Positions 1 through 64,000 of a stretch of DNA of 64,000 bases are shown here, piece after piece. Within the stretch, counting starts at the first letter, position 1; every line of letters starts with the position of its first letter. The translations under genes and the position numbers were made by a program. The DNA lies in assembly GCF_002113885.1 (NCBI RefSeq), contig NW_018407747.1, forward strand, positions 457,654 to 521,653. Direction: 5' to 3'. This DNA is from Mizuhopecten yessoensis (lineage: Eukaryota). Below the pieces are notes generated by a model. That model was not told the origin of the DNA. It saw only the letters and a list, made by a program, of their open reading frames with translations, and made no database searches.

Positions 1-2187
1 CAAGCATAACTCACATAACCAAACATTAACACCCGGTATTACAGAGAGCACTGGAGGATAGAAGCCTTGGTATTACCAGATAAAATTTCATTTGTAGATC
101 ATAAACACTACCCTATAATCAGACAAGTTTGTAAGTTCACAAAGATAGTCAATTAACCAATGAAAAAGATTACCTTAAGAAATTCCAGATTTTTTAGGAG
201 AGAAAAAAAAGAATGCTTTTAACGTAACAAGATGGTTTTCTCCGACATTTAAAATGCTGTGCTATAGTGTTTCCTTTCTCTGCCCGAGATCTGATTATGT
301 TGCCCTGTACAAGATTAATACCTTGGAATTTCTACCTCCACAAAAAAAATCCTTCACTCTTAACTCCCATAATGATGGATTTATTTGAACTTAGAATTAG
401 ACAGATTTACCAAAATCAATTCATCCTTCATTCTCATAACGGAATAATTCAATCAAAGAAAAGGTACCTCCAATTCACAGGGGAGATAGGATTTAATCAA
501 GACAAAAACATGCCTAATCTCTGAGCTCCAAGTCTATCAATTGTACCAGAGAACTACACAGCTAATGAACCCCAACGTCAGAATTACCAGGTTTCTAGGA
601 AATTAGGCAATGTAAAATTCCTCCTTTCTGTAGTATCTCTAAGAATTCTTAGTGGAAGACACAAATTTACAGCTGATCATGAATGAGGAATCTAACTCCA
701 AAACAGACTAACTGCTGATAAGATCGACAGTGTTGTTTTATCTACAAGTGCAATGCAGGAACTTCCTACTGTTGCTAAATACAGGATGAACACAATAAAC
801 CCCGCCGCCGCCGATATGTTCCGCAGTACACACACGGTCCAAACGTCTGACCACATTCACAAAATTCCAACCAATACCGAACTCACCGACAAATTGATCT
901 TGTTTTCTGTCAGACAGGAAGAGGAAAGTAAGGAGGTTCAGGCAGACAGCTGATGACATCTACTGACAAGACCTGTGTAGGAATTTCTACAGGATTCCAA
1001 GCGTGCTGATGTCGTAACGACACCGCATATATATGCTTTCATGACAAAAATACCCATTATTTTCTTGTTTTCTTTCATAACTTGCCAAATTCACAACTAG
1101 AATATTAACCACACACAAACACCAAATCTTAAACACAGGCAAATTATCTTTTCTGATTTAATGATCTCACTGAACAAATAAAATAAATGTCCGACCGTTT
1201 TCTTCCCAGTATGATAAATAAACTCTCTCAGTGTCGGAAGCTTATGCAGGGGTTCATTCTATCTCCCCCTGCCAAGCCTTATCTAACGCTATCTATACGA
1301 AACTCTTTAACAGAATTTCATTGTACAGTCGCCCCAGACGGGTGTTGTCTGCGGCTTACACTGAGACCCATGCACAAGACAGGATGCATGACTAGCTACG
1401 ACTAACATTCATCATTCTAACGTAAATAAATAGATTTACAGCGCAAAACATGCAGGCAAACACAAACATCGTACTTAAACCACAGAAATCATGTGCAGTT
1501 CAGAGTATTGCCAGCACAAGTTACAGTAAAGATATTTCACAGACCACATTTAAGTTTTCTTAATCTCTTTCAAAGCTTCTTGTATCTCACTCTTGTCAAA
1601 ATTGAAGGGATTGTTATATTATTTTAATTTCTTTTGCATATTATTAAAAGTAAAAAAAAAAAAAAATGTTTGTTCAAATTTCATTGACAGAAATTCAGAC
1701 CATGACGCAAAACAATAGTTCAGTCTCAATAAATTCAGCCACCTTTGTTCCCAGCGAAACACCGCTAGGATTCAGTTTGATAGAAATATATCAATCTGTC
1801 CCCTAAATCCCTGGCTCAATAATGGGGCAATAGTGGGACAAAGGGGTTAGTGGTGGCTGGATTCACTGGACTAAATTAATACCCTGGAAAGACTTGTGCA
1901 AGGCAACATCTCACTGGTACCATGCCAACGTAAATCAACAAAGAATAAAAAGGAGTCGAAAAGAATTTACAGCACCATCAAAGCGCAACAGAAATAGATG
2001 AAATTTTTTCAAAAAAATCATAAACAAATTCACAATTATAATGAATAAAGAAAAAAATATTCACTTCAAATAAAACAACGAGCATTCTCTTTAACAAAAT
2101 AAAACTGCAGCTTTTGAAATGTTTTTTAATGAAAACACTTTTACTTTTTACATCTCCACTAGCCACATTACCCATCATGCCTCTTAC

Positions 2188-2435
2188 CTGGATGTCGTAT
2201 TCACCACCTGGTACTGTCTGACCGCCAAACTTGATGTTGATTGTGTAGGCGCCGGCAACTTGCGGGGTGAAAAGGAGGCTGAAGGTACCATCAGGGTTCT
2301 CCACGATATCGATGTCAATATCGTTGCCACTTGGGCTACGGATGCGACAGGTGACTTTACCATCTCCGGCCTGAGAAGCGTCCACGGTAATCACGGTCTC
2401 CTTGTTGATCGGTACAAATTTGTTGTCAAGCCCCT
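2188..2435 (-). CDS. FLNA: Filamin exon 23 (Ig15-like, last repeat before hinge 1)
   Basis: [30 protein letters not shown]...GGEYDIQ; donor CAG|GTAAGA; 248 nt. Confidence 0.94.
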
Positions 2436-5400
2436 CTGTAACATTGATCAATTCAATCAACAATCAATGTCTGTCAGTTTAAAACTCAAATCAGTAACTA
2501 CAGTCAAATCTGTATTACGAGACCATTAAATGGAAACCTCAAGAATGGTCTCTTAACAGAGGTGGTCTACAAACAGGGTATTAATATACCTGTGTAGTAA
2601 TTTCATTTGTTTGGATGAGAAAATGGTGGTTTGTTCAAGACAAGCTTGCTAAATAGGACTGATGCCTTTTCTGCAACTATAACTATAGTTCATGGAATAT
2701 AAACGGGTCTTCTTATAGAATCGTAGCATCTTTACACAGTAGAGATACCTGAGAGACTGGCCACATATATATATTTCTGTGATAATGTTTAAACACGATA
2801 ACATTGTGAAAATGATTTCATTTTCCATTTTTAATTTTTCACACAGCTAAACGCACCTGTGATTCTACATTTGCTGGCGTCTCCAGTGGGCAAGGCCTTG
2901 ACCTTGAAGGGCGAGTTGGGGACGTTCTTTCCTCCAAACTTGACGTTGATCTTGTACAGTCCGAGGTCATCAGGGATGTAGGACACTGTGAAGGTACCGT
3001 CACCGTTGTCCTGGACAACGGGGCTGATGTATGACCCATCTGGTCTCTGAGGAAGCAAACAGAAGTATGAGTCAGTCGACCAGCTACACAACCAATAAAA
3101 TCATTCAATATTCTTTCTAAAAGACAATGAAAGTGCAAAAGACAAATCTTTAAAAAAACAACACTATTGCTTCACAATATACGAGACTATCGAAATACAG
3201 CTTAATGATATCAAGGAGTTACAGCTTTTGCTATCCATCCAAACTCAAGATTATTTCATAATTATCAAGAAACAGATGCTATATTAGAGAAAGCTAAGTT
3301 TCATTTTATCTAAAAAAAAAAATCAAAACTTTTACTTAAACCAAAACACCTGGAATAATGAGGTTCTTAATTTCTTTTGACCTCATTAATCCTACTTCCC
3401 AGTATCAGATGTTTCCCTACGTAGACACAAACGCTAGTTCACCAAGTTACTACAAAGTACATTACGTAAGTTACAGCCTAACTTATTTAAAGTTTCAAAG
3501 AAAAAAAAATGAGACGTTTATCAATCTGTCTGTTCAAATTGATGAAATCTTTCCACTGTGTTTCTATTTCTGTCCCGACTAATTTGTTTACCGATTCATA
3601 TAAAGTTTTCCTGTAACCACCTGGATTCTATCACCCTACAAGTCCAATGTAATTCCATTTACATACAAGACGCCAACAAATATTACAATGGTGTTTTTCA
3701 TCCGGTGTTAATGGTGTATATTCTAGCACATTACACATTTTTGCAAATGTACACTTGGGACGAGGAAATAATAGCAATGTTCTTCAGCATTCTTTGAATT
3801 CAATCTACATATTTCAGATATTTTGGGGCATTCACAGAAAAATAATTCAAATTTTAGACAAAAAATAGCAAAATCTACTTTCTCAATTACTGTTACTCAC
3901 TTTCTCTTTGTGAGAGATTAATTTTTCGTGTAAATTCATGAAAAGTCTCAAATTTTTATAATTTTCTGTGATTCAATATTTCCTTTCAATGCAGTAGCCA
4001 TATTCTAGTAGTTGAAACTTTCGGAGCTACGTGCCTCCCCATAGCTGTTGTCTAATAAATGTGGCCCTACAAAACCCTATGTATCAAACACCATAACTTT
4101 GGCACGTGGCCAACATTCTTAAAAGTAATGCACAGTGTGTGTACAATTTAACAGCAGGAGCCATTCGCCTCAGTTGTGATGTTACGCCGCTAAGGCCAAA
4201 AATGAGAGAGATGAGGTCCGCCTGTGTTTGAAAGCTTTGTAACATTTTATCCTTGTTTCCACTTCTGTAACTCATTATTACAGGGAAGCTTGACAACCGG
4301 TCCGAGTAAAAATTACTTAGGAAATGGAGCGTGATTTACGACAGGTTTCCGTAAGAATTCGAGTGATGGATGGTTTTCGGAATTAACCCCTTTCCCTGGC
4401 AGAAAGATGGACCAGTGATAGAATTAACCTGTTTCCCTGCCAGAAAGATGGACCAGTGATAAAGTTAACCTGTTTCCCTGGCAGAAAGATGGACCAGTGA
4501 TAGAATTAACCCCTTTCCCTGACAGAAAGATGGACCAGTGATAGAATTAACCCCTTTCCCTTGCAGAAAGATGGACCAGTGATAGAATTAACCCCTTTCC
4601 CTGGCAGAAAGATGGACCAGTGATAGAATTAACCCCTTTCCCTGGCAGAAAGATGGACCAGTGATAGAATTAACCCCTTTCCCTGGCAGAAAGATGGACC
4701 AGTGATAGAATTAACCCCTTTCCCTGGCAGAAAGATGGACCAGTGATAGAATTAACCTGTTTCCCTGGCAGAAAGATGGACCAGTGATAGAATCAACCTG
4801 TTTCCCTGGCAGAAAGATGGACCAGTGATAGAGTTAACCCCTTTCCCTGGCAGAAAGATGGACCAGTGATAGAGTTAACCTGTTTCCCTGGCAGAAAGAT
4901 GGACAAGTGATAGAATTAACCTGTTTCCCTGGCAGAAAGATGGACCAGTGATAGAATTAACCCCTTTCCCTAGCAGAAAGATGGACCAATGATAGAATTA
5001 ACCCCTTTCACTGGCAGAAAGATGGACAAGTGATAGAATTAACCCCTTTCACTGGCAGAAAGATGGACCAATGATAGAATTAACCCCTTTCCCTGCCAGA
5101 AAGATGGACCAATGATAGAATTAACCCCTTTCCCTAGCAGAAAGATGGACCAGTGCTAGAGTTAACCCCTTTCCCTTGCAGAAAGATGGACCAATGATAG
5201 AATTAACCCATTTCCCTGGCAGAACGATGGACCAGTGATACAGTTAACCCCTTTCCCTGGCGGAAAGATGGACCAGTGATAGAATTAACCTGTTTCCCTG
5301 GCAGAAAGATGGACCAGTGATAGACAATAGGGAGACTGATACCATTACTAACATTTACATCATTAGGGAGGTGGTGAAAGGTCAAGGTCATTCACTATAC

Positions 5401-8400
5401 ACGGTAACCCTGTCACCACCTCTGTGTTAATCTGACTTAATTTGAAACAATTTTAGGTTAAAATGTGGGCAGAAACACTAGCTCAATCTTTTAACCAACT
5501 TTATAAAAAGACTGAATAAGGGGAGGCAAATCCTGTACAGGATTGGAATATTTCATAGCTAGTCAAGGGGAAAAAAACTCCTGAATAACAGACAATGCAA
5601 CTAATTACAGAAATAGGGAGGTAACTTAAAAATGTATAAATATATATTAACTTATACAAATAGTAAAAAATCTGTAAAAAAAAATCCACTTTTATTTAAC
5701 CAGATATAAAATAAGCACTTTATTGACTGACCCATCAATTACTGAAACAAGGTTTGTATTTAGATACTTACCATTACAGTGACCTCAAGGTCACCCACAC
5801 CAGCCTCGCTGGTATCGATGGTGAAAGTGACTGGCTTGCTGGCGTGGATATTTGGTCCAACTCCTGATCCTGTGACGAGAACGCGGTTGGGGTCACAAGT
5901 CGGTAGCACTTGCATAGCAAATGGACTGTCGGGGGAAAAAAAATATTATTTCATTAGTAGTTGTACATCTGTCTCTAAAAACAAACTAGTGTTGACGGAA
6001 AGACAGTAATATTTTGATCTAATATAAGCACAAATGAACTTGAAATCAATTCGTGTTAATTGATTAAATGTTTCAAACATATAGACATCACTTAGCATTC
6101 ACTGAGTAAAGTGAAAGTAGAAGGAACAACAGTTTTACAAGATTAATTTGACAGGTGGGTATTTGATATCTTTAGGGTTCAGTGTGGGTATGTCTTTTTT
6201 TCTTTTCTTCAAGTTTCTTACCTGCCAGGAACCTGTTGGTCAGCGTACTTGACCTCGACCTTGCACTTGCCCTCTTCCTGGGGGAAGTAGGTAGCATTGA
6301 CCTTACCCTCACTGACAGGTTGCAGTTCTGCTGGACGTTTGTTTCCTGAAACCACAATAACTTGTTAAATACGATTTTTAAAAGAAATGTTTTGAACAAA
6401 ATTTCAAGTTCAAAATGTTTTTTATGTTAGAATTGGCAACTTTTCTATTGAACAAGTAATTGCTAGCGTAAAGAAGATATTTTTTTCGTGTAAACAACCT
6501 TATCAAATACAGCTTAAAACTTCTCTAATTATGAGTTTGTATTGACCGGTGGTCAATATTACCTTGGTTGTCAGTGTAAGTGACCTGCAGGGGAGCCTCT
6601 CCGGCCTCAGTTGTGTCCACGGTGAAGGTCGCTGGAGAGCCTTCGCGGACGCCCTTGCTGTCCAGTCCAGGGCCGTAGCACTGGACCTTGGCGGGGTTCA
6701 CTGGGTTCTTGATTCCAACATGGAACGGTGAGCCTGGAAAGGGATGCAGACAACTTATAGCTATATCATCTAAGGAGCAAACCATTTTATAGTTACTGTA
6801 TAAAAGGTAAAAAATAAACTTTACATGCATTAAGGGAAAACAGAAACCGAAGTAACACAATACTGCATTGTGTTCAACGTAGTGTAGGGGAGATAACTCC
6901 CACTTACCATTATCTAAATCAATATGAAAAATATACCCAGAAGAATTACATTGCCAACTATGAAACATTTATATAAATAGCTGTAATATTTTCCAAATGA
7001 AAAGTTCACTAACCAGGAATATTTTAAAGAGTCAAAAGCAAATATAAAGTTTTGATTCACATTTCCAAATTTTGGAAAAAAAACTAATTTCAGTATGTTC
7101 AACTGTAAGTTGGCTGGGTTGTCAGAATAGATTGTAAAGTTTCCATTTTCTATAGGATGGGAAGTCTGACATCAGAAAAATTGCACTCTACCTGGGATAG
7201 GTTGGTCAGCGAAGCTGATGTTCACATCATAGTCCCCGGGTTTTGTTGGGAGGTAGTCAACAGTGAGAGTGCCGTCGCGGTTGTCATTACAGTTTATCTG
7301 TGCCTCTACGGGTCCATTGATGGCAAGCCCAATGCCACCCTGTCCAGCGTTCTTGACGTCAACAGTGAACTGCTGGGTGTCGCATGACAAACCACCCTCA
7401 AGTCCAGGTCCGTAAGCCCTGACACGGCTAGCGTCGTTTCCAGGAACTGTGTTCACCTTGAAAGGACTCTTGGGGATCGGCATGTTGTCGTAAGTGACAT
7501 CGATGGTTGTTGGACCTGTCAATCAATCAAAGAATCAGGTTAATCACTCTGTAACACTAAAACTTTTTTCTACTCTTTTTTTTTTATTAAAATTTTAAAT
7601 GCAATATTTGGCAATTTTTTCACTTTGCATATTTGAATTTGATGACTTCAGTTTTTGTAAACATTTTCCTAGTGACTTTTCGTAGATTTGATCTCGCATT
7701 TTTTGGTAACAACTACAGGAACATTAGATGCGACCCACTGGTTCATATACAAGAACCAAACAATCACATCTTTTGTGTTCTTTATCACAGCTGAACTGAC
7801 CTTTCTATAAACAAGCCATTTGGATTAACATGTCTCGCCTATGCCCCGCTTTGACCATCAATGCACATATCAGAGAAACTAACTTAAACACAAAATCTTA
7901 ATGTTGATTGAGATGCTGACAAAGTCAATGGACCATGAAAGGTAGGCTGCATCCAGCATTTAATGCATGGAAATTTAATGCATTTGATGCCGGAAAATCA
8001 ACACTTAAGTCTCACTTCCACTTTGGGGCAGCGAGACAAAAACAAATCTCTATACAGTTACCCTTTTCTTAATAGATTTGATGAGAATAAAAATATCAGT
8101 ATGGAAGAAATCTGTCTTCTACAAATTTCCATTCCAAACAATAAGTGCACACACCTTGTTCCTCTGGGGTGTAGAGAACGTTGTAGGTACCGTCCTTTTT
8201 GTTGGTGACAATGCTGTCGTGCTTGGTTCCGCTTGGGCTTGTGACAATAGCACGGATGTTTCCCTCTCCAACAGGTGTGACGGACTTGGCATCAACGGTG
8301 AACTCGGAAAGAGATTCCAAAAATACACCTACAAAAAACATGCACAATTACATTTAAAAAGTTTGACACAAAAATCTGTAGTTTCAATATTTTTAATAAT

Positions 8401-11400
8401 GAAAGCAATGCATGATGAATAAATAAATTTAATCTATTAGTTTTCAAAATTAAGTTTTCCACTTATGAAGAATGCATCATCTACATTTCGTATAAAATAT
8501 TGTCATAATTGCAATTACTTTCCTTAGAAATTTTCATTTTTCATTTCAAGTTCCTATGTAAAACTTCTCTTATTTTCAATCACTATCAACGTTGAAAAGA
8601 AAAAAACACAGCAAGGGAGGTAACTGTATTTTGCAAGCAACATTTCAATTAATATCCATTATAGTTAATCCATTAATATTTTAATCCACATATGTTTACC
8701 ATTAATGCAGATTTATCACTAAAAGTCCATTGAAGATAAAACTCAAACTTATTAATATTCTTATCAAACATTAATGTACATGTATATTTATTTATTTTGT
8801 GCACTGTTATACAATATATATTTGTCCAAGCAGCAAATCCAGCTATTAAATGCAAGATAGCTTTCAATTTTAATTTGTAAATTTCAAATTTATGTATCAC
8901 CATGATCCAATCATCCAGTTTTCACAAATCAAACCAAAACTTAATCAAATTTTGTTGTGGTCATCCTAACAATTGGTCAAACTTGGTCAAATTCCATTAA
9001 GGCTTCGTGTGCAGGGTTAGTTAAAAATTTAGATAAAATGCATATTAGTCAATTTATTAATTATTTAAAACACATATAAGGACATTATTCGAAGTAAGTC
9101 TCAAATCAAATGCAAACTTCGAATTTTATTTTACCTGTATTCTGTATAAGCATTTATAATGCAATAATTTTTTATACAGTAGAATTATGAAGAATTGTGT
9201 ATATATATGGTGCATAAAATATACATATAAATTTGTCAAAGCAGCAAACAGCTATTGAATGGCAGATTTTCTTTCTTGTCTTTATCAGAAAATCATCCAT
9301 ATCTTTTTTCAAAAAATGTTTTTCACCAGAAGGATGCAAATAAGGTCTGTTAAAATAAGGCTTTATATATATTTTAATGATCATGTAAAAATTGGAATTT
9401 GCATAGAGGCAATTTACATGGAGACATATATTGCCCCGGCTTTTATGGTGAAGCTGTAAATAAATGCTAGAATACATTTAATTTTGTGTAATAGATGTAC
9501 CCATATTTAATTAAAATTTCTACTGGGGTTTTGCATTAATGGCCAACACAAATACACACACACTTAATTCATAGCATTGTTACTGAAGTTCATGTGTATA
9601 TATACAGCTTAACCTTGTCGGTCTGGACATTTTAACTTTCAGAAGAAAAAATTTATAANGGGGGGGGGAATCATATTATTTTTGAGTCCAGTCAAACAAG
9701 GTATTACTGCTGCATCAAGTTAAGGGCTAAATGTTTGTATTGAAACGACAAACAGTCACAGTTAAACACGAAATTAATGGTCAAATTGTCAACAGGCAAA
9801 TGCACACAGTTAGAGTGATAGGGGAGACTGTTGTTAGGGCTACAGACTTGTCTTTAGAGCTTTGGTCATACAATCCATAAATTGTTTCAAATGATAGACA
9901 GAAATAATAAAAGGAAATATCTGAAACTGGAGAGTTCAAGCATGCCTACATGTATACCGCAAACTTTTACTTGATAAAGAAAATTTGGCCGAATATGCTG
10001 CAAGCAATCATTTTTCTATTTAAAACTTATTTCTAGTTCTACAAATATGAATCATACACTCACTTTGTTACCAACTCCATTCAGCAAGAAATAATTTCGA
10101 TTTTTTAATTTTTTATATAGAAGTAGATAATTGTAACTAACAATTATTGATTTTTTTTTAAATGATGAAAGTACCAATAAATCAGTACAATAAAATCGTA
10201 TCTTGACAAGCCAGCCATGCAATCGGCTTAAGTATTCATTCCATTTACTCATTCCCCCATCTCCCATGCACTGCAAACTACCTGAAAGTCTAAATAGTAA
10301 GAAAAAAGAAGGAAAATGCAAACCAATCTACTATACTGAAAAGACAAGCTGAAAATATTAGATGAATTTCAAGCAAGCTACAGCATGTTTAGACCTTGCA
10401 CCCCTCCTGGTAGACCAGTCTATGATGCAGACCATACCATTTCACAATGAGGAGGGGTGTTGGCGGCCATGATATATGCTTGGCTTCGCTCGATTATTAT
10501 AACAGGCACGCAGGGAATATTAATGAGTAAAGGAAATTCATCCAAACAAATCCATGCGTAGCAATGCATTATGGGTAGGATGATTACCCTTGGGATTGAG
10601 ACCGGGTCCGTAAGCTGTCACTCCACTAAGATCCACCTTGGGTCCGGGCTCAATCTTGGCACGGAAGGGCGAGTTTTTGATTGGCTGTTCGGCATACGTG
10701 ATATTTACTTTGTATTCTCCCTCCTCGACGGGCATGTAGGTGAAGTTACATGTTCCATCGCCATTGTCAACGCAATCGATCTTAGCTTCCTTGGGTCCTT
10801 CCACAGTTACGCCGAGACCACCGGGAGTAGTTGCCTCCCTTGTATCCACAGTGAATGTGCAAGGCTGGTTGGATTTGCCTCCTTCCAAACCTGGACCATA
10901 TGCTTTGACCTTGTCTGAACCATCTGGCTGGACATCGACCGTGAATGGTGATTTAGGTACCTCCTTTCCGTTATAGGCAACATTGACCTTGTGCGGTCCG
11001 GGTTCCAACAAGGTGACTGATGCAGTGTATCCCTGGGGAGTTTCCTTTACTGGAATGTCCTTTTTGGTTCCGGATGGGGACACTACAAAAAGCCTGGCTG
11101 GAGTGTCAGACTTACCAGCTGCTGTGGTTACGATATCTACCTGCCTTGGTTCTTTGACCTTCATTGCTACAGCGTAAAGAAAATTTTAAATCATGAAAAT
11201 GTACATTGAACCCATCACAAAAACACATAAAACCTATACCTTTTTTATCCTCATACATTTCTTTCAAATTCAAAATATTTCTTTTTTTGGTTATTTTTTC
11301 ACAAAAATGAATAATTGGTAATTTCTTCTGTGACGGGTTGAACACTTACGTTTGTCCAGTCCAAGGACATTGACTTTAGCAACGTCAATCTTTGGTCCAG

Positions 11401-14400
11401 GAAGAACCTTGGCTTTGAACGGAGAGTTGGGGATTGGCTGTTCGGCATACGTGACATTAACATTGTATTCGCCTTCCGTCTCAGGGAAGTAAGTGAAGTT
11501 ACAGGTACCATCGCCATTGTCGACGCAGTCAATCTTAGCCTCTTTTGGTCCTTCCACAGTTACGCCGAGACCTCCGGGGGCAGTTGCCTCCCTCGTGTCT
11601 ACAGTGAATGTGCAAGGCTGGTGAGCCTTTCCTCCCTTGAGACCAGGTCCATAGGCCTTGACCTTGCTGGACAGATCTGGTACAGCGTTGACATTGAATG
11701 GGGACTTGGGGACCTCTTTGGAATCGTAGGTCACAGTGACCTTGTGTGGTCCAGGTTCTTGTACACTGAACTGACATGTGTATCCCTGGGGTGTTTCCTT
11801 AACAGGGACGTCCTTCTTCTTGCCAGATGGTGAGAGAACAGAGAGCTTGGCAGGCTGGTCTGATTTACCGGCAGAGGTTGTGATAATGTCGACAGGTCTA
11901 ACTTCACCGACTCTGATTGCTATGGAAACGAAACCAGACAGACATTCTTATTAAGTAATTAAACACAAATCTTCACAGAGAAAAAGGGAAAAGAAGAAAT
12001 AAATAGACAGAATTTGAGGAAAGATAAGATAAACAATATCCTTCCCATGCTTTTATTTTATTACAACACAGCACTCCACGCAAGACAAACTTACGTTTGT
12101 CCAAACCTACGACCTTGACCTTAGTGGCATCGACCTTGGGTCCAGGTAGGATTTTGGCCTTGAAAGGTGAATTTGGAATTGGCTGTTCAGCATATGTGAT
12201 GTTGACGCGATATTCTCCTTCAACCTCTGGCACGTAGGTGAAGTTACATGTGCCATCACCATTATCAACACAATCAATCTTCGCCTCTTTGGGCCCATCA
12301 ATTGTAACACCGAGACCTCCAGGGGCAGTTGCTTCCCTTGTGTCGACAGTGAATGTGCAAGGCTGGTGGGCCTTTCCACCCTTGAGACCAGGTCCATAGG
12401 CCTTGACCTTGGCAGCAACATCTGGGGTGACGGTGACTGAGAATGGAGATTTCGGGACTTCCTTGGCTGCGTATGTAACTGTGACCTTGTGAAGGCCAGG
12501 CTCCAACATTGTGAGATTGGCAGTATAACCCTGAGGGGTTTCCTTTACGGGGATATCTCGCTTCTTCTTGGTAGGGGAGAGAACTGTGATTGTAGCAGGT
12601 GTAGGAGATTTCCCACAATCCTTTGTAATGATATCAACCTGTCTTGGTTCATTGACCCTCATAGCTACAGTAAGAGAGAGTCAGGAGAATGAAGTAAAGA
12701 AAACAGGAAAAAAAGAGTAGGAAAAACAAAGTAAATCTAGTACATTTTATATGAAATTGTAAGTAAAACAAAATATAGCAATACAAAAATCGTAAGTAAA
12801 ATTCTTTCACCATTGTAATAAAAGGTGTGTATACTTTAAATACACTGTGAAAGCAGACAACAATTAGAAATGAAACCCCAACCATTGAAATATATAAGTA
12901 ACTTGCCCAATGTCCTTGTAAGTTAGTGCCGAACAAAACATAAAAATTCCAATAAACCACCCACAGTTATTTGTTATGTGCAATTATCAAAATCTTCTGA
13001 TTTTGGACTTAAATACAAATTCACCTCCCATCTCCGTGTGTAAAATGTGCAAGTGTCGTAACCTTGACCAAGAAGCTTGATTTTTAAACAGAAACACTTA
13101 CGTGTATCTAATCCTACGACCTTGACCTTGCTGAGGTCAATACTGGACTCGACGGTGACCTTAATGGGACTTTTCGGGATCTCACTGTTAGCGAAGTAAA
13201 CCTGTACAACGTAGGTTCCGGGCGTCTTTGGTTCGTACTCGATTCTGAAAGTGCCATCTTTGTTGTCAACGGTTTTGACGGGAACATCTTTTCCTCGTTC
13301 ATCAGTCAATGCAATGCTGATATCGCCTGAAAATAAACATTTTTAACTTGAATTTTCACCGCTGTTTCTGACGGTTATCAACCAGACTAACATCTGCTGT
13401 AAAACTTTTCATTGATTTGCGTAACATATTTTCAGCTATACAGAAAATTTCAAATCTGTTAAAAGACAATACACATTCATATCGTCTAAAGCAGTAAGAT
13501 ATTTTCCTCACCTGGACCAGCAGTCTTACAGTCCACAACGAAATAGGTCTTGACTCCGGTCTTCACTCCCTTCTCGACTCCAGGACCATACACCTTGACA
13601 TTTCCTGGCTTGGATGGTTCTCCGACCAACACCTGTAGACAAATCACATGCCACAATGAATCTTACATCACACCTCTTTGTCACAATACCAGATTTTATT
13701 CAATTTGTGGGTTGAAAATTGTGGGTTGAAAATGTTGTGATTTTTGCAAAAATATTTGGTGCAAGCCAAATAGTGAGAAAAAAAAAATCATTAATTTGTG
13801 ATCAATCCATGTTATATGTACAGATCAGGTTGCATGTGATGGTGCTTTTGATGGTGTGTGGTGTTGTATTTACTAGTGACCTGTACTCACCCTGAATGGA
13901 CTGTTGGGGATCTGTACTCCTCCAGAGGAGATGGTGCGTTTGACGGTGTGTGGTGTTGTATTTACTTGTGACCTGTACTTACCCTGAATGGACTGTTGGG
14001 GATCTGTACTCCTCCAGAGGAGATGGTGCGTTTGATGGTGTGTGTGGTGTTGTATTTACTAGTGACCTCTACTCACCCTGAAAGGACTGTTGGGGATCTG
14101 TACTCCTCCCCAGGTGATGGTGATGGTGTGTTTGACGGCACGCTTGGTCATGTATTTACAAGAGTAAGTTCCGTCCCTGTTGTCCTTAATCTGGACCTCG
14201 ACAGGTTTGAGGTCGACGTCCAGACAGGAGATCTTCAGGCTAGCCTTGCCTGCCTTCTTTGCATCGACAGTAAACTCGGCCCAGGTACTAACCTTGACTC
14301 CAGTCTTCTCCAGACCAGGACCCTTGGCAATGACCTAAACATGACAAACATCAATACATACTTATCATCTTTTCATTGACAGGAGGAAATATTGGATGTA

Positions 14401-17400
14401 ATCTATACAACCTCTAAAGTATTATTCTTTAGCCAAATCAAGTTTGATTAAACACGAATTCAGTGATGACTTACAGATTTCTCAGTCTTGTTAATAGCCA
14501 ATTTCTATACTACTTAAAATTGTATAGCCGTGATTTATTTGAGTTATCTCCCTTACCAAGGTTTAAATAAATATGATCTACTTAAAAGAGTTATTGAAAC
14601 GTAAAAAAAAATCTATTTCTTAAAATGTTTTTAGTTAATTAATTAAGTCGAAATATAACATCCTTCACAGATATTTGACAGATTTCTTCATGTAGAACTC
14701 TTTTTGTAAAGGAGGTACATCTCACAATAAGATACCATGTACCCTTGGAGGAACCACCTTTTTTGTCTGGAGAGATAGTTTCAGACCACTGGAGTTAGGA
14801 TTACAGAGGTTCTATTGTTATTCAAATTTGACTGACAAATAACTTTACCTTGGATGAATCAAATTCCTTGGTTTCAGGTCCGATGGGCACCATGAATGGG
14901 GATTGTGGGATATCCTCCTGGTTACAGAGTACATGTACGGCATATTCACCCTCGGCCTTGGGGTAGTATGTTACGTCGGCAGAGCCGTCATTGTTGTCTC
15001 TACAATCGATCTTACACTGTGATGGACCCTCAATGGAGAACCCTAAGAAATAAAGAACGCTTTGCTATCTCAACAGGTCCTGTACAAAATCACACGTCTC
15101 CTTTCAATGATGTATTCTCTAAGCTCCTTGAACACATCTCTTTATGTAAATTCTAAAACAAATCTAGAACTTTAATACAAATATTGTTCGAATAGAACAA
15201 CAGAAGTTTTTCATTAAGGCAGAAAAGAAAGGAATTCTTACAAAAAAATATGCAAAAACCTCTAACAATACAAAACATGTATCAACAAGTGTTTTTTTTT
15301 AAAGAATCATGTTACCGAACTGTGCTATATATCAGCATATACAATATACAATTGTCTTACCAAGAGCACCAGTTTCGCCGTTAGTTTCCACGGTAAAGAC
15401 AGCTGGCTGGTTGACGACGCCTCCCTCCAGACCAGGTCCATAGGCCCTGATCTTGGACACCTTGGTGGGGCCGACTTCCACCTTGAATGGGCTCTTGGTG
15501 ATGTGTTGTTCACCAAAGGTGATGTTGATGACATACTGACCCTTAACAGTTGGTACGTAACAACACTCCCAAACACCTTCCTCCGTCTTTGACTTGACTG
15601 ATGTACACTTTAATTCTTTACCTCCTAGATAACACAGTTAAGTTACAATAGCTGTCAGGATTATACATGATTTTACTGTGGCAGAGCAGTAATGAGGGTA
15701 AATAACTGCTTTATCAACGAAATTAATTTCTTTTTCTTACCAATGTAATTATTGATTTATCACTGAAATTAATGATTTATGAACTTTAAAATATTTTATA
15801 ATGATTTAATTCAAGAACCAAAGATTCATGATTAAGTGTTACTGAAGTGAAATTACCGATTTTTAATGAACTCAAGGCAAACATCTTGCAAGTTCTGTAA
15901 AAAGCAGGGATATGTTTAAGGAATTCTTCAAAAAGTCATATATTTATCTTCAATAGTCACAGTGAATGATGTAGTCAATGTTTTAATGAATAAATGGCAT
16001 CAGAAGTTTGACCACATGATTATAAAGACCCTTTCCTTGTGGAAACAAATATCAGATATGAAAAGATATTTTTCAATTTTTCATTTACTTGAATTATATC
16101 ATAGACTTTTATAACTACGGTAATGGCAGAAAACTGGAGCATACCTGGCTGAGTAACCTGTATTTTGAGTTCAGCAGTTCCGGCGCCCTTGGTGTGCACT
16201 TTGAAGGTCGCTTGGTCCTTGACACGGACTCCGCTGGGCTGGACACCTCGTCCAGTAGCAAAGCACAGCTTTGCATTTGATGCTAAAAATAGATCAAAAT
16301 CAATTAGACCGATTCGTGATTAAAATCTTTGTTTAATCCTTAGAATATTTAACAAAAGCAAATCATATTTGAAAAAAAAATTAACAAACAAAAAACATTT
16401 AAATACAATTAACCACATATCACACAGGACAATTAAAACAAAAAGACAACACTGTATCAATTATTTTATGTTACATAGGACATAAACAACTTAAATCAAT
16501 TAACTTGATGATAATTGGTGAAAAACTATAAAAAAAAAAAAACGAATGAAATAACACGAATGAAATAACTAGAATAAAATATTCATTTGTGACAGATTTC
16601 CATGGCAACAAATTTGTTAAATGGTCTTTGTAACTGTTGACAGGAAGTTGCCCCAGTTGCCATAGCAACTGTTGTTAAGCATGATGCTACAAGTAGCTAA
16701 AACACCTAATCTTTTCCTGAAATAGCAATTTTTTTATGAATAATCGTCATGAACATACATTTTTATCTACAGTCTAGTCAATAAGCTTAACACACTGAAA
16801 GTTTTCTACAGTTTTTATGAAATGCCAGATGAAATTTCAAAATTCATTTTTTTATGTTTTTATTTATAGCGGCAATACGATAAAACTGCTCCTAACTCAA
16901 ACGCATTATCAAGTCTTGGCCATTTCACTTGTATAAAATAACTATAACTTGCAATTGGACGAGAAGCATTGAATACTAAGTTTTGAATACCTCTCAAAAT
17001 TTGAACAGTTAGCTAAAATATCTGGTAAACATTCATCCTCAAGTTCCTGCCCATTTCGACTTATTCAGGATTTATTATAAATTCATATCGTCAAAAACTA
17101 TTTAATGTATGATCATGTTCGACTTGTTTTAAAACAGCACCAAATATAGCAAATCACGCACATTCTCTTGTTAATGTTTTGACATGCCATCAAATGGCGG
17201 AGCCAGTATCCAGTGAATTTAATTCTACACGCAGAGCTACTAAGTACATCAAGTCTAACTGGTGTCAGTGGTTTTATAAAGTTTGCCTTTTCTAATCCAC
17301 TTTGTACGTAAAACATGCATGTATGTATGTATGTGCTTGCAAGACAGCGCTGAAATCTACATGAATCAATATCACTCCCAATCTTTCTTCTTTTTTTTTT

Positions 17401-20400
17401 AAATATTCAGAAAACAATTTCAAACAAATTAAAAACGGAAAATATAAAAATAAATAAATAAAAATCACACAGTATAATATTAGCACACACTTGGCTAACA
17501 ATACATAAATAAAAAAATAACTGTATCGAACAAAATAAACATTCTGTCTCCCTGACCATTCAAAATTATATATACATTCTGTAATTCATACATATAACTT
17601 ACTCTCAGCTAATTTTTCATTAGATTTCCTTTTTCAAAAACCACCCGTTGGTGTACCATTCAATTTTGTTGTTTCAATACGAAGAATTTTCAATTTCAGA
17701 ACATTTTTCAGCTTGCATGAATCAATACCAAAACAAAACTGATGTCTCAGATATTTAATCACTTTACATAATTTATTCTACAATATGCTCATTTTTAATC
17801 ACAGAATGTACATATTAACAAAACTAAAATATAAATAATATGTTAATACATTTAATATAAACTAACATGAACTGAAAGGCATATATGCGTTCAGGAGTTG
17901 AATTACTTGAAACAACATTTCCCCAAACTTGTACATACATTTGGGACATTTACTTCCGATTAGTCAATAATTATTACTTGATTGCATACATATATTATCT
18001 ACATATTGACAATTTATCAGTAATGATGATTAAAACAAACACATGGTTTCAATAGGGTCAGAAGTTTTGAAAAGGTTTTTTTTTTCTTGATCTCTAGAGA
18101 TGAAACGTTCATGTTAAAATACACTGACAGAAGAATAAAGTTTTGAAAAAATAAAAATTTCAATTCGGAAAAAAAATCCTATCAATTTTAGATAAGAAGC
18201 TTTTAAATCTCGCAGCAATAAATTATTTTCGGACTCACAAATATGCCTTTCACAAAATAACACGACACAACGTGAACGGCTTGCAAACTTTCACGTTGTT
18301 GCCAGGTTAATAGTAAAACCAGCGTCGATCACACCAGCAACTTGTATAGTTACCAGGAGCGGCCGGTTTACCCGGTGGTTGTTTACCAGCAGGCCCTTTT
18401 CCAGCTGTGAAATCAACATTTAATACGAAACTAATACACAGATTCTTCTTTCCGTTGTATGATGGATACATCTAAATGTGTATCTTTTCTATGATAGAGT
18501 GATGCAGATAAAAAATCAAAATCAAAACCAGAGGCATGATGAACTATGGAATGTAATGTATACAAAAAAAAATGACAAACAATATTGTAGTATCACAATT
18601 TACAAGTTCTGTATTAAATAGTTTAAATTAGAAAAAAATATTACATTTTGAAAAGAAATTTTACATAAGAAACTGATATTTATTACAAGCAGATATGTAG
18701 ATTATACAGACTGATTTTTAAAAAAAATATGTAGATAAAAATGTTTTCATTATTTTTTAATGTAAATAAAATGTGTAAGTGTTTAGTTACTGAACTGAAC
18801 AAAGTAACAAACATAACAAACATTGATTCTGTTAGACACAAAGAACGTCATATTTGAACAAAAGAAAAATGTATGAACTGTGTTGAACAAGAAATGAACA
18901 CGAATATCAACATGTTAATGAATGACTTGAAGCAGGACAGAACACCTTGTTGCGCACCAGTGTATGGTCCAGGGGAGATAACCTCTGATACACAGGATGG
19001 CAACAAGCTGTTGTAGATGAAATAGTCTAAAACTGACCTACACAGTCTGTCACAGTTAATTTAATTTCTCACTTTTTTAGATTGTGGACAAAACTTCCAA
19101 CTGACTTTCATATTTCTTGCTTACTCAACTCGATGAGGTATTCCAGGAGAGCACAAATATTCAAAAATAATTTTCAATTTGAAAATTGTTCAATCTTTAA
19201 AAAAATCTGGAACTTAAACCAAAATCTTGGCCAAATCTNGGTGGGGGGGTCTCCTCATCATGCATATTGTTCAAGGTTAGAATGGAAAAACTCCTTTGGA
19301 TATTTTGTTCACAATCTCAACTAGAAAACATCTGTAAGACAGAAATGACCCTGCCCCCTCCTCAACCGCTGATGTTGGTAAACTGTTGATCATGAATGTA
19401 CTGACAAAATAGTAATGGTTGACCTCTAAACAGCAACACTGACCTTGGGGTTGACCTTGGAACCCTGATATACAAATTTGTCTGAGGTATTCTCATTCCT
19501 GTACTAAGTTGCATAAACTTTGACGAAAATCTATTCAGATATAAAGCTTATATTGTCATGAAAACGACACGCAGTGGGACAGGATGCGACAGGATAGATA
19601 TGGGTAATACAACCAGCTACCCACCAAACCACCCCCCGGGAGGGAGGGAGGGAGGGAGGGTGGAAATGGGGAGGGACTTAAAAATCGGAGATACTGTACT
19701 AAATTGTGATGTACTTTATTTAACAGGTTTATCAAGACCTATTTTGTTTTACTGTGACAGTTTCAGACTAGACATCTTGTACATAGCGTTTACGAGTTAT
19801 CGACCGATCACATGACGTCTTACTACATGACATTAAGGCGCTATCAGATTGTGATGTCATAATCAAACTAGGTCTCCTGATTATTACGTCACAATTTAAA
19901 CGATTGATAACACCTCGTCATCACTAGATCGTCGTGACGACGTTTGGTGATCGGCCAATATGAAACCAAACCAACATCTTATATTTACCAGGTGCTTTGG
20001 CTGTGAATCAATGTTTTAAACAAAAATAGTAAAAAAACATCTGGACTATCACAATATTTCAACCAAAACTTGTTTATAATTTTATGTGAAAAATATTTTA
20101 TTTTTGCAAATAACAAAAAAAAAAAGTTGTAAAAAACTTGTTTGTTTCACGTATTTTTAGGAACAAATATATCAAGCATATCTTTGTTAATGTTTATTCT
20201 AAATGTGTTAATAAATTAATTATCGCCATTTATAACTGAAACTTAAACAAAACGATGTTTCAATACTGGTGACCCGGAGGTACCCTGATCACACTATCAA
20301 TGACAATGAAATTACTGGAGAAATTAATTTGAAACATATCGGGAGATAACCACACAGGGTAACTCATATTTACCAGGTGGGGCGGGACCAGGAGCGGTCT

Positions 20401-23400
20401 TGGTGCCAGCTGTGGATCGACATTTCAAACGGAAATGATCATACATTTTTACACCATTTCATGCAACAATGATTGTCAAGCACCAAATGAAGTTGTATGT
20501 AAAACACAGAACCTGTTTATCTGTCAGAACGTGTACAGATCACCCAATCACACACAATGAATTATTTATTTTTATGATTTGGTCTGTTTACAAATGTGTA
20601 CAAGCAAACTTTGTAGATCCTACATCACTGGAGTCACAAATTAACACCTATTCAAAGAAACTCAAAGGAATTCACTTTGCCCCAGATAAGGGGGACCATC
20701 CCTGTTTTCAGAATTAAATTTTGACTACGGTGGTTATAAGGAGTGATTATTTTTTTTCTTATAATTTTTCAAGATCCTGTAAGATTACAGAATGGCAATG
20801 ATGCTTATCAATTCTCTTTTATGAGGCTCAATAGAAAACCATGAAAAATTAAAAATTTCAAAAATATATATATATATATTCTGTACTCTATCTTAAAATC
20901 AGCATTTCTGAAGAAGGAACACACTAAGGGTTATCTCCCCTCCCTCATGCCGGAAAGAGAGAAGGCAGAATACAACACACAGATGACTTTCAGACTCTAC
21001 AATTGGCTTTTACACAGATAATTACCAGGAAATTTTGTACACAGGTTAAGGCAGTACAACAAGTCTGGAATGAAATATTTTTAAAAGGCGAGGCACATAG
21101 TTTATAGATGAAAAAGGTAACATCATCATCAATCTGAGGAGATACTAAGAACCCCAAGGCCACATGACAAACCAAATACTGTTGTAGCCAATTTTATTGT
21201 GATCTTGGAATTTCCATTGAATAATTCATTTAATTGTCAACTTAATAACATTTTAACTTTTGAATTACATATTCTTGTGCTTTTTGTTGACATGTGACTT
21301 GGGGTACTTGAATGTCTCCCTTTGATGTGCAAATGTATCTGTCTGGGTCGTACCTGGAGCGACTCCAACGCCGTAGGGACTGTGAGGGATCTGGTGTCCA
21401 GCGAAGTAAATGTTGACGGAGTGCTGACCAGGCTCCAGAGGCACGTATTCCACCAGGTAGGTGGCCTCCTTTCCAGCGACAGCATTAATGCTGGCTCGGA
21501 CTGTGTCCTTGCGACCATGGCTGTCCAAGATGACCACATCGACGTTACCTTTGCCGGCATCTGTAACACAGGAATAAGATGTCATCAACACCTAGGTCAT
21601 CAATAAACAAGGCCAATACCTGGCCACTTCAGTGGAGCATTTTCAACTTTTCCTATCAACAGTTACAGCTTGATACAGAAATAAATTTACAGCTCTTTTG
21701 ATATTTATATTTAATAGCTCTTTTAATATTCTTTTAATCAAATTAAGTAAGCTATATCCATGAATACTAATATTTGATGATCAATATTTTGGGAAATACT
21801 TAAATAGGATATTTAACTAGCTAGGCTGCCTGAGCTCTATGTGTAACTTGATACCAGTTCTCGTCCTTTTGTTTTACATCAAAGACTTAAATTCACAAAA
21901 TTTCCAAATATACAGAGGTTTTTTCTTAACTAAATCTTTGAATTGACATATCAATCAAAAAAATTGTTTTCAAATTCAAAATTCAAACATACACAATTTT
22001 TTCATATTGGTTAGAAAATGCTCAGGATGTTTCAGTTAATACATAATGGTAACTTGAATTGCCAAAATTGAAGTAAAATATTAAAATGATCAGATACTTA
22101 TAATAGTTAATAGAGTAATAATTTAATATGTCATTAATGTTCCCGAAGTATCATTTTTTTACCAATTGTGAGAATATATAATACAACTGTAAATGGATCA
22201 AATATTAAACTAAACACAGCATCAATCTTTCATAATGCCAACCAATAAATGGAAACTCTTGATAATTGAAAACATACATATCTACAATAAAAACACAAAT
22301 TAGTTATTGTACACAGTTTGTTAGTACCCAAACACCAGGATTTTTGTACAGCATTAAATTTACCCAGAAGGCCGAGCACAACATGGCTACACTTTATTTA
22401 CACTGCTTTGTTCACATGGAAGTGACATTCACTTACATTTTCCACAACAGTGTTACACTCACAATTTAAAACTTAACATTATTTTTGCCACACACAGTTT
22501 TTTTTGCATATCAAAATACAAATATATATTAATCAAGGTTTGTTTCAGCTGTTTCCACTTTTCTATTATTATTTTTCTGAAATAAAGGATACTGATGATT
22601 AAAATTAATTTTGACATGAATACAAAAAAAAAAATGAACAACTACATATGATTAAAAATAAGTTGAATGAGCAAATAAATATGAAAAGAAACGAAAAATG
22701 AATAGAGCAGGAACTACTGGTGAAATGATGTCTACTAAAAAAGTCAATAGCAAAAGTATATATATCAGGAGCTCTTCTGGCAAAGTTTGAATGAAAGCTA
22801 CCTAGCATTGAAATATATTTAAAACCAAGAGTTAAGGTGATTGAATGCATAAATTTCAGGCCGCACAATGGCTGAAAAGGATAATTTTGAAACTGGCTAG
22901 GAGATAAGGATTTTTTTTTTTTTGCAGTGACAACTTCACGGCGGATTACAGGAAAAAATGCACGAGAACACATTCATGGAGGTCAGTATTCGTTTGTCGA
23001 CCTATTGTTAAATTAGAGGGTGCTGTGGTAGCGTCTCCGCTGTCGTGGAGTTATTTAAGGGGAGATAATTTGTTTCAAATATCAACCAATGGGGAGGGAC
23101 AAAGAATGGGAAGATAACCCAAGGCTATAAAACACGAAAAGTTGGTGTGGACAGCAGTTGGACATTCGAGTGGACACTCGTGACATCATCATACAGGACA
23201 GTGACAAAACATGTGACATGATGTTACCATGGAAACAATGAATGACATGTGAAAAAGCAAAAACGAAAATGTCAAAATGTGCGTCAGAATCTCTTGCTAC
23301 CATTGAGAATTCATGTCTGGTTCATTATGTCATTGTGTAATTAAAGTTAACTCTGAAGGTTTATTTTTTTAAGTAAGTGTTCATAAAAACACTATTTTGA

Positions 23401-26400
23401 AGGAAATGCACAAATGGCTATATATCTATTTTACAAAATACTTGGTAAAGTTTGGTAACTTTTTTTTTCAGGAAGACAGAACCAGTTTTTAGCTTTCTAA
23501 AAATATCAGTGCAGAATACAAAACTGCGCATTTATGTAAAGAACAATTTTCAAGCAATTTCCTAGTAAAAAGATTTAGCGAAAAACATATAAAACAGACA
23601 TTTTGTCAAGAGACTGACTTCTGATGGCATATTAAGACACAGATGGACTGAATGCTCACTGAGATATCTTTAAATGAAATCCAGAAAATGTATAATCCCA
23701 CTTAATTCCATCTTGCATGGTTTTGATATTCTTGAACGTAGTTTAAGACTATCAAAAGTGCAGAATTTAATAGAAACCCTTTTTTTCATTTTCGTTTGAA
23801 ATTAAATAGGACCTTTTAAACAAAACAGGAATAAACCCTTGAAAAGATCAGTAATTCTAAAATTGAGCTTCGCCGAAACTTTAGTAAGAAATCTCAGTGA
23901 TTGATTATATGTGTGATGTTAAGTGCACTACAATAAAAATTTGACAAAATAAAGTATAAATATAAATAAATATTATACATATTTATACATATTATGAAAG
24001 AGCAAGCCCCAAAATCCCAAATAGTACACATGGAGGAAGGAAACAAATACAAACTGCTGAGAATGGTCGTAAGTGCTCCCAGTGCACATGTACTTACCCT
24101 TTCCTACCAATTTGGAGCCCCCTGCATCTGTTTATTAAAAGTGTGGAAAAAAGCAGAGGTGTGCTGAGAGCTAAATCATACTTCTAGAATAAGCCAATCA
24201 CCATTAATTTGTAAAATAAAACACAAAATACCAAAAAAAAATGAAGTTTAAGGAAGGTTTTCATTGGTCAACAGAGGTGAAAGTAACAGACGTTTTGATT
24301 GGACCATAAGTAAAACGGATCAGGAATGTTTTGATCAGCCAGTTCTGGGATTTGCACGATTGCTTTTCATTTATTATAAAGAGATTTTCCAATAGATCTT
24401 TGTGAGTTTAGCAACAACGATTGTGAATATTTCATTAAAGCCGAGGAAATAACATTCCCATGATCCGACATCTTCAATCACAAAATGCATTTCCTTTGAT
24501 CTTGAACTCAATCCCAGAATCAACGAAACTAAATTTTGTTTAAGCAATTTTATCAAAATGAAGCTTCGTAACTGACAGGAGGGATTTTAAAATCACCAGA
24601 CTATAAAATGGATGCGATACAGATGGAAAGTAGTTTTGAGGATTTAGAAACATTCAAAACATCATAAAAATTTCTTTTCATTATTCACTATAAATGTTTA
24701 ATAAAACCATATAGAAAGAAAAAACGATGGATACAATATTGCATCACATCCATGTTATTTTTTTCGCAAAGCGGATAGGCGTGCAAGCCAGTTTTGATAG
24801 GAAGGTTGCATTTGGAAATCGGGGTTAAGGATTGGTAATAACACCCTAAGTAATTGTCTAGAATCTTAAAATTTAAAATCATGTTTTTGTTTTCTTCCAC
24901 AAACAATGCATGAATGCATGGAATTTATATCTTAAAAATTATACATATTTTATTTTAAAGTTCTTTGTAAATTTATTAAAATAACTGCTGTAATTTTTTT
25001 ACGAAACAGGGATGAGGAAATGACATCTATGGTTGTCTTTCTTTAGAAGTTCAGTAAATAAGGTTTAGGATGGCAGAAGATTCAATGTTAGAGACATAAG
25101 TAATATGAAACAGAAACATCTCTGTAATTTTTCAATTAATAATAACATGGCTATAAATAAAACCGTAAACACACTTCACAACAAACAACAAACTCTAGCA
25201 AGCTGTCTGTCCAATATCAAATCTAATATACAAATACTCCTAATATTAGTACTTCACCTTCTATCGTCACATTAGCTTCTTTCTAACTAAGCAATACTTA
25301 AAAAGGTGTATCGACAAACCAGTAATCTATAGAAATAGATTATATATCAGAATGATTATACCAACCTTTACTTATCTTACCATCATCATCTATGAATATA
25401 TCAGAGGCATCGTAAACAACTAATCTATAAATGAACTATATTATTGCAGCAACCATTATTTATCTAAACATAGATCAGAGGTGTTGCATTAACAATAGCT
25501 CATCTATAAATAGATCAGAATTTCGGCATCACTAATTGATCTATAAATAGATCTACATCCTAATGTGGAACAGTCTAAACCTCTAAGAAGCCACAAGGTG
25601 TAAGGTTAGCAATGACATTTATTAACGGTTTAAAATCGTAAACTAGCATTATATCATCTTTACAAAACCACACGAGTCTGAGATGCCGAGACTAGATACC
25701 AACAAATCTGCACTAGCATTCTATAAATAACAACTCGTCATAATGCATTCACTTCTACGCTACACGGGACTCGACACTTACTCTTGGTGAACACTTCGAA
25801 ATGTGTCCTCTTTCCGGCGACCACCCCGGTCTTCTGGATTCCAGGTCCGGTGGCTGTTACCTTGGAGGCGTCGCCTGCAGCACCCTCTACCTTCACACAG
25901 AATGGACTCTTTGGGATCTCCTTCGCGCCGAATTTGATGATCACCTTCAACAAGAACATCTTCGTGTTAAACATTGAAGAGAAAGCAAAAAATAGTTGTA
26001 TTTATAAGACTGTTTGATAAAGGTCAAGTTAACAGAATTCCCTACACAGATTACGAAGGAGTACTCTAAGACAAATGCAATACATCAACTATGAAACAAC
26101 CAGTTTCTACTTTCATCGAAGGATTACACTGAAAGATTTTATTGGATTTATATTATAATTTTTTAATGGAATTCAAACTTCCCCTGCAAAACAGGAAAAG
26201 TTCAAATGCTTCAAAATCCATTTTCAACCCAAATAATTCCCGTAAAGAATGCATACTTCCTCGGAATCCCCCATAGTGGAGCACAACCTATTGGTATTGA
26301 TGATATATCACAAGCTCTGCCTCGCACAAACCTATAAAACTCCACAACACGTGTAAACCCCAACAGATTTCAGGTCCTTTTTATATGTTCCTATCAACTC

Positions 26401-29400
26401 CTACTTAAAGTTTGTCTTGCAGTTAAACGAACATATACAATGTCACCTCTCGTCCCCCATTCCTAGGTTATCTGGTTTTAAAATAAACAAACCTACCCAT
26501 CAAGTACCCATAAAACTTGTATAGTGTATAAAACACTGTTAAGGGTTATTTCACCAACGGTCATTTATGACCTGGACAAGACTGTCTCGTGGTCTCGTCT
26601 TTGTTGACCTGACCACAACCTGACATAAAATACTTCAACTCCAAGGAATGTGATACATGTATACCTACAACACTTTACAATGATACTGTACTTATTCTAA
26701 AAATACACTACACTCATTCTAATCAATCATTTTATTTATATCCATCTCCGGTATATGTGATGAAGACAACTCTGTTACAACAGTCAAGTTTTTCCCACTA
26801 ATGTAAGATTATGGTAGATGTTATGATAAAGAAAATAATGATATTAAATTTCAGTACGTAAGAATCCCTGTCCCACTACACTCTGGTATGTCGTATCTAC
26901 AGTAACCTCCCTTTAATTTTGTTTTGGATATAACTGTAGCACAATGAGGCCAGGAAACTTCGGCTGAGTGTACATATGGTAGCTCAGTCGGTTAGAACGA
27001 CAGTTATAACAATATGTGGTCCAGGGTTCAAATCCCAGTCTAGTCCATCTGTACTTTTACATTCAGAACACTGATTCTATTTTACTTATCAATTTTACCT
27101 TTATTATTTTTCATGAAAGTCCTGGACTGCTAGGTATCAGAAATGATTTATCAAAGCTAAAGTCACGCAGGAAAAAACATTTTCCAATGTGTAGTTACAA
27201 TTATTGGCAGTGGTACGGGGATCTTTAAAACTTCTGCGAGTGTTGAAAAGTAAAGGGAGACAACTTACCCTGTACTCTCCCTCTGTCTTGGGCGTATATA
27301 AACATGAGTAGGTCAGGTTTCTGTCGCTGTTGAATGTACACTCACACTGTTTGGACAAGGCAAAAAATACTTCACAGAAATTTGTTATTCAAAATACATC
27401 AGTTTACAACACAAAGTTCCTTAGCTTTTATGAGATTTTTAATGTGTAAAATAATCTAAACTAAAATAAAAAATTCTCAAAATCTACTTTTGATAGCTCC
27501 TTTTTAAACATGCATCTCATATTTTCAAATTTATATCCAATAATTTTCATTTGGTATCCAATGACGTATTATCTGATATCCGTTATTATACCATGTGACT
27601 TACCGGCTCCTTCTGACCATTGGGGTTGAGAAGAATGACCTCCAATGATCCTTTGCCAGCACTGAAGGTTTCTACGGTGAAACGTGCTGGGGCACCAACC
27701 TGGTTACCAGTGGGCTCCAGTCCGGGGCCATAGGCGCGAACCCTGTTTGGGTTGAGGCGGGGCCTCAGAGGTGCACCAGGCTTGAGCTGGGCCTTGGGGA
27801 AGTTGGACAGATATGTCATCATAGACAGTTCGTCCACATTGGGGTTGGTCATATGTTTCGGGTCAAGGAGCTGTAAACATCAAAATATATAAAATAATAA
27901 ACAATTTTCTTACAAATCACAAGCTATTTCAAAACATCTCAAAACCTGACATACAAATTAATGAACACTTACATCATCCTTGCCATCCTCAAAAGTAGCC
28001 ATTTCCAAATCTCTATTTTTCTTGAAGAGATATAAAATTCCAACCAAACTAGAATCATCTGTATATTAGAATTATTAAATGACCAGCAAGAACAGCGAAA
28101 AACTTTGAAACTTTTTGACAGCTGCAAGGAGCCAGAGACACAGATATGGGTGAAGTCCTACAAGTGACATATACCGACACAACCCTGTAGGCCGATCTTT
28201 ACATCAGTACAACAAAAATCCGTACAAGCACTAGTCCGTATTATGGGTGGCTAATTGCACGAACCACTTTTGCTATATGCCTGGTGAACTTATCCAAAAA
28301 AGTCATGTACTGTTTTTTAAGGAATTTTCTTTTAGATCGAACAAACATTGGTGATCAAATCAATCATCAAGTCTATATATATAATTCAAGTTCAAAATGT
28401 CCAAAATATCTACCAACGGAACTATTTTAAATTAATTCACAAGACAGCATATAAAGTATTTGGAAGCTAACCATACACGTGTAATTCTGGTTCATTGCCC
28501 ATTCAATGGACAACTTGTAGTTTATTTAGATAGAGATCAAGTTCGGCACACTTGATAATATTAACCGCTTGCTATCCTTTCTTTTTTCATAAATTGCTGA
28601 ACACAAAAAAAGTGTAATCTGGTGGGTGATCTTTAGGAGAAACATTGAATCAGGGAGTTTAGCGACATCAATACTTGGAGTAAACTGGTTCAGTAGGTAA
28701 ATACATTTGTGTATATCCTTCTTTGGAACCAGATAAGGACTCTCCCTTATAATCTTGTTTTAAAATAATCACCGCAATTTCTTTAAAAAAGGAAAATATT
28801 TACATTTGAACTTGATCATCTGAGGTTGTAGAAGCCAGTCTCATTAGCAGGGTTGCATTTTATTTTTATTTTTTTAAACTCACATATACTTGATTATTAA
28901 ATATAACAGGAAAAAAAATTCCGTTTTTTTTTAGAATCACAAGTATGTGGTTAGGGAAAATAAAAATTTGTGAAAAATTGTACTTAATATTTCATTTTGA
29001 TAATTAGATTTGAAATAAATTGTGGCAACAAAATAAAATGTTATCCAAATGTACCAGTAACCTGTTAATTGAAGATCAAACCTCTTCTAATTAGTTTAAA
29101 AGCTAAAATTTGAAGCCAGTGTGCATCTCATAATTTAGAATTTTAGGACTTAACAATATTAATATGAACTCTTTGGTTTCAATAGGAATTATAGTTGTGT
29201 GTATCCAACACAAAGTCTGCGGTTAGTTACAATACATTACATAGTAACTTATCACTATTCTGATTTTTTTATGCAAGTAGCTGGTGGAATATCTGTTATA
29301 TGAGGGTATTTTTACCAGCTACTGGCTACAAATCAAACTCCAATGAACTGCCTTTCCAAACAGGTAAATACATGTATCAAAATATACGCTTAAAAGTGCA

Positions 29401-32400
29401 TGTTAGATTATCTCCTGAAGATCGGGAGATATCTATTTTACAGACGACAGACACGCATGTAACACTATCCAGCATTTGCCGACGTTGGCCACTGATTAGA
29501 AATAATATCGTAACTTTGGTAATGCGACTGTAGACCAACAACTACAAGTGACGCGTGACATACATATCTCAGTGAGGGTTGGGAAGGTAGGACTGAGGAC
29601 TGACGACTACATGGTACATTGTCATTAATAATTTATATAAGCAGCCTTTACCCAACAAGGCCTAGGTAAGAGTTCTTCGAGTTCTGCTTGGCAAGAATTT
29701 GGATCAAACTCCATATTTGTTGTTCATGAAGATTTGATAAATCTATCTTGAGATTATTTCTCCATAAACTTTCAATAATTCAAAAGCCAGGTTTTAATTA
29801 ACAGATATCTTAATCATTATGACTATATTACATTTCCTCCTTTTAACTGCAAGTACTCCTACAGATGGATTGTAACAGAGTGGACAGATAAACAAACTTG
29901 TAATGAAATCATGTGACCATTAGACTATCTCTCCACTGTTACCTACACAACCGTTATCACTACACTTAATGGTACCCACCTGTGGTACTCCCAACCATTT
30001 GTCGGCAGCATCCATGGCTTCCTTGGCGTTCTCCTTCTTCTTCTTGGGATCCCAGTTGTCCCAGTCAGGGCACAGACCTATCAACACAAACCGTTTTTGT
30101 TACACCTAGATGGTCACACAAGCTCAGCATTATAGCAATAGACTTTCCTCTACCTTGAAACTTTAACATTGAAATTATGTCACATATTTTTTATTCAAGT
30201 ATTGATTTTGTGGAAGTATTTCACTAAGAAATGTGCATACTAGCAAACTTTCCCTATTTTGACAGGAGGCTCCCGATTTTGGACCCAAAAATTGAACATT
30301 TTCAGCCAGTAAACTTGCTAAAATAATTCCTAAGATCTAATGATTTCAATTAAAAGAACAACTTTTTATTATTATTATTGTTTTGAGCATGTTGAATCTC
30401 CCCAATGGAAATTTCACAAAAAAAAATGGCAAGTCTTGACTCTCTGAGGAGGCAAATTCATAATCCAGGGGAGATAACACTGACAGGCTCTATTTTTGGA
30501 TTTTTTGTCTGGCAGAAGGGAAATAACTCTGCCTGATTTATCTTATCTTTAACTACAAGGGTATAAAACAGTATCTCCTGCAATATCACATTTGTTAAAC
30601 AACTTACATTTTATTTTACGATATTGTTTTTCTATTTTTAAGTGTTTCCTTTCTGTAGCCATCCAGCTTATCAACCAATAAAATGGTGCACATTGTAAAT
30701 TTCTCATAAACCAGAATTTATGCACAAAAAAGAAACAACCAAAATGGCCTCAAGTCAAATTGATTGATAGACTCAAGTTTTGTGGCGTGTTACAAGTTAA
30801 AAGCTGCACTGTTACGTATGACTGTTTCTACTCAGGTGAAGTAATGGCTGGATCCTGCTGGTATGAAATAACAATTAACAGAGCTCGGAGCTCGGGGCTC
30901 GGGGCTCTCACCAAAAAGATGGAAGAGATAGACCACCAGCAGATGGCTTTGGGTTATACATGTACCGTTATAAATTCTTTCCCTGTACAGTTTAGTACTG
31001 TATGTTATCTACCTACTTCCTCATCCTCAGAAAAACATGTTTCCATCCTAGCTTAAAAGGTTTCTTCAAACTTTTTCAATGAGGAAACAACCCTTTTTCC
31101 GAAGTGGGAGACTTAACTTGGTATTGTATTTCCCTTATACATTTCTGGAATATCAACAATCTACGATAACATCCTTTTGTTTAATGTTGTCATTAAAAAT
31201 AGAACCAGGACAGAGTTTGGAGTTTTTCTAGTTAAGCCCATCCTCTTAAAATCATGCTGGCATCTACAATTTTACAGCTGGGTAGACTGGGCCTAGAATT
31301 TCTTATTTTGATGCTTGATACAACAAACAAGTTTAAACATCCAAGATTTCATTCAATTGCATATTTTTACCAAAATCATGATACACCAAATTTCGACAAA
31401 ACATTTATGCTACGCACCGGGTCCAACAGCATCAACCAAAGCTCCAATGGCCTTTCCATCATTCCAGTCGGTGGTGAAGTTACGAATCGGCAGGTCAGGT
31501 ACCTTGCCCTGTACCCAGTTGAGGAGCCTCTGTTTGGGTGTGGGTCCGCCCTCTGATGGTCCTGGCTCTTCGCCCTCCCACATGGGCATAGAAATGGAGT
31601 AGTGGAGAATGAGGGTCCATATTAAACCCAGGATCAACTTCAGCTTACTGTCCACAATGTCCGTACTGTCTGCAAAATACAAACAAACAAAACTGTCAGA
31701 ATACGAAATCTGAAAATCACACTTATTTTTAATAATAATGGTTGGCTACATAAACTGATTTTAATGAAACATTACCATTATTGGATACTGATGTTAAATA
31801 AGGTTCCTCCATCTTTACATTGTTTAATTAGGATCAGAGGTATCATGCGCAGGTATTTAATAAATCATTACTGTATACCGAGAAATTTCTGCCACAGTTT
31901 TACTTTCCCCTTTTCTCCCTTCATAATGAAGGTGAATTTATATTTAGAGCGTTTATTAGAAAACAACCAGTACATGGTAATCAAATGTAAAGGGCAAAAT
32001 GAACACTGTGCAAATATGGATTTTACAAGAAAGTTAGACCTGGCAAACAGTTCTCAGGATTCATTTTATTTGAATGATATTTAATATAGTGTATCGGGGA
32101 CAGGTTCTGAATACAGAATGATCCGAAGTGAAAACTTTCATTCAAAACTACATACATCCAAGATTACAGGAGTCGGTGAATGTGAAAGGTATTGCATGGG
32201 AAAGACATATATATATATGAATATTTTGGAAATGAATTTGATGTTTAAATGAATATTCAGTGAAAATCCATACAAATGTATCGATGGTATATATACGATC
32301 AATGATTCAACAGTTTTATCAGGCAAATCTAACTGGCACTCATAACAGCAACTCTTTCCATATATGGACATGAACAGATAACTCAGCCCCACCCACTTAA

Positions 32401-35400
32401 CATCTCCCAACCCTCCGTACAACTGTTCAAAGCCCAGATAGAGAGCGTGTAGGTCCCTACATATCGGGAGTCAAATGGTTCGTAATACCTTACAAGTGGA
32501 AAAGATTTTCTAAAAGTAAATAAAACGTAAGCCTTCAACTGGTAGTTCATGACGTAACATCAAAAACAGTACAGACAGGTATGCGATGACGAATAGGTAC
32601 ATAATTTCTTAACGAGAAAATAAGGATTTGCACAGGTGTGGAGTTATCACTCAGCAGGATCAGAGTAGCGTGCTGTATACCTACAGCTCACAGCTCGACA
32701 GACCTGTACATTTATACACAGCTTAAGTGTATGGTAGTCTGGTATATTTTGTTTTAAAGCACAGTCAGCTAAATTCGTGTCGATGTCTGACATATCTGTA
32801 CCTGAATTGATCACTTGATACATACACATGAAATTGACTTTCATGTCCTGACATTTACTCATTCACTGCTGAAGACACATTTGAGCTCTTCCAATTCAAA
32901 GGTTGGAATAGTTCATTATAAAATTGCAGGGACGATTGAGATAATGAGTAAACCACATAACATACCAACTTTGGGGTGGTCCCCCGAGTCAGGTTCTACT
33001 ATATACTAACAGATGGGATGGTCTGTTATGAAAGGTTCTACTGTTTAGACAGAAATATACCAGTTGTACTCTTTAGAGAGAAGGGGTGGTTTAGTCAATT
33101 ACTATACAGTACTGACAGAAATGGTTCAATGCATGAATTCTGCATAGTTTGACGGTATTCAAATGCCTGTATTCAAGTGGATATAGGTGTGACGCCCAGC
33201 ATTAGGGGTTTCTTGCTTCAGATCTCTAAATAAGTTACAAATATAACTGTATCAGATGCATAGCTGCTTATAGGATGGTTTACAGGTGAATCCACCAAAT
33301 GTTCGAACAAACAGTAAAACAGAAACACTGCATGATGTAACTGCTTGTTCACCTACCAGGGCCCTGCCCTAGACCTGCTCCTAAATGAATCCACTCCGAA
33401 CAAGGGCCAGCTACACCCCTGTGTACAGATATTGCCTATTTTGGAACAGCCCCCTTGGTAAAATATTGCTTGCCCATGTCCAATGCAGAGTTTTAAGTTT
33501 GTGTGAAATGTTAAATATAGTTTAAAGAAGGAATAGGATTTACAAACTCCTATGGGGAATCACAAACCAACAACTTCTTTTTCTATTAGATATATTCTTT
33601 TTACGTGTCAATATCACATAAAAAGAATATATCTATATATATACCTCAGCCAAAGAGGTTAATGTGAACACATGTGACTGGACATGGTCAAGCTGGACAC
33701 AAAGTATACAATAATGAACATTATGAGGGTCAAACATGTTGTTTGACACAATACTAGTGTCATGACAATTTACTTTAGGGGTGAAATTAAATTTCTGTCT
33801 GTCTGGAGCTGCTACACTTGGCTATCAAGTATCTCAATGGATCAGATATCATATGGAATGTTGGGAATCTGGTAGCTCCACTATATAAACTACTAGATCA
33901 TCTATTTACATACTACCAACAGACAGTGAGCTAGCAGACGACACCACCACGACCTTCGACCTTTGTCTGATATACTCTCAAGGTCACCGTCTCCCACACC
34001 TGTTGTGTTCGTTATGTAATTATCAGCAATGTGAATTGTACAGGTCAGTCGTCCAATACCGAGACAAATTGCTGTACTGTTCACTCCTAACTTAGATGAT
34101 TCATCCCAGAAAACAGAAGGTCGTTTTATTACCGAGTTCCAGCATTTGTTGTATATATATGTACTTTTGACACTATACAATTACACTCAAATTACGGACA
34201 TACAATACGTTGCGGTATTTCTGTAGTTGGTACACTTGAACAAACATAAACAAGTCACTCCTTGACAATGTTAAAATCTTTTATAAAACTTAATGCATCT
34301 AAAGTATAAAATTCATTTAGATTATGTTTTATAGCCAAAGATTTCCACCTGTTCCAAAATATTTTTTTTAGTCCTAACAGTTTGGTCTCCAAAAGAATGT
34401 CAATGATAGCAAAATATTTTGAATAAATAACAATAATAAATATGATATCAATTAGCTCCTTCACTAGAGAAGAGTACTTAATAGACTTGGTTTTTGCCAC
34501 AGTCATATCTTAATTCTTTATAGAAACGTTCATACATATTAATACAATGTGTAAACACATTGTTTACACTCATTGTAATGGTATGAATCACTGCTACCAA
34601 GCCTATTGCTTACCTCTGTGGTAGACACCACCTACACTATCCCTGTAAAAACATCAGATTGAACTAACTCAAACAGGTGTCCGAGTCCCGAAATTAAAAT
34701 GCGGGGGTGAAACAGATTAAAGTGATTGAGTAAAAAATCTTTACGGTAAATTCTCGGGTCTTCTTTCCTATGATGTCATATCACTAACTTAAGATAAATA
34801 ATTTACCTGTTTACAGGGTATGACAATTGGACCAAATTTGTCAAATTTTTTATTCATCAAAATGTCAGTACACAAAACTCCATAGGAAAATGAACTCCCC
34901 CAAGTAAACATCCGGCCGACTTTTGTGTATCGTACCAGAGTGTATAATCTGATGACTAACGGGGTATATCATTCTTAATAGATAAATCCCACTTATTTTA
35001 CCAAGAAACTAACAGATTATTTGCCTCATTCAACCCGAGATTTGGCACAAAATACAGTATTTTACAGCAATTACACAATTACATTGTTTTTGTGTACTGA
35101 TATATATATATATATATACGGCCTAGCTAACATGAATCCCTATTACGAACAATTGTCTGTCCGTCTGTTACTGATATTTCATTTAAGGATCAAGCATATC
35201 GACTCTTTCGTGTCCGCCAAGAACATTATACTACCAACTTGCTTCGCTCGAACAAACTTATCGCCAATTATCATCACCTTTATCTTAAATTGTTCACCGT
35301 TTGATCACAAAGTGCACGGAAAGTATATGCATAATCATACTCCAAACATGTTTACTTCAAAAACTGTTTTTTCTGTTTTATTTCAAGTGAAATTTTGTTT

Positions 35401-38400
35401 ATCTTTTTAGTTCCAACGAACACTTTCACATTCTCATACTTTTTTCAAATAGACACTTCATAGCTACCGGTATTTTAAGACCAAGCTTAGTTGTATCAAA
35501 GACCACAATCCATTGACAGAGATTAAGGTTTTTAGGTTAATCATTGAAAAATAACATTTTCCTACTTCAAAAGTTATAAAGGATTTTTCAATCACTAATG
35601 TTTTAATACTGAATTATCATGAGGATATTTAAACCACAAAAACAGATACCGGTATTACTTGATATGGCCTTATAGGAAAAATAGGGAAAACAATGAAAGT
35701 CTGATTTTCAGGTTCCTGCATATGAAAAACACAATAGAAGGAAGTATTGCTGAAGAGCACCCAGTGGGACGAGGAACCGTCAAGGAGATTAACTATCTTC
35801 TAGACAAATCTGACGGTTAAAAAGGTTGCCTAATATAGAACGTCCACTGCCAATGAAAATGAGAAGGAAAGACTTTTCTTTTTTTTAATTTTGCGCTTAC
35901 TTGACGGATCCTGACTTTATAATATACAGTTATGACCGGAAACGTTCGCTTTTGTGCATTAACTTCCGTATATGAGTATAGAAAATATATGAGCAATCTA
36001 ACTCATTACAACTGTGCCTACTCACGAAGAAAACTTGTATCAAGCTGTATAATATGCTTTTAAATATACAATAAAATGAACTTTCAATTTTTACTGCATT
36101 AAAATAAAAGAATAGCCCGGAAAATCATCTGTTTGGATATATTTTCATTTTCAGCCATTTCCCATTAAATTTTGTTATTAATTTTCCGTCAAACTAATGC
36201 TTGATAGTTAAAATATTCACTTTTGTACCAGGTACCTATTTGATATATCCAGCTACAAGTCCTTTATTTCAGCTTACATGCAAAAGAATAGAAGAAAACT
36301 TCAAACATTGATAATGATTTATTCTCTAACACAAGTACATGTACACCTGTAGTTTTGATTTCATTCCAACTAAAAAAAAAATCAATCTACTTCGTTATGA
36401 AAACTAGGAAAATAAATGCCATTGCTCTCAAATGAATTAATCATTAATACATTTACACAACCACTTTTTTCTATTTTAGACGTTACATCAGACAAAAATA
36501 GATTTTTCATGTTTAACATCCAGATTTTAACCGAACCATATTGGCATGAAGATATCTATCAGTATTTACCCTCGACTAACATTCAATGCAACTATGGATC
36601 AATGCCAACGAATCACGTCCAAAATTTTGATAAAGAACCACCGCATTTCTAATCGGCACACTGTAAAATCTCAAAATTGTGAAAGCATCTATCTTCTGGC
36701 AGACACTGAAATACCTTTCATACACTCTCACAAATGTCTGCCTGAATAAGTCTGTACACTCAGTCATGTAAATTTCATTTCATAGGTCAAAGTTTTCTGA
36801 TAAAAACTTGTTCTTAACGATTTGAAATCGACTTCATTAACCAGAATGTTGCTACTTTTGAACAGCTGAAATATGACACCCACTTAGAACTTAATCTGTA
36901 ATCTTCAAACTGATATACACAAGACCCGACATGCTCACAAAAAATCATTGGATAACTTCAAGTTATCTAATTTTCTGTGACCTTGACCTTGGAACTTTAT
37001 TACGAACAAACATTCTATACGTGTTTTGCTTTAAGATTGTTTATAATGCTGCTATATTTTGGGTCTTGGGTGTGTCCATTTCAGCTTCCCAATAGACTTA
37101 ATGGCCACTTCAAGTTGTTGTACATGAAATCAACTGGTACAAAAAAGCTCGGGTAACTAACAGAGAAAATCTGTCCCTGAAACAGAAACCACAAGTCTGT
37201 CGCTAACCCTGCACATGTGTTTCTTTTACATACAACACTGACAAGACCGTAACAAATGGGAAATTGTCTGTTTACTCAGAAACAAAATGGCTTCCTCGGA
37301 TACCAATTGGTACGATATCACACCTGTGTTCCATCAAGAGGGAACCACAAGAATCTCTCATCACCATTCCCACCATACAATTCCTGTTCTATACGGCAGA
37401 CAGACAGGATAAATATCACATCAGATAGGCAATAAAGCTAGTGAGACCCTGATTAAGTGCAGACATTGTTTTGGGTAGCACTACCCCCAAATTGCCGTCA
37501 CAGACACTAAGTATCGGAGACTATTCTGATTAAACAAAACAACAATGGTTCCCGTCTGCCTATAATAACACACTTCTAACTCTCCGTGCAATTTTCTCAT
37601 CATGAGCATACATTATAAATCTCCCACACACTCTCATCACCTGACGAACCCCTCCACTCTCTCTCTCCTTCCATCACGCTTCAGTATCCAACTGCATGAT
37701 CATAAATGGCTTGCTGCAGAGTTGGCAGTTTTCTTCAGATGGATCTGCTTTGGAGAAATCGAAAACACTTTATTTAATCTACTGCATTCGTCCCAGTACC
37801 TGGAAGCCTTCTCTCTTCAGCCTTTTTTCTGCAGTTTCATGTGTTTACCATTTATACTGTATGAGTTATTTTGTTTACGGATTATTAAGAACGCATTAAA
37901 TCAAGTTTCAGGGTCATCTATCTCTTTTCTCTCGTTCTTTCCATAATGTTTGGAACCAGAATAACATATGACACATCTAATTTCAAAACCTAGTGATATC
38001 TTGTCTTGACTTAACCATGTCTTGACATGTAAAGGCAACTTAAACTCAGCATTATGCCAGGTAATATCCACATCCAATATCCACACAGTACAGCAGCAGT
38101 AACCACTTACGACCACCGCATGTGGTCCCAATTTCTGGCACCATTTGAAGTACAGGTATACGATGAGAGCTAGCAGTAACAAATATTGCCCGATACCCCG
38201 TGTCACTGCCTGTAACACAGACACTCTAGCTCTTGAGGAAAACCTGCGCTTTGTTCTGGGGCAAATACTACAGATGCCATTGTGTGTTTCTTGCCAAATT
38301 ATGTGCAACTAGGCACAAATAAGGATAGAATATATTTATTTCATTCCATATAATAATCTAATAGAAATCACTAACAAAATATACTAGTACAATGCATAAC

Positions 38401-41400
38401 CAAGCTAAACTTATTCCAATATATTCTGCATGTACAACAGTGCATACTCGCTCTATCGTAGCTATGCTGTGCCTACAAAAACCTTCAGACATTCCTATAT
38501 TTCATACAAGACAAGAATGTGTACTTTATAATCTCCTAAGTGTTCTTGCATTTTGCCTTGTGGCAAACAAATTACCAAACAAGTGGAAGTCTTTACCATC
38601 AGGCTTATTAATATGACGTAGCGGCAGGTAAAAATGTAGACTTTGATGTGAAGAACTGGTTTAATGTCAAGGTCAGGAGGGGGTTTGATTTTTTACATAA
38701 TCAAAGTCACAGACATGCTTACATGCTTGATTTTTTTCTATAATCAAAGTCAAGAGTCATGCTTGATTTTTTTTCTTAAATACTCTTATCAAAAGGCTTC
38801 TAGGTAGTGTACATTAGGAAATATAACCTATTCCTATATTTTTTTATACAGTAATGTAGTTTGTCTAAAAAATGTAAATTTTATGAATTTCTGAGCAAGC
38901 TCTGCAGTCTAGGAGATGAATGTTCGGTATGTAGAGAACGTTGATATATCTTGATGTAAGAGTGTGAGTAATCCAGTGCAGAATCAATCATAAGATAATA
39001 TCACATCATAATCAGTTAATTATCATACACATCCTGAAGTGTATACAAATACTGTAACAGGTATGTAATGTAACATTAATCATCATGAGTAGTGTCCCGC
39101 CCACTCCAATCGCTACTGCATATATATCTCATTATTTTTTTTCACAACTTTATATATATGACATTATATGTGGATTCCGATGATGGAAGAAAACTTTGTT
39201 TACATCTTACTCTTACATACCAACACATCATTAAAATTCTCCGCATTTTTGTCAACTCAGCAATTTTCATTAAAAATGCAATTTTCTGTTTATCTAATAA
39301 CAAATGTATAACAGGTATTGCAAGGTCAGACCTAAACAAGACTGTGCATTGTGATAGTCGTGGATAGGAAATGTTTATAACAGACCCTTTACTTCTATCG
39401 ACAGGCTACAGTAGTCTAGGTCAAAATGTTGTCAAGTTTTGATTCCGCACGCGTAACAAATGTGGTTAACTTAGAGCTGAGCAGCCACCACATCGCTTAC
39501 AGGTTTCATAAGACATGGTCAAGTGGTCGGAAGTTTGACCGCAAACATTGCATGGCCACTGTTAAGTGGACGACAACAGTTAATTTTGCCACCCCTCACA
39601 GGAAACCACTCAGCAGCTTGAGGGACCATGGTCCTGTGGAACTGAAGTATACGCCTTGTGTTAACGAAAGCTGTTAAACTGACATTTACATAAACAACTA
39701 CTTACAACAACGGCTGGTAGAGTTCAGCTCGGACAAAAATATAATCGCTTTCATTAAAATGGTTCAATTTAAGCAAAAAAATCAAAACAGATTCAGAATA
39801 AAACCTATTCTGTTTTGTAAATTCTTGCTATTATTATTGCTATCCATTCTAATTGAACAAGATAAGTAACCACAAAAGTCAGTTTTATTTTTCAAACATT
39901 TATTATTTGGAGGCCAGAACAGACAGACAAAGCAGGTTACTACTGCAGTAAGTGGTTTTGAAGTTCGTTGTTTCAATGATATGCTTAGTGAAGATGTATT
40001 TCAAAGTCTTCGCCCCAAGTTCAGGCAGTTCACAGCACCCATAATATGACAAGAATTTGTGTGTGAAACTTACTTTTTATCAGACAGTTACATGTAAACA
40101 GGGGAGTCATCTAATGACGAGCCTATACTGCATGTATGTGCTTTCATATATCTGTGTGAAAATTTATAGTTATAGTCTCTGTAGCATGTCGCAGGCACCG
40201 CAAGATTGCATCGAATAGCATGATTGGATGAAATTTGCATTTATAATCTGCAGAGCCGTGGTACTGGCCAGGATATAGTATATTAAATAAAACTCACTGC
40301 AATAAAATGGTTAAAAAAAATATGAATTGGTTTGATACGACCAAGTAACGAACGTGTTGAACCACTGCACCAAAGGGTATGGGTTGGAACCCCAGCCAGA
40401 TTCCCTGTGTCCCGATGATGGTATTTTATGTAAATCAGTCTGAGTTAGAGCAGAAACAGGCCCCCATCTTCATCACAGTCCCAATTCTGCAGCTTCTAAG
40501 TGTACAATGTGGTATATTTGTGGACTGTTTGACAAACCTTGTACAACTCAAGACTGCTATAAGTGTTACAAAACTACAAATCAAAAAAGTCGGTTAAAAA
40601 GCTATTGAATTTATTTTCCCCACCTGTTTTAAAGTTTCACACAGGATATTCCCATCTATGACTAGTCAGTCCTAGACCAATTTCCATGCAAAAATTATAT
40701 TTTTTGAGGAATTGAAGACAGGTATCTGGCAAGGAATTTCGGGAATGTTTGACGAGCCATTGGAATGAACAGCAAGATAGATATTGATGTTTCGAACATA
40801 CGCCATCTCATCATCTTCCCCTAACCGATCATCTGTGTGGTCTAAATATAGCGTTTAGTGCAGGGAGTAATCTCCTGTGAACTATAAATACATGATTCCC
40901 TGGAGGTATGTAATGTCGGTAAGGATAGGGGATAGTCTCCTTTACAATGTATATATAGCAGACAGTACCTATTTATCATAAACTCAGGCCACAATCCAGT
41001 CATATAAAATAACACCAGAAGGTAAATTATACACGGGATCATCACCAAGGATGATGTCACATGGAATGAACTTATGTCGCATCTTAAAATTGAAGTTAAA
41101 ATTGAGGTATTTTCCTCTGATTTTTCCACTGATTTTTCATAAATGTAATCGTGTATTCTTTGTGTGAGTATGTGGTAAAACACGTCTCAATCCTGTTCCA
41201 ATACGATCCTACATTCTTATTAAAAACAACAGATAAAATTCATTTCTACAAGCTCCAAAACAATGGATTCTCCTCTGGTAAAATCTATAAAGAATACCCT
41301 TTCTGCGATTCAACCAGTTAATAACTTTTTACAAATGGAGGCTAACAAAATCTCAACTGTCTTCTAAAATATTTGTGCCATTTTATGTACTTCGTGGAGA

Positions 41401-44400
41401 TGTTGTTCTGGTGACGTATCAGATTGACGCTATAATGGCTTAATGAATTATATCATTTACAAATTGACGCTGTTACAAAGGTTTTACAACAACCGCAGGA
41501 CGACATTTTTTTGTGAATCATGTTTACAAATATTATCATAATACAGACAAAACAACATTGCAGACATTTGTTTCTATTTCAGAAAACATGGCTTCCGAAA
41601 TAAAAATTCTTGTAACCTACACTAAAATTCCGGTTATCTGATATAAATCACCGCCTTGCTTAACAGCTAAGTTCAAGGCGTACTTGTGCAAAACACAGTC
41701 TGTCTAGTAAAGAAGACATTTAAACAAATCTTCAAGCAACATCAAAATCACACTCAGAGACCCCCTACCTACAGATAAGCAGGCCTAAGAACTGTTCCGA
41801 CTGCACACTGGTGCATAAAGTTTGGGCATCAGAAGTAGATTCAACTCTGAATTGACCCATCAGACCACACACTGTCACTGCCTAATACGAGAATGATGCG
41901 TTCATACGCCACATGTGAATTTTCCCTGTATTGAATTGTGAACATGGTATATGCATCGTATGTGCAGCATAACACCCAAAGTTAAGAGAGCTGTATGACT
42001 CCCTGCACGGTTGACTTGCGATTACAATAAATTCTGGTTGTGTGACCGTGTGTACATGTCTGTCACTGATACAAACATCCTCGTGGATTTTATATTATCT
42101 ACAAGATGTTGATAAAAACGTGCTCACATGCACAATTGAAACTAAATTATACTTAAAGCCGAACTCAATATATTTATCAAAGATAAGCTTGGATGATTAA
42201 TCGACTATAGGATAGCAACTAGCAGCTAGTGTTGTTAGCAACAAAACACCTGCAAATGAAAACATTTCATGTTCAAGTTTGTGTTCTGAGGCTAAGGTAA
42301 GAACAGAAAATCTTGTCCCGCGAAATCCATTTCGAAACCAGACATCTTTTGACGATCAAAATGGATGTTTATTTAGAAGACACGGTTTCGCTTTTAGAAT
42401 TGCTTTTAGACCTATCGGGCGCATTTTGGGGGAGGACTAGCAGTTGTTGTCGTCTAATACACGGCAAGTACTTGAGTACCACGGCCCCTCCCCACTAAGA
42501 ACCCCAGACACTTGAGTACCATACCAAAAGATAAGAAACGTACAATTTTACCGAACATTTCACTCTTCCTCGCGGTGGGAGGTATACATACAAACAGTCT
42601 GTTGAGATGAGGAGCTGAAGGACACCTGTACTCTGTATCTGACATTTATATGATCACAGATACATGCAAGTATGCATCCCTGCACCACTNCCCCCACAGA
42701 TTCTTATCATCAGGTGGTGGCTCGTAGCTCTGCACATTTTCTGGCATTTCAAATTATGATTCATACAAATAAAAAAAATACAGGTGGTTTTCATGCTGGC
42801 TTTTGATGTTTACTGTTGTAAATTTTGTTTACATTGTGTCTATAACCATTTTTTCAATGTTTATTTACAGCACAAAAGGGACGGGAAGTGCAAACATTAC
42901 ACAACCCTCTATGACAGAATTATGTAATCAAAACGTTACAGAAATTTCAAAATAACAAAATCTGCTTTTATGTCATTCAAAATATTTAGGAATTTTTAAA
43001 TAATTGGATGGTAGAATTAATATTTCATAATTACATCAATTTCACTTCTATAATTGAGCAGGCCATAGCAAAATAAACAACAGAGCACGTTTAAATCCAC
43101 TATGTATGAGAAAGAATACAGCTATACTGTGTTTATTTTCAGCTATTGAAATTCACACCCCCAGCAATTTATACAATCGTAAAAACTACCAGGAATTTGA
43201 TCACTTTCCTCTCAAACCTTGTTAATCTATTCATTCAAAACATCCTGAGGACCATACGAATAACACAAAGCAGAGCGGAATTGTCCATACATGCCCTGGG
43301 GGAAATACTTCATAAATAGTGATAGGATTTGATACCTGGACTGATGACAGCATTCTGAAACAACAACCTGTCATTTAACCATGTAGTAAATGTGTATAAA
43401 TTCAGGTGTCATGAAACTGAAAAAATTTCAAACATGTAAAGATGTAAGTAACAGAGAAAATTTGATGTCATTTACTTGGCACGGGATGTCAATTAAATGG
43501 GAATGGGACATTGCATGATTACATAGAATCTTGAGTATACATCTCAAAATCTGTTTGTTTTTTTAAATTGTCAATCAATAAAACTATGAAATTCTAAGTC
43601 TATTTGAACATAAATGTCAGATGTATCTTATTTTCTCTTCATCAAAACCAGGCATATTTCAGATAATAGCAAAAAACTTGTTTACAATAAATATCAAGTA
43701 ACTGCAATCTTTACACCATGGCAGAAAATTGTCTAATCTGGAAATATGAAGAAATAAGATGATTAATGTGAAGATGTTTCCTTATGCTAAATACATATGT
43801 AAAATATTAAGCATCATATTTCGAGAATCTACAGCTTTTCCCCCTATAGCAAATCATGGATTATTCCATCTCCTTATTTAATGTTATCATAATGGATGGT
43901 TCCATTACATTTAACAAGGGAAGGCAAGTACTGATGGGGACCAAAAAAATTCTAACAGAATCCATATGACTGCAAAATTAAGTGTTACAATAAATTACGA
44001 AACTGATTTACCGGTAAACACTCTTGTTATAGCGGACACATGTTATGCAGATAATTTACGGGTGAAAAATTGGCATACTTGGAAAATTTGATGATAGTAG
44101 TCTATTACCAACAGATGTAATGAAACTTAACAGATTAGATTGTAACACTCCATTGCTTCTCCAGTAAATTACGTTAGGAATGTTTGATAGCGCATGAACA
44201 ACTACAAAAAAATTACAACTTAGACTGAAAATTGCTTTAACTGAAAAGGTGTATACAAGTCTAATTTTGATGAAATAAAATTGACCAGTCAAATAAAATC
44301 ATCTTAAAATCATCATTTAGTCATCTTAAGAAATTCTTGGAATAATTCATTTCTATATGTTCCATCGAATTGTAAATTTGGAAAATACTAAGAATCCATA

Positions 44401-47400
44401 AATAAAAAACACGTTTTCATGATGACCAGAAAACAAGTTAATGAACTTCATAACTTCAATATTAAGTAAAACAAAACAATTGATAAATATAAGCTAAAAT
44501 ATTAACCCTTCAGGACAAAATTAGAAATAAAAGTTGGACAAGAACCAATTCAACACCAAATCAAACAGTAAGGCACCATATGAACCATCAGAAAACCGCA
44601 GGCTGAACCAGGAAGTCTGATAGGTTGTAAGATAGCTGTACCAGACGAACCCGAGTCTGAACTTCGAAATGTACATAATGTTCATCTCCTTGGCATATTT
44701 ACTTATGTACAGTCAAGTTAGTTATGTTTTTTGCGGGGGGGAAGCAAAAATTCCACTTTCTCTGTCTTTCAGACAATTTAATCGTGTTTACACTATAAAA
44801 GCTAAGGAGAGAGTAAATGTGATGCTTACGAAGATACAGCCGTGTTTATCTACACTCAGGGTGACCAGGAAACGCTAACTTTTATGTTATGATGAGGAGT
44901 AACATTTCAGGATGAATGCCAATTTCGACCCAACTCTCAGGTCATAGAGCTCAGACGTTCTCAGAGCTTTCTTATCTTGCTGAAAAACCTCAGCATGTGC
45001 AAGGATCGAAATAAACACATTACAAGGTTGTCTCAAGTATTTTTACCTTGTAAGATTACAATCTACAAATCTATCGTGAATTTTGTAACTTTCCTGTACA
45101 AGCAGTCAGAAACAAAGTTAACCATCGGAAAACATTGGCAGATGGACAGAATGTTTGTCTAGTTAGCCACCATGTTTTTGCAACTCATAACTTGGTAGGT
45201 TCCATTAATGGCCAGTAATTTTTTTCTTCTAATAACCTTCAGGTATAATTCTGAGCAAAACTCATTATTATTTCCGACAAATTTGTCTTAACATGTCTAA
45301 TCTAGGTGGGTTTTTTTTGATGATCTGAAGCATTTTATGCTACTTGTGATGCAATTGCACAAATGAATCTGTCTTACAAAAGAGAAGTTATACATATAGA
45401 TATACAGAAATAATGATTGCTCCCCAGCAGGTATTCAAATCACTACAAATAAGGACTTTTCCCTGACGCATTGTTATTGACAGTGGTCACACAATGACTG
45501 GACACTGCCCCTGGGGGGTCATCCTAATCTGTTCCTGGTGGTCACTTATCAATAAACCCACACTCTGAATGACGGACAACAGCGTTATACTGCCATTAAA
45601 TTAGCCGCCTGCTCACCATCGAAGGACAGACCAACAAATAAAAACATTGTAAAATTGTTCTGGGAATGGAAAGGATATAATAAAAAGAAAACAACATTAT
45701 CAGCAGTTCTCATGGTTTTTTTTGCTATGGTTAGCCTGACATATGTCAATCGGACCTGATAGACACAGTGGGTGACAGATTTTCTTTTAAGACTCATGAT
45801 CTATTTTTGAGTAGTAGATGTACTATACAAGTACTGTATTTTGATATCGCCAGACGAATTAAGTCTGAATTTCCACATAACTTACTTTAATGTACACAAA
45901 TTTTTTATGTGGGGAACAGGATATTCAAGCAAAACCAGTTTGGTGTAAGTTTAAGCTTATAGCCACTGCTTGGATTGATACAAGATCACTGACCTATCAA
46001 AATGATCTGATTTACATTTCACTAGAATAAATTTCATATTTTCAAGTTTGATTTTTCACAAAAGCGTTACACCACCACCTGCCTGTGTTTATAAACTTTT
46101 AACATCGAAATACATGTATATACTTTTGGAAAATTAAGTTTGGAAAAAGATTTGAACATGAAACATCATTTTGTAACTCGGCGCCATTCTGTTTGTTCAT
46201 AGATTATTAACCTTACAAAAAAGTATAAATATACATTGCACAAAATCCAGAATGAAACCATTCAACATTTCTTATCAAACACGGAGCCATTTTCATCTAC
46301 TTCACGCCGAGTTAGCTCCAGTTTATGTAAGTTTGTAAAAAATTGAACCTACAAGTCTATACGTGGGTAATCAATTACATTGATCTGACAACGTCATACT
46401 GTGTGCCCTTTGCCTGAAGTAGACCCATTCACTGACTTCTACTCCTTGATTCAACATTATGGATCACCCTTTTTATCAAATAAAATGTTCTTGTGTGATA
46501 AAACAAAACGTTTATTGACATGAGCGTCCTCAATTAAAATCTGATTTAGAAAATGCCAACAGCAGTTGAAAATGATTTGTATAGCCATCCTCGATAACGT
46601 AAGTGGGCGCATTTGTTTTAAAAGGCTAGAATGCTCAAAAGTGATGAGGCCTATTTCACTTTCTGTTAAGTTTGAAGACACTCATTTTGTAAACATGTCT
46701 TTTCGTGTGATGCACTGTTGAGAAATGAAATGCGACAAGATGAGAACGAATGACCTTGTCTATGATTGGACACATGAGTGACAGGTTAGACAAAACAATG
46801 TCACGTTGACTCGGACTTATCCGATCACCTGATTTCACTGACCACTACGGAACACCTCGTTAATGATACACACCTGAAAATGCAGGTGTAATCAGTACAG
46901 GTAAAGCACCTTTTACTGTTCCTTTTGTGGTCTCTTAATTGCAACGGTCAGTAAATTTAGGAATGGCTTATACTTAAGACCATTCAGTGGTCAGTACACA
47001 TGGAACTGTGAATGACCAATAACAACCCTTGCCTGGAGGATAAGAAGAGTATATCGGCATAGAGTACTCCCTGTATTTCACTGTCAGATATATTAATTAC
47101 ACTTGCTCTGTTTTTCCAAGCCCTATATGGACCTCCATACATTTATGCACTAGAATTGTTTATTATAAACAATTAAGTGACAATTGCAAGTGGCTGCCGT
47201 GACAGAGGTCAATTCTATACCGATCTAGTAAAATTTTAATTAAAAGTGGCAGAAATTCTTCTGGCCTTCTACAGTTGGATGAAACTGATCATGAAATATA
47301 AATTCCAGTCTATGTAGATTTCATTATATGTGTGAAGGGATTAAGTGAATGTGACATTATCTGATAAGTTCAGTTCATATATAATCCGAACCAAATATTT

Positions 47401-50400
47401 GCTGCAGAAAGCGAAGATATCAGATTTTAATTAAAAGTTTGTAATAGGCTGAAAACACACTATAGATCTACGGCTGATGTGGTAAAAAATCAAAATATAG
47501 AATTATCGAACATTCAGCATAGTGATTCTGACCACATTCACATGTAGTGCAATTTTGTAAGGGAGCAGGACTGAAGCCTGAATGTATTGCAAGGTTATGG
47601 GTGTGGCAATCCGATGCTAACCGGTGTGTGCTCCTGATATTTCTACCTGTAGGTGATACTAGAGCTAGGACAGCACAACACCATAAATCTAATATACATG
47701 TCAAACATTTCTCTGCTTGACCTAGCTCAAGGTATCTCCTATCTCCCCACATAAATTAAAATCTGCCCCACAGTCAAATCCCTGTATGATCCAAACAGAT
47801 TGTGATAGCGATGATCTAGGTTTGAATCATCTGAATGTAGAAAGGATTTATCAAAACCTATAACTTCTCATCAACAATTTCATAAAAACACAATTCAACT
47901 TCATGAAGACAATTCTGAAACATTTTCATCACCGATAATTCTTGATGATTTGACAATTTGAATAAACTGCCAGTGGAGGTCTCTAATCAAAACAATGTTA
48001 AACTTGTTTAACGTTTGACTGCATAAGTATAACAGGGGAGTAAAGATACAGGTTTGTAAGCACTGCTACTAAGCTATGTACATTTATTTGTATATTGTCA
48101 ACACCTAATTACTGATCTGAAACTTGATAAACGCACTAAAGTTGTGAATCGGATGCCGAGAAGGGAGAAGCCCATCATCGCTGTAGTTTAATGTTCTCCC
48201 CAGAAACTGCTGCTCTGCAGTTTCATTCATACGCTACATATGAACATTTAAAATGTCTTTGTAGCTTTAGCAATAAAATTCATAAATAATTCAATAGCTT
48301 AAGTATGAATAAAAAAAAAATACTTTAGTGTTACCACTGAACCAATTTCAATGAAGCTGGCGTGGAAAAAAAACAACCCGACAAGGCCTGTCTGACAAGA
48401 CAGAATAATTTAATTTTATATATATATTTTTTCCAGTTTGCCCTACATGCAAGTTACAGTCATTAATTCATCTTCTGGTCAAATCTACCTAAGATGGAAG
48501 TCTGCAGGCGAGAAACATTTTCATAATAAAGACATTTTTTGGAGTCAAAATCTCCTTCTGGATGTCTGAGCTAGGCAAATGATCATCTTACAAATATGCA
48601 CTTTTACTTAATACAAAACCATCCCATCGTCACTTTGATAAACTTAATTACAAGGCCAGATAAAACATCAAAGATCATTGAAAAAAGAATTCTTCCGAAA
48701 GCCAAAGCCCTAATATAGTCGGCAAGGTGTCCGTCAGTGGAATCCAGCATAGCACGGTAGCTATCATTTGGTCATAAAATCTAAGGGTTGAGAAAAAAAC
48801 TATGGCACTATACGAATTCAGAAAAGACAGACTAAATTCCCAGGTCGGAGTGTATTTGAGGTGAAGGTTGACAGTCAGGTAGGCTTGCACGCTGTTTGTA
48901 TTTACTCCACTGGTATAATGGGTATTGACATAAGCTTAAAGGATAAGACAGGGAAAGCCGGATATACATACATTAAACTGGTATCAATAGTCTCCCAACC
49001 CAAGTGTCCAAGTGTCAGCAAGAAAAAGTATTATTTTGTTATGTTATCATAATGAAGGAAGATTTGAAAGGTGGCCAAACCTTCGTTTGTTTGTTGGAAG
49101 TAATCTTGAGGCAGATATCTGTTGCCTCATGATGAGGTCAGCGTGAGATTTTTACAACCTTTCGTCTTACAGAAGGTTGTAAAAAACAGAAACAGAACTT
49201 TTTGATGACCATGCAGCATCAGTTCGACCGAAAGCAAACATGTTAGCGTAACAACTTCACATTATCGTAGATATTACTACAAAGAAGGCCATACCTACAA
49301 CAATCACCTTCCTATGTCCCTGACAATATATCCTACTTTTTGTTTGCCAAGTCTCACAACTTCATTTTACGTTAATTCTTACTGCTTTGTCCATAAACCA
49401 CTGAATTAGCAGAAATTTGTGCCTCTTTGTTCTTACAATAACTAACAGTACAAGTTTCCATTTGGCTAATATTTTCTTGGTAGAACTCATAATGACGCAC
49501 AAAGCACAATAACACACATATTTGAAACTTCTGATATAATTTTCTCTTGTCATTTTTTTTTTATATATAAAACCAAGACAATACTAGATTGATCATTGAA
49601 TACTTTTGTACAGTTTGGAAGTTGTAAATATAAATAGCTATACATTCATATTTCATGAAAATATCATATCTTACAATCACTACACCTATATATACTTAAA
49701 ATCAACTCCAGATAACATGTAAGAAGGTGTGTCGAAAATAATCAGGTCTACTGAATCAAAGTTGGGAGATGATTTTGAGATATTTTTGTAAGAAACACGG
49801 AAAACATATTGACTTTGGTGTGGCAATTCCATGTGTAGCTGTCGGAACATCAAACGTAAAAAGGGTGGAGTGAGGTAGTACGGGTTACAGTAACCAAGGG
49901 GTTACAAACCTCCATCCACAGGAGAGCTTCAATTAGCCACAGTTAAATGATACCACAAGGTGGGGCAGAAGGGGGAGAAGAAAGTGGGGAGTCTTCAATG
50001 ATAAAAACAGAAGACGGCAATGATAACTCATTATTCATCAAATCAGGAGATTGCTCAGTAGGGTAAAACCACAGTAAAAGAATATTGATGAATTTCGCAT
50101 AAACTTTTGCTAAATAATTGAGGAGAACAGGTTTTCGATGCAACTGATGTCCGACTTTTAAACACAAAAGCGAATAGGTTATACATATTCTATAGATAGT
50201 AAGTAACAGCAGTTCAGCTGGCGATCTGTCATTTACAACGCATCTGAATTTGCACTGTTATCTAAAATAATAAAAACAGAACTGGATTGATATGATAAAT
50301 GCAGCACTGTCTGCAATCTCATACAACCTCCGTTTAATGTCTGCCATTGTAAGCAGGGCCACCAGATGGCTTCTCATACAATAACAGAGACAGAATGAGA

Positions 50401-53400
50401 AATGTAGGATTTTGACCTGAAAATAATCCCCCCCCACCCAACCCAATCCCCAATCAACTTATCTATCCCATATGTATATTTACAAACACAAGGAAAATCA
50501 TTTACCTCTAAAACCTGTGTGTTAACTTTCTGGGAGTACTTTATGGTTGGAATGGAAGATGTCATTGTTTGGCTGAGGGGTTGGAGGATGAAAATGTCAG
50601 ATTGACATGATCTGTCAGCTGCAGAGAACTCACAAAGTTCAAAGGTTATACAAAAACCATTGTAAAAAACATTTGACATCGGAGATATCAAAACTTCTGA
50701 TAAAAAGTTTCACACAAATCTCTACTGCCAATGACACAACAGTATCATATTTCTTTCGTATTTCTTCTTCATTTCTTTAACGTTTCTTTTACAGAAGATG
50801 AATTCAAGATGAGCGTGAAACTCCCATAAATCAACCAATAGGATTTCACCTTTCCATATAACTATGACAACCAAAGTAATATGACATGCTGTTGCGACAT
50901 TCCAAGGCATGGAACAGCCGCCTGGTGAACATCTCTATTATCTGACTCGGCTCTATTATCTGACTCTATTATCTGACTCGGCTCTATTATCTGACTTGGG
51001 TGCAGACATTGCAGTGATTATAATCTAAACAGCAGTACAGAATCCCCACTTGAAACACCAGTAAAGCTTTTAAAATGTTCCAAGTTTTTTGGAAACAAAC
51101 TGTCGATACATATGTTTGAACATTAATGTTCTCGTATATATGGTCCAGGGTCTACATAGAAGAGTTCTTTAAATACAGTTACAGTACATGTGACCTCAAA
51201 ACCAGAATCACGAAACATATATGCATTTGTATGACTTATGATGAAAATGTTTTCATGTCTTTGAAAAGTTATGCTCAAGAAGGCCAAGTTGAAGAAAATA
51301 TTCGTGAATTCTAGTTACGATTTTGCCGAGTACATTTTAAATGTACAAATCTGGTAATGTTCACCTCAATGTTACTTCACATGACGTCCTAGACTGTCAA
51401 CTAAAAAACTGACAGTAATGATATGTTTTTCCACATTAACGTCGCAGTTTGTGTGGCGGTAATCAATTTACGGAGCCGTGGTAACATACGATACACACCT
51501 GTCGGCCATGGCACCACGGAGATAATGAATCTAGCCGTATATAACTACAGTAGACCGGCCATATATCACCCTGCTCTGTCCAGGGTTGTCAATGAACACA
51601 GAAACAAATTAACATTTTTATCTTACAGGAGATAGGAAAACACGTTTTAATCAATCAGGTAATTACTCGCAGGAAAACAACATTTCCTGACAAGTAATAA
51701 TAAAAACAGAAAGATCTATCCCATAATTTCTTAATCAGCAATTACATGGATCTATGGTCATGTATCTATTTCCAGTCCGAACGTAAAATTCCTTTGAAAT
51801 TAGAAAAAAATCCATAAAAATTGTATTCCATATAAAACACTAATTTATGCAAAATGCTAGAGTTTCCTTTTAGGAGTATCTTAATTTTGTACTAAAAGAA
51901 ATTTTTGCTGAAATCTAAATCTTTATTTTTTTTTATACATTCTTCTAGAAGGTTGTGATATGGATTGGTGAATCATTTTTGGAGGTCAGAGAAATTCACC
52001 TTTAAATGGTTTTATCTTGTGTATGCCTCATATAATGTACCCTAGAAACCTAATTACACCTTAGCTTCTTCACACTTTAGTCATGTGGTTGTCAGGGCGA
52101 CGGGTGTTGGAGTTCCATTTGCCAGGGGATGCTGGTTAGTAACAAACGTGATGTCATATCAGGTGTGGTCAGTTTGGTGTCACAGGACGGGTGAGAAACG
52201 GTGTGTCGGTCCGGTACATCGTAGGTAAGGTGTGACACAACAGTGTACAATGACCAGTGATCAGCTGGTCAGCTGACCAGGTGTCCAGGTAAACAGAAAA
52301 CAGCCGGTGACATAAAATATAAATAGCACATTACAAGATATAGGTGCAAGACAAAAACTACTCATAAATGGCCTTATTTTCTCTCTAAGATTGCAGGGAA
52401 GGCCTTCCTGTCTTATAAACCTTTAAAACTGCTTCCATTTCAGGAAACTCCTTTTACTGAAATAATACCATAATTGTGTAAAAAAATAGATTGTAAAGCA
52501 TATGTATTGCTATATCTTACAACCAAACACTAGTCTCTACACGAACTCTTTTGAATTCACTGAAACTCAATTTTATGATATTCTCAACACCAATCTCCAA
52601 CTCAAAATAACACTGACATCAAAAACCTAATATTCATGACAAAAGTGATTTTCCTCGTTGAAAATTAGTGACAAGCAACAGACTGACCCGTGCGGAAACA
52701 TTAAGTTTTCCAGACGAAAGATTCCACATAATTTCCACTCTCTTCGATCATCTACTTATGCGGAGCTAAATAGCCATACCATTACCATGAACTTTTACAT
52801 GTAGACGAGATTAGCCCTCATTAGGACAATTTTCACCTTTTTAGTTTAACCTACAGGCCCATGCTAATAGTGTCTGTCCATTGTAGCTTATCATTATATC
52901 AAAACAGCATGGTATTGAGGGGTAAAAAGCGCTAAATTTCGCAGTTATGATATGGGGTAGGGTTACAAAATAGCTCTACTGTAGCCAGGGGGTGGATTCA
53001 AACCTCAGGTGTTTCAACATTTCCCTAGGTCTGGAGTTTACCTGTGTTACAAAATACAGGTAGATTTAATATTGAACACATTGGCTTGGGTGTATTAACA
53101 CTGAAACTTGGTTTCGTCTAGCCAGCAGGTAACACACCTTTTCGCAGCATAAAGGTGAATTACCTTTCAAACTTAACTGGTTTAATATTTAAACACCATG
53201 GTTGTGGGATTACCAGTGATGTATAGACCAAAGGAAATTGAATCTTTACAAATAGAACCTCATCACTCATCTCTTGGCACTACCCACACAATGACCTTTA
53301 CCTCTGACAAGTGACCTTGACCTTCATGGAAACTCAATCCAGACTGACATAACAACCAAACTTTTACCACAAGGCAAACATTACGTCCTGTCACCCCTAC

Positions 53401-56400
53401 CTTTTCTCTTTAGGCTTGACACCCCTACCTTTTCTCTTTAGGCTTGACATGCTGTTGACTTAGAGTCATTCATTTTAAATTATAGGGGTGAAAAGAGCAC
53501 AGTTTTTAATTTCAGAACACCTGTAATTTGAGTCTCAAATGATTTTTTACAAGGGAGATAATGCTACCATGTGATTTAACACAAACATCAAAATCTTACA
53601 AACTTGGCAGCATTTTCTTTTAAGATTGTTTTTCAGTTTTCACATTCCAAAGGATCTGCAGCATATGTTCTGTGTAATGTTTACAGGAAATTAACATGCC
53701 TGAAATAAACACCACCAGCAGAAATGTATGTTTCATTACTGGAAACATTATAACAACCAGGTACAGAAAAGGACAACAGAACTCTTTAATGGAATAATTA
53801 GTTTATGTTCATTTAATTACAAAACTTCAATTGTTCGCCATCTCCTTCTGGTTAAAGATTTCTTACATTTCTTTAGCTTCAGATAGGATAAAATTTCCCT
53901 GAATTTATACAAAATCAATCAATTATATAATTTTTAGCTATATATCCAATAATGGCCGAGTGGTTCATTAGAACTTAATATACCATGTATGGTAATTCCT
54001 TTACTCTAATAGCTAAGTGGTCTCTCAGAAAATTAATATATGGTCATTCCTTTTACTCAGTTTGGCTATATGGAGCCATTTGCTTTATTTGTTTATGACT
54101 TACAGTAAGTGACTCTCAAGTACTTAACATCGTAATTCAGCCAAGTATATCGCCAATATACCTGAGCAGGTAAACAATAATAGGTCGTTCATTACACCTG
54201 AAGCTGTTCAGGTGGGCGTATAACATTTAGTGATACTTAACATCTTCTGTAAAATCTCTGTGAAAACCTGTTATTTCAATATTTAAGAAACCATTGTTTT
54301 GACAATTTTTTATTTTAATTTTTTGTTTATGAAATCAATTTTAGCCAAGCAGGATTTATCAATGTTTATTATATGTAAAGATCATTTGGTTAGTGTTGAT
54401 ACATCTTGAGTTTTGATATTCACTGCAAATTTAAACACCTAATTGCTTTTTTGTTTAATCCTACAACATTATTTGATGCTCTATTTTGACTATAGCAAGT
54501 CTATTCAAATACAGAGAAAATATAAACATTTACAGTTTAGCATATGGCTTTATTATATGTTGAATATGGGGATTACTGTACATGTAAGTCCCATATAAGT
54601 TTATCTGACTGCTGGTCAAGGCACAGTGGACAGTGGGCAGTCCTACCTAATCTGACCACTTACCCTTATTTCCATCTATCTGTTATATAATTATAATCAC
54701 CTACAAACAATACACACAGGTATAGTTGTGGTCAGTCAACAATGTGGTCAAGTGGACAGAGACACTGGTCATTCTCTAAACTACCTGTGTGTACTCTAAT
54801 TAACTGTCCAGGTACACAGGTCATGCTGTGAGTGTCTAGCTGACCATTGACTGACCAATGCAACATCACTGCTAACAAGATCATGTCTCCAAACCGTGGT
54901 TAGCTTATACATAAATATAACCCTTTGATTTGAAATATCTTCTTAAATCTACCAAAAATATATTCAAAGATTTTCAATGTTATTGCCTCATGTGACAATT
55001 TAAACCCTGAATACCTTACAAGTCTTAAGTCAAAATGTTCATGATTTAAGTGAAAATAGATGATATCTTTAACATCTGTGTACAGTCAAGCTTTCAAGAC
55101 TTCGCTCCTAAACATCTAGACTGAAGGCATCAGGGCCCACAACAGGTGATGGAGGAGGCAATAAGCTACTGGACAGGTGTAAATAACTGGCCAGTAATTA
55201 TATACCTTTACCTGTACCTATTGTCCAGCTAGTACATTAACCTGTCCAAATGTTATAGGAACAAGCTTTTCATTGTCTTCCGACTCGTCAATATATTGAA
55301 AGTGATCCACATCATGAACTTATAAACTTTTATACAAATTTATGAGCAACGGAGCACAGAGAATTTTGTTTTACCAATCTGTTGCTTACATCTAATGTGT
55401 AGAGTAACTCTAACAGAAAAGAAAAATCCTATATCTCAACCACCAACACTAGTACAGGTGCAGACAGGGTTAATACTGTGTGTTATAGACCTTGTAATGA
55501 ACAATTATAGACCCATAAACGACAAGACCCACACATACAACTTTGATGTGCCGACTATAAATCCGAGCTCATGGTAGCAGTTCTCCACCTGTTTATTCTC
55601 ACTCCCGTACCAAACGTCTAGCAGTGTATAAACAACACTCCGATAAACTTGGAAACAAATTTCTCAGTGTACGCCACATAAATCTCCGTCATTTGATGTT
55701 TTGGAAAAAAAACTTAAAAAGAAAAAACATTATTGACTTTCCCTGGGAAAGGCTTATCTCAAATAATGTGTTCAGCCTTTTTCCCCTGTTAACTTTAACT
55801 TATAATAAATAAATTCACATCAGGAAATTTAATATTTGTGAACCATTATTTTTCCGAAGTAAGAAAAAAGCAGTTTGGGCAAAAATAAAACAATGAAAAG
55901 TGGATAAATGTTGCTACCGTAAGAAACACCCTTGTATTCCCGGATCTGATAAATAAATTATTCAGATTATGAGTAAATTAGTAGAAAATATATCACGACC
56001 AAACACCTTACTCTGGCTCGGAGGTATTGATCATGTTTTGGTACGATACCAGCAACTCTTGATAGAAGAAATGGGAAGATATGGATTTCTACCGATCCGA
56101 TGTATAGTTTCCTGCTGGAAATTAACTTGTAGTGCGGCCAGCTGGTATACTGTATATAGCAACAGATAACCAGTGTTCAACTAGAATGTCATTAATAAAT
56201 AACGATCAATCTAATTAGCACCTTCAATGAACAACAAGAACGGGGCGATCTGAGTCAATTGATTATCATGTACCTTAAGGTAAAGGTATCACTTACATCA
56301 GTTACAATTGCAAAGAAGACTTCTATTCCATCTTGGGGTACTCTCCTTTCTATGTAAAAGACTTTGAAGCAATCAAAATGAGTTTTTCTGGCTTAGAGTA

Positions 56401-59400
56401 ACCTCCCCTGTCAAGTTTTTCATATAATTGGGGTCCATAAATTGGACACTCACATTGATGATGTGTTTGTATGATTCGTGTTTGACAATATTGGTAAAGT
56501 GTATATATAGGCAGTTTCCTTGCTTTCTTTTATTATGATATTTCTGTTTTCAAACATCAAAAAGCTATTATTCTGTAAAGTGCATGATAACATGTTCTTT
56601 ATTTGTAATATTTATTTTTAAAAGACTGCTACATTTCACAGTAGTGACATTGATAATAATATAGTGTAGTCTGTTGGTACAATAATCTTAACTTGAAGCA
56701 TGGCCAAAATATTCTACAGCTTTTTTACAGGTGTTGATCAAATTATTCAATCTCCTAGTCTACAAATTATACTTCTTCTCCACACAAACTTTGAACTCTA
56801 ACCTCTGTTTAGATGTGTTGACAGCGGAAACCTGCCTACGCATAGGTGTAAACTTTTCAGGTGTGTCATTTCATTCATTATGACTTTAAAAATTCACCGG
56901 TTTGAATAAATTACACATACTCCATCAATGAATAACGATGTTGTGCGATTTTTATGTATCACACAATACTTGAAAGTCTACCAAGTAAATTTGTAACTAT
57001 TGCTCTCAAAAATTACATGACGAAAATGATTTTAATACATCACTGTACATGTAGAACTCAAAGTGATATGGTTATGTGTGAGCAAGGCTTAGCGTAATAA
57101 TTTGACACGACACGACCCTCAAAACGGCACGTTTATACGATACCATGTATGAAGTTACAACAATGCTAAAAAGGGTATTATATTTCAAGCCTGTTACAAT
57201 ACTTCATTGAAGTGAATGTTAGCTAGCCCTTGTGCATATGATCATGTTTTATTACAAGGTTTCAAAGCAAATTGATGTTTGTATATAGTGCACAATAGAA
57301 TAATTATGTTGGGTGGTTTTTTTTGCTTTAAAGGAGGTATACAAATACTTTGAATTTTGAATGTCCAATCAAATACGAATGGACCATTTATTAGTTCAGA
57401 TCAAACAGGTTTTCAGATGAATGCTGTGGAACAGACCTCTATAAGGACCTGGTTTTTACAGGTGTCCAGATTGCATTTGGCTATACAGAAATGTACAGTG
57501 GGATCTACCTAAATGTCTGGTTTATACAGGGTTACATAGAAATGCACAGTGGGACCTAGTTGAAGGTCAGTTTATACCCATGTCCAGATTATACAGGGTT
57601 CAGTATAGACAATTATTAACAATACACAGTATGGATAGATCTTTTCAGCTTCTTGAGAATCTTTAAATGAAATAATTTCTCAGAGAAAAATATAGAAATG
57701 CATACACATATTTATTACATACTTACTAATAAATATGGGGTTTTTGTATATGCGATACGACACAATTGCTCTAACCCATATCAGCCCTCGCCGTATCACA
57801 CCCCAAAACCCGTATCAGCCCCTGCCGTATCACACCCCAATACCCTTATCAACCCGCAAAGTCTGTAACACACCCCTTTTGGAAATTTTCGTTCTTCAAT
57901 ATTTCAAAAGAAAAATAGATCATAAGATAGTAGCCTTTATTAGTCTTTATTAGTAAGTATGTAATAAACAGAATAAAACACGCATTTTCCATATCACACC
58001 CAGTTACAGTTAAAAGTTTTCCTTGTATTGCACCGCCTATTGTAATATTGAATATACATGTATATAATAACTATCACCTACTTCAGACCTTAAATATGTG
58101 TGAAATGCCCAGAGTTTCAAGTTGCATGACTCAAGTACCGACAAACACAGCTAACGGTCAGGAAATGACAGATCTACCTCAAGTAGCTTACATAGTTCAC
58201 ATTTCAGACTTCAAACAATGGCCCGAGTGTTTACGTAAATAATGCTAGATCTGAAATAAGGATTAGGGGTTTGGTAAAACTCATTGGAGTTTTAAAACAA
58301 CAAATGCAGTCATTTTTAAACAAAGAGCCAAAAAAAAATGAGAGCCACCTTTAAAATCGATGAAATTGGTTGGAACTTGTTTGAATAAAACAGGGACGTA
58401 TAATCGTTCCTTACGTAGAAATATTAGTTTTTTAACTCCTCAATCAGAGGCATTATTGTTCTTTTTTCTCTTATTGTTTTTTTTTAAATCAAATGAAGTG
58501 AATGTAGCAGTAAATCTATTGGAAACACCATCACAATAACAATACATTGTCTGTATAAGTATGGGGGACGGGGGTATGCAAGTAAAAACTACCAAAAACA
58601 GTTAACAAAGACGTACTGTCTATTTACATTTCAAACAACTGTGATGTCAATTTGAAAACCTAAATCCTGACTTACAGGTTTAAGAAATTATGAAAATATA
58701 ATTACTTTCAGCCATCATCAAAATACTTCAAGGAATTTCCTTAATTTGAGTAAAGTTTCTGATACTGAGCCCCAATATCTTTAATTGATCTGATATACAT
58801 ATGTACCGGGTGTAACCTAATATGGTGGTTCAAAATACCACTATACTATGGTATATATGCATGCGTAAGAAACAGGTGTTTTATTAGGAAACCATGTTCA
58901 CAATATATGAACAGGATTTTGCTCATGTATGTATGTAGGTGAATTACGGTAAAGCTACTGTATTCCCCCACCTCAGTGTGATACTGATATACAAAACACA
59001 GGTAAAACAGGTATACACCTGGGGTCACTTACATACACATGTACCGGTCTGTCCACATCAAACTGGACAGTGTCATATTAAAAGGTCATTGTCGAGTGGA
59101 CAAAGGTAAACACAACAATACACAAATTGGTCATTTTCTACACTAGTGCCACCCGTTCTGAGGCGGCACTCTATAGATAGATCTTCCGACTTCTCTGTTA
59201 ATATCCGCAGTAAATTCTCACAGGGTATTTACTGAAAGATAACCACTATTTTATTGAATTTAAAGTACAGGTATGAAATTGTTATAGGTAGCTGAGAAAG
59301 ACGTTACCTGTCTTAGATTACAAAAGTTCATTCATATTAGGGGACATAAATATTCAGATAAAAAAATACAGGTAGAAATTAACGCTTTAATTAGACAGAA

Positions 59401-62182
59401 GTGTCCACTGTTATGATCAAATGTGAATTTGAGACTTCGATGTAAGAAAACACTGATCTTTCAGATTAAGAAAGAAAACAGCACAGCAAACTCAGTTGTT
59501 TAAATATCAACACAAACCCATAACCAATTAATTCACTTTTATGAACAAATGTAATCATTTGAGTTTCTAAAGAAATGTCTGTGTTTTGAATGACAGCAAA
59601 ACTACTTAAACTTACATATGGCCCATATGTGCACGTCATGAAAAACATAACTGCTGACATTCCGGTAAATCTCGTTAATCACCTGTATGAACGTTGACAA
59701 GCATGATATATGTCTAAGTTTTCATACAGGTAACAAATCATCCTTTACAAGTTCTTCACTTGTGATGTGTCATCTTATACATTTAATTACAATTTCGATA
59801 TTGGTTTAACTGTCCCTTAAGTTGAAGCATAAACAAAGCATGAAATAAGCCAAGTAGGTCATCCCATATTCTCCGACTCAAAGAGGCGGGGAGAGATTTT
59901 GAACATGTACATCCCCTATAAATTTTGACATTCTGCCTATATAGAATTGAACAACTATTTTGCCCACCCCCTCCCACACAATTCTCAATAAAACACTACA
60001 TTACAATTTGTAAGCATTGTCTATGAACTGCAATAGACAATAGCGGGCTTATTACCAGGCATGGGCTTATTTCTGGATAAGTACAGGGTACATAAACTTG
60101 ATTGCAGTGTAAAAGATAACCGATCATACATTATCCAATTTTATTAGGAAAATATGGGAATTTTGCTTCGTTATCTTAACATTACTGAAGATTAATATCG
60201 CTGAATTCTAACAATGTTCTTTCGGTAAGTGAACTGTTATACATGTAGGTAAGGTAGCCTTACAAGAATCATGGTAAAACTTTTGAAAATCTCATGAAAA
60301 CATGCATCAGTTGAAAGGTGCATTATACACATTTCTATTCCCCCAGACATAGTCATTGATGTCAATGTGTACACCACAGTCATACAAATTTTATCTCCCT
60401 AAAGGTCACAGATTCAGCAATTTGTTGTTTCATTTTCAACTTTGACATTTCATTTGTGCAAAATGAAATATACATGAGCATAAGGGGTTTTTACATATAT
60501 ATAAATATACAAATAAAAACTAGAGTTTTGTTTATAGCCAGACTTGAAACTCTGCCAAAAATTAAACGACAAACTCGAACAATACATAACTTGCTGGTAC
60601 ATAACACATTTGTGTTTTATAAAAATTTCTTGTGTCGACTAAAGTATTGTAGTACTTAACAAACATGTTACCAATTTATCACAAATCAGGGTTGACAGAC
60701 TTAAATACAAATTCTGTTATAACCTAGCAACTTTATGCAACTTTCAATTGGTTTAAACAATTTTGTGTGGATAGTAATGTCAGTATATTCACGACCCACC
60801 CCCTCACTTCACCAACTTTGAGATAAAATTTAACCCTGCAATTTGGGGGACACACCCATTTCAAATCTGACCTCAATATCATTCGCAGTGATAAGGTTTC
60901 TTGCAAGGTTGTAGGGAAAAAAAGACATTAACAAAAAAATATAATTAGGATTGTTTTGTTGAAGAGTTTTCATTAATTTAACAAAAAATCTTTGTATATA
61001 TTGTAATGAATTCATCAAAATTAACAAAAGCTATTATTAATGCAACTTATATAAACTGCTTAAAAAACAACTACACAATGATGGGGCAAAAAATGACTCT
61101 TTAAATGACAATTTTAATTTAGACACCTTTTGGAAGTTGAAGATAGTTTGAGCGGGATCTAACTGACATTAGTCTGGTGCAGAGGAACAAGGCCTTGTAC
61201 CAGAAACAAATTGCTAAATTAATTTACTGTTCATCATTAGAAGAACTGTCCCTCTCCCACAATTTCTGCTAATGTGATAACTGCTTCCATATGATGGGTC
61301 CAATACACATGTGTATTCAGGTATTACCCTACTAGTAGTCTGATGGCCAGTGGCTAAAACGGGTCAGTAATGTGGGTTGCAGAAATCTCGGACCGAATCT
61401 TATCCGAAATTATTTTAATGTTTTTCATTTCAGCAAGAAAAAACAATTGGAGTTTAGAATGTCAATAATGTGCAAATTGGGAGGCGATCGATGATTTTAC
61501 ACTGTTACAATACACAATCGACGGAAGCCATGTTTGTTTATATATTTCGCCACACGTGTGTACTGCAACAGGTAAACTATGAACGGTTCCATTACTGTCA
61601 CTATGAATAGACACACATTAAAAACGGGGTTTTTCTAGAGAAATTAAATCGAACTTATGACAGGAGATCTCTGCTGGACCGGAATAGGCGTTCTCACCTG
61701 AAGCAGGTAAAATATGCTAAGGTATTTCACTCAACCATCGTGACCTCTTCAGTCGGTCACGCCCGAATTCCGACGTGTGTGCATGTGAATACAACTGATT
61801 GTATCTGTCATAAATAATATAAAATAAAATTAAGACACTTACCGATGTTGACGATCCTGATCCCCTCATCCTTCTCCAGGAACTCCAAAACCATGGTAAC
61901 ATTTTCAAGTTTCTGTGTTCTGAAGTTGGGCCTCTTGTTGATTTTTTTAAATTGCTTGCCGGAAAGCACTTCAATTAGCGATATTAAACGTAATCCATCG
62001 CTAAGATCGGCTTCTAGGTCGTTTAAAACCTTATTTACCGTTTTCAGGTGTTCATTAGCCCACCTGGAGAAGGTGTTTTTCTGGATAAGCTTCCATTGAG
62101 CGTCGTCCGCTAAATCTCTCTCTGTTGCCGGCATCTCCTCTTCCTCGTCCTCGTCATAAAACTGTGCCTCGCTTTCATCCAT
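2188..62182 (-). CDS. FLNA: Filamin (FLNA/cheerio family), multi-exon gene, 3'-incomplete in window; span of resolved coding exons
   Basis: 23 GT-AG exons join in frame (5709 nt). N-terminal CH domains ([47 protein letters not shown]) are followed by 17 Ig repeats with YGPGL...SPF motifs. Confidence 0.97.
2499..2690. mobile_element. Degenerate MITE-like remnant
   Basis: TACAGTCAAA-type terminus with internal inverted GAGACCATT/AATGGTCTC. Confidence 0.3.
2857..3046 (-). CDS. FLNA: Filamin exon 22 (Ig14-like)
   Basis: [21 protein letters not shown]...[21 protein letters not shown]; 190 nt. Confidence 0.94.
4380..5322. repeat. 41-bp minisatellite, 23 copies, intronic
   Basis: Unit GAATTAACCCCTTTCCCTGGCAGAAAGATGGACCAGTGATA repeated head to tail with few substitutions. 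Confidence 0.97.
5772..5925 (-). CDS. FLNA: Filamin exon 21 (Ig14-like)
   Basis: [52 protein letters not shown]; 154 nt, phase 2-0. Confidence 0.93.
6222..6345 (-). CDS. FLNA: Filamin exon 20 (Ig13-like)
   Basis: [41 protein letters not shown]; 124 nt, phase 1-2. Confidence 0.92.
6563..6733 (-). CDS. FLNA: Filamin exon 19 (Ig13-like)
   Basis: [24 protein letters not shown]...TYTDNQ; 171 nt. Confidence 0.93.
7192..7515 (-). CDS. FLNA: Filamin exon 18 (Ig11/Ig12-like)
   Basis: [19 protein letters not shown]...FADQPIP; 324 nt. Confidence 0.94.
8155..8328 (-). CDS. FLNA: Filamin exon 17 (Ig11-like)
   Basis: [15 protein letters not shown]...YTPEEQ; 174 nt. Confidence 0.93.
10249..10281 (-). 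CDS. Candidate 33-nt cassette microexon in the Ig11-like repeat ([11 protein letters not shown])
   Basis: Long pyrimidine tract TTTTCCTTCTTTTTTCTTACTATTTAGACTTTCAG; donor A|GTAAAT; phase 1-1; TGCATG about 30 nt downstream. Confidence 0.45.
   Translation of the reverse strand, partial: VVCSAWEMGE
10588..11166 (-). CDS. FLNA: Filamin exon 16 (Ig8+Ig9-like pair, copy 3, running into the Ig11-like repeat)
   Basis: [11 protein letters not shown]...[15 protein letters not shown]; 579 nt, phase 1-1. Confidence 0.94.
11350..11919 (-). CDS. FLNA: Filamin exon 15 (Ig8+Ig9-like pair, copy 2)
   Basis: [11 protein letters not shown]...KVNVLGLDK; 570 nt, phase 1-1. Confidence 0.94.
12095..12664 (-). CDS. 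FLNA: Filamin exon 14 (Ig8+Ig9-like pair, copy 1)
   Basis: [11 protein letters not shown]...KVKVVGLDK; 570 nt, phase 1-1. Confidence 0.94.
13102..13326 (-). CDS. FLNA: Filamin exon 13 (Ig6)
   Basis: [12 protein letters not shown]...[26 protein letters not shown]; donor C|GTAAGT; 225 nt. Confidence 0.94.
13512..13632 (-). CDS. FLNA: Filamin exon 12 (Ig6)
   Basis: [40 protein letters not shown]; donor GTGAGG; 121 nt. Confidence 0.93.
13845..14160. repeat. About 92-94 bp tandem repeat derived from the 3' end and donor of exon 11
   Basis: Unit GGTGTTGTATTTACT(A/T)GTGACC..ACT(C/T)ACCCTGAA.GGACTGTTGGGGATCTGTACTCCTCC occurs three times; donor-like sites at 14077, 13983 and 13891. Confidence 0.9.
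14077..14334 (-). CDS. FLNA: Filamin exon 11 (Ig5)
   Basis: [12 protein letters not shown]...[12 protein letters not shown]; donor AGG|GTGAGT; 258 nt. Confidence 0.92.
14849..15042 (-). CDS. FLNA: Filamin exon 10 (Ig4)
   Basis: [28 protein letters not shown]...PQSPF...DSSK; 194 nt. Confidence 0.93.
15361..15624 (-). CDS. FLNA: Filamin exon 9 (Ig3/Ig4)
   Basis: GGKELKC...[10 protein letters not shown]...[30 protein letters not shown]; donor GTAAGA; 264 nt. Confidence 0.93.
16145..16282 (-). CDS. FLNA: Filamin exon 8 (Ig3)
   Basis: [46 protein letters not shown]; 138 nt, phase 1-1. Confidence 0.93.
16596..16669. promoter_or_regulatory. Paired RFX X-box-like motifs
   Basis: GTTGCCATAGCAAC (16656-16669) and ATTTCCATGGCAAC (16596-16609). 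Confidence 0.5.
18354..18404 (-). CDS. 51-nt microexon, Ig2-Ig3 linker ([17 protein letters not shown])
   Basis: GTTGATTTCACAG|CTGGAAAAGGG...GCTCCTG|GTAACT; phase 1-1; two internal in-frame GTAAAC donors. Confidence 0.8.
19319..19684 (+). mobile_element. Degenerate non-autonomous element resembling bivalve Helentron-associated (HINE/pearl-type) repeats
   Basis: AACTAGA start, TGACCTT motifs, GACAGG-like micro-repeat, terminal C-run/G-run palindrome followed by an A-run. Confidence 0.4.
19989..20000 (-). CDS. 12-nt microexon, Ig2-Ig3 linker (AKAP)
   Basis: ATTGATTCACAG|CCAAAGCACCTG|GTAAATATAAG; flanks resemble those of the neighbouring microexons. Confidence 0.72.
20374..20409 (-). CDS. 36-nt microexon, Ig2-Ig3 linker ([12 protein letters not shown])
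   Basis: GATCCACAG|CTGGCACC...CCACCTG|GTAAATATGAG; GC-rich island in an AT-rich intron; phase 1-1. Confidence 0.8.
21354..21560 (-). CDS. FLNA: Filamin exon 7 (Ig2)
   Basis: [13 protein letters not shown]...[12 protein letters not shown]; donor G|GTACGA; 207 nt, phase 1-1. Confidence 0.94.
23223..23236. promoter_or_regulatory. RFX X-box motif
   Basis: GTTACCATGGAAAC matches the GTNNCCATRGNAAC X-box consensus. Confidence 0.45.
24098..24127 (-). CDS. Candidate 30-nt cassette microexon in Ig2 ([10 protein letters not shown])
   Basis: TTTTAATAAACAG|ATGCAGGGGGCTCCAAATTGGTAGGAAAGG|GTAAGT; phase 1-1, no stop. Confidence 0.6.
25782..25944 (-). CDS. FLNA: Filamin exon 6 (Ig1/Ig2)
   Basis: [15 protein letters not shown]...[16 protein letters not shown]...EVFTK; donor A|GTAAGT; 163 nt. 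Confidence 0.94.
26972..27046 (+). mobile_element. tRNA-derived SINE-like head or degenerate tRNA pseudogene
   Basis: Pol III A box TAGCTCAGTCGG and B box GGTTCAAATCC at tRNA spacing; acceptor and anticodon stems do not pair. Confidence 0.6.
27269..27346 (-). CDS. FLNA: Filamin exon 5 (Ig1)
   Basis: [26 protein letters not shown]; AG...GTAAGT; 78 nt. Confidence 0.92.
27604..27870 (-). CDS. FLNA: Filamin exon 4 (end of CH2, start of Ig1)
   Basis: [25 protein letters not shown]...[13 protein letters not shown]...KEP; donor GTAAGT; 267 nt. Confidence 0.95.
29980..30077 (-). CDS. FLNA: Filamin exon 3 (CH2)
   Basis: [33 protein letters not shown]; donor CAG|GTGGGT; 98 nt; absent from the ORF track. 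Confidence 0.93.
31418..31669 (-). CDS. FLNA: Filamin exon 2 (end of CH1, start of CH2)
   Basis: TTTTGCAG|AC...; [24 protein letters not shown]...ALVDAVGP; donor G|GTGCGT; 252 nt, phase 1-1. Confidence 0.95.
50934..50997. repeat. Short tandem repeat of CTCTATTATCTGACT(CGG), about 4 copies
   Basis: Directly visible in the sequence. Confidence 0.85.
53392..53449. repeat. 28-bp tandem duplication
   Basis: CACCCCTACCTTTTCTCTTTAGGCTTGA occurs twice. Confidence 0.85.
57380..57610. mobile_element. Degenerate MITE-like remnant with internal sub-repeats
   Basis: Repeated GTC(C/T)(A/G)G(A/T)TTATACAGGGTT and AGAAATG(T/C)ACAGTGGGA motifs. Confidence 0.3.
61843..62182 (-). CDS. FLNA: Filamin coding exon 1 (acidic N-terminus, CH1)
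   Basis: Kozak CCAACCATGG; [12 protein letters not shown]...GIRIVNI; donor G|GTAAGT; 340 nt, ends phase 1. Confidence 0.96.
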
Positions 62183-62427
62183 GGTTGGTTTATATATACC
62201 GCCGTTGACAAAAATGGGATCTCACGCTTGAGTGAGTACAAGTGATTCACCTATGAGGAGGGCAGGCCTTAGCCCTTTCTGATACAAGTAGCGATTTCCC
62301 ACAGGGAGTGTCCAAAGAGAGAAATATCAAATTCCTTGTTTATATTTGTTTATTGTTTCTTTGTTTTTATGAAACTTTGATTTTTAAGTGACTCGCTCTC
62401 TAGTCCCCGTGATTAGTTTCCGATCGT
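62183..62427 (-). other. 5' UTR part of the first coding exon
   Basis: Acceptor TTTTGTATCTTTTCAG at 62428; 245 nt with no upstream ATG; implies an upstream non-coding exon, as in vertebrate FLNA. Confidence 0.6.
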
Positions 62428-62698
62428 CTGAAAAGATACAAAACACACATTATATAACTGATTATGTTACATTCATATACTATTTGTTAAATTATGTATG
62501 ATGCATTTTATGGTGTTGTTAATACTTGTATGTAAATAACAGGTTTCTTACGTAACGAAGCGCAGACGCGTTCACACATGAGTCACATATTTTCACAGTT
62601 TGAAAGTTACTATCAAACGAATTATTTGCTGTCTATTTCTCTCCTCGATCATTAAAATATTATACTTATTACTAATTTGAATATTGATACGATTTTTT

Positions 62699-62832
62699 TT
62701 AATTGAACATTGAAATACATTTTTGAATAGTTATGTTCACACTTCAAATTGAACATTGAAATACATTTGTAGCAAGTTGAACTTATTTGAAATTGACCAC
62801 TGAAATACATTTTTGACCAGTTATATGAACAT
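62699..62832. repeat. Degenerate tandem repeat of about 45 bp, 3 copies
   Basis: AATTGA(A/C)CA(T/C)TGAAATACATTT occurs three times. Confidence 0.75.
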
Positions 62833-64000
62833 TGTATTACATTGTTTCATGTCACATATCAAGTACAGTTATGAATATAAAGAGGCCGATTAATCAAGTA
62901 CATTAATAATTTAGCGGTATTGTTTAGTATATCAATATGAGGGTAGTCGTCATCAGATAACGTCAAGTTATGCTGACAGATGCTGTGTTATTGTCATTTG
63001 TCAAACAACATAACGGTGCTGTTTATACTTTTGTTGATGACAGGACCAGCATTTTCTCATCTGTCGGTTTTATACTCGTAACGTACCGTATATATAGCCT
63101 TTACTTATATTAACACAGTAAGCAATTCAATTATTCTTTTAAAATAATTTATACTTTTAAATAACATGCATCAGATTAATAAAATGATAAATTTTCAAAA
63201 TTGGATATCACGAGCTTACATAACGAACTCTTGAATATGCTGACTCAGCAGAAAAAGGGGGGGGGGGGTCTTGTATCTCAGTAAATGTGTTGAAATCTTG
63301 ATAAATTTGGAGTTTGAATTGATTACTTAAAAAAATATGGAATTATCGAAAGGTTGTAAACAAGACTCCGAACACACCACACCGGCTGTATTTTTTCTTT
63401 CGAAAATTTCTCTTTCTTTCCTTTTTCAAAGAAAAAAAGGTAGTGACTTGTAACAGCTACCATGTGCTGAAGGGCTTTACACCCATTTCTACTTAGTGCG
63501 AGGTTACTGTAATCTAAACAGATTATACATACTTGTGATAACTATGTGAGTTTTATGACTAGCACGACTGATATGAAGAGGATCGACCACGAGAAATCTC
63601 TCTCACCGTAGAACAAAGGTATATTCCGAAGTTTGGGAAAAAGACGAACCACAAGAACGGTCTCCCAGCATCCTTTCTTGCAATTGAACCCATCCCATGT
63701 ACTCACAGCTTCTTGAACGCGCCTGTGTATACCTCTATGATCATGGTGTCAATTCGTAATAAATGCTTTGGTTTACTTTATAAGAGAATGGACTTTTCTT
63801 AACTTGCATAAATTAACAAAACAATCAGGTTTCCTACTAGACTATGAATATACATTTCTATAGGTTTAGAAATATTTCATTTCATAAATCATTCATGCAC
63901 GTACATTAGAACATACATATACAAAGTTACATACACACATTCATAGCTACTTACACAGTTTATTTTGTTATATATTTCTTAATTTTCGTCGTATTTCTTT

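Follow-up and report, generated by a model that had tools for sequence, protein, structure and literature searches.

The filamin locus and its three tandem exons

The window, a 64,000-nucleotide stretch of the Mizuhopecten yessoensis genome, holds the filamin gene of this scallop: it matches filamin models of M. yessoensis at 100%, follows the same gene order as the filamins of oyster and fish (collinearity), and displays the architecture of a filamin proper, i.e. an N-terminal calponin-homology (CH) pair, with exons at 61844-62182 and 31416-31670, followed by a C-terminal repeat array. Three adjoining exons of this gene, all on the reverse strand, are copies of a single two-repeat unit: exon A (12095..12664, 570 nt), exon B (11350..11919, 570 nt) and exon C (10588..11166, 579 nt). 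Each begins and ends in phase 1, has a length divisible by three and is bounded by AG/GT sites, and RNA joints coincide exactly with the predicted borders of all three, which bears out the exon lengths and phases given in the initial annotation. They are flanked on the same strand by two constitutive exons. The upstream one (pre, 13102..13326, AG/GT) encodes the second half of Ig6 and the first strand (10 residues) of the next repeat, and RNA joints connect its donor to A (12664>13102), to B (11919>13102) and to the downstream exon (8328>13102). The latter (post, 8153..8328) encodes the body of the next repeat and aligns with vertebrate Ig11.

The introns between the copies, also on the reverse strand, are short: 175 nt between A and B (11920..12094; RNA joint 11919>12095) and 183 nt between B and C (11167..11349; RNA joint 11166>11350). 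Pairwise comparison of the introns (437, 175, 183 and 2259 nt) recovered no significant similarity, their likeness being limited to 9 nt at the donor sites, as expected from the earlier description of them as unrelated. Being adjacent, equal in phase, near-equal in length and significantly similar to each other, A, B and C have the features of a tandem exon duplication. RefSeq isoform X1 includes all three exactly, as repeats 7-12 of 26; these precede the hinge gap and hence lie within rod 1, which the copies lengthen, as had been proposed. The exons are therefore already present in public RefSeq models, and the gain is one of interpretation, not of a new gene.

Fold and affinities of the encoded repeats

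Each exon encodes 189-192 amino acids with two Pfam Filamin repeats (E-values of 4e-40 to 8e-38); the PF00630 scores, 129.7-137.1 bits, lie far above the gathering threshold of 26.9, and two stretches match in every exon. An AlphaFold2 model of exon B (pLDDT 88.9) displays two Ig sandwiches, which superpose on the solved FLNA repeats Ig17 (2bp3) and Ig21 (9lwx, 2brq) with an rmsd of 0.9-1.6 A and target-normalised TM-scores of 0.91-0.95, in agreement with the seven-strand Ig-like beta sandwich of filamin repeats. As laid out in exon A, the unit consists of a repeat at the Ig8 position (d1), an Ig9-like repeat (d2) and the first strand of the repeat that follows. In exon C, the terminal 13 residues form an ordinary first strand of the next repeat, comparable to that of molluscs with a single unit.

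Comparison with the 24 vertebrate repeats separates the two halves of the unit. The second repeat is closest to Ig9 (100-118 bits, 59-65% identity), followed by Ig17 and Ig12 (82-90 bits), and its affinity, together with its collinear position, marks it clearly as Ig9-like. The first repeat gave no specific match to vertebrate Ig8, only weak hits of 35-47 bits scattered over Ig2, 3, 7, 11, 15 and 20; Ig8 was reached only by long alignments of the whole two-repeat unit, and d1 would be termed Ig8-like by position only. The earlier reading of the unit as Ig8+Ig9-like thus holds for its second repeat and, for its first, as a statement of position. Matches to the PDB extend down to an E-value of 7e-47, the best single-domain match being the 9th domain of human filamin B (2di9). 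The top two-domain matches are the rod 2 pairs Ig20-21, Ig16-17 and Ig18-19, a ranking biased towards rod 2 since the PDB holds no Ig8-9 pair; identity with a rod 2 pair was rejected, as the gene position, the collinearity and the Ig9 match all contradict it. By this affinity, the Ig9-like repeats fall into the peptide-binding class (repeats 4, 9, 12, 17, 19, 21 and 23), whose members take up beta-strand peptides in the C-D groove, and are putative peptide binders themselves; the peptides recognised by Ig4, Ig9 and Ig12 are those to which rod 2 repeats bind as well (PMC4170960).

Among themselves, the copies are 68-71% identical in DNA overall and 72-76% in protein, rising in the second half to 93% in 60-nt windows of DNA and to 86-93% in protein over residues 83-140. 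This agrees with the near-identity reported in the initial annotation, the motif quoted there being present, as are the long shared DNA matches, which reach 33 (A-B), 26 and 22 nt. Residues 114-138, the C-D region, hardly vary, either from copy to copy or from mollusc to mollusc. The dS between the copies ranges from 1.7 to over 3, i.e. is saturated, and they are therefore old. Between Mizuhopecten and Argopecten, A is 98%, B 90% and C 88% identical, making A the most conserved copy.

Optional use of the exons in transcripts

The RNA runs, which carry no tissue labels, comprise X21 and X24, in both of which the gene is well covered, and X10; in a further run, X23, the gene is hardly expressed. 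The A>B and B>C joints occur in abundance in both X21 and X24, which share the C>post joint with X10. These joints, and RefSeq models holding all three exons, led us to reject a mutually exclusive exon cluster. Inclusion of A is recorded by the pre>A joint (3 reads in X21, 10 in X24) and its skipping by the pre>B joint, with 7 reads against the 10 inclusion reads in X24. Read depth agrees with the joint counts: in X10, A has a depth of 461 against 3736 for B/C, approximately one-eighth, and in X21 the pre and post exons have about twice the depth of A, B and C. Further, exactly exon A is missing from the gene models P0201 and Argopecten X9. In two RNA data sets, a considerable proportion of the transcripts lack exon A, as do two public models, and A is shown to be a regulated cassette, with inclusion ranging from roughly 10 to 60% by sample.

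Transcripts without C (joint B>post) and without all three exons (joint pre>post) also occur, with 3 reads each, in X21 only; skipping of B alone was not seen in the RNA reads. The skipping joints, taken from raw RNA reads, have canonical intron ends, none of the reads fitted two places, and every junction preserves the reading frame. All boundaries are in phase 1 and directly follow the first strand of a repeat, so that whole Ig repeats remain whichever of the exons are removed. The initial annotation had suggested that the two 570-nt copies could be skipped cleanly. Skipping joints exist for A, for C and for A, B and C together; the suggestion accordingly stands for A alone and for the joint loss of all three, B has yet to appear as a single omission, and the 579-nt exon C is equally cleanly skippable.

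Distribution, origin and implications of the array

Argopecten and Ylistrum each carry A, B and C as one-to-one orthologues, and in per-domain trees the scallop copies form clades of their own (96* for d1, 95* for d2), as do the copies of oysters, unionids and gastropods, respectively. The arrangements at the equivalent site differ between lineages: as against the (d1-d2) x3 of scallops, oysters have d1 + d2 x6, mussels d1 x1-7 + d2, Dreissena d1 x16, Littorina d2 x9 and Bradybaena d2 x15, while a single unit is found in Aplysia, Lymnaea and the shortest Mytilus isoform. In oyster isoforms without the array, the pre exon joins the orthologue of post directly, and the annotated isoforms of other bivalves form series with varying numbers of copies here. 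The orthologues, the trees, the copy numbers and the saturated dS show that the triplication is scallop-specific but old, in keeping with the lineage-specific multiplication first suggested for it; other molluscs have either one unit or independent expansions of the first or the second repeat alone at the same site.

Such a distribution makes it highly improbable that the three units are ancient and bilaterian-wide, e.g. counterparts of conserved vertebrate domain pairs. The saturated dS and the rod 2 pairs among the best structural matches could be read in that sense; however, those matches are skewed by the composition of the PDB, the units lie in rod 1 and are collinear with Ig8-9, with d2 nearest to Ig9, a single unit occurs in gastropods and in the shortest mussel isoform, oyster isoforms can lack it altogether, and the scallop copies fall into exclusive clades. 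Still less credible is an assembly artefact, with alleles collapsed or expanded side by side: tandem repeats are sometimes mis-assembled, and nothing further speaks for it, but the copies are only about 70% identical, uniquely placed RNA reads connect A, B and C in order, and the same three units recur in the independent assemblies of Argopecten and Ylistrum. Homogenisation by gene conversion, which the initial annotation had raised, was tested on proteins between species and on silent sites within one genome, and appears quite unlikely to maintain the near-identity of the second half. The high windowed identity and the 33-nt match between A and B might suggest it, as might the lower pS of the d2 core relative to d1 (0.49-0.68 vs 0.75-0.82) and the commoner identical codons in the core for A-B (0.65) and B-C (0.62) as against about 0.46, a mild and non-significant excess. 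However, Mizuhopecten-Argopecten orthologues are closer to each other than any pair of paralogues in every segment, the core included, and longest-run tests on 82 silent variable codons were not significant (P = 0.09, 0.99 and 0.22), so that concerted evolution is not indicated. The near-identical stretch is the conserved region of strands C and D in the Ig9-like repeat, and protein constraint explains it, since it is nearly invariant across molluscs and retains the above 59-65% identity to vertebrate Ig9.

It is likewise unlikely that these joints are functionless, as noise of the splicing process or unproductive by-products, and that the protein always carries all three units. The skipping joints for C and for the whole array are few and confined to one run, and the RefSeq M. 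yessoensis isoforms (2843-2876 aa) appear to keep all units, the three that were checked containing A, B and C. Against this stand the frequency of A-skipping in X24, the low depth of A in X10, the raised depth of the flanking exons in X21, the occurrence of A-less models in two species, the conservation of A above the other copies and the copy-number isoform series of other bivalves. Taken together, we favor, with a probability of about 0.8, a scallop filamin with a tandem triplication of a two-repeat exon that is free of recent conversion, used by cassette splicing and giving a variable rod 1.

The likely course of events starts in the scallop stem lineage, where a single exon with an Ig8-position and an Ig9-like repeat would have been copied twice in tandem. 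The likeliest mechanism, as we reconstruct it, is that the pre exon and the unit exon crossed over unequally at their paralogous first-strand tails; this would account for the 'VVGLD' tail and donor of the upstream exon at the end of A and B, and for the ordinary 'AYGPGL' tail that C retains. Tail and donor are paralogous in pre, A and B (family D2), with a likeness of 71-73% across 49 nt. Since then, the three copies have been retained as distinct orthologous exons in at least three scallop genera, under purifying selection that weighs most heavily on strands C and D of the Ig9-like repeat, with no detectable recent conversion among them.

In vertebrates, the filamin repeat count is fixed at 24. 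The Ig8-Ig9 pair of vertebrate FLNA, FLNB and FLNC has the same collinear rod position and is present in one copy, to our knowledge constitutive; of the three scallop copies, by contrast, one or more are optional. Alternative splicing of vertebrate filamins affects the hinge 1 exon and produces a 41-residue deletion in Ig19-20; as in the scallop, these are frame-preserving optional segments that alter mechanics or ligand binding, but they remove the hinge or part of a repeat, whereas the scallop adds or removes whole pairs of Ig repeats in rod 1. PMC8275333, citing Light et al. 2012, reports lineage-specific expansions of filamin repeats in Hirudo medicinalis and Trichoplax adhaerens, which likewise represent growth of a tandem array in single lineages; unlike these, the piece duplicated in scallops is one exon of exactly two repeats, is family-wide and serves as a splicing cassette. 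Single-domain and multi-domain duplications are both known for filamin, and PMC4170960 presents two-domain tandem duplication as the proposed ancestral mode of its growth. Differentially spliced Ig arrays of the titin/connectin type, which PMC5963113 mentions in the context of scallop muscle, offer a further parallel: there too, equal-phase tandem exons encode Ig folds, and how many of them enter the mRNA determines how long a mechanical protein is, although the family and fold subtype are different and the scallop filamin array, with three units, is far smaller. We found no specific description of cassette arrays in molluscan filamins in the literature, and the optional use of the triplicated exons seems to be undescribed so far.

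The length of the filamin rod and its peptide-binding repeats determine actin network cross-linking and receptor tethering. Because RNA reads show that cells leave out some or all of A, B and C, this actin cross-linker occurs in several rod lengths in the scallop, as judged from its transcripts: one gene gives rise to filamins with 0, 2 or 3 extra Ig8-9 units. Rod 1 would then comprise 11, 15 or 17 repeats, possibly also 13, and, extrapolating from vertebrate filamin, the reach of the actin cross-link would be altered by about 4 nm per repeat and the number of Ig9-type peptide-binding repeats would vary from 0 to 3. This choice of unit number has been kept at least since the divergence of the three compared scallop genera, and related molluscs have reached the same end by multiplying one of the two repeats. 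The scallop array is also a clear example of duplicated exons that came to be used as cassettes, and its natural variants in length and valency offer a test of the influence that the length of rod 1 and the Ig9-type sites have on cross-linking. More tentatively, and at somewhat less than even odds, molluscan filamins might in general possess an evolvable array of alternatively spliced exons at the Ig8-9 position, expanded independently many times, by which cells may set the length of the cross-link and the number of Ig9-type sites, perhaps tissue by tissue, e.g. in fast striated versus catch muscle.

The two-repeat exons and their place in the rod

The host gene is a long filamin gene on the minus strand, with its calponin-homology exons at the start, near 62182, and it extends beyond the low end of the window, with more filamin-repeat matches about 50 kb further downstream. 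Three tandem exons, A (12095-12664, minus strand, 570 nt), B (11350-11919, minus strand, 570 nt) and C (10588-11166, minus strand, 579 nt), lie between two constitutive exons, here termed pre (upstream, 13102-13326) and post (downstream, 8153-8328). Each of the three is a phase 1-1 exon with an AG acceptor, a GT donor and a length that is a multiple of three, and RNA joints fix its borders to the single base. Their translations, 189-192 residues long, each match the Pfam Filamin profile twice (E 4e-40 to 8e-38), the two repeats being termed d1 and d2, and an AlphaFold2 model of exon B (mean pLDDT 88.9) shows two β-sandwiches, the second superposing on human FLNA Ig17 and Ig21 at ~1 Å. The M. 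yessoensis filamin models match the window exons at 100%, and the three exons are already present in RefSeq models: isoform X1 (protein record P0315, XP_021363267.1, 2876 aa) holds their translations exactly, at 913, 1103 and 1293. RefSeq isoforms X1-X11 (2843-2876 aa) differ in length by 5-33 residues. A repeat scan of X1 recovers 26 repeats, of which the three exons supply repeats 7-12; a hinge-like gap of 67 residues comes after repeat 17, and thus the units belong to rod 1, here of 17 repeats.

Compared with all 24 repeats of one gecko FLNA and one killifish FLNC, d2 of every unit is clearly nearest to Ig9 (59-65% identity, 100-118 bits; runners-up Ig17, Ig12, Ig19 and Ig4), and the top single-domain PDB match is 2di9, domain 9 of human filamin B. 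For d1 there are only weak, scattered matches (35-47 bits), but the whole unit is collinear with FLNC residues 982-1174, and solely through this alignment would d1 correspond to Ig8. Thus, the description of the units as Ig8+Ig9-like in the initial annotation stands for d2 on similarity, and for d1 by position alone. The top two-domain PDB matches are the rod 2 pairs Ig20-21 and Ig16-17, the PDB having no Ig8-9 pair; the identity these matches suggest, that of conserved rod 2 pairs, is excluded by gene position and collinearity.

Some exonic positions vary. At window position 10636 the assembly has C and the RNA T in all reads of three runs (6/6, 52/52 and one contig), changing Val177 of exon C to Met, the residue of Argopecten; the reference letter is thus a rare allele or an error. 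Sites 10724, 11149, 11423, 11768, 11876, 12240 and 12576 also vary in the RNA: alternative letters make up 30-80% and differ from run to run, and going by the RNA data these look like ordinary alleles rather than editing.

Origin of the triplication in scallops

The orthologues of pre and post were marked in 25 molluscan filamin models and the content between them classified as d1 or d2. Scallops, and no others among these models, have three successive d1-d2 units. Nothing lies between the flanking exons in Ostrea X18 and C. virginica X13, and a single unit is found in Aplysia, Lymnaea, one Bradybaena gene and the shortest Mytilus isoforms. Elsewhere one d1 is followed by multiple d2 copies, two in Nucella, three in Pomacea, four in Babylonia, five in Sinanodonta, six in the long isoforms of oysters, nine in Littorina and 15 in Bradybaena, or multiple d1 copies precede one d2 (three to seven in Mytilus isoforms, 16 in Dreissena). 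Exons A, B and C are 98%, 90% and 88% identical to their counterparts in Argopecten irradians isoform X2, and 95%, 94% and 92% to those in Ylistrum balloti, whereas paralogous units are only 68-79% identical. In maximum-likelihood trees scallop d1 domains form one clade (SH-aLRT 96) and scallop d2 domains another (95), with orthologue pairs nested within them, while the oyster, unionid and gastropod copies fall in clades of their own. This distribution and the domain trees indicate that the triplication dates to the scallop lineage, later than its split from the oyster and mussel lines and earlier than the divergence of the three genera. Lineage-specific multiplication, as initially proposed, is thus borne out, and the case that would have spoken against it, a triplication universal across bilaterians, does not apply.

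Across molluscan filamins the site between pre and post (window 8329-13101) is a hot spot (protein records P0006, P0191, P0194, P0200, P0205-P0208, P0197, P0190 and P0192): oyster isoforms of one gene carry either one d1 with six d2 copies or nothing, Mytilus isoforms one to seven d1 copies, and array copies cluster by lineage in the trees. A 547-aa ENA metagenome fragment (P0011) has the end of one d1 and then six tandem Ig9-like repeats, 63-79% identical to scallop d2, and represents a d2-only expansion in another organism. Our literature search found no description of the scallop filamin triplication, nor of recurrent independent expansions at one site across molluscs. Like the scallop array, the filamin expansions of Hirudo and Trichoplax, by single- and multi-domain duplication, are lineage-specific repeat growth (Light et al., 2012, as cited in PMC8275333), and two-domain duplication is the accepted model of rod growth (PMC4170960).

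The exon borders are offset from the repeat borders, such that the tail of every exon already encodes the opening strand of the next repeat. Pre, A and B share a K-V-x-V-x-G-L-D ending and are 71-73% alike over a 49-nt stretch that takes in the donor site, whereas exon C has the ordinary G-V-T-A-Y-G-P-G-L ending, like single-unit molluscs. This is the pattern expected if the paralogous tail of pre had crossed over unequally with that of the original unit exon to yield tandem units, and such unequal crossing-over is probably how the triplication arose.

The initial annotation correctly described three adjacent phase 1-1 exons with unrelated introns and a near-identical second half. The introns (437, 175, 183 and 2259 nt) show no significant similarity to one another; DNA identity among the exons is 68-71% overall and 82-93% in the middle, and protein identity 72-76% overall, 60-67% in d1 and 86-93% over residues 83-140. 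The suggestion that gene conversion homogenized the copies is not supported, on two counts: in protein comparisons orthologues are closer than paralogues in d1, in the core of d2 and in the tail alike, and a longest-run permutation test over the 82 codons whose residue is shared by A, B and C despite silent differences finds no significant runs (P = 0.09 for A-B, 0.99 for A-C, 0.22 for B-C). Between copies dS has reached saturation (from 1.7 to >3; 0.8-1.8 in the core). Identical codons make up a slightly larger share of the core for A-B (0.65) and B-C (0.62) than elsewhere (~0.46); an ancient, partial exchange may have occurred, though nothing requires it. The near-identical stretch spans strands C and D of the model (117-122, 129-133), in vertebrate Ig9-type repeats the peptide-binding face, and is almost invariant across molluscs; protein constraint explains the long DNA matches between copies. 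Filamin domains 4, 9 and 12 are reported to recognize the same peptides that rod 2 domains bind (PMC4170960).

Skipping of the exons

RNA was placed on window positions 8000-13700 as raw reads of three runs (X21, X23 and X24; X23 with only 4 reads on the region) and contigs of a fourth (X10), with no read fitting two places. The constitutive joints pre-A, A-B, B-C and C-post are all present with canonical ends. Skipping of exon A is solid: in X24 the pre-B joint (11919>13102) is crossed by 7 reads (4 starts) and the pre-A joint by 10, and loose ends at 11919 and 13102 in X10 spell the same junction. Relative to the full isoforms, exon A is precisely what OWF45693.1 (P0201) and Argopecten X9 (P0203) lack here; outside this region three short stretches (10, 33 and 19 aa) are also missing from the former, and the latter has a 5-aa insertion. 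Skipping of C, by a B-post joint (8328>11350; 3 reads), and of all three exons, by a pre-post joint (8328>13102; 3 reads, 3 starts), was observed in one run, X21, and is tentative. Depths are consistent with these counts: A is at about half of B and C in X24 and at 461 versus 3736 in X10, and in X21 pre and post are at about twice A, B and C. Of the two 570-nt copies proposed to be cleanly skippable, therefore, A is skipped; no joint that leaves out only B was seen in the RNA runs examined.

The reading frame is kept at all junctions, with a junction codon for Pro before a unit and, before post, for Gly or Arg. Annotated isoforms from single oyster or mussel genes show length differences of 680, 679, 380 and 285 residues at the equivalent site. 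The optional exon A is the copy most conserved between scallop species (98%); high conservation is common among regulated alternative exons. No description of splicing of a whole two-repeat cassette in rod 1 was found in the literature search.

Predicted consequences for scallop filamin

Depending on exon choice, the repeat count of rod 1 would be 17, 15 or 11, perhaps 13, and the number of Ig9-type sites would vary from three to none. Vertebrate FLNA measures ~4 nm per repeat, so that arm length would shift by up to ~20 nm. In a study of scallop muscle, the levels of filamin protein and mRNA did not agree when striated and catch muscle were compared, and its authors suspected post-transcriptional regulation (PMC5963113). 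Isoform choice at the array site is one candidate factor behind this discordance.

Follow-up and report, generated by a model that had tools for sequence, protein, structure and literature searches.

Three alternatively spliced mini-exons encode a disordered Pro/Ala/Gly/Lys linker between Ig repeats 2 and 3 of a scallop filamin

What lies in the long intron that separates Ig repeats 2 and 3 of a scallop filamin gene, and does any of it reach the protein? The gene occupies the minus strand of the window (the whole 64,000-nt stretch of Mizuhopecten yessoensis DNA analysed here) and is a filamin, as seen from a CH domain at the N-terminus (calponin-homology; first coding exon 62182..61850, Pfam CH, E 2.2e-13) and from filamin-type Ig repeats on either side of the insert described below. 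The intron that leads from the Ig2 exon to the Ig3 exon is 5,071 nt long, also on the minus strand, and holds three phase 1-1 cassette exons. In the order of transcription, the elements are:

Exon 7, 21354..21560, minus strand: constitutive; C-terminal two thirds of filamin Ig repeat 2, delimited by contig pieces and joints.
Mini-exon A, 20374..20409, minus strand: cassette of 36 nt, phase 1-1, 12 residues; present in RefSeq isoforms X1, X2, X4, X8 and X9.
Microexon B, 19989..20000, minus strand: cassette of 12 nt, phase 1-1, encoding AKAP; present in RefSeq isoforms X1, X4, X5 and X8.
Mini-exon C, 18354..18404, minus strand: cassette of 51 nt, phase 1-1, 17 residues; present in RefSeq isoforms X1, X2, X4, X5, X6 and X8.
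Exon 8, 16145..16282, minus strand: constitutive; start of Ig repeat 3, delimited by contig pieces 16144-16282.

Exon 7 matches the Pfam Filamin repeat (E 2.5e-10; profile positions 40-92) and ends in phase 1 (...GVGVAP + G; ...GCTCCAG/gt, the slash marking the splice site), while exon 8, which begins ag/CA TCA... in a phase compatible with exon 7 and with the mini-exons, encodes a product that aligns to Filamin profile positions 3-46 and by itself reaches 25.1 bits, below the cut-off of 26.9. Each of the two matches M. yessoensis filamin P0172 at 100% identity, as both also match M. yessoensis filamin-A-like proteins, and the skipping joint between them (16282>21354) is present in all four of the RNA runs (4/4). 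An end of exon 8 at the first GT (16157) was ruled out by the contig pieces, which put it at 16145. The matches of exon 7 on its own were mostly single-exon gene calls that run on into the intron, and they confirm the exon 7 boundary. Database searches were made exon by exon, and all joined sequences were those of database proteins.

The three phase 1-1 mini-exons of 36, 12 and 51 nt that the initial annotation described as GC-rich and ending in CCTG/GTAA were verified in the sequence at exact coordinates; each combines a CACAG acceptor with a CCTG/GTAA donor, and their GC content is 58-72% against 32% in the host intron. Because all are phase 1-1 and multiples of three, any subset can be included freely with the frame unchanged. 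A stop-free AG..GT segment is not in itself rare, and 286 mechanical candidates of this kind (stop-free, AG..GT ends, frame-preserving) were counted in the intron; A, B and C stand out from these because of their GC content, common upstream flanks, junction reads for C, RefSeq isoforms and Argopecten orthologs, and none of the remaining 283 is present in any isoform. What could be said for the three being chance open stretches instead of exons is how common such short stop-free segments are in general, and we put the probability of this reading at practically nil: it is already refuted by the junction reads of C, and the exact A, B and C occur in RefSeq proteins of M. yessoensis and have orthologs in Argopecten. 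Nested in-frame donors within C (18387 and 18372) were rejected, with no joint in the reads and no matching isoform, as was a fourth exon among the other GC-rich candidates of the intron, for example 19676..19614 (a GGGA repeat), with no isoform and no spliced reads.

In the raw RNA run X24, the junction of exon 7 with C (21354>18404) is covered by 4 reads with 3 starts and that of C with exon 8 (18354>16282) by 9 reads with 6 starts, beside 11 skipping reads, which corresponds to ~40% inclusion of C; in run X21, C is included in 0/7, with 7 skipping reads, and the difference between the two runs has p = 0.06 on small read counts. For A, where reads are too few for a joint table, support is drawn from depth, which is confined to the exon and amounts to exactly 19+17 nt in X21 (~1 read) and to ~3 reads' worth in X24, whereas B, a 12-nt piece that read mapping cannot place, is supported by isoform models and not by reads. 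The dominant contigs of runs X6 and X11, both contig-based, contain the skipped form only, so that many tissues may include the exons at low levels; the tissues behind the RNA runs are given as codes. Transcript fragments across Ig2, hinge and Ig3 were also sought, and of the three partial fragments obtained none reaches the hinge.

RefSeq isoforms of the M. yessoensis gene carry ABC, AC, BC, C, A or none, six of the eight possible combinations, although these are computed models and long-range exon combinations on single molecules rest on computation. With four combinations in Argopecten and variable inclusion of C among RNA runs, they bear out the combinatorial inclusion proposed at the outset. 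The accompanying remark that the open reading frame track misses all three exons holds for the ORF lists and for GenBank model OWF45693 but not for NCBI RefSeq isoforms X1-X15, which include them. A, B and C are real exons that already form part of public RefSeq gene models.

Comparison of protein isoforms across species showed that Argopecten irradians, whose isoforms carry ABC, AC, C or none, has orthologs of all three exons with order and phase unchanged, and that Ylistrum balloti has an ortholog of C. The Argopecten counterpart of A is AGTKVAPGAAPPP, and that of B, VGKAP, is all that distinguishes the hinges of Argopecten X1 and X2; peptide identity between Mizuhopecten and Argopecten is 10/13 for A, 3/5 for B and 15/19 for C, at respective exon lengths of 12/13, 4/5 and 17/19 residues, and the full inserts of both genera keep five lysines and 0 acidic residues. 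Inspection of 79 isoforms from mussels, oysters, unionids and gastropods (28 + 51) revealed no Ig2/Ig3 insert, and a search limited to the hinge region returned scallop filamins only; among the molluscs sampled, the hinge array appears to be confined to scallops. The initial annotation had named a lack of junction reads together with a lack of conservation in relatives as what would speak against it; C has junction reads and the array has scallop orthologs. As a separate observation, the hinge peptide is of low complexity and shifts in length between genera, like loosely constrained sequence.

These data also bear on whether the array is tolerated splicing noise, in other words a set of weak, frame-keeping cryptic exons with low, unregulated inclusion and no selected function. 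Such exons would be in keeping with two contig-based RNA runs and a raw run (X21) that show essentially skipping only, with the 286 frame-preserving AG..GT candidates in the intron and with the low-complexity peptide. They would be harder to reconcile with the retention of A, B and C in Argopecten (order and phase) and of C in Ylistrum, with peptides 60-80% identical and charge conserved, with ~40% inclusion of C in X24, with exons that form GC-rich islands, alike in their upstream flanks, within an intron of 32% GC, or with the absence of the other 283 candidates from all isoforms, and we consider noise very unlikely.

How the three exons may have arisen is suggested by the intronic sequence immediately upstream of each:

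Upstream intronic flank of A, 20410..20441, minus strand: ...GTTTGAAATGTCGATCCACAG; common to the B and C flanks (alignment).
Upstream intronic flank of B, 20001..20032, minus strand: ...GTTTAAAACATTGATTCACAG; alignment and pairwise scores.
Upstream intronic flank of C, 18405..18436, minus strand: ...GTATTAAATGTTGATTTCACAG; alignment and pairwise scores.

Over ~30 nt, these flanks reach pairwise scores of 12-15 versus 3.3 +/- 1.8 for a null composed of other CAG sites in introns of the same filamin gene (every pair p <= 0.001), a likeness that supports an origin of A, B and C by duplication and agrees with the similar acceptors first noticed; the parallel claim for the downstream donor flanks did not hold up, their likeness beyond the GTAA anchor being not significant (p 0.1-0.2). 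A transposon origin was rejected, as the 988-Mb genome contains just one copy each of A and C, flanks included. The acceptors of all three exons are weak and lack a pyrimidine tract, and the upstream motif probably serves all three as a regulatory element or branch site, since all three exons are present in Argopecten and the flank likeness would thus have outlasted the split between the genera; the motif itself was compared within the M. yessoensis gene, and we infer its conservation across species. TGC is absent from the 55 nt that precede each of A, B and C. A single TGCATG lies ~56 nt upstream of A, and Rbfox-type control was set aside because one such match is within chance.

At the protein level, the full insert comprises 33 residues, 91% of which are Pro, Ala, Gly or Lys and none acidic; in M. 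yessoensis it contains no Glu and no Val, and its net charge is up to +5. It is placed between the end of Ig2 (SPYGVGVAP) and the start of Ig3 (ASNAK), two Ig repeats from the actin-binding domain (ABD), and when it is skipped the junction reads VAP-ASNAK. In an AlphaFold2 fragment whose residues 115-147 approximately correspond to the insert, residues 119-148 have pLDDT below 50 and no secondary structure, as opposed to 80-95 for the flanking Ig domains. Composition, position and pLDDT all agree with the originally proposed disordered Pro/Ala/Gly/Lys linker of 0-33 aa between Ig2 and Ig3.

We think it likely that the cassette array functions as a spliced tuner of length and flexibility at the Ig2-Ig3 junction, a role that we infer. 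Three cassette exons (36, 12 and 51 nt) would have been born by local duplication in the Ig2-Ig3 intron, and their splicing would generate filamins with either a direct Ig2-Ig3 junction or a basic linker of 4 to 33 residues; being unstructured, this linker would determine how long and how flexible the arm is that connects the ABD plus Ig1-2 with the remainder of rod 1, as a graded second counterpart of the hinge 1 that is alternatively spliced in vertebrate filamin B and C.

The same peptide could instead be mainly a binding module, with a basic Lys/Pro sequence near the ABD contacting acidic F-actin or offering SH3/WW ligands that splicing switches on and off. F-actin is contacted by titin PEVK and by the Ala/Pro/Lys-rich extensions that myosin essential light chains carry; the +5 net charge without any acidic residue, conserved between Mizuhopecten and Argopecten, and the distance of two Ig repeats from the ABD would suit a binding module, as would the proline motifs PAPPAK (PxxPxK) at the A-B junction and KQPPGKP (KxxPxxP, class I-like) in C. 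The PxxP sites suggested by the initial annotation are nevertheless weak, as the lone class I-like match, in C, reads KQPPGKQ in Argopecten and Ylistrum and no longer conforms there; short proline motifs are expected by chance in a sequence with 30% proline, and the drift of exon lengths between genera (12/13, 4/5, 17/19) is easier to reconcile with a spacer than with a docking site of fixed form. A primarily binding role is in our view unlikely.

A more ambitious form of the length and flexibility tuner, possible but doubtful, would be a three-bit length dial (0 to 33 residues, up to eight states) beside the ABD, controlled by the common upstream element and set differently among tissues, so as to tune cross-link geometry or stiffness. 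If this were true, its settings might distinguish, for example, fast striated from catch adductor muscle or haemocytes in a lineage that swims by rapid adduction.

Hinge 1 of vertebrate FLNC and FLNB is a cassette exon that is removed during myogenesis (PMC7216277). The scallop insert resembles it in being a non-Ig, proline-rich, flexible segment between Ig repeats whose coding sequence lies outside the repeat exons and which alternative splicing adds or leaves out with the frame kept; sheep FLNA hinge 1 is likewise Pro/Gln/Ala-rich. Unlike vertebrate hinge 1, it is located at Ig2/Ig3, the actin-binding end, and not at Ig15/Ig16, is built from three putatively duplicated exons graded from 0 to 33 residues and not from one on/off exon, and is basic, Lys-rich and limited to scallops among the molluscs sampled. 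The scallop hinge works like hinge 1 but is not its ortholog.

Two other systems invite comparison. In titin PEVK, tandem short duplicated exons set spring length through differential splicing, and the scallop array resembles it in apparently duplicated short exons of uniform phase, Pro/Lys-rich disorder and length chosen by exon; however, it has three exons and no Glu or Val, whereas PEVK has over a hundred exons and is Glu/Val-rich, and an entropic-spring role of the scallop linker would be conjecture. Animal microexons measure 3-27 nt (wider definitions extend to 51 nt) and are in many cases neural and dependent on SRRM4/eMIC; they share with the scallop exons their very short length, preserved frame, weak acceptors and insertion of just a few residues, either where domains meet or in a surface loop. 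Unlike SRRM4/eMIC microexons, the scallop exons have no UGC motif within 55 nt upstream, and B (12 nt) falls within the corresponding length of 27 nt or less, whereas A (36 nt) and C (51 nt) are longer. The same gene also contains, at the exon 6/7 junction, a 30-nt phase 1-1 cassette exon (AGGSKLVGK) in an unstructured loop within Ig2; that site is used in oysters, mussels, unionids and scallops, in contrast to the Ig2/Ig3 hinge array, which was seen in scallops only.

Two hinges are known in vertebrate filamins, one of them spliced, and such bend sites govern filamin mechanics. In literature on filamin with microexon, scallop or invertebrate hinge, no description of an Ig2/Ig3 hinge was found, and the array represents a modest variation on the known spliced filamin hinge, its value being limited by exons that already figure in RefSeq isoform models, by an apparently scallop-only range and by a function that is as yet a proposed one. 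A graded, combinatorial hinge near the ABD would be a natural experiment on neck length versus cross-link geometry, and would illustrate on a small scale how microexon arrays arise when exons are duplicated along with their acceptor region.

On the minus strand of the window, whose base composition is that of AT-rich animal DNA, stop-free stretches spell a filamin that opens with a CH-domain exon and continues in Ig-repeat exons extending downstream as far as the window start. Exons 7 and 8, which end Ig2 and begin Ig3, match 'Filamin-A [Mizuhopecten yessoensis]' and RefSeq 'filamin-A-like' isoforms of M. yessoensis with 100% identity. The intron between them (5,071 nt, 32% GC, with a single N at 19239) holds three cassette mini-exons, A, B and C, that form GC-rich islands (58-72% GC).

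Exons of the filamin gene around the hinge (slash, splice boundary)
~62182..61850, minus strand: first coding exon, CH domain
21560..21354, minus strand: exon 7, 3' end ...GTC GCT CCA G/gtacg
20409..20374, minus strand: exon A, cacag/CTGGCACC...CCACCTG/gtaaat
20000..19989, minus strand: exon B, cacag/CCAAAGCACCTG/gtaaat
18404..18354, minus strand: exon C, cacag/CTGGAAAAGG...GCTCCTG/gtaact
16282..16145, minus strand: exon 8, 5' end ag/CA TCA AAT, 3' end from contig pieces and loose ends

Read directly from the minus strand, A, B and C lie exactly where the initial annotation had placed them, and phase 1 translation returns its peptides. Frame-preserving AG..GT segments are common in this intron (286), so that this property alone is no proof of exons. 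An end of exon 8 at the first GT (CAG/gttact, 16157) was ruled out: reads and contigs agree on 16145, where the true donor, CCAG/gtatgc, lies 13 nt beyond.

A search with exon-rich window DNA returned DNA-like sources, RNA-like sources recognized by a word share close to the exonic share, and four raw RNA-seq runs; two raw runs (X21, X24) and two contig runs (X6, X11) were placed on positions 16000-21700. The joint that skips all three mini-exons, 21354>16282, occurs in every run: X21 and X24 have 7 and 11 such reads, respectively, and in X6 and X11 it is the form of the dominant contigs. X24 also contains both joints of C, with GT..AG ends on the minus strand: exon 7 to C (21354>18404; 4 reads, 3 start sites) and C to exon 8 (18354>16282; 9 reads, 6 start sites). 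Exon C is therefore spliced in as a cassette, with an inclusion of roughly 40% in X24, and its prediction from the genomic sequence is borne out by junction reads. In X21 it is present in 0 of 7 reads, a difference that is suggestive only (Fisher p = 0.06). Two in-frame GT donors nested within C (after 18387 and 18372) were rejected: all 9 reads that join C to exon 8 use the donor at 18354, and no shortened C occurs among the RefSeq isoforms.

At its three-read threshold, the joint table lists no joint of A. X21 depth in the two bins straddling this exon is exactly 19 + 17 nt, one read's worth of its 36 nt, and X24 depth amounts to about three reads' worth, with zero depth on the same strand in neighbouring intron bins, suggesting that a few spliced reads pass through A. 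Read-based exon evidence thus covers C by joints and A by depth, the 12 nt of B being below the length placeable by the read tool. Mid-intron, at 19577-20005, there are also two reads and unspliced contigs of low depth, surrounding a (GGGA)n low-complexity stretch (19640-19660); this signal is probably pre-mRNA or repeat-derived, with no spliced overlap with B.

The product of exon 7, used as a query, led to the oyster ortholog P0004, and a region-limited search with the latter to mollusc filamins including those of M. yessoensis and Argopecten irradians. Exons were queried one at a time, every joined sequence being that of a database protein. Hinge content was read as the residues between the end of Ig2 and the start of Ig3, except for isoform X15, where it came from a search scored on the hinge region.

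Hinge content of M. yessoensis filamin isoforms (RefSeq numbers, unrelated to run labels)
X1, X4, X8, X15: A+B+C, 33 residues
X2: A+C, 29 residues
X5: B+C, 21 residues
X6: C, 17 residues
X9: A, 12 residues
X11 and GenBank OWF45693: no insert, 0 residues

The hinge peptides match the window exons letter for letter, and the six states agree with the combinatorial inclusion originally proposed. RefSeq derives its isoforms computationally from transcript evidence; each hinge junction is likely to be supported, the long-range combinations being computed models not proven on single molecules. The existence of A, B and C is accordingly not new, the exons being already in RefSeq models.

Conservation in relatives is likewise found at the level of protein isoforms. 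The full insert of A. irradians consists of AGTKVAPGAAPPP, VGKAP and a 19-residue C ortholog, further isoforms having A+C, C alone or none, and in Ylistrum balloti X3 the hinge consists solely of C (VGKGPAAKQPPGKQPAP). Orthologous peptides are identical at 10/13 (A), 3/5 (B) and 15/19 (C) positions, and the full inserts of M. yessoensis and A. irradians both contain five lysines and zero acidic residues. That A, B and C are pure splicing noise is unlikely, because the exons are conserved and C reaches roughly 40% inclusion. No residues are added at the Ig2/Ig3 junction in 28 non-scallop mollusc isoforms, nor in another 51 from oysters, mussels and unionids, taken from cluster members; the gap is directly visible in the alignment of filamin orthologs. 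A search scored on residues 466-525 of isoform X1 (word-based, length-filtered) returned nothing but scallop filamins from 5.8 billion clusters. Judged from these sequences, the hinge array looks like an innovation of Pectinidae.

Alignment of A, B and C with their flanks reveals that they share sequence in the upstream flank (...GTTTnAAAtGTtGATtCACAG) and at the ends of the exons. Of the flank likeness from which duplication had been proposed, the upstream part stands (pairwise scores 12, 13 and 15 against 3.3 +/- 1.8 for the 32 nt before all other CAG sites in introns of the same gene; p <= 0.001), whereas the downstream part is not significant (p 0.1-0.2). A and C with their flanks are single-copy in the genome (987.6 Mb, 82,659 contigs searched), which rules out a mobile element and argues for local duplication. 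Since all three exons also occur in Argopecten, the duplications are older than the genus split, and the lasting upstream similarity suggests constraint on a common acceptor, branch-site or regulatory element. The acceptors have no pyrimidine tract (the 20 nt ahead of CAG are 55% pyrimidine) and, unlike those of SRRM4-type microexons, no UGC motif. A single TGCATG, an Rbfox-type hexamer, lies at ~20465 on the minus strand, 56 nt upstream of A; there is none near B or C, and one match is within chance expectation.

In an AlphaFold2 model of the Ig2-hinge-Ig3 fragment of isoform X1 (alignment of 12 sequences), block pLDDT of both Ig folds is 80-95, while residues 119-148, against ~115-147 for the 33-residue insert, fall below 50 without secondary structure. 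Together with a composition of 91% Pro/Ala/Gly/Lys, this prediction fits a disordered linker. The insert may instead act as a binding module for actin or SH3, a less likely role, as the candidate motif is not conserved. With ~0.3 nm for each residue, the full 33-residue insert could lengthen the molecule by up to about 10 nm, which exceeds the span of two Ig repeats.

Another cassette lies within Ig2, between exons 6 and 7.

24098-24127, minus strand: 30-nt microexon, phase 1-1, acag/ATGCAGGGGGCTCCAAATTGGTAGGAAAGG/gtaagt

It adds AGGSKLVGK to an Ig2 loop, where AlphaFold2 pLDDT is low, and looks switch-like between samples: in X21 it is part of the 9 reads listed for the acceptor of exon 7, and in X24 (4 reads listed), as in the contigs of X6 and X11, exon 6 is joined straight to exon 7. 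All eight RefSeq isoforms of M. yessoensis that were inspected have it, OWF45693 lacks it, and in Argopecten it is optional. Among bivalve ortholog isoforms (proteins P0283-P0352, alignment columns 76-128), this site is an alternative-splicing hot spot, with inserts AVPAELLSDID and/or AVKIVVAPGKK(D/E) in oysters, SGAPIPKKE in mussels and about 50 residues of repeated GQASTQTKVAPGT units in the unionid Sinanodonta. The TKVAPG motif of the latter resembles hinge exon A (AGTKVAPG in Argopecten), a likeness that may reflect convergence of low-complexity sequence or shared origin.

The closest known analogue of the scallop hinge is hinge 1 of vertebrate FLNB and FLNC, also encoded by a cassette exon, which is removed in myogenesis (PMC7216277); it lies between Ig15 and Ig16 rather than Ig2 and Ig3, and the scallop hinge is graded in length. 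Our literature search found no published description of the scallop hinge exons. A proteomic study of scallop muscle, which gives no isoform detail, reported that filamin mRNA and protein levels disagree between the catch and the striated muscle and suggested posttranscriptional regulation (PMC5963113). In summary, three frame-neutral cassette exons combine to place between Ig2 and Ig3 a basic, disordered stretch of 0 to 33 residues, whose length would govern how far, and with what flexibility, the actin-binding head reaches from rod 1.
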